In this document: positions 1-18,590 of the stretch, piece by piece
How the letters are laid out: every line of letters starts with the position of its first letter
Position numbering within the stretch: the first letter of the stretch is position 1
Origin: Candidatus Altarchaeum sp.
GTDB taxonomy: Archaea > Altiarchaeota > Altiarchaeia > Altiarchaeales > Altiarchaeaceae
NCBI GenBank assembly: GCA_018260615.1
Contig: JAGWDQ010000142.1
Location: forward strand, 1 to 18,590
Reading direction: 5' to 3'
DNA length: 18,590 nucleotides
Notes under the pieces: generated by a model
The model's input: only the letters and a program-made list of their open reading frames with translations
Databases searched by the model: none
What the model was told of the DNA's origin: nothing
Made by a program: the position numbers and the translations under genes

Positions 1-170
1 ATTTAAAAATCAGCAGATTTTTAAAGATTGAAAATTCTCAAAGAATTTTCAGTATTAAAAAATTTCGTAAATTTTTAAAGATTGAAAATTCTCAAAGAAT
101 TTTCAGTATATTTCTCCTTTGTGTCTTTTTCAAAACGCAGAGTTTTGAAAATCTCCGAGCAAGAGCGAGG
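1..170. repeat. Cluster of AT-rich palindromic (REP/BIME-like) modules
   Basis: Hairpins TTTAAAAATC-agca-GATTTTTAAA (2-25), TGAAAATTCT-caa-AGAATTTTCA (twice, inside a perfect 39-bp direct repeat at 17-55 and 71-109) and TTTTCAAAAC-gcaga-GTTTTGAAAA (127-151). Bases 1-55 are homologous to the reverse complement of 15251-15304. Confidence 0.8.
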
Positions 171-257
171 TGACGGTGTCTCCGTGTGAGAATAATAAAA
201 CGAACTTTCCTGTACGATAAAAAATTTTGCATAAATTTTATTTCCCGTTCAAAAATT

Positions 258-383
258 CTAATCCGGAGAAAAGTGCGACCCGAAGAAAGAGCTTGCGAGC
301 ATTATTATGAGCATTATTACAAAGACCGCCGCACAAATAAAAAATATAGTTCCTGCAATATAAAAAAACTTTTGGAAATCCAT
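258..383 (-). CDS. Putative 41-aa single-pass membrane peptide (not in ORF track)
   Basis: Manual translation gives MDFQKFFYIAGTIFFICAAVFVIMLIIMLASSFFGSHFSPD*, with an ATG start and one long hydrophobic stretch. No homology recognised. Confidence 0.4.
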   Translation of the reverse strand: MDFQKFFYIAGTIFFICAAVFVIMLIIMLASSFFGSHFSPD

Positions 384-449
384 ATTGTTATTTTTTAATG
401 TTAAAAATTTGTTTTCAAGATTAAATTAATAATACTAACAATTAATTTT

Positions 450-596
450 GTAACTACTCACCATCCCAAAAAATTACAGGTAAATTTTTTGATTTTTACG
501 CTCACTTCGTTCGTGTATTTTCAAAACTCTGCGTTTTGAAAATTGTGTTTTTTTGAAAGTTTTACAGGTAAATTTTGTTAACCCGTGAGTAGTTAC
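450..596. mobile_element. MITE copy 1 (12-bp TIR GTAACTACTCAC) with a nested ~48-bp REP-like insertion
   Basis: GTAACTACTCAC at 450-461 and GTGAGTAGTTAC at 585-596. It aligns to the reverse complement of 3695-3795 except for an extra segment (about 498-545) containing CTCACTTCGTTCG and the hairpin at 517-543. Confidence 0.8.
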
Positions 597-700
597 TTAA
601 TTTTTACATAAAATTTTCCACCCTGAGTCTTAATTCAAAATATTTAAAAATAATTATAATTGTAATCTAAATTGTAATTCAAAATATAACAGGGATAAAA

Positions 701-850
701 ATGACAAAGGAAAAAAAAGAGAGGAAAAGAATATACAATCCTTTCACTAAAGAATATTATGAAGTAAGACAAAGAACAACATCCTCCGGAAGAAAGGGTC
801 TTTGGTCTTCTGATGAAAAGGAAAGAAAAGAGAAAAAATGGATATGGTAA
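701..850 (+). CDS. 49-aa basic hypothetical protein, candidate antitoxin for the downstream PIN gene (not in ORF track)
   Basis: Manual translation gives MTKEKKERKRIYNPFTKEYYEVRQRTTSSGRKGLWSSDEKERKEKKWIW*. AGGG lies upstream of ATG 701, and the 3' end overlaps the PIN start codons at 838/844. Confidence 0.6.
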   Translation: MTKEKKERKRIYNPFTKEYYEVRQRTTSSGRKGLWSSDEKERKEKKWIW

Positions 851-1500
851 AGACAAAACCAAAAGTTTGGGTGCCGGATAGTAATATTATTGTGTATTGG
901 ATTATGGGAAGGCACATTCTTCGTTGGCTTATAGTTGATTATTATAAATTTTCGGAGGAGTTAGTTAGTACATACTTGAAGAGATATGAGGACTCTATAA
1001 ATTTTGTTGATGAGATACTAAAGCAGGAAAAGGATTCTAATAAATTTTATGTGGTTGATTTGACTCTTAATGAAGTATTTTCCGGAATTAAGGACGAGAT
1101 AAAATCCGTAATGCTGTTTGAAAAAGGATATCCTCTTTCCCGCTGGTCAGACAGGAGGTTAATAGGAGAATTAAAACTAGATGAAGAGTTCATAATCAAG
1201 ATACGTGATTTTATTGCTCACGCTTTTCACGAATTGATGAAAAAAATTGAGATTCTGCCTGTTCCTTACGAAGATGAAGGATACTTTGATGTTTATGCTT
1301 CATTAATTCTAAAAAATATAGCGATGCAAACCCAGGACGCTATTCTACTGACAACTGCAATATTGGAAAGAGCAGATTATTTTGTTACGAAAGATGAGTA
1401 CTCTGTTGGAAGATATAAGGGAGTGATTAAAGATAAATATGATTTGGAAATTATATGTCCGGAACATGGATTAAATGTTTTAAAGAGGAAAGTAAAATGA
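838..1500 (+). CDS. PIN-domain (VapC-like) ribonuclease, 220 aa, with internal insertion
   Basis: PIN acidic motifs VPDSNII, LTLNEV, QTQDAILL and FVTKD. The start may be 838 or 844. Confidence 0.8.
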   Translation: MDMVKTKPKVWVPDSNIIVYWIMGRHILRWLIVDYYKFSEELVSTYLKRYEDSINFVDEILKQEKDSNKFYVVDLTLNEVFSGIKDEIKSVMLFEKGYPLSRWSDRRLIGELKLDEEFIIKIRDFIAHAFHELMKKIEILPVPYEDEGYFDVYASLILKNIAMQTQDAILLTTAILERADYFVTKDEYSVGRYKGVIKDKYDLEIICPEHGLNVLKRKVK

Positions 1501-2504
1501 AAACCATAAATTTAATCATCATCGGATTTGGAAACATCGGAAAGGGATTTTCAGATGTCCTGCTCAGAAAGGAGAAATTTCTTGCCGAACTGGGATATAA
1601 ATTTAATGTCAGGGCAATCTCTGAATGGAACGGCTCAATAATTGTTCATAGCGGAGAAGGAATAAATTTAAATGAAGTCCTTGAACTTGCCAAAAACAAA
1701 AAATTTAACGAACACAAAAATTTTTCTAAAAAGACGGCAAAAGATGTGCTTGAAGAGGTTGATGCGGATATTGCCTTAGAACTAACACCCGGAAATATTC
1801 AGACCGGAGAACCCGGATTAAGCAATATCATTAATGCTTTAAACAACGATAAGCATGTTGTAACCTCAAATAAGTCACCGATTGCTTTAAAATTTAACGA
1901 AATAACAGAGTTAGCAAAAAAACATAACAAAAAAATTTTATACGAAGCAACAGTTGCGGGAGCAATTCCTTTATTTAACCTTTACAGAGAAACATTGCAG
2001 ATAAATACAATCAACAACATTTACGGAATCTTCAACGGAACAACAAATTACATATTGACAAAGATGACCGACGAGGGAACTGATTTTAACACTGCATTAA
2101 AGGAGGCACAGGAACTGGGATATGCAGAAAGAGATGCGAGTTATGACCTTAACGGTTACGATACAGCGGTTAAGGTAGTTATTGCAGCAAATGCACTTAT
2201 GAAAAGAAAAATAAATTTCGGGGATGTCCAAATTTCAGGCATAACAGGAATTACTGAAGAGGCGATAAAATTAGCGAAGGAGCATAACTATGTTATAAAA
2301 TTGATTGGCGATTGTAATAAATCAGAGGTCTCTTTGCGGTTAATCAGGAAAGACAGTCCGTTGAACATAGGAGGAAATTTAAATGCGGTAATGATAGACA
2401 CAGACATAGCAAAAGATATAACTATAATAGGAAGAGGGGCGGGAGCAATTGAAACATCTTCGTCAATATTTTCCGATGTTTTAAAGATTGCGGAAGAAAT
2501 TTAA
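1497..2504 (+). CDS. hom: Homoserine dehydrogenase (335 aa, no ACT domain)
   Basis: Motifs IIGFGNIG (Rossmann fold), HVVTSNKSP, YEATVAGAIP, GIFNGTTNYIL, AQELGYAERD and GRGAGAIETSS. The likely start is ATG 1497, in an ATGA overlap with the PIN stop, rather than 1455. Confidence 0.95.
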   Translation: MKTINLIIIGFGNIGKGFSDVLLRKEKFLAELGYKFNVRAISEWNGSIIVHSGEGINLNEVLELAKNKKFNEHKNFSKKTAKDVLEEVDADIALELTPGNIQTGEPGLSNIINALNNDKHVVTSNKSPIALKFNEITELAKKHNKKILYEATVAGAIPLFNLYRETLQINTINNIYGIFNGTTNYILTKMTDEGTDFNTALKEAQELGYAERDASYDLNGYDTAVKVVIAANALMKRKINFGDVQISGITGITEEAIKLAKEHNYVIKLIGDCNKSEVSLRLIRKDSPLNIGGNLNAVMIDTDIAKDITIIGRGAGAIETSSSIFSDVLKIAEEI

Positions 2505-2683
2505 AAAAATTGCTAAAATTTTGCCACTCATAAATTTACCTTTAAGAAATAATTTGAAAAGAAGGCAGGCATTCAAAACGCAAACATTATTTTATAAGAT
2601 ATTTAGCATTAACTTAACAATTAATAAATAGTAATAAATTTTTCAAAATGCAAAATTTGAGTTTTGTATTTATTATTTGCACC

Positions 2684-3000
2684 AAGGAATCTCATGCAGT
2701 GCCGGTGGATATTAATCGTGCATTCCGTCCATCGTTAATAAAAAGCCTGCCTAAGGCACCTCTAAAACTTAGAGATGAGGATGTACCGTGATGTCAAGTG
2801 ATAAAAAAGATAAATTTATAAGATTTGCCAAAAAGATGAATACACTAACCAGTTTGGAAGTTGAAGCTTGGATATGCTGTCAAAAGAGCATGTACGCAAC
2901 AACTGCGGATATCATGTCAAATTGGAGTTATATATGTAATGCAGATATAATGTCAAATCGGGAGGATATACGCAACAACTGCGGATATAACATGTTATCC
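2684..3000 (+). other. Platform A: conserved leader, tandem repeats and attI-like site ending GTTATCC (2994-3000)
   Basis: Homologous to 3941-4202 (identical 20-mer TCCATCGTTAATAAAAAGCC and identical hairpin CTCTAA-aac-TTAGAG). Perfect 20-bp direct repeat TACGCAACAACTGCGGATAT at 2893-2912 and 2969-2988. It ends CGGATATA-acat-GTTAT immediately before cassette 1. Confidence 0.6.
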
Positions 3001-3028
3001 ACCATAGCCAGTATATGGAGGAAAAAAT

Positions 3029-3508
3029 ATGGGCCGAAAACATACATTTATGGATAAAGAATTTGGACGCATGGATTATGACCCTGACGATCATGGGAGT
3101 TTTGAACAAGGAATGGTATTTGTCGCTATGCCTTTTCATGGTGACGAAATGAGAGAAGTTTACTCTGCAATTAAGGATGAATGCTCAAAATTAGGGCTCA
3201 GAACAAAAAGGGTGGACGAAAATGTGGGGGCAGGTTTTATCATAAGAGAGATTACTAATCTCATTGAACGAGCCGAGTTTATCATATTTGACCTCACTCA
3301 TGAACGCCCAAATGTGTACTATGAACTTGGATTTGCTCATGGAGTGGGGAATGAGCCATTAGATATTTTATTGGTAGCAAAAGAGGGGACTACAATTCAC
3401 TTCGATATTGCCCCTATGAGAATACAGTTTTATAAGACAACAGAACATCTCCGTTCCATAGTTGCATCAAGCCTTAAAGAGATGATTCGAAAGACAAGGG
3501 GAGAGTGA
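3029..3508 (+). CDS. Nucleoside 2-deoxyribosyltransferase-like / TIR-like domain protein (cassette 1, 2995-3599)
   Basis: Motifs VFVAMPF, RVDE, AEFIIFDLT and RPNVYYELGFAHG. GGAGG SD at 3017-3021. The stop lies 2 nt before the attC flank. Confidence 0.75.
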   Translation: MGRKHTFMDKEFGRMDYDPDDHGSFEQGMVFVAMPFHGDEMREVYSAIKDECSKLGLRTKRVDENVGAGFIIREITNLIERAEFIIFDLTHERPNVYYELGFAHGVGNEPLDILLVAKEGTTIHFDIAPMRIQFYKTTEHLRSIVASSLKEMIRKTRGE

Positions 3509-3519
3509 ATGGCTACGGC

Positions 3520-3605
3520 GTATAACAAAGTGTATCCGCTACGCTTCGCTTGCCTTTCAGGAAATTTTGCTACGCAAAACTTCAGATACACTTGTTCCGT
3601 TATCC
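3520..3605 (+). other. attC-type recombination site 1 (86 bp)
   Basis: GTATAAC-A-AAGTGTATCCG ... CAGATACACTT-GTTCC-GTTATCC, with an internal TTTTGC/GCAAAA stem. The left flank 3511-3526 matches the reverse complement of 2994-3009 at 13/16. Confidence 0.8.
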
Positions 3606-3694
3606 AAAATTCCAAACTTGATCAAAACGCAAAATTTCAGTCCTTAATATATTTTGGAAATTCAACAATAGGAAGTTCCATATTATCTTTTTAT

Positions 3695-3795
3695 GTAACT
3701 ACTCACGGGGTAGGAAATTTACCTGTGAAAATTTCAAAAAAAATACAAAAAATCAAAAATTTACCAATAATTTTTTAGGATGGGTGAGTAGTTAC
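3695..3795. mobile_element. MITE copy 2 (101 bp, TIR GTAACTACTCAC), inverted relative to copy 1
   Basis: GTAACTACTCAC at 3695-3706 and GTGAGTAGTTAC at 3784-3795. The internal sequence is homologous to 450-596. Confidence 0.8.
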
Positions 3796-3940
3796 CTTTT
3801 TATTTAATATTTAATGTTATCTTACCCAATTAATAAAAAGAAATAAAATTTTCAAAACGCAAAACTTCAGTCATATTTATTTACAAAGTTTGGAAATTTT
3901 TATTCATATTTATATTTTGTGAAAATGAACTCACAGTCCG

Positions 3941-4202
3941 AAGGAATCAAATGCGGGACCGGTGGAAAATACTCGTGCATCCCTTCCATCGTTAATAAAA
4001 AGCCCACTCAGGCATCTCTAAAACTTAGAGGAGAGAATGTACTGCGATGTCAAACGTTAAAAATAAAATTATAAAATTCATCCAAAATGAGTATATACGC
4101 AACAACTACGGATTTCATGCCAAATTGGAGAGATATACGCAATGCAGATATCATGCCAAATCGGAAGGATATACGCAGTACTGCGTATATAACTTGTTAT
4201 AT
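3941..4202 (+). other. Platform B: second copy of the leader, tandem repeats and attI-like site ending GTTATAT (4196-4202)
   Basis: Homologous to 2684-3000. Three TATACGCA-initiated units start at 4094, 4134 and 4170. Perfect 22-bp palindrome ATATACGCAGTACTGCGTATAT at 4169-4190. It ends CGTATATA-actt-GTTAT. Confidence 0.6.
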
Positions 4203-4263
4203 GAAATTCCGAACCCCTTGAAAAAAGGCAAAACATTTTAATAAAATAGGAGAATAATACATT

Positions 4264-4725
4264 ATGATGAAAAACAATCAAAAAATCTTGATTGGAATTG
4301 GAATATTAGCATTAATTGCATTATTGGCATCCCTGCTTCTCTTTGTGATGCCTGCGGGGACTGATCGGACACCCCAAGATACTAATGACATATATATACC
4401 TGTTCGGGGCGAAGGGGTGGGAAGCGTTGGAAATAATACAGGTGAGCAAAGATTTTCTTACTGGATTTCATTATGTAACGGAAAAAATGACGAGATATTT
4501 GTTAGTTGGATTGAACCAATTTATTCTAATGAATTGCTCAAAAAATCGCAAACAAAAAACCACAAGGTCATTGTAGAAAAAACCATACTTCCCAATAATT
4601 GCACTAAAATCAATGGGGAACTCATTTTTGATTCAAAAGGATTATCAAAAACCGAGATAAATAGTTGGGATCCTTACATTACAGGTTTCAGAATATCTTA
4701 CGAAAAAATAATACAACTTGATTAA
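4264..4725 (+). CDS. Hypothetical membrane-anchored/exported protein (cassette 3, 4197-4885)
   Basis: Basic N-terminus followed by the hydrophobic helix ILIGIGILALIALLASLLLFVM. AGGAGA SD at 4248-4253. The remainder is a soluble, beta-rich domain. Confidence 0.75.
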   Translation: MMKNNQKILIGIGILALIALLASLLLFVMPAGTDRTPQDTNDIYIPVRGEGVGSVGNNTGEQRFSYWISLCNGKNDEIFVSWIEPIYSNELLKKSQTKNHKVIVEKTILPNNCTKINGELIFDSKGLSKTEINSWDPYITGFRISYEKIIQLD

Positions 4726-4803
4726 CAATACATTCAAGATAATTTAGACGGGGTTCGGAACTCTGAGGTCGCTCCTTGCGTCGCTCCCTTACTCTAACGA
4801 GTC

Positions 4804-4891
4804 ATATAACACGGGCTATACGGCTTCACTTCGTTACGCCCAAATTTGCTCCCTATGGTCGCAAACTTCGTATAGCCCGATTCCGTTATCG
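4804..4891 (+). other. attC-type recombination site 2 (88 bp)
   Basis: ATATAAC-A-CGGGCTATACG ... CGTATAGCCCG-ATTCC-GTTATCG. Flank GGGGTTCGGAA (4750-4760) plus TCATATAAC (4802-4810) complements the cassette start GTTATATGAAATTCCGAACCCC (4196-4217). Confidence 0.85.
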
Positions 4892-5052
4892 GAAATTTTT
4901 GAGGGCACTTGAAACGATGGACAATCTCTTGTTTGAGATATTTGAGAGGACAACATTTAGAATTTAAATTTTTATTATGTTAATTCTAACTTTGGATCAT
5001 ACAATTTTTTAATAGGTATTTGATTATTATTTTAATTTAATTACTATATAAG

Positions 5053-6825
5053 ATGGAAGAAGAAAGAAAAGAAATGAAGACAGATAAATTGTCGCGGTTA
5101 CAATTTTCATCTCAGATTACAAATAATATTGAAAATTCATTTGCAATTACTACTATTATACAAGGTCGTATTACTAAAATAAAAGGTGCTAATGTAACTG
5201 TTAAGACTCATGCTGGAGAATCATATCTCAGTTTTAATGCTTCATCCGAAATTAAAAAACTTGTAAAAATTGATAATCAAGGCTTTCATTATGAGAAAAT
5301 ATCCCACTACGATTTAATCAATCATATCTGCATATTTAAAATTGTTATCTATAATTCACCAGCTGATATAAAACCACGCCATCATACAATTTTAAGATTA
5401 GTTAGCTTTGGAATCAATAACGAACTTGTTAAAAATCCATATTTTCATTGTGTCTCTGCTGATTGGCTTGCATCTTTTTGGTTGCCTACTATGGACATAG
5501 AATTTGGAGGTGTTTATGGGAATATTTTAAATGGCGGTGTACAGATTATGGGACCAGATAGAGATGACAAATGGTCATATCTTACATCAAGATCCCTTGC
5601 AGGTTTTTCTTTTGGTTTTCAACTTACTGGAAAATCAGAATATTTAAATGCTGCAATTCATACTCTGGAGTTTTTGAAAAAATCAAAGGATGAAATAAAA
5701 GGTAATATAATATTTCGTTCTCGTCAGCTGCGCAACGGAAATCACCATCAGCTTGCAAGTTCTTTATATAATATTTTTGTTCATGAGTATTGTTTAACCG
5801 GCTTATTAAGATACTATGCAGCAACAAGTGACAATGAGACATATAATTTTATAATAAAAGCATTAGAATCCTTAATGTTATTTTATGATTCTAAATATGG
5901 TGGTTTTTATGATGCAATAGATAGAAACACACTATTACCGATACCTAAAGTCACTGATACTAAATCATTTACATCATCAGCTGATGTATTAGCTGCAACT
6001 GTTATATTCGCAAAAGAATTGAATATTCATACTAATAAATTTAATCCAACTTCTGTTGCTATTGAAATTTGTAAGTTGATTGTTGATCATCATTTAATTG
6101 AAGATAATCCCTTTATTATTGAATCTTTTAATTCTGATTGGACTTTAAATACTTCGCCCTGGCGAAATGAATATGCAACCGCAGATTTGGCAGGCAGTTG
6201 TGGAGCCACAGCGAAAGTTGCCAGAGTTTTAGCAGTATGCTTACCATTTTTACCAAGGGAATTACAAAATAAGACTAAACAAGCAATAAAGAATATTCTT
6301 GATAACCTTATAATTGTTGGGGCATGGGATCCTTTGAGGGGCGGCGTACATGATTTTATGATAAGATATTGGAAAAGAAATCAATTAGGCGAATTTGTTT
6401 TTCATAGTGATTATGTTTGGTGGTCTCAAGAACAATTATGTGTTACGGCATATTTAGGATACTTGCTTTTTAACGATAATCACTATCTTGACATTGCAAG
6501 ATCAATAGTTAATTTCTGGTTGGGTTGTTTTATTTCTATACATGGGGGTGTTCATGACACGATTGATCATGTTGGAAATCCAGTAAGTGCCCAGATGGGG
6601 TGTTGGTTAAAGAATTCTTATCATGAACTCGAATTTGCATATTATATTGCTATTTTTGAAGCAATCATAAATAAAACATCTATAACCCTCTATTTTGCAC
6701 CTTCATATACTGGAAATTATTTTGAATCTTTACCCGATATTGGCATTATAAAATGGGATATTGTTGAGAACATAACTCTACCAAATGGAACAAAATCAGT
6801 TACTTTTAAACCAATTAAACTATAA
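5053..6825 (+). CDS. Long-form AGE-family epimerase/isomerase homolog (N-terminal beta domain plus (alpha/alpha)6 barrel), divergent
   Basis: Motifs TSRSLAGFSFGFQLTGKSEYL, YGGFYDAID, WDPLRGGVHD, VWWSQEQ and SYHELE. The start may be the second Met (MKTDK). Confidence 0.7.
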   Translation: MEEERKEMKTDKLSRLQFSSQITNNIENSFAITTIIQGRITKIKGANVTVKTHAGESYLSFNASSEIKKLVKIDNQGFHYEKISHYDLINHICIFKIVIYNSPADIKPRHHTILRLVSFGINNELVKNPYFHCVSADWLASFWLPTMDIEFGGVYGNILNGGVQIMGPDRDDKWSYLTSRSLAGFSFGFQLTGKSEYLNAAIHTLEFLKKSKDEIKGNIIFRSRQLRNGNHHQLASSLYNIFVHEYCLTGLLRYYAATSDNETYNFIIKALESLMLFYDSKYGGFYDAIDRNTLLPIPKVTDTKSFTSSADVLAATVIFAKELNIHTNKFNPTSVAIEICKLIVDHHLIEDNPFIIESFNSDWTLNTSPWRNEYATADLAGSCGATAKVARVLAVCLPFLPRELQNKTKQAIKNILDNLIIVGAWDPLRGGVHDFMIRYWKRNQLGEFVFHSDYVWWSQEQLCVTAYLGYLLFNDNHYLDIARSIVNFWLGCFISIHGGVHDTIDHVGNPVSAQMGCWLKNSYHELEFAYYIAIFEAIINKTSITLYFAPSYTGNYFESLPDIGIIKWDIVENITLPNGTKSVTFKPIKL

Positions 6826-6841
6826 AATAATTTAAGACAAT

Positions 6842-8140
6842 ATGACAAAATCAATTCAAAAGTCCACATCATTTTTAGAACAAATATCTAAAATAGTACC
6901 TGGTGGTGCCAGTTCAAATGTCAGAACTCGCAATTCAATTGCTGTGTCACATGGTAAAGGTGCAGAATTATTTGATTTAGATGGGAATAGGTATATTGAT
7001 TATATGTTAGGTTTGGGCCCTGTTATATTAGGGCATGGTAATGATACTGTAAACCAGTTTGTTTCACAATCAATTAAAAAGGGAACATCGTTTGCATTTA
7101 CAACCGAGAGTGAATATCGTGTTTGTAAGAAAATAGTTGAAATCTCACCATCTGTTGAAATGGTTAGACTATGTAATTCCGGTTCTGAAGCTGCTATCAC
7201 TGCGTTTAGAATTGCACGAACCTTTACAGGGGGGAGTATTGCAATTAAAATTCAAGGGGATTATAATGGTAATTTTGATATTTTGGCACATGATGTGCCG
7301 GGAGTTGACGGCGATAATTTAGATAATGGTCCATTTCCTATTGGAACGGGTTTTTATAAAGATGTTGAAAAGTCGATAATTACAATTCCTTTTAATGATA
7401 TTGAAATATTAGAAAAAATATTATCAACTAAACAAAGCGAAATTGCAGCAGTTTTTATGGAACCAATTCTTGGCAATGTTGCAGCTATAATGCCAAATAC
7501 TGATTATTTGGCATCTGTAAGAGAACTGTGTACACACTATGGTGTTATTCTTGTATTTGATGAAGTAAAAACTGGTTTTAGAGTAAGTCTTCAAGGGGCA
7601 CAGGGACTTTTTGGTATAAATAGCGATTTAACTATGTATGGTAAGGCTATGGCTAATGGTTTTCCTATTGCAGCAATTGGTGGAAAAAAAGAATTAATGG
7701 AACTTGTAGGACCTGATAAGGTATTTCATTGTGGTACTTATTACGGTAATCTTGTCTCTACATCTGCTGCTGAAGTAGTTTTATCAATTCTATCTCAGGC
7801 AGATTATAGTTCACTATCTAAAAAAGGTGAAAGATTAGCTCAAGGGATTTGTGATATACTAAGGCAATTTGGTATTCCTTCTCAATGGAATGGGGTAGGA
7901 ACAATGTTTGGAATTACAATTGGAGAATCTAAACCAATTGATTATAAAACCTGGTGGAAAAGAACAGACCGAGAATTGTGGATTAGTATCTCAGAAATAA
8001 TGAGAAATTTAGGTATATTAAGTGATGATTTTGTTGGAGTTTTCTTTTTATCATTCGATCATACCGAAGAACACATTGATCAAACACTTAATATTTGTGA
8101 AAAAGCAATATCAATATATAAAAAGAATATGTGCAGATGA
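6842..8140 (+). CDS. Class III PLP-dependent aminotransferase, glutamate-1-semialdehyde aminomutase-like
   Basis: Motifs PGGASSNVR, YIDYMLGLGPVILGH, CNSGSEA, MEPILGN, FDEVKTGFR, YGKAMANG (PLP lysine) and GTYYGN. Not called hemL because of divergent motifs and context. Confidence 0.85.
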   Translation: MTKSIQKSTSFLEQISKIVPGGASSNVRTRNSIAVSHGKGAELFDLDGNRYIDYMLGLGPVILGHGNDTVNQFVSQSIKKGTSFAFTTESEYRVCKKIVEISPSVEMVRLCNSGSEAAITAFRIARTFTGGSIAIKIQGDYNGNFDILAHDVPGVDGDNLDNGPFPIGTGFYKDVEKSIITIPFNDIEILEKILSTKQSEIAAVFMEPILGNVAAIMPNTDYLASVRELCTHYGVILVFDEVKTGFRVSLQGAQGLFGINSDLTMYGKAMANGFPIAAIGGKKELMELVGPDKVFHCGTYYGNLVSTSAAEVVLSILSQADYSSLSKKGERLAQGICDILRQFGIPSQWNGVGTMFGITIGESKPIDYKTWWKRTDRELWISISEIMRNLGILSDDFVGVFFLSFDHTEEHIDQTLNICEKAISIYKKNMCR

Positions 8141-9000
8141 AAATTAACATAAAAGACATAGATGGAGATTTGAATAGTTTTATCACTTTATTGCGTAATA
8201 ATGATTTAAATAATATTGTTATTGTTGGTGGTGCGGTTCGTGATATAATTTTAAATCGACCATATAAAGATATTGATATAGCTATTCGATTAAATATTCC
8301 TTCACCATCATTAATTGATTTATGTTCGCCAATTAATAAATATGAAATATTACCGATAATCCAGAAAGAATTATTTAAATTAGATAATATACTAAACTGT
8401 AAAATTGATGATTTTATCGAAAAAGGGTCTGTTCCTTTTGGCAATACAACGATCGATATACTTGGTTTAGTGGTGGTTAAAGATAAAAGAGAACAATTAT
8501 TTCCCGATATTTTTATTGATAATAATAACCAAATCTTTGGAGCATATTCTGAACTTACAATTAATCGTTTAGCGCTTGATTTTGAGGGTAATATCTGGCC
8601 AACTGATTATATTGAACATATTTATAATAATATCGGGTATCTTACTAATGGAGTTTTAGGCATTGATTTTTATAGAATTTTACGAATTTTTAAAACATGT
8701 GAATTGCTGAATACCAAATTAGATTATAATGTAAGTATTCAAATAACTGATTATCTAAAAAAATTAAGAAATCCGAATCGGTTTCTTGATGAAATAAAAG
8801 ATAATAGGGTTTTACCAATGTTGAATTCACTTTTTCCAAATTTAAATTTTTCATTTGATATTTTCAATATAGATTTTATTATTAAAAAATTGGAAGAGAA
8901 ACTAAAAATTTATTCAATGAAAGAGAATCTGCCCTCTTCAGAGAGCAGTATCAAGCAGTACATAACCATGGATAAAAGCATTGCAGAAAGTCACCTATAA
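8137..9000 (+). CDS. Class II (CCA-adding/poly(A) polymerase head-like) nucleotidyltransferase, divergent
   Basis: Motifs VGGAVRD...KDIDI, TTIDI, ELTINRLALD and DFYRILR. The start is placed at ATG 8137, in an ATGA overlap with the aminotransferase stop. Confidence 0.75.
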   Translation: MKINIKDIDGDLNSFITLLRNNDLNNIVIVGGAVRDIILNRPYKDIDIAIRLNIPSPSLIDLCSPINKYEILPIIQKELFKLDNILNCKIDDFIEKGSVPFGNTTIDILGLVVVKDKREQLFPDIFIDNNNQIFGAYSELTINRLALDFEGNIWPTDYIEHIYNNIGYLTNGVLGIDFYRILRIFKTCELLNTKLDYNVSIQITDYLKKLRNPNRFLDEIKDNRVLPMLNSLFPNLNFSFDIFNIDFIIKKLEEKLKIYSMKENLPSSESSIKQYITMDKSIAESHL

Positions 9001-9029
9001 CCAAAAATATACAAAATCATACTAAAAAA

Positions 9030-9160
9030 CTGTCGGCTTTAGCCGACAGATATTTATATTTACGAAAAATTTGGTGGAGACCACAAAAATTAATTTATTG
9101 AAATTTATTACATTATTGGGGCAATTCATCTGCGGGCTGAAGCCCGCAGCGTTCTTGCCC
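9030..9160. mobile_element. Pair of IS200/IS605-type end hairpins (possible non-autonomous PATE)
   Basis: CTGTCGGCT-tt-AGCCGACAG at 9030-9049. GGGCAATTCAT-CTGCGGGC-tgaa-GCCCGCAG-cgttc-TTGCCC at 9119-9160, a nested-stem form typical of IS605 ends. No tnpA or tnpB between them. Confidence 0.55.
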
Positions 9161-9185
9161 ATTTGAAGTAAAATTAGAGGATATT

Positions 9186-10328
9186 ATGAAAGTAACAATG
9201 TTGGCAAAGGAATACCCACCCAACGTTTATGGTGGAGCAGGCGTCCATTTAAGACATTTGGCTCATGAGCTCTCAAGAATAATGGACGTCGAAGTCAAAT
9301 GTTTTGGTAACCAGAATATTAAGGAAAAACATCTCAAAGTCAAGGGGTATCAGCCATGTGATAGACTGAAGGAATGCAACGATCCACATTTTTATCTACC
9401 CTTTAGCACGATCTCTATAAACCTTTTGATGGCGCGGGACATGATCGATACAGATATTATCCACTCACATACATGGTACGCTTCATTTGCAGGTTTTCTA
9501 GCTAAGAGATTATATAAATTGCCCTTAGTAGTTACTTGTCACAGCATAGAGCCTTCACGTCCATGGAAGGAAGAACAACTTGGAAGAGCATATCAACTAA
9601 GCAGTTGGTTAGAAAAGACCGCTATTGAATCAGCGGATAGGGTGATCGCTGTTTCAAAAAATGTTAAGGAGGATATTCTGAAGCATTTCAACATTACAGA
9701 GGATCGTATAGTAGTGATATACAATGGAATAGACTTGAACAAATGGAAGGAAACTCTTACTGATTTCACAAAAAAGGAGTATGGTATTGATCACGACTAC
9801 ATCCTGTTTGTTGGTCGCACAACAAGACAGAAGGGGATGATTTATCTGATAGAAGCAGCTGACTATATTGAAAAAGACGTACAAATCGTTATCTGTACCA
9901 GCGCGCCGGATACTAAAGAGGTTGAGGAAGAGATGATGCAAAAAATGATACAGAAGAAAAATATTATATGGATAAACAAACTACTCAGAGAAGAACAATA
10001 TATTGAGCTATATAGTGGAGCGGTAGTATTTGTGTGTCCATCAATTTACGAACCATTTGGTATTGTAAATATAGAGGCTATGGCATGTAAAACTCCTATC
10101 GTGGCATCTGCTGTTGGTGGTATAAAGGAAGTCGTAATTCATGAAGAAACGGGCATGCTGGTGGAACCGGCAAAACCAAAGCAACTCGCCTACTACATCA
10201 ATCATCTGCTTAGGAATCGAGAATTGGCGAGGAAACTCGGAGAAAACGGCAGAAAGAGAGTTAAGGAACATTTTAGTTGGACATCTATCGCTCAGCAGAC
10301 AAAGAATCTATACGAGAGTATATTATAG
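9186..10328 (+). CDS. glgA: GT4 glycosyltransferase, GlgA/GlgM (Corynebacterium-type glycogen / maltose-1-phosphate synthase) family
   Basis: Motifs MKVTMLAKEYPPNVYGGAGVH, HSHTWYA, HSIEPSRPWKEEQLG, FVGRTTRQKG and CPSIYEPFGIVNIEAMAC. Confidence 0.85.
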   Translation: MKVTMLAKEYPPNVYGGAGVHLRHLAHELSRIMDVEVKCFGNQNIKEKHLKVKGYQPCDRLKECNDPHFYLPFSTISINLLMARDMIDTDIIHSHTWYASFAGFLAKRLYKLPLVVTCHSIEPSRPWKEEQLGRAYQLSSWLEKTAIESADRVIAVSKNVKEDILKHFNITEDRIVVIYNGIDLNKWKETLTDFTKKEYGIDHDYILFVGRTTRQKGMIYLIEAADYIEKDVQIVICTSAPDTKEVEEEMMQKMIQKKNIIWINKLLREEQYIELYSGAVVFVCPSIYEPFGIVNIEAMACKTPIVASAVGGIKEVVIHEETGMLVEPAKPKQLAYYINHLLRNRELARKLGENGRKRVKEHFSWTSIAQQTKNLYESIL

Positions 10329-10480
10329 AACATGGGACTGGACTTAAATCTGAACATTTAGGCAAACTATTGCAAACTTTTCTGGAAAAGAGTTCAGCCC
10401 AGAGGAAGTAAGAAAGATAAAAAGGTTAGTGCCCTCAAAAACTCTCGCTCCACTTCATTCCGCTCGGTGCTATCACACTC

Positions 10481-10564
10481 CGATAACAGAGTATATCCGC
10501 TTACGCCCTTTGGGAAATTGCTCCGCTGCGCTCCGCAACTTCGGATATACTCGTTCCGTTATCT
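10481..10564 (+). other. attC-type recombination site 3 (84 bp)
   Basis: CGATAAC-A-GAGTATATCCG ... CGGATATACTC-GTTCC-GTTATCT. Flank AGTGCCCTCAAAAA (10428-10441) plus TCCGATAAC (10479-10487) complements the cassette start at 4885-4909. Confidence 0.85.
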
Positions 10565-10579
10565 GCCATTGCAACAAAA

Positions 10580-10848
10580 TGAGCATGACTTACGCCCAAA
10601 AAACGACCTATTGAGCGGAAACCTAAACCTTCAAGATATAAAACTAATGCGTCACGTTTTAATTTAAAGGGTTTGCCAACTTGTTAAACTGTAAAATGAT
10701 ATTGACAGTCTTTACATAAATATCTTTGCTTTTGTTTAACAATTCCATCCTTGCGAATATTTTTACTTTTACAGTTTGGGCAATATTCCATCTTAAATAA
10801 TTTAATGCTGCACAAAAATTATGAAAACTATACTAAATTAACAATGCC
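10580..10848 (-). pseudogene. IS1-family transposase 5' remnant (zinc ribbon plus HTH) with left end; nonsense mutation and truncation
   Basis: Manual translation from ATG 10791 gives MEYCPNCKSKNIRKDGIVKQKQRYLCKDCQYHFTV*QVGKPFKLKRDALVLYLEGLGFRSIGRFLGVSH, with the stop at 10684-10686. The candidate end GGCATTG (10848-10842) fits the IS1 GGnnnTG consensus. Confidence 0.8.
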
Positions 10849-10859
10849 AATTATTCTCT

Positions 10860-11408
10860 TTACTCTCTTATTATCTTAAAATTTCCCAAATCAATAATTG
10901 TTGAGGGTGTTTTGTATTTACATTCCCCTGTTAAAATCAAATCAACAGCATTCTTTATTCTTTCATCAATTTCTTCAAAATTTTTTGCAGGCGGCTTACT
11001 GCTTATGTTTGCACTTGTTGTAATTATAGGATATTTCTCTGTCAAGACCCTAACTTTCTCATCATTAATGATTCGTATCCCCACAACATCTTTATTGGCA
11101 GTGATAATGTCAGAAATTTTATCTGTTTTCGGAACAATGAAAGTATATGGCTTGTCCGAGTGCTGCTTTATAAATTTTTCCATCTCATCATCTAATTTCA
11201 CAAATTCCTTTGCTTTGTTTAAATCATGAATTGCCACAGAAAGCGGTTTTATAAAATCCCTCTTCTTTATTTCAAAGATTCGTTTTATGCTTTCGGGAAA
11301 ATTTATCCTGCATCCGATTCCATAAACAGTATCTGTCGGATAACAGATAATTTTTCCTTCGTCCAGAAATTTTATTGCTAAATTTAAATCACAGGTTATT
11401 ATTGTCAT
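10860..11408 (-). CDS. tsaC: L-threonylcarbamoyladenylate synthase (TsaC/YrdC domain only, 182 aa)
   Basis: Motifs CYPTDTVYGIG, IFEIKKR...KPL, VGIRI, TTSANISSKP and PSTIID. Confidence 0.92.
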   Translation of the reverse strand: MTIITCDLNLAIKFLDEGKIICYPTDTVYGIGCRINFPESIKRIFEIKKRDFIKPLSVAIHDLNKAKEFVKLDDEMEKFIKQHSDKPYTFIVPKTDKISDIITANKDVVGIRIINDEKVRVLTEKYPIITTSANISSKPPAKNFEEIDERIKNAVDLILTGECKYKTPSTIIDLGNFKIIRE

Positions 11409-11423
11409 AATTTATTAACTTAT

Positions 11424-11582
11424 TTAAGGCCCTGTAAATCCGCACTTCGGGCATGCATATTTTCTTCCCAACACTCTGCACGCATCACATCTGACAATTT
11501 TGTATTTTTCTTCTCCTTCGCACTTCGGACATTTAAATTCAACATAGTTCGTTACATCCTTTCCACAGCTTACACACTTCAT
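11424..11582 (-). CDS. Small archaeal zinc-finger protein, HVO_2753/DUF1610 type, 52 aa (not in ORF track)
   Basis: Manual translation gives MKCVSCGKDVTNYVEFKCPKCEGEEKYKIVRCDACRVLGRKYACPKCGFTGP*. It has four CxxC motifs and the family ending CPxCGFxGP. Confidence 0.92.
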   Translation of the reverse strand: MKCVSCGKDVTNYVEFKCPKCEGEEKYKIVRCDACRVLGRKYACPKCGFTGP

Positions 11583-11632
11583 TCTGAATATAAAATTTAA
11601 TATTTGCTCAGTTTATAAAATTTAATATAAAA

Positions 11633-13342
11633 TTAAGAGTTGTCTGAATTATTATTTGAATTATTTATGTTCGTCGTATCCTGATTTTCTTCATCTTCGT
11701 TTTCAGTGTTTTTGTATTTTGTTTCAATCACTTTGTTAAATTTCGCATAAATTTCATCATAACTGCCTGCTGTCAATATACTCACCGCATCAGAGCATGG
11801 CATTGAATAAGCAGTTAAAATTTTCAGCCGGGTTTTTTCTGTTTCGGCATTTTTCTTTTTGGAAATATAACCCGAAATATTTCTTCCCACATCCATCAAT
11901 CCGTATTTTACTTCTTTAAAAATTTCTTCTTCAAAGGAAATGCTCTGCTTTCCTGCCGATGCATAAGGAATATAAGTTGAAACAACATTTACAAAAACCG
12001 TTATCGGCGAATTATCAAAGTCCTTAATTTCATATTTTTTCCAGTCAATATCATAAATTGCCTTTGTTACCAGACATTCGCCGTTATCAAACAACAAAGG
12101 TACGGAATTTGCAAACCTCATAATTTCCGATTTTACTTTTCCTTCTGATGTTCTCCTTCCTGCATTTCCCCCGTAGCAAAAAGCACACTCAACCTGAAAA
12201 GCATAGCCCCCGGAATGGACAGACGGCTTTCTCGTTATAACGAATAAAATTTCCGGATTGATTATTGCTGCCAGTGCCTTTTTAATATTCTCTTCTCCGA
12301 TAGTTCGTAATCCCTCTGATGACGGTGCCTGAAATTTAATAGTCCTAAAGGCATTAATTATTTTTTCCGCATCCTGCCATGTCATTTCATCTGCTCTTTT
12401 GTTTAAATCAACATCTGTCATTGTGCGAAGTTCATTAATTTTATCCTGTGTAACCCTTGAAAGAGAGTGGATTAAAAAGGATGAGACAGATATGTTTTCT
12501 CTTTTGGACAAACGGATGAGGTCATCTATATTTATTCCTCTCGGATGTGGCTTGAGCTCCTTCGGCTTCTTTAAAATTTCACCACCCGTTCTTTCAAATA
12601 CGGTCTTCCTGCCATCAGGGTCGGTAAATGTAATTTTTGCATGCGGGTTTGCAATAGCCGTTCTTCGCAGATATTCAAAAACACCGCTCTCGTTGTTGAT
12701 ATAAATTGCTTCTTTACATTCTCCTTCAATAATTGTTCCCGTTGAAGCGAATAAATTTAATTCGCAATTTTTTTCCTCAACTATTATCGGTTTGTTTGCC
12801 GAGACATCTATCATTATTTTTGCTTCAATACATTCCGCCTTTGTTCTGGTAATGACTCCGATTGGTTTTCCCGTTGTCATCTGACAGAACATCGTAACTC
12901 CGGATACGCCAAGTCCCTGCTGTCCCCTCATCTGAACATTGCGATGAAATTTCGTTCCAGCCAACATCTTTCCGAAAACATCTCCGATATGCTCTTTTGG
13001 AATTCCGTAAGCATTGTCCTTACAAAAAAATTTATAATGCTCGTTATCTATTTTCTCAATTTTTACTTCTATTTCGGGAAAAATTTCACATTCTTCGCAG
13101 GCATCAATCGCGTTTGTGACGAGTTCGTGAATGATTGTTGTTAAATTTCTTGCCTTTCCGCTGTATCCCAATTGTGTTCTGTTTTTTCTGAAAAACTCAG
13201 AGATTGAAATTTCCCTGAATTCCTTAAAAATTTCGTCTGCGGTTTTTTCCGTTTCAGTATTTTTTGTTTTTTCTTCTTTTTCTGCCTTTTTTATCATTTT
13301 TATCCTTTTTACATCATTTGTATTGATTTTGATAATATTCAT
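11633..13342 (-). CDS. top6B: DNA topoisomerase VI subunit B
   Basis: Motifs ISISEFFRKN, IHELVTNAIDACE (GHKL), DNAYGIP, RGQQGLGVSG, EYLRRTAIANPHA, KPHP and RFANSVPLLF. top6A is not in the window. Confidence 0.95.
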   Translation of the reverse strand: MNIIKINTNDVKRIKMIKKAEKEEKTKNTETEKTADEIFKEFREISISEFFRKNRTQLGYSGKARNLTTIIHELVTNAIDACEECEIFPEIEVKIEKIDNEHYKFFCKDNAYGIPKEHIGDVFGKMLAGTKFHRNVQMRGQQGLGVSGVTMFCQMTTGKPIGVITRTKAECIEAKIMIDVSANKPIIVEEKNCELNLFASTGTIIEGECKEAIYINNESGVFEYLRRTAIANPHAKITFTDPDGRKTVFERTGGEILKKPKELKPHPRGINIDDLIRLSKRENISVSSFLIHSLSRVTQDKINELRTMTDVDLNKRADEMTWQDAEKIINAFRTIKFQAPSSEGLRTIGEENIKKALAAIINPEILFVITRKPSVHSGGYAFQVECAFCYGGNAGRRTSEGKVKSEIMRFANSVPLLFDNGECLVTKAIYDIDWKKYEIKDFDNSPITVFVNVVSTYIPYASAGKQSISFEEEIFKEVKYGLMDVGRNISGYISKKKNAETEKTRLKILTAYSMPCSDAVSILTAGSYDEIYAKFNKVIETKYKNTENEDEENQDTTNINNSNNNSDNS

Positions 13343-13890
13343 TCAAATTTAACAAATAGTGTCTGTTGAAATATGGACTTCTGAGAATGTGTTTCGGATT
13401 TCAGACATTCTAAAGATTTGGCAGAATGTGTCTGCCGAATTATAAATTTGCCAGACAGTGTCCGGCATTTTTTATCTTTAGATTTCCGAGACAGTGTCTC
13501 GGATTTTCCAGACATTGCATGGAATTTCTGATATTTGGCAGACAGTGTCTGCCAAATTGGAAAATTAAGATAAAAAGCCCACATATTCCTTAAATTTCTC
13601 TCGGAAAACCCTTTACTAAATTTAGCAGTCATATCTGCCGAAAGTTTTATAAGTAATTTTTCTCCATATTCAGCCCGCATTTTACCTTTCTGTTCAAACT
13701 CAACAACCTCTCTTCCGATTTCCCAATATTGCCTCACTTTGTTCGGAAATTTACTCACTTTGTTTGTAAATGCCAAAACCCGTGCCTTGTTAATCTCTCT
13801 TACTACTTTGCTTCTTGCTTCGGTTAAAATTTCTGCAATCCTGTCAATTAAACATCCATAATTTTTTGTAGTTATTTCTTTTTTTATCAT
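13339..13890 (-). pseudogene. Truncated YhcG/DUF1016 N-terminal domain gene (no PD-(D/E)XK domain) with repeat expansion
   Basis: YWEIGREVVEFEQKG..RAEYG..L..LS.D...F.KGFS.RNL..M..FY..FPIWQTLSAK is followed by about 7 QTLSAK-like units and then a stop overlapping the top6B start. Confidence 0.75.
13350..13557. repeat. Tandem palindromic coding repeats (about 7 units)
   Basis: Examples are ATTTGGCAGAC-agt-GTCTGCCAAAT (13533-13557) and TCCGAGAC-agt-GTCTCGGA (13485-13503). They encode QTLSAK, ETLSRK, RTLSGK, QTHSAK and similar units. Confidence 0.75.
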
Positions 13891-14022
13891 TTTAAAAAAG
13901 CAATTATATTACAATTACTATCAAAAATTTATATCACAAATTTAATTTATACTTCATTATTGAAAGACAAAACTTAACATAAAAATTAAAACTTCAGTAA
14001 TTTATATTTATTTATATGTAAG

Positions 14023-14174
14023 TAGGGCGTCCTAACACTTGAAAAAACCACCTGCTTACTGGTGCCGATTAACGAGTTTTTACCTTAAAAACCCACAAAA
14101 TATGCTGGTTTCAAAAAAAACCAATATCGTTTGATTGGGTTCGGGGTGGTTTTTTGGAGCATTAGGACGCCCTA
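14023..14174. mobile_element. MITE with 30-bp imperfect TIRs and TA termini (possible TA target duplication; IS630/IS5-like)
   Basis: TAGGGCGTCCTAA at 14023-14035 and TTAGGACGCCCTA at 14162-14174 are perfect. The repeat extends to 26/30 through AAAAAACCACC/GGTGGTTTTTT. Confidence 0.8.
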
Positions 14175-14290
14175 TTAGTAAAAGCAATAACAATATCAAA
14201 TGGCAACGAAATAGCTACAATGAAATTAATATCTATTGACAAAGATATGGTATAAACAAAATATCTCCGATTAATATATTTACACGTAAA

Positions 14291-14839
14291 ATGGCAACAA
14301 ATAAAAAAATAGATTTTAAACCTTCGCATGGTTTGTGGGATACAATAACAGCAGTATTTCTTGTGGTGGTTGCATTTAGCATGGCATATGTTTCTATAGT
14401 AAATAGTAACTTGTCTCTTTTTGTTTTTACTCTTATTTTCACCGCGTATCTGCTTTTTCAAATTTATCACACATATTACACCCTTACAGACAGTTTAATA
14501 ATTTTTAGGTTGGGCAACATAAAAATAGGTGTCCCTATAAACAATATTAAAAATTTAAAAATAATGAATGGAAACATAACAAAAACATTTAGCGAAGCGT
14601 GCAAAGATAATTATTGGTATACAATTCCCTTAGGTTGTTTTATGGTGATACCCGGATGCAGAACTATTTTTGTTGCAGTTCATTATAAAAATAAACCAAT
14701 ACTAATTGAATTGAAAACTCCGGTAAAATTTTTAGGTATAATGGACATCCATAAAATTGTAATCAATGTAGATGAACCAAAAGAATTTGTTAGTGAAGTT
14801 TTAGATTTGCAAAGTAACAAACAAATTAACAAAATTTAA
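14291..14839 (+). CDS. Hypothetical membrane protein (two N-terminal TM helices, possible bacterial PH-like domain)
   Basis: Two hydrophobic helices are followed by TYYTLTDSLIIFRLG...IPINNIK.L, a pattern typical of bPH-type domains. Confidence 0.7.
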   Translation: MATNKKIDFKPSHGLWDTITAVFLVVVAFSMAYVSIVNSNLSLFVFTLIFTAYLLFQIYHTYYTLTDSLIIFRLGNIKIGVPINNIKNLKIMNGNITKTFSEACKDNYWYTIPLGCFMVIPGCRTIFVAVHYKNKPILIELKTPVKFLGIMDIHKIVINVDEPKEFVSEVLDLQSNKQINKI

Positions 14840-14974
14840 TGTTTGCTGTAGAAATGCCAGATATTATCCAATAGCCCATTGCACAAATAAAATCGTTGGA
14901 TTTTACAAAATGATATCTATATCTTAGATATTCATATGCGTCAACTTAAGATTTTCAGGCGTTTGAAATTTCTG

Positions 14975-15325
14975 TCCGAATAATTGCTTACTATCCGAAT
15001 AATTGCTTACTATTTTCAAAAACGAAGTTTTTGAAAATCTCCGAACGATATCAAAAATGCTTCAAGCATTTTCAAATCATAGAGATTTGAAAATCTCCGA
15101 ACGAAGTGAGGTGATTTTTGAATATCCCAAAAACCTTGAAGGTTTTTACGATAGTGAGGTGATTGGCAGGACTTATGATTTTTGTTATTTACGAACGAAG
15201 TGAGTAAATATCCGAACGAAGTGAGGTTATTTTCAAACTTGTTTGAAAATATACTGAAAACTATAAGTTTTCAATCTTTAAAAATGCTTGTAGCATTTTT
15301 AAATGAGAGCGAAGCGAACTTATTT
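14975..15325. repeat. Large mosaic palindromic repeat cluster (REP/BIME-like)
   Basis: A perfect 19-bp tandem duplication (14975-15012) is followed by about 7 AT-rich hairpins, e.g. TTTTCAAAAAC-gaa-GTTTTTGAAAA and TTTAAAAATGCT-tgt-AGCATTTTTAAA. They are linked by CGAACGAAGTGAG motifs near 15098, 15192 and 15212. Confidence 0.8.
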
Positions 15326-15416
15326 TCCTTAAGCTGACGCCAATGATTTATTAATAAAAAAATAATTTATTTAGAAGTAATGTATAATTAGTAGAGAAAT
15401 TATGTAAAAACGAAAA

Positions 15417-15638
15417 ATGTATTCCGCAAAACAAAAAAAAGGGGTTTGTGTATCCGAGGAGGAGTATAGAATTCTTAAAAAATTTCTTTCTCCGCAAAAA
15501 ATAAATGAAGATGATAACGACAATTTTTTAATTAATGAACTTGCTGAAGAAGGATTAATACGATTAGGGACTAATTTTAAGGATTGGTGTGGAACAGCCA
15601 GAACAACTGAATTAGGAAGGCGAATGATTGGAGAATAA
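15417..15638 (+). CDS. Small hypothetical protein (73 aa), possibly winged-helix-like
   Basis: ATG start and normal composition. The EEEYRILKK...LINELAEEGLIRLG helix-wing pattern is suggestive only. Confidence 0.55.
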   Translation: MYSAKQKKGVCVSEEEYRILKKFLSPQKINEDDNDNFLINELAEEGLIRLGTNFKDWCGTARTTELGRRMIGE

Positions 15639-15773
15639 GAATATCTTCTTTTTATTATTCTTCTTGTATTTTGTCCTAGCAAAACTCTTGTGAAAAAATG
15701 TCAAAAGAGAATTCAGAAAATCAAAAACAAAAATGAAAGGATGTAAATTTTCTTTTTCAATATCTTTATCCAA

Positions 15774-16808
15774 ATGCTCACTATCGGAATAGATGCAGGA
15801 ACATCAAAATGGGCAATTTCCGTTCTTGAAGAATACAAAGAAAAAGGAAAAACAAAGACAAAATTTAAATTTGAGACAACAATTCCCACAAAAGAAGTTA
15901 AAAGCAATGTCAATGAGGTAATAAATTTAATTGAAAATTTTAATGCCGACTGCATAACTCTTCCATCGGGATACGGATTGCCTTTAAAACACATTTCCGA
16001 ACTGAATGATGGTGATTTGTTTAAAATTTCTCTTAAAAATAAAGACGAGAAAGAATCCATCGGAATCAGGAAATTTTTGAGCGAAGCAAAGAAAAGAAAA
16101 TTTAACGCATATATTATTCCTTCCGTAAAGCACCTTCCAACTATTGAAAATTTTAAAAAGGTTAATGTGGTGGATTTAGGAACTTCTGATAAATTATGCT
16201 CTGCAATTTATGCTTTGTCCTTATCAAAAAATTTTAAGGTGGAAAAATTTATCCTTGCCGAAATCGGATACGGGTTTAACGCTTTTCTGAAAATTTGTGA
16301 CGGGAAAATTTGTGACGGCATCGGAGGAACAATTGCATCATCGGGATTTTTGGCACACGGAAAGATAGACAAAGAAATAATAAATAACCGGAAGGTTGAG
16401 AAATTTTCAGGCGGTGTTTTGAGTGTAATAAAGCAAAAAGTCACTCCGGAAGAATTTTTCAAAAATTATAAAAAGTCAGAAAACGGAGTCATTGCCTACA
16501 ACTATTTTATAGACGGGCTCATTAAGGATATTTCTGCATTGTCGGATTCAAAAATTTCAAAAATTTATCTGTGCGGGAAAATTTCAGGATTTGTGGAAGG
16601 TGAAATTAAAGGAGGAATGGAAAGAAAATTCGGAAGAATATTTGTGACTAAAAACATTGAAAAAACCGGAAAACTGAATTGGAGTTCTGCAAGCAGGGGA
16701 GGTGCGATTCTGGCAAACGGAATTAACGGGGGAAAATTTAAAAATTTAACTGACCGGATGGAAATTAAGGATGCAAAGGGGGATATTTTTGATTATATTT
16801 TCGTTTGA
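15774..16808 (+). CDS. DUF1464 family protein (ASKHA fold, predicted butyrate-kinase-like)
   Basis: Motifs IGIDAGT, LPSGYGLPL, IPSVKHLPTI, DLGTSDKLCS, EIGYGF, DGIGGT and ASRGGAILANG. Confidence 0.85.
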   Translation: MLTIGIDAGTSKWAISVLEEYKEKGKTKTKFKFETTIPTKEVKSNVNEVINLIENFNADCITLPSGYGLPLKHISELNDGDLFKISLKNKDEKESIGIRKFLSEAKKRKFNAYIIPSVKHLPTIENFKKVNVVDLGTSDKLCSAIYALSLSKNFKVEKFILAEIGYGFNAFLKICDGKICDGIGGTIASSGFLAHGKIDKEIINNRKVEKFSGGVLSVIKQKVTPEEFFKNYKKSENGVIAYNYFIDGLIKDISALSDSKISKIYLCGKISGFVEGEIKGGMERKFGRIFVTKNIEKTGKLNWSSASRGGAILANGINGGKFKNLTDRMEIKDAKGDIFDYIFV

Positions 16809-16837
16809 ATGCGTTTTGTTTATTATAAAAAGCAAAA

Positions 16838-18307
16838 TTATAGCAAAAGTAAATATCTCAAAGGAACTTTAACAATTGAATCATTTACCAATTCTAATTT
16901 TTCACTCCCGAAAATTATGCTGTATTTTCCGTTTACTTTTTTCTGTGTATTTATAACCTGCCCAATATCTTCTTTATTAAATCCGACTTCTATTACAATC
17001 TTACTTCGGTCATTCATCGTTAAAACGAAATCCGCCCCGCCCTCTGCAGAGTCATAAGAAATATCAGAAGCAAATTTATCCTTCAAATCTTCCATATAAA
17101 TCAAAGCAAAATAATCTTCAAGTTTTTTGCCTTCAATTCCCGGAAGATAATAGTTATTTAATATGGCTCCTCTCAAAGATGGCGTTATAAAAAGAAGTTT
17201 TGGTGTTTTTCTTGTGCTTCCATAAGCCACTCCATAAGCTTTCATTTTCACTATTATCCCACTCATTACTAAAACATCAATTAATGATTCAAGTGTTTCG
17301 TTTCTTCCGATTCCTAAGGTTTTATTTAGTTTGTCGTAACTAATCACATCTGACTTTGCTAAAAGATAAAGTAATTCGCTGATTTTCGCAATGGTATGAG
17401 TCTTGAAGTTTTGAAGGGTAACAACATCCTTTATAATAACTCCATCTATGATGGTTTTGATTTTTTCCATTGCTTTTTGTTTGTTTTCAATTTTTATTGT
17501 TGAAGGAAAGCTCCCTGATTCAAAAAAATCCTTCTCAGATTGAAAGGGAACTGATTCCACAAAAAATCTTCGTATTTCTTTTGATTTTATCTCTAATTTT
17601 TTAAAGACATCTGTTGCATTAGAAGAATTGAATAACGCATCTTGAAGATAGCCGGATAATCCCGATGTTGGAAATTTGTTATATTTTAAAATTAAATACT
17701 CGCTAAATTTCATCGGATAAATTTCCTGAACATCTGTTCTTCTTCCAATGTCAGGAATCATATTTATTTGCAAAGCAGACGAACCTGTTGCTATTATCAA
17801 AATATCCCTGTGTCCCCTGGTTCTGTCAAAGATTGTTTTTAGAAACAAACCCCAATCTTCGTCAAAATGAACTTCATCAAGTAATATCAAAATCTTTTTT
17901 TGCGGATTTTCAAAATGAAATCCCTTAACTTCTTCATAAAAATTAAAGAAATCCTTTAAAGATACTTTCTCAAATCTGAGTTGGCTGACATCTATGAACA
18001 CTCTTTCATCCAGCTTGCCAATATTTTCTAAAATTCTTTCATCTTTCGGTTTCAGGAATTTCTCGAACTTATATATTTGAGATAAAAGTGTGCTTTTACC
18101 AATACCTCTAATTCCCGGCATCAGGATAATTTTCTCTGTTTCTAATAATTCGTTGTTTAAAAATTTTTCAAAAATTTTTTTAAATTTTGCAAAAATAAAT
18201 CTTGTTGGCAATATCCTTTTATTTTCATCATAAATATATCCGTCAATCCTCTGCGGCAAATTTGCCTGCCACTTAACATAAAAATCCTCAATATTTGTTT
18301 TGTCCAT
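16838..18307 (-). CDS. AAA_14 / DUF4143 ATP-binding protein
   Basis: Walker A GIRGIGKS, Walker B LLDEVH, ATGSS, GRR...EIYPMKFSEY, and a C-terminal KL.F and ADFVL...IVIEV (DUF4143-like). Confidence 0.88.
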   Translation of the reverse strand: MDKTNIEDFYVKWQANLPQRIDGYIYDENKRILPTRFIFAKFKKIFEKFLNNELLETEKIILMPGIRGIGKSTLLSQIYKFEKFLKPKDERILENIGKLDERVFIDVSQLRFEKVSLKDFFNFYEEVKGFHFENPQKKILILLDEVHFDEDWGLFLKTIFDRTRGHRDILIIATGSSALQINMIPDIGRRTDVQEIYPMKFSEYLILKYNKFPTSGLSGYLQDALFNSSNATDVFKKLEIKSKEIRRFFVESVPFQSEKDFFESGSFPSTIKIENKQKAMEKIKTIIDGVIIKDVVTLQNFKTHTIAKISELLYLLAKSDVISYDKLNKTLGIGRNETLESLIDVLVMSGIIVKMKAYGVAYGSTRKTPKLLFITPSLRGAILNNYYLPGIEGKKLEDYFALIYMEDLKDKFASDISYDSAEGGADFVLTMNDRSKIVIEVGFNKEDIGQVINTQKKVNGKYSIIFGSEKLELVNDSIVKVPLRYLLLL

Positions 18308-18373
18308 TTTAATAGCTATTACAATAGGAATTGAAATTATGTTTAAACCCTATTACAATAGGAATTGAAATTA
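18307..18373 (+). repeat. Two CRISPR-repeat-like units in tandem without a spacer
   Basis: Perfect 24-bp repeat CTATTACAATAGGAATTGAAATTA at 18316-18339 and 18350-18373. The second unit reads GTTTAAACCCTATTACAATAGGAATTGAAAT (18341-18371), with a CCTATT/AATAGG stem and an ATTGAAA end. Confidence 0.55.
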
Positions 18374-18590
18374 CATATAAATAAACAACCAATGTTTTGT
18401 GTCCAATTTAAGATAATGGAAAAATTTATGAAATTTAAAATTCGCTTCATCCGAATGAATTTTTGCCGAGTATATTAGGTAAAAATTTAAGATTTTACCG
18501 AATATATTAGGAATTATTCAAATATCATATTAATTTATACTTCACAACTTCACTGATTGAGCTTTTTCAAATTTCTGAAATCGCAATGTT

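Follow-up and report, generated by a model that had tools for sequence, protein, structure and literature searches.

The window, meaning the whole 18.6-kb stretch of DNA analysed, belongs to the groundwater archaeon Candidatus Altarchaeum, whose metagenome-assembled genome (MAG) amounts to 2.2 Mb and is 87% complete. Between hom and tsaC it holds two short arrays with three cassettes in total, one cassette behind the first platform remnant and two behind the second. The earlier note had described a single array of four cassettes. Its second cassette (3600-4196) is not a cassette: the segment consists of the terminus of the first array, a MITE-like element and the second platform remnant. The elements are listed below, with the cassettes numbered as in that note.

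2523-10858, + strand: insertion of 8.3 kb by comparison with congeneric G003 (blastn between L061 and the window, junction reading)
2674-2812, + strand: leader copy 1, a structured and conserved element of ~135 nt without a recombinase gene behind it (nhmmer 148 bits; alignment A3, covarying stems)
2882-3005, + strand: attI-like site 1, three tandem palindrome-bearing repeats of ~37 nt and a terminal core (repeat families D1, D15)
2978-3005, + strand: core of attI-like site 1, with left arm 2978-2988, central region 2989-2994 (G at 2994) and right arm 2995-3005
2995-3599, + strand: cassette 1, 605 bp, with a TIR-like ORF (3029-3508, 159 aa) and hairpin hp1 (3522-3603, 82 bits)
3600-3641, + strand: terminus of array 1, conserved sequence (flank listing; blastn matches at C70:38947 and C70:34937)
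3694-3797, no strand assigned: MITE-like element with terminal inverted repeats, between the arrays (inverted repeats I2, I4, I8)
3931-4068, + strand: leader copy 2, without a recombinase gene behind it (nhmmer 140 bits; alignment A3)
4085-4207, + strand: attI-like site 2, triple repeat and core (repeat listing; shared core-site consensus)
4180-4207, + strand: core of attI-like site 2, with left arm 4180-4190, central region 4191-4196 (G at 4196) and right arm 4197-4207
4197-4885, + strand: cassette 3, 689 bp, with an ORF (4264-4725, 153 aa) and hairpin hp2 (4806-4889)
4207-4217 with 4750-4760, + strand: outer stem of cassette 3, enclosing a 41-nt asymmetric loop (4761-4801)
4886-10558, + strand: cassette 4, 5673 bp, with four genes and hairpin hp3 (10483-10562) (Pfam and NCBIfam)
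5053-6825: cassette 4 gene 1, epimerase-like (Pfam/NCBIfam)
6842-8140: cassette 4 gene 2, class-III aminotransferase (Pfam/NCBIfam)
8131-9000: cassette 4 gene 3, nucleotidyltransferase-like (Pfam/NCBIfam)
9186-10328: cassette 4 gene 4, GT4 glycogen-synthase-like (Pfam/NCBIfam)
4896-4909 with 10428-10441, + strand: outer stem of cassette 4, enclosing a 37-nt loop (10442-10478)
10559-10858, + strand: trailing 300 bp with the right-arm motif at its start, no ORF and no hairpin

In the congeneric Ca. Altarchaeum CG2_30_32_3053 (G003), hom and tsaC are adjacent and convergent, with a 19-nt spacer read across the junction, and this adjacency identifies positions ~2523-10858 of the window as an insertion. 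Blastn aligns L061 6039-7067 with 2522-1493 of the window and L061 3569-6041 with 13281-10859. The earlier note had placed its array between these two genes and proposed a comparison of the interval across relatives; the placement is confirmed, as G003 lacks the array at this locus and demonstrates the empty site. The cassette system accounts for an 8.3-kb strain-specific island with a TIR-like gene and a sugar-modification operon. The 18.6-kb window contains no recombinase gene and no remnant of one detectable at the protein level.

The product of the cassette 1 ORF matches a TIR effector in PADLOC (1.5e-10) and, weakly, the Pfam family CAP12-PCTIR_TIR; that of cassette 3 has no family match. 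The first and last genes of cassette 4 were not found in the 60 and 20 related genomes searched for them, respectively. Four genes over 5.7 kb are an atypical size for a cassette, and homologous operons occur elsewhere without hairpins; both points count against the integron-like reading. The terminus of array 1 recurs after the last hairpin of other arrays (C70:34853, C70:38865 and C53), and we infer that it was probably once the right half of an attI-like site that was still empty. The trailing 300 bp are what is left of a cassette or else a former attI flank. The MITE-like element, present in dozens of copies over many contigs, is not part of the cassette system.

Three co-oriented hairpins bounded by ATAAC and GTTAT follow + strand ORFs that end at 3508, 4725 and 10328, just where the earlier note had reported them. 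They measure 80-84 bp from ATAAC to GTTAT and 88-92 bp with the conserved flanks; hp1 and hp2 lie 1.3 kb apart, hp2 and hp3 5.7 kb. A covariance model built from the three, a genome-wide search also suggested by that note, recovered 16 further copies in the MAG (E 4e-13 to 2e-3; 19 in total), clustered and co-oriented on contigs C36, C38, C69, C70 and C142 and solitary on C99, C105 and C53. The model also detects hairpins in 13 of 40 relatives and on bacterial WOR-3 contigs, where they lie directly downstream of a recombinase homologue. Pairing holds in 95.3% of the hairpin stem cells, against 28-39% in slid controls, compensatory changes occur at 10 of the 11 pairs of the L stem, and the covariation score is 0.453, against 0.109 for shuffled alignments. 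The structure of the hairpins is under selection. Alignment and folds reveal the imperfect palindrome R''-L''...L'-R' with AAC/GTT cores, conserved as structure, that distinguishes attC-type sites.

All sites, hairpins and attI-like sites alike, share the right arm G | TTATnnnnAAT after the crossover point, and the nine attI-like core sites of the genome follow one consensus. The 3' half of each hairpin is laid out as an 11-nt arm, a 6-nt central region and another 11-nt arm, and the plan of dif is likewise 11-6-11 (PMC2958812). The left arm is duplexed through the L stem and the right arm through the 3' flank of the cassette itself. The two sides of the central spacer are unequal, with 1 nt facing 5 nt and a conserved (A/G)TTCC, and about half of the sites carry an additional loop of 37-45 nt and an outer stem of 11-14 bp. 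This geometry differs from that of canonical attC, which has a roughly symmetric unpaired central spacer and extrahelical bases.

According to the earlier note, the start of a cassette, from G|TT onward, is the reverse complement of the sequence flanking its hairpin on the left, and this holds for all three cassettes. In cassette 1, positions 2995-3009 and 3511-3526 are complementary at 13 of 16 positions; in cassette 3, 4197-4204 and 4207-4217 pair with 4802-4810 and 4750-4760 (6/6 and 11); in cassette 4, 4886-4893 and 4896-4909 pair with 10479-10487 and 10428-10441 (6/6 and 14/14), which places it in the top class. Across all sites of the genome, the 14 cognate pairs of starts and ends outscore 428 non-cognate pairs (Mann-Whitney p = 7.6e-5); cassettes 3 and 4 reach scores of 17 and 20, against 14 at the non-cognate 99th percentile. 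Cassette-specific pairing of the ends is also seen on C69, C36 and C81 and in WOR-3. As expected of integron-type cassettes, the borders fall at G|TT and each 5' end pairs with the R'' of the same cassette, and the claim that the cassettes are real stands.

Two near-identical WOR-3 genomes (L070 and L071), with flanks 99.7-99.8% identical, differ by the exact replacement of the first cassette, with junctions at the G|TT of the attI-like site and the G|TT of the hairpin. One cassette start follows two different attI-like cores, on C5 and C120, and a 2.27-kb cassette is common to two families of the class, from hairpin to hairpin.

A complete platform consists, on one strand, of a structured leader, a recombinase gene, an attI-like duplex site bearing accessory repeats, and cassettes that are each closed by an attC-like hairpin. 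G003:C2 displays this order in full: leader at 558-694, recombinase at 699-1757, attI-like site at ~1760-1860, then six + strand hairpins. At the beginning of C38, a recombinase 3' end is followed by an attI-like site and a pair of cassettes. The leader precedes the recombinase in both G003:C2 and C79, where the gene is intact; no attI-like site was seen in the 100 nt between the gene and the end of C79, and the link of this contig to the arrays therefore rests on the overlap with C38 and on G003. In G003:C2, C38 and L070/L071 the recombinase gene has an attI-like core on its downstream side, next to the gene as a primary site should be. Physical linkage of the Xer-like gene with attI-like sites and arrays is seen in G003, C38, G030 and two WOR-3 genomes. 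The architecture is not uniform, since in G029 the hairpins adjoin a homologue without the N-terminal domain in divergent orientation. In both platforms of the window the leader is fused directly to the attI-like site, and it is from this junction that deletion of the recombinase gene is inferred. The supposition that an integrase is encoded elsewhere or has been lost turns out to hold on both counts, with an intact gene on C79 and two remnants without one in the window.

The earlier note had proposed a search for an IntI-like tyrosine recombinase. No IntI scores above the cut-off in the 87% complete MAG, and the recombinase found, judged by its sequence, is XerA-like rather than IntI and lacks the IntI-specific additional domain around patch III. 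It passes the XerA model NCBIfam NF040815 (237.9 bits, cut-off 220) and fails the integron-integrase model TIGR02249 (207, cut-off 265), which it matches in two pieces with model positions 180-235 skipped. It aligns continuously, end to end, with Pyrococcus abyssi XerA (4A8E); against VchIntIA (2A3V), query positions 233-268 face IntI 171-248, so that ~42 residues are missing at the IntI-specific domain. A test based on IntI, such as the integrase model of IntegronFinder, would probably miss it. The enzyme has thousands of close homologues in metagenomes and is 55-65% identical between Archaea and Bacteria. It carries an extra N-terminal domain of ~75 residues, which matches Pfam HARP at E 0.03 and is modelled with a pLDDT of 88.6. 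The top Foldseek match of this domain is 4O66 (E 0.018, probability 0.99). Comparison with a HARP/SRD set (SMARCAL1 HARP, XPB DRD, UvsW N-domain) by VIA-align gave 1RIF (Z 7.5, rmsd 1.6 over 60), 2FZ4 (Z 6.6) and 4O66 (Z 4.0); values of Z below 8 are within the range of common arrangements.

We interpret the window as holding two neighbouring platforms, both without a recombinase, of a gene-capture system that resembles an integron; together they make up the 8.3-kb hom-tsaC insertion. We assign this reading a probability of about three in four. A circular cassette, or one strand of it, would fold, and its hairpin would mimic an Xer core site; the recombinase would then exchange one strand at G|TT with an attI-like site or another hairpin, as IntI does on attC and XerCD on the folded CTX phage site. 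Single-strand folding, the choice of strand, the catalytic part played by this recombinase and the functions of its N-terminal domain and of the leader are inferred without biochemical data. Because the recombinase gene is missing from both platforms of the window, the three cassettes would stay fixed, barring action in trans by the intact copy on C79, and the leader would now probably drive the cassettes directly.

The same arrays might be the remnant of a canonical integron (CALIN) with ordinary attC sites, the true IntI missing from an incomplete MAG and the XerA-like gene serving only as a housekeeping dimer resolvase. The AAC...GTT cores, the hairpin, the co-orientation and the G|TT borders are all attC-like, and CALINs are the commonest form reported in archaeal MAGs (PMC9668308). 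Given the 87% completeness, a true IntI could be unassembled, and as the only full tyrosine recombinase found in the MAG, the enzyme that passes the XerA model could also, or only, be the housekeeping XerA. Such a remnant is nevertheless very unlikely in view of the absence of any IntI above the cut-off in the 87% complete MAG, the repeated linkage of the Xer-like gene to attI-like sites and arrays, and the fusion of its leader to attI-like sites inside the window. Identity of 55-65% between Archaea and Bacteria does not fit a vertically inherited XerA, and the spacer of 1 nt against 5 nt is unlike the roughly symmetric unpaired central spacer of canonical attC. We give hardly any credence to a view in which the hairpins are self-spreading repeats of REP-like, MITE-like or terminator type and the intervening genes do not form mobile units. 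Other intergenic repeats and MITEs abound in the genome, the hairpins occupy a terminator position just 3' of ORFs, and the copies on three contigs are solitary; against this stand the cassette-specific complementarity of 5' end and own flank across up to 5.6 kb, the exact replacement of a whole cassette in near-identical genomes, the cassette shared by two families and the linkage of hairpins to the recombinase across two domains. In addition, the HUH Y1 transposase (PF01797) expected with hairpin elements of the REP/RAYT or IS200/IS605 kind has no match in the 87% complete MAG.

A further alternative is that the recombinase acts on double-stranded sites only, as in the dif modules of Acinetobacter plasmids, the potential to form hairpins being incidental or serving another role. 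The enzyme is Xer-like, each hairpin, taken as a duplex, includes an 11-6-11 stretch that finishes with the shared right arm, and XerA recombines duplex dif in vitro without partners (PMC2958812). Yet the arms of the hairpin sites, read as duplex, are not inverted repeats of each other, and strong covariation maintains the intra-strand pairing of the L stem. The R''/R' pairing is kept cassette by cassette, which matters only if the strand folds or is extruded as a cruciform. This alternative is accordingly improbable, and the integron-like system remains the preferred reading.

A broader hypothesis is possible and considerably more tentative. The system may be a second integron lineage, ancestral to IntI or convergent with it, in which an XerA-type recombinase, equipped at its N-terminus with a HARP/SRD-like domain for junction binding instead of the IntI insert, recombines folded single-stranded hairpins on the 11-6-11 plan of dif. 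The lineage would span Archaea and Bacteria and move cassettes between them, and in Altarchaeum a structured leader RNA missing from every database would control it. We found no published description of this family of cassette systems. Recombination of folded attC sites is considered to require the IntI-specific domain (PMC9668308); if the present system is the working cassette system that it looks like, that domain is not the sole solution to folded-site recombination, and the system would represent a concrete intermediate between Xer/dif and IntI/attC. Surveys keyed to IntI would pass over the recombinase. The family is large and its site types are nearly the same in Archaea and Bacteria, which matters for gene flow between domains in the subsurface.

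Integrons (IntI/attI/attC) are the textbook gene-capture machine, and the present system resembles them in the Xer-lineage tyrosine recombinase adjoining a primary site, in arrays of co-oriented cassettes, most of them with one gene and all closed by an imperfect palindrome with AAC...GTT cores, in the G|TT borders with the cassette 5' end carrying the outer half of its own R', in the conservation of site structure rather than sequence, and in the turnover of the first cassette at the primary site. It differs in that the recombinase, below the integron-integrase cut-off, lacks the ~42 residues at the IntI-specific domain and has the ~75-residue N-terminal one, in the asymmetric spacer and the loop and outer stem added to about half of the sites, and in that the recombinase is co-oriented with the cassettes, with the primary site downstream of its gene. 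The integrase of spirochaete integrons is likewise co-oriented. CTX phage and other elements that integrate through Xer (IMEX) are phages that rely on the XerCD of the host at the single dif site; their DNA imitates an Xer core site as a folded single strand, and a one-strand exchange integrates it. The present system, in contrast, involves a recombinase and a primary site of its own together with gene-cassette arrays. Altiarchaeota are absent among the 75 MAGs in data S1 of the study of archaeal integrons (Ghaly et al. 2022, PMC9668308). A CALIN is defined there as two or more attC sites spaced at under 4 kb and without a neighbouring integrase; the window shares the hairpin-bounded cassettes and the lack of a recombinase gene within the array, whereas its sites have not been shown to be canonical attC, hp2 and hp3 exceed the 4-kb rule, and platform remnants (leader and attI-like site) are retained. 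Archaeal XerA resolves dimers at one dif site close to the replication terminus. Archaeal XerA/dif (Cortez et al. 2010, PMC2958812; PDB 4A8E, 5HXY) is matched by the end-to-end alignment, the passing of NF040815 and the 11-6-11 sites with arms starting TTAT, and is set apart by the many sites per genome, arrayed between accessory genes and folded into hairpins, by the linkage of the recombinase gene to its sites, by the added N-terminal domain and by the identity of the enzyme across domains of life. Taken together, this looks like a working cassette system that combines integron logic with a plain Xer-type catalytic core and dif-like site geometry.

The interval between hom and tsaC in the window is, on alignment with the related Candidatus Altarchaeum MAG CG2_30_32_3053 (G003), an insertion, and comparison with this relative thereby bears out what the earlier note had proposed. 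The genes on either side of the cassette interval are:

1455-2504, + strand: hom, to the left
10860-11408, - strand: tsaC/Sua5, to the right

Only 19 nt separate the 3' ends of hom and tsaC in G003, which has no counterpart of window positions ~2523-10858 but matches the flanks on both sides at 84-87%. The MAG to which the window belongs, as contig C142, comprises 2.23 Mb in 148 contigs (33% G+C, 87% complete). The window hom is 93% and 91% identical to the hom of GA_1_1 and CG2_30_32_3053, respectively, both of them Candidatus Altarchaeum MAGs, which makes the organism a member of Altarchaeum. GA_1_1 was considered as a second empty site and is uninformative: different genes follow hom there, and no tsaC lies nearby. 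Nothing convincing was found as a target duplication at the insertion borders, and no tRNA was found in the window.

Three co-oriented hairpins, each following a + strand ORF and cored by ATAAC and GTTAT, lie within the insertion:

3522-3603, + strand: hairpin of cassette 1 (hp1)
4806-4889, + strand: hairpin of cassette 3 (hp2)
10483-10562, + strand: hairpin of cassette 4 (hp3)

Besides the cores, the three have in common a stem of 11 bp with variable sequence and two conserved features, an inner arm and, ahead of the 3' core, a 5-nt bulge. The genome-wide search with a covariance model of these three copies, which the earlier note had suggested, recovered 19 copies in the MAG, clustered and co-oriented (four on contig C36, three on C70, two each on C38 and C69) and with end complementarity at other loci too, and further copies in 13 of 40 related genomes. 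In an alignment of 33 archaeal and bacterial copies, paired cells amount to 95.3%, against 28-39% with the partners slid; compensatory changes occur at 10 of the 11 main-stem pairs, and covariation scores 0.453, compared with 0.109 after shuffling. These statistics are somewhat favoured, since the alignment was fitted to the covariance model; the two strands of the main stem (L'' and L'), listed site by site, directly display pairing that is kept despite sequence change. Judged from sequence comparison alone, the hairpins are one family under structural selection. A permissive Rfam search of the whole window returned one sub-threshold, unrelated match, and placed neither the hairpins nor the leader described below in any known RNA family.

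The left flank of each following hairpin had been described as recurring, in reverse complement, after the crossover point G|TT, and this holds exactly for cassettes 1, 3 and 4. Positions 2995-3009 pair with 3511-3526 in cassette 1 (13/16), 4197-4204 and 4207-4217 with 4802-4810 and 4750-4760 in cassette 3, and 4886-4893 and 4896-4909 with 10479-10487 and 10428-10441 in cassette 4. Across all sites of the genome, 14 cognate pairs outscore 428 non-cognate ones (Mann-Whitney p = 7.6e-5). The non-cognate 99th percentile is 14, and the two larger window cassettes, 3 and 4, exceed it with scores of 17 and 20. Similar end pairing is found on contigs C69, C36 and C81 and in bacterial contigs.

The product of cassette 1 is TIR-like (PADLOC 1.5e-10), and that of cassette 3, a protein of 153 aa, has no match in a family search. 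Cassette 4 is unusual in carrying four genes, which encode an epimerase-like protein, a class-III aminotransferase, a nucleotidyltransferase-like protein and a GT4 enzyme. The last of these genes (9186-10328) passes the glgA_Coryne model of actinobacterial-type glycogen synthase (TIGR02149) with 522.9 bits against 302.4, and was not found in 20 relatives; a glycogen-synthase-type gene is an odd cassette cargo. A search of 60 other genomes of the class failed to find the first gene, for which no more than 11 homologues turned up at E < 1e-30. With so few homologues, and with no hairpins on the two contigs that bear an operon homologous to cassette 4 (L074 and L075), this cassette is without a second context that would show it as a mobile unit. 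The perfect 6 + 14 nt pairing between its ends argues, at the level of sequence, that cassette 4 last moved as one unit.

A module of ~370 bp is present twice in the window (2618-3005 and 3827-4207). Its first half is a conserved leader of ~135 nt, and its second half comprises three tandem palindrome-bearing repeats with a core site at the end. Copies of the leader lie at:

2674-2812 and 3931-4068, + strand: the two window copies
C79:1117-1254, C68:14160-14298, C70:36766-36903 and C87:30225-30363: copies on other contigs of the MAG
L044:558-694: the copy in G003

In C79 and in contig C2 of G003, the recombinase start codon comes immediately after the leader. Contig C38 begins with the 3' end of the recombinase, followed by the same triple-repeat and core half-module and two cassettes, and the G003 contig carries leader, recombinase, attI-like site and six + strand hairpins in succession. 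From these three arrangements, the complete platform is reconstructed as leader, recombinase, attI-like site and cassettes. Neither window module has a recombinase gene between leader and attI-like site, and no recombinase remnants are detectable in the window at the protein level. We read this as two deletions of the recombinase gene, an inference supported by a pseudogenised copy in genome G002 and by the C70:36766 copy, which seems to keep the last codons (~20 can be read behind the leader, a weak signal).

Stems are predicted for the leader, and three of their pairs show compensatory changes. The leader may be a novel cis-regulatory RNA or else a promoter with a 5' UTR that is portable. 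It precedes the recombinase, attI-like sites without a recombinase and, on C87, an unrelated gene without an attI-like site. Outside the genus, it was not found in the loci of G029, G030 or WOR-3 bacteria.

The second module also changes the reading of positions 3600-4196, which had been counted as cassette 2. This stretch is not a cassette and consists of the second platform remnant preceded by:

3600-3641: terminus of array 1, conserved and also found at other array ends
3694-3797: MITE, between the terminus and platform remnant 2

The MITE-like element (~105 bp, with terminal inverted repeats) has an inverted copy at 450-600 and dozens of copies over many contigs of the MAG. Other repeats of the window include intergenic palindromes of 26-32 nt, perfect or near-perfect (127-158, 518-549, 15013-15044 and 15069-15100), often with another short motif, likewise conserved, beside them (inverted repeats I3, I9 and I13). 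A ~30-nt repeat that bears a palindrome occurs four times in the 220 bp at 13347-13566 (families D3 and D16); the copies resemble an operator array and overlap a - strand ORF of 183 aa, itself doubtful. Inverted repeats of 54 nt (I1; 13725-13778 and 15180-15233), 83% complementary and 1.4 kb apart, could bound a mobile or invertible segment.

The MAG encodes a single full tyrosine recombinase, of 342 aa (C79:92-1120, - strand). Its score lies above the cut-off of the model for archaeal XerA (237.9 bits against 220) and falls short of that for integron integrases (207 against 265). Its alignment with P. abyssi XerA is continuous, while relative to Vibrio IntIA ~42 residues are missing, exactly at the IntI-specific domain. 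By model score and alignment, the enzyme is Xer-type and not IntI. The array had been supposed to be served by an integrase encoded elsewhere or lost: a gene on C79 and its absence between leader and attI-like site in the window agree with this, and only the IntI type has to be given up. With the MAG only 87% complete, it cannot be excluded that a missing true IntI does the work, but this is unlikely, because five genomes, from two domains, have the Xer-type gene linked to the sites. The MAG contains no HUH transposase.

The Xer-type recombinase has an additional N-terminal domain of ~75 residues, modelled with confidence (pLDDT 88.6). The best Foldseek match of the model is SMARCAL1 HARP (4O66; E 0.018), and the best VIA-align matches are the T4 UvsW N-domain (Z 7.5) and the XPB damage-recognition domain (Z 6.6), each of which is a structure-specific DNA-binding module. 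With scores in the middle range, the predicted likeness is a lead only. At L045:2836-3988 in the single-contig genome G029, a homologue without this domain (44% identical) lies divergent to a hairpin 95% identical to hp1, and a second, more distant Xer-like gene is found elsewhere (909126-909914); the recombinase family may have more than one architecture.

Evidence that cassettes move comes from several genomes. In two WOR-3 bacterial MAGs, the archaeal model picks up hairpins behind a recombinase that is 55% identical. The contigs of these two MAGs differ by an exact swap of the first cassette after the recombinase (L070:11334-12140 against L071:7033-7954, 807 against 922 bp), with 99.7-99.8% identity on both sides and junctions at G|TT within the attI-like core and G|TT of the hairpin, and provide a natural before-and-after pair for the recombination system. 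In the Altarchaeum MAG, one cassette start stands behind two different attI-like cores (C5 and C120). A 2.27-kb cassette with a 553-aa ORF is common to G003 (L044:5531-7783) and G029 (L046:2329-4582), two genomes from separate families of the class; the copies are 76.5% identical and both hairpin-bounded, and the adjoining cassettes are unrelated. The 95% identity of hp1 to the hairpin beside the G029 recombinase also counts as evidence of movement. Recombination itself, the strand that folds and catalysis by the Xer-type recombinase remain inferred.

Every site, attI-like or hairpin, reads G | TTATnnnnAAT. The 17 nt before the crossover comprise an 11-nt arm (consensus ACTGCGGATAT) and a 6-nt centre (AAnnnG) in the attI-like cores (n=9), and an 11-nt arm (the L' strand, CGnATA...) and (A/G)TTCCG in the hairpins (n=17). 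In the folded hairpin, the left arm would become duplex through the L stem and the right arm by pairing with the flank of the same cassette, leaving at the centre a 5-nt bulge opposite 1 nt. About half of the sites carry an extra loop of 37-45 nt, with related sequences, and an outer stem of 11-14 bp.

A full-text search of a limited collection yielded no description of a Xer-type cassette system. The archaeal integrons of Ghaly et al. 2022 (PMC9668308) have IntIs with the IntI-specific domain, and no Altiarchaeota are among the 75 MAGs listed there; some of the integrase-less clusters might belong to the Xer-type cassette family. The site layout described here is the 11-6-11 plan of dif sites (PMC2958812). 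The system follows the same logic as integrons, but we do not file it as an integron, because it lacks the domain that defines IntI and its sites have a different geometry.

Follow-up and report, generated by a model that had tools for sequence, protein, structure and literature searches.

Features of the locus

The window (the whole stretch of DNA analysed, 18,590 nucleotides of Candidatus Altarchaeum sp. contig JAGWDQ010000142.1, forward strand) carries an array of attC-like sites and cassettes between hom (1455-2504) and sua5 (10860-11408, minus strand), with the following features.

2523-10858, plus strand: whole cassette-array insertion between hom and sua5, delimited by the empty site in a congener (G003:C74)
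3941-4196, plus strand: attI-like platform B, a paralogue of 2684-2994 (direct repeats D1, D9 and D13 at 82-86% identity)
4197-4885, plus strand: cassette B1, with an ORF at 4264-4725 (site model R1, 76 bits at 4796-4897)
4886-10558, plus strand: cassette B2, a 5673-bp four-gene unit from the TTAT after crossover G 4885 to crossover G 10558 (direct-repeat D7 spacing of 5673; R1)
4886-4962, plus strand: conserved 78-nt cassette leader, its first 24-25 nt being the right half of the outer stem and the rest common to cassettes with other cargo
5053-6825, plus strand: AGE-superfamily protein of 590 aa, cellobiose/GlcNAc 2-epimerase-like (PF07221, 24.8 bits, cut-off 23.4)
6842-8140, plus strand: class III PLP aminotransferase, HemL/GSA-aminomutase-like (PF00202, 1.2e-56; PDB GSAM, 8e-87)
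8131-9000, plus strand: short PolyA_pol/CCA head-domain nucleotidyltransferase, its gene overlapping that of the aminotransferase (PF01743, 25.4 bits, cut-off 23)
9001-9185, plus strand: spacer where the base composition changes, holding two perfect 8-bp hairpins at 9030-9049 and 9130-9149 (fold z-score -4.9)
9186-10328, plus strand: GT4 glycosyltransferase of GlgM / glgA_Coryne type, alpha-maltose-1-phosphate or glycogen synthase (TIGR02149, 522.9 bits, cut-off 302.4)
10428-10570, plus strand: composite attC-like site of B2 (R1, 69.3 bits; DNA fold; stem covariation)
10564-10791, minus strand: IS1 InsA-like N-terminal fragment (zinc ribbon and HTH), truncated at the crossover point and containing a TAA

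In the congener G003, window position 2522 abuts position 10859, leaving a hom-sua5 gap of 13 bp, and since the two genes are directly adjacent there, the array at 2523-10858 is an insertion. Array content differs among congeners, and the flanks at this locus in G001 and G002 were uninformative (rearrangement, contig end). Conservation of these genes here in relatives lacking the flanking sites had been named, in a previous reading of the sequence alone (the sequence-only reading), as an observation that would refute a cassette. Such conservation was not seen: G003 has the empty site, and the GT4 gene was not found among 60 other genomes of the class. The locus was present at 99.99% identity in three other assemblies and is therefore not an assembly artefact. 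The four assemblies are one population, so that they confirm the assembly and are uninformative on mobility.

Unit boundaries and internal-site search

Positions 4885-4909 read GTTATCGGAAATTTTTGAGGGCACT, and the reverse complement of this stretch is found in two parts, AGTGCCCTCAAAAA and TCCGATAAC, with a 37-nt insert between them. Each part occurs once in the window, at 10428-10441 and 10479-10487 respectively, giving an end pairing for B2 of 14+9 nt with zero mismatches that is unique within the window; the complementarity between 4885-4909 and 10428-10487 that had been noticed from the sequence alone is exact in this split form.

Sites were searched using a covariance model, R1 (trained on 20 sites of the same genome, 15 pairs), run with filters off. 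Only three sites were obtained in the window, at 3512-3611 (85.5 bits), 4796-4897 (76.0 bits) and 10473-10570 (69.3 bits), with G|TTAT crossover points at 3599, 4885 and 10558. No internal site rose above noise within 4898-10472 (top R1 match 10.7 bits, E=2), and 4886-10558 is thus one site-to-site unit, bounded by two attC-like sites and with ends that pair as a circular cassette requires. The earlier statement that no other attC-like hairpin lies between the ends therefore stood, as did its allocation of the AGE-like, aminotransferase, nucleotidyltransferase and GlgA/GlgM genes to the unit, with which our gene calls agree; degenerate internal attC sites, which would have split the segment, were not detectable by R1. 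An Rfam scan of the window gave no match.

Site family and recombinase

The B2 site consists of the left half of the outer stem (10428-10441), a 37-nt bulge module (10442-10478), R'' (TCCGATAAC, 10479-10487), the L stems, and R' with G|TTAT at 10558. This family has 25 copies in the genome, and in a pattern search the reversed-pattern control gave no matches. The sites share the AAC / GTT core of canonical attC, with ATAAC...GTTAT invariant across them, and in the L stems, corresponding to the imperfect second stem of attC, compensatory changes were found in 8 of 10 pairs (20 sites). The L stems are perfect, and the loop that separates them from the R stems is asymmetric, with 1 nt on one side and 5 nt on the other (DNA fold, site alignment); the sites have neither the extrahelical L-box bases nor the symmetric unpaired central spacer of canonical attC. 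As in canonical cassettes, the first bases of a unit are complementary to its own R'' side, over 14+9 nt in B2 and 11+9 nt in B1, where the start TTATATGAAATTCCGAACCCC pairs with GGGGTTCGGAA (4750-4760) and TCATATAAC (4802-4810); the same start-to-own-site pairing was found at three metagenomic loci (L061, L062, L064). Platform B ends in ATATAAC-TT-G|TTATATG, with a 14.4-bit R1 match of R''-2nt-R' form at 4179-4208.

These observations bear on the proposal that the repeats are not recombination sites at all, being REP/MITE-like or terminator hairpins or 25-nt inverted transposon ends, with the block having arrived otherwise. The ends of B2 do resemble 25-bp terminal inverted repeats, an IS1 fragment adjoins (PF03811, 21.6 bits, under cut-off), and the genome is rich in MITE-like elements. 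However, B1 and other cassettes obey the same end-pairing rule with different sequences, the structure being retained as the ends change from unit to unit; the exchange point is always G|TTAT, attI-like platforms included; cassette content varies behind a constant frame; and the unit has no transposase and no target duplication. This origin of the repeats is considered very improbable.

No IntI was found in the assembly (genome 87% complete). The sole PF00589 tyrosine recombinase in the genome (C79:92-1120) scored 207 bits against TIGR02249 (cut-off 265), with model positions 180-235 missing, and passed the XerA model NF040815 (238 bits, cut-off 220), so no IntI with the IntI-specific additional domain of a complete integron was found; this XerA-class protein may be just the chromosome's dif recombinase. 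A CALIN is defined by two or more attC on the same strand, spaced by <4 kb and without a nearby integrase (PMC4889954). Here 1.3 kb separates the sites at 3599 and 4885, and the third, 5.67 kb further, would fall outside the cluster, with all three called by R1 and not by the canonical model. The plain "attC" and integron-cassette labels used in the sequence-only reading accordingly need correcting, as the sites are not canonical attC and there is no IntI. The array is probably best described as non-canonical, integrase-less and integron-like, belonging to a system widespread in Altiarchaeia.

Unit size

Site-to-site units of 4.0, 5.7, 6.75 and 7.05 kb were found in this system. Other units in this range (4.0-7.05 kb) lie elsewhere in this genome and in two relatives and are likewise free of internal sites. 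A candidate large unit of 3175 bp (G003:C2) proved, with filters off, to contain a weaker site that splits it; site spacings other than the four re-tested were obtained with stricter filters and are hence upper bounds. The exceptional size that had been implied for B2 does not apply within its own system. Integron cassettes are regarded as small, mostly with a single gene, and have been put at ~2 kb maximum, a limit that detection tools assume, and these tools cluster sites within 4 kb (PMC4889954, PMC9668308); B2 is roughly threefold longer than that maximum. Excision in canonical integrons becomes less efficient as cassettes lengthen, and capture of a 4-kb Vibrio cassette failed altogether (PMC5371416; bioRxiv 10.64898/2026.03.17.712381); the prevailing view is that cassette-borne defence systems have been streamlined to stay within the size limit (bioRxiv 10.1101/2024.07.02.601686). 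Since 4 kb is the standard clustering distance, standard settings would split the array here, and surveys using them would split or miss such arrays, underestimating pathway-scale transfer in Archaea.

Size also enters into a reading in which genuine sites lie in an array that has become sedentary and decayed, the 5.7-kb unit being no longer excisable and the four genes effectively fixed in the chromosome. The locus is identical (99.99%) in four assemblies; no integrase adjoins the array, an IS1 fragment abuts its last site, and canonical integrons are size-sensitive (PMC5371416; bioRxiv 10.64898/2026.03.17.712381). On the other side, the stems of the flanking sites are all intact, the 14+9 pairing is without mismatch, congeners differ in array content, and the recurrence of 4-7 kb units in three genomes speaks for such size being tolerated. 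We regard decay of this kind as possible but doubtful, and infer that B2, with its whole pathway, moved as one unit and may still do so. Against this, no B2 circle, excision junction or second genomic location was seen, and B2 lies in the same place in all four assemblies.

Gene content and composition

The AGE-like protein has an N-terminal extension of ~140 aa, matches a PDB cellobiose 2-epimerase (1e-8), and has only 11 homologues found among 5.8 billion proteins. The aminotransferase scored below the cut-offs of both HemL models (TIGR00713, 350.7 vs 527.3 bits; NF000818, 354.8 vs 398) and was also under the GntE cut-off. The nucleotidyltransferase is 41% identical to the third gene of another locus (L037), and an Atlas structure search gave TM values of 0.53-0.57 to PolyA_pol families. 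Without GT4, the three genes were found at 8 loci in 7 distinct contexts (L043/L044 duplicate one), and no R1-type sites lay near them at the six loci tested (L037-L040, L043, L044). The epimerase-like, aminotransferase and nucleotidyltransferase genes are a rare conserved block, and its tie to alpha-glucan enzymes in two independent contexts is a lead on function.

The GT4 protein passes the glgA_Coryne model (TIGR02149) and matches PDB 6tvp (4e-93); its closest homologues are bacterial (65-68% identity), the nearest being located in glgE-glgM-malQ operons. Neither GlgE nor any GH13 enzyme was detectable in the genome (87%-complete assembly), and the GT4 gene is thus an orphan. The four enzymes may act jointly on an alpha-glucan or a disaccharide-derived amino sugar.

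The G+C counts from which a mosaic had been suggested, 13/60 at 8161-8220 and 26/60 at 9541-9600, were exact, and a composition check bore the suggestion out: GC3 is bipartite, at 0.195, 0.173 and 0.193 for genes 1-3 (no higher than the 1.6th percentile among 989 long ORFs) versus 0.386 for GT4 (96.7th percentile). Copies of the hairpins in the spacer at this break were found in relatives (8 in G036, others in G021 and G030) and nowhere else in this genome, and belong to an intergenic repeat family of those relatives. The IS605-type label given to hairpins at the junction in the sequence-only reading was rejected: the window has no Y1 or TnpB ORF, a Y1 transposase or TnpB with family-type subterminal hairpins was not found, and comparison with the sequences flanking Y1_Tnp in L043/L044 showed no resemblance to the spacer.

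Frame reuse and origin of the unit

The leader 23-mer is present in 8 metagenome contigs, with conservation in alignment A3 extending to ~4962. The same 23-nt start, together with a site with the matching left arm, was found in L061 (2146 and 1717 bp), L064 (~1.6 kb) and L062 (~4.7 kb), around cargo unrelated to that of B2 (TIR, CHAT-TPR and unknown proteins); the L061 units are two neighbouring cassettes with identical start and left arm. A search for the same end pair around only glgA or only the three-gene block, as had been proposed earlier, found neither, the ends framing other cargo only. Of the two origins offered in the sequence-only reading, absorption of a gene block by a smaller cassette is favoured by the bipartite composition, by the occurrence of the block elsewhere without GT4, and by the same leader and site around smaller unrelated cargo.

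Since several cassettes share the same outer stem, end pairing alone does not exclude a fusion, in which a three-gene cassette and a glgM cassette of one site family were joined on deletion of the attC-like site between them; B2 would then be the product of that fusion and not a frame loaded with cargo. The sharp compositional break at 9001-9185 would fit such an event, as would the L061 pair, where loss of the middle site would leave a unit still obeying the end-pairing rule. However, 9001-9185 showed no trace of either a site or the 78-nt leader (R1, no match even at E<=10), the spacer instead holds hairpin repeats known from intergenic DNA of relatives, and the three-gene block was never seen elsewhere as a site-bounded cassette. 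Fusion is thought unlikely.

Proposed model

On balance, 4886-10558 is probably one recombination unit, a gene cassette whose chimeric cargo sits in a reusable frame within an integrase-less array. The unit starts just past the upstream G|TTAT crossover and ends at the crossover of its own ~140-nt composite site. Once it is circular, pairing would be expected between its first 24 nt and the left arm of the site, giving an outer stem of 14 bp and an R stem of 9 bp with the 37-nt module as an interruption. The cargo would have been assembled inside a pre-existing leader-and-site frame from a rare, very AT-rich three-gene operon (AGE-like epimerase/isomerase, HemL-like aminotransferase, PolyA_pol-type nucleotidyltransferase) and an orphan bacterial-type GlgM/GlgA gene behind a spacer with Altiarchaeia-type hairpins. 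For excision and insertion, a tyrosine recombinase would exchange strands of folded sites at G|TTAT, the candidate enzyme being the XerA-class protein, the only one in the assembly. In the predicted excision junction, TTATCTGCCATTGC is fused to the left part of the site at 4796-4885; in the predicted circle junction, TTATCGGAAATTTTT is fused to ...CGTTCCG.

The system is related to integrons, lacks IntI, and has site-bounded units of 4-7 kb, one of them a four-enzyme set; the same leader and site around unrelated cargo provide concrete material on how cassettes arise. More tentatively, and against our own expectation, the Xer-type integron-like system of Altiarchaeia might have no practical cassette-size ceiling, with operons of 4-7 kb moving as single cassettes, aided by long composite sites with extended outer stems, and new cassettes arising from cargo loaded into the leader-and-site frame. 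If true, this would offer a direct handle on cassette origin and on cross-domain pathway transfer (bacterial glgM and a rare three-gene amino-sugar module).

Comparison with known systems

The GT4 protein resembles GlgM of the GlgE-GlgM alpha-glucan pathway (PDB 6tvp, TIGR02149); its nearest homologues lie in glgE-glgM-malQ operons, whereas here neither GlgE nor a GH13 enzyme was detectable. The spacer, like IS200/IS605 subterminal regions, places short GC-rich hairpins at a junction, but without TnpA/TnpB and with perfect 8-bp stems of the relatives' intergenic repeat family.

The closest parallels are with sedentary chromosomal integrons and CALINs (Cury et al. 2016, PMC4889954) and archaeal integrons (Ghaly et al. 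2022, PMC9668308). As in those systems, the genes share one orientation and each precedes an imperfectly palindromic site that has AAC...GTT cores and inner stems with covariation, exchange falls at G|TT, cassette starts are complementary to their own sites, sites are homogeneous in the genome, and the array is a chromosomal insertion without an adjacent integrase. Unlike integrons, the system here has no IntI, its sole recombinase lacks the IntI-specific segment, perfect L stems with a 1-versus-5 nt loop replace extrahelical bases, each site is a composite whose long outer stem is interrupted, and one unit reaches 5.7 kb with four genes. The array is like Vibrio VCR cassettes, where near-identical attC surround unrelated cargo, in reusing one conserved frame of site and leader around unrelated genes, and differs from them in that a 78-nt 5' leader belongs to the conserved part and cargo lengths run from 1.6 to >5.6 kb, operons included.

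Recombination sites and unit boundaries

The host metagenome-assembled genome is 2.23 Mb, 87% complete and 33% G+C, with the window as its contig C142, and an archaeal host fits the window's genes (topoisomerase VI B, Sua5, homoserine dehydrogenase, DUF1464). The features referred to are as follows.

1455-2504, hom
2523-10858, array
4197-4885, cassette B1
4886-10558, four-gene unit B2 (5673 bp)
5053-6825, AGE-like gene
6842-8140, class III aminotransferase gene
8131-9000, PolyA_pol-head nucleotidyltransferase gene
9186-10328, GT4 (GlgM/GlgA-type) gene
10860-11408, minus strand, sua5

The complementarity of 4885-4909 (GTTATCGGAAATTTTTGAGGGCACT) to 10428-10487, proposed in the sequence-only reading, is exact, with the reverse complement split into 10428-10441 (14 nt) and 10479-10487 (9 nt) by a 37-nt insert, and each half occurring once in the window; spot G+C counts from that reading were also recounted and are exact. 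The motif AACTTC..ATA..C...TTCCGTTAT is common to three repeats, at 3578, 4864 and 10537, the latter two spaced by 5673 bp. The site pattern has 22 matches in the host genome (≤3 mismatches; reversed-pattern control, 0), 25 of 61 genomes from the class contain the site family, and Candidatus Altiarchaeales records are enriched among exact pattern matches in named public genomes.

Alignment of 20 copies gave a common architecture of ATAAC, 1 base, an L'' arm of 10-11 nt, a variable loop containing CCAAATT and AACTTC, an L' arm, five bases (mostly NTTCC) and GTTAT. The L stem was recovered by RNAalifold, with pairing kept through two-sided changes in 8 of 10 pairs, and bottom-strand single-strand DNA folds beat shuffled sequences (z-scores -2.6 to -5.3). 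A covariance model (R1) was built from the 20 aligned sites and run on the window with filters off, yielding exactly three sites (85.5, 76.0 and 69.3 bits), the next-best matches being two attI-like junctions at 4179-4208 (14.4 bits) and 2977-3006 (8.7 bits). As had been claimed, no further site was found between the ends of B2: the best R1 match inside 4898-10472, filters off, reached only 10.7 bits (E=2), and the unit is therefore without a detectable internal site. Two paralogous attI-like platforms (2684-2994 and 3941-4196, 82-86% identity) each end in ATAAC-2nt-G|TTAT and are each followed by a cassette obeying the end-pairing rule described below, so that one insertion carries two such platforms.

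End pairing and a reusable frame

Cutting at G|TT leaves a cassette with the distal portion of its own site as its 5' end. In B2 it is the first 24 nt that pair in this way, their partner being the left flank of the unit's own site, and B1, of different sequence, follows the same rule (TTATATGAAATTCCGAACCCC pairs with GGGGTTCGGAA and, beyond a 41-nt insert, with TCATATAAC), as do cassettes on contigs C36, C69, C70 and C81. Because the geometry is constant while the sequences vary from unit to unit, this argues for the flanking repeats being putative structure-specific recombination sites rather than transposon ends. The outer stem is common to several cassettes, and end pairing taken alone is therefore also compatible with a fusion of two family members.

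The 23-nt start of B2 was found in eight metagenome contigs (L057-L064; G+C 31-44%), in which the 25-mer TTATCGGAAATTTTTGAGGGCACTT (window 4886-4910) is identical; it lies after attC-like sites or, in several contigs immediately, after attI-like platforms of tandem repeats, those in L060, L063 and L064 having quite different repeats, and once, in L059, abuts a truncated HEAT-repeat gene. Such strong conservation suggests a predicted protein-binding arm. Units opening with the 23-nt start end in an R1 site in L061 (twice), L062 and L064, with a left arm of (A/G)(G/C/T)GCCCTCAAAAA, then a module, then TC(C/A)GATAAC. These units measure 2146, 1717, ~4700 and ~1600 bp, and their cargo is unrelated (a TIR protein; small membrane proteins; a CHAT-TPR protein with TPR partners; an unknown 394-aa protein). 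The leader is conserved past the stem to ~4962, then diverges, and conservation returns at ~10418, which places the cargo at ~4963-10417 within a conserved frame. Between the two origins proposed for B2, a whole pathway mobilised as one cassette or a smaller cassette that absorbed a gene block, this arrangement of leader, cargo and site favours the second, in which the cassette frame would have acquired the block.

Composition and origin of the cargo

The first three B2 genes are closely packed (16-nt gap, then 10-nt overlap). Among 5.8 billion proteins, just 11 relatives of the AGE-like protein were found, and a class III aminotransferase lies after or near its gene in six of eight loci (L037-L042). 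In L037 the third gene likewise encodes this short nucleotidyltransferase (41% identity), L038 has a related one (26%) between the other two genes, and the third ORF of L040 resembles the N-terminal region only (37% over 62 aa). In L043/L044 (a single context seen twice, 1102-4490) a 282-aa ORF follows the AGE-like gene and the aminotransferase gene is missing; next to this pair is a Y1 (IS200/IS605) transposase. Neighbours across the loci include IS5-type and Y1 transposases, a reverse-transcriptase fragment and a TreZ-like GH13 enzyme. No GT4 gene adjoins the AGE-like gene in the eight loci, and no R1-type site was found in the six searched (L037-L040, L043, L044). The TreZ-like enzyme adjoins the module in L038 (8001-14620) and GlgM adjoins it in the window, so that the module is tied to alpha-glucan or malto-oligosaccharide metabolism in two independent ways.

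The fourth gene passed the curated glgA_Coryne model (523 bits vs a cut-off of 302) and matched mycobacterial GlgM at 4e-93; its nearest relatives are bacterial (65-68% identity) and located in glgE-glgM-malQ operons. No GlgE or other GH13 enzyme was detectable in the 87%-complete host assembly, and the GT4 gene was not found in 60 other genomes of the class (E ≤1e-40). The suspected mosaic was borne out by GC3, which is 0.17-0.20 in the three-gene block (bottom 0.4-1.6% of 989 long ORFs) vs 0.386 in GT4 (96.7th percentile; genome mean 0.304); since GC3 splits the unit, both parts look foreign and of different origins.

A 185-nt spacer separating them contains two perfect hairpins (9030-9049 and 9130-9149) of the form CTG-N5-loop-N5-CAG, one followed by ATATTTATAT. 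The IS605-type assignment of hairpins at this junction did not hold, as nothing connects them with IS200/IS605. In relatives they form a repeat scattered through intergenic DNA, with 8 copies in one genome, G036, and in the host genome they occur only inside B2, which hints that the spacer derived from another Altiarchaeia lineage.

Insertion relative to a congener

A congener genome (G003; protein identity to the host 91% for hom and 84% for Sua5) has these two genes convergent and 13 bp apart, and window 2522 aligns directly beside 10859. By this alignment, the array is an insertion relative to G003. Retention of the B2 genes at this locus in relatives lacking the sites fails as an account, as G003 has neither genes nor sites. 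B2 is at the same place in all four assemblies.

Window ~435-1492 (220-aa ORF, 838-1500) also has no G003 counterpart, with 434 aligning ~46 bp from 1493, and is probably a second insertion, beside hom. A MITE-like element with ends GTAACTACTCAC...GTGAGTAGTTAC has inverted copies at 3691-3795 and 450-600, flanking hom. An IS1 InsA-like N-terminal fragment with an internal TAA (10564-10791, minus strand) stops precisely where the last site has its crossover point; it may mark recombination of the array into a secondary GTTAT within an IS, or it may be the opening of a unit since lost. Short hairpin repeat clusters (TTTGGCAGACAGTGTCTGCCAAA type) lie at 13347-13566, 13725-13778 and 15180-15233, in and beside a DUF1016 gene, and a 54-nt inverted pair spans 13725-15233.

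Comparison with known integrons

The best interpretation of B2 is a multi-gene cassette that is chimeric and belongs to a non-canonical, integron-like system, and we infer that the 5.67-kb unit would be mobile as one. New here are cassettes of such a system that attain operon size, a leader-plus-site frame reused around differing cargo, and a rare three-gene module joined with an orphan bacterial glgM. Further units without internal sites were found in the host genome (5695, 4010 and 3780 bp; filters off), in G003 (4045 bp) and in a relative's genome, G060 (6750 and 7046 bp); one of these (G060:C98:3888-10638, L092) is a 6.75-kb site-to-site unit containing a single 2177-aa ORF and exceeds B2.

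The host assembly encodes one PF00589 protein, at the edge of contig C79 (92 nt from its end), which passed the archaeal XerA model and failed the IntI model; unlike IntI, it is without a region corresponding to the IntI-specific domain. The 4-kb clustering distance of IntegronFinder was set at double the ~2 kb of the largest known cassettes (PMC4889954), a rule also followed in the archaeal integron survey (PMC9668308). Cassette excision falls at ≥1.5 kb (PMC5371416), and there was no capture at all of a Vibrio cassette that an IS had extended to 4 kb (bioRxiv 10.64898/2026.03.17.712381). The description of B2 as a giant cassette thus does not apply within its own system, where further units of 3780-7046 bp occur, but stands against canonical integrons, with their ~2-kb largest known cassettes, relative to which a 5.67-kb unit is exceptional in size.
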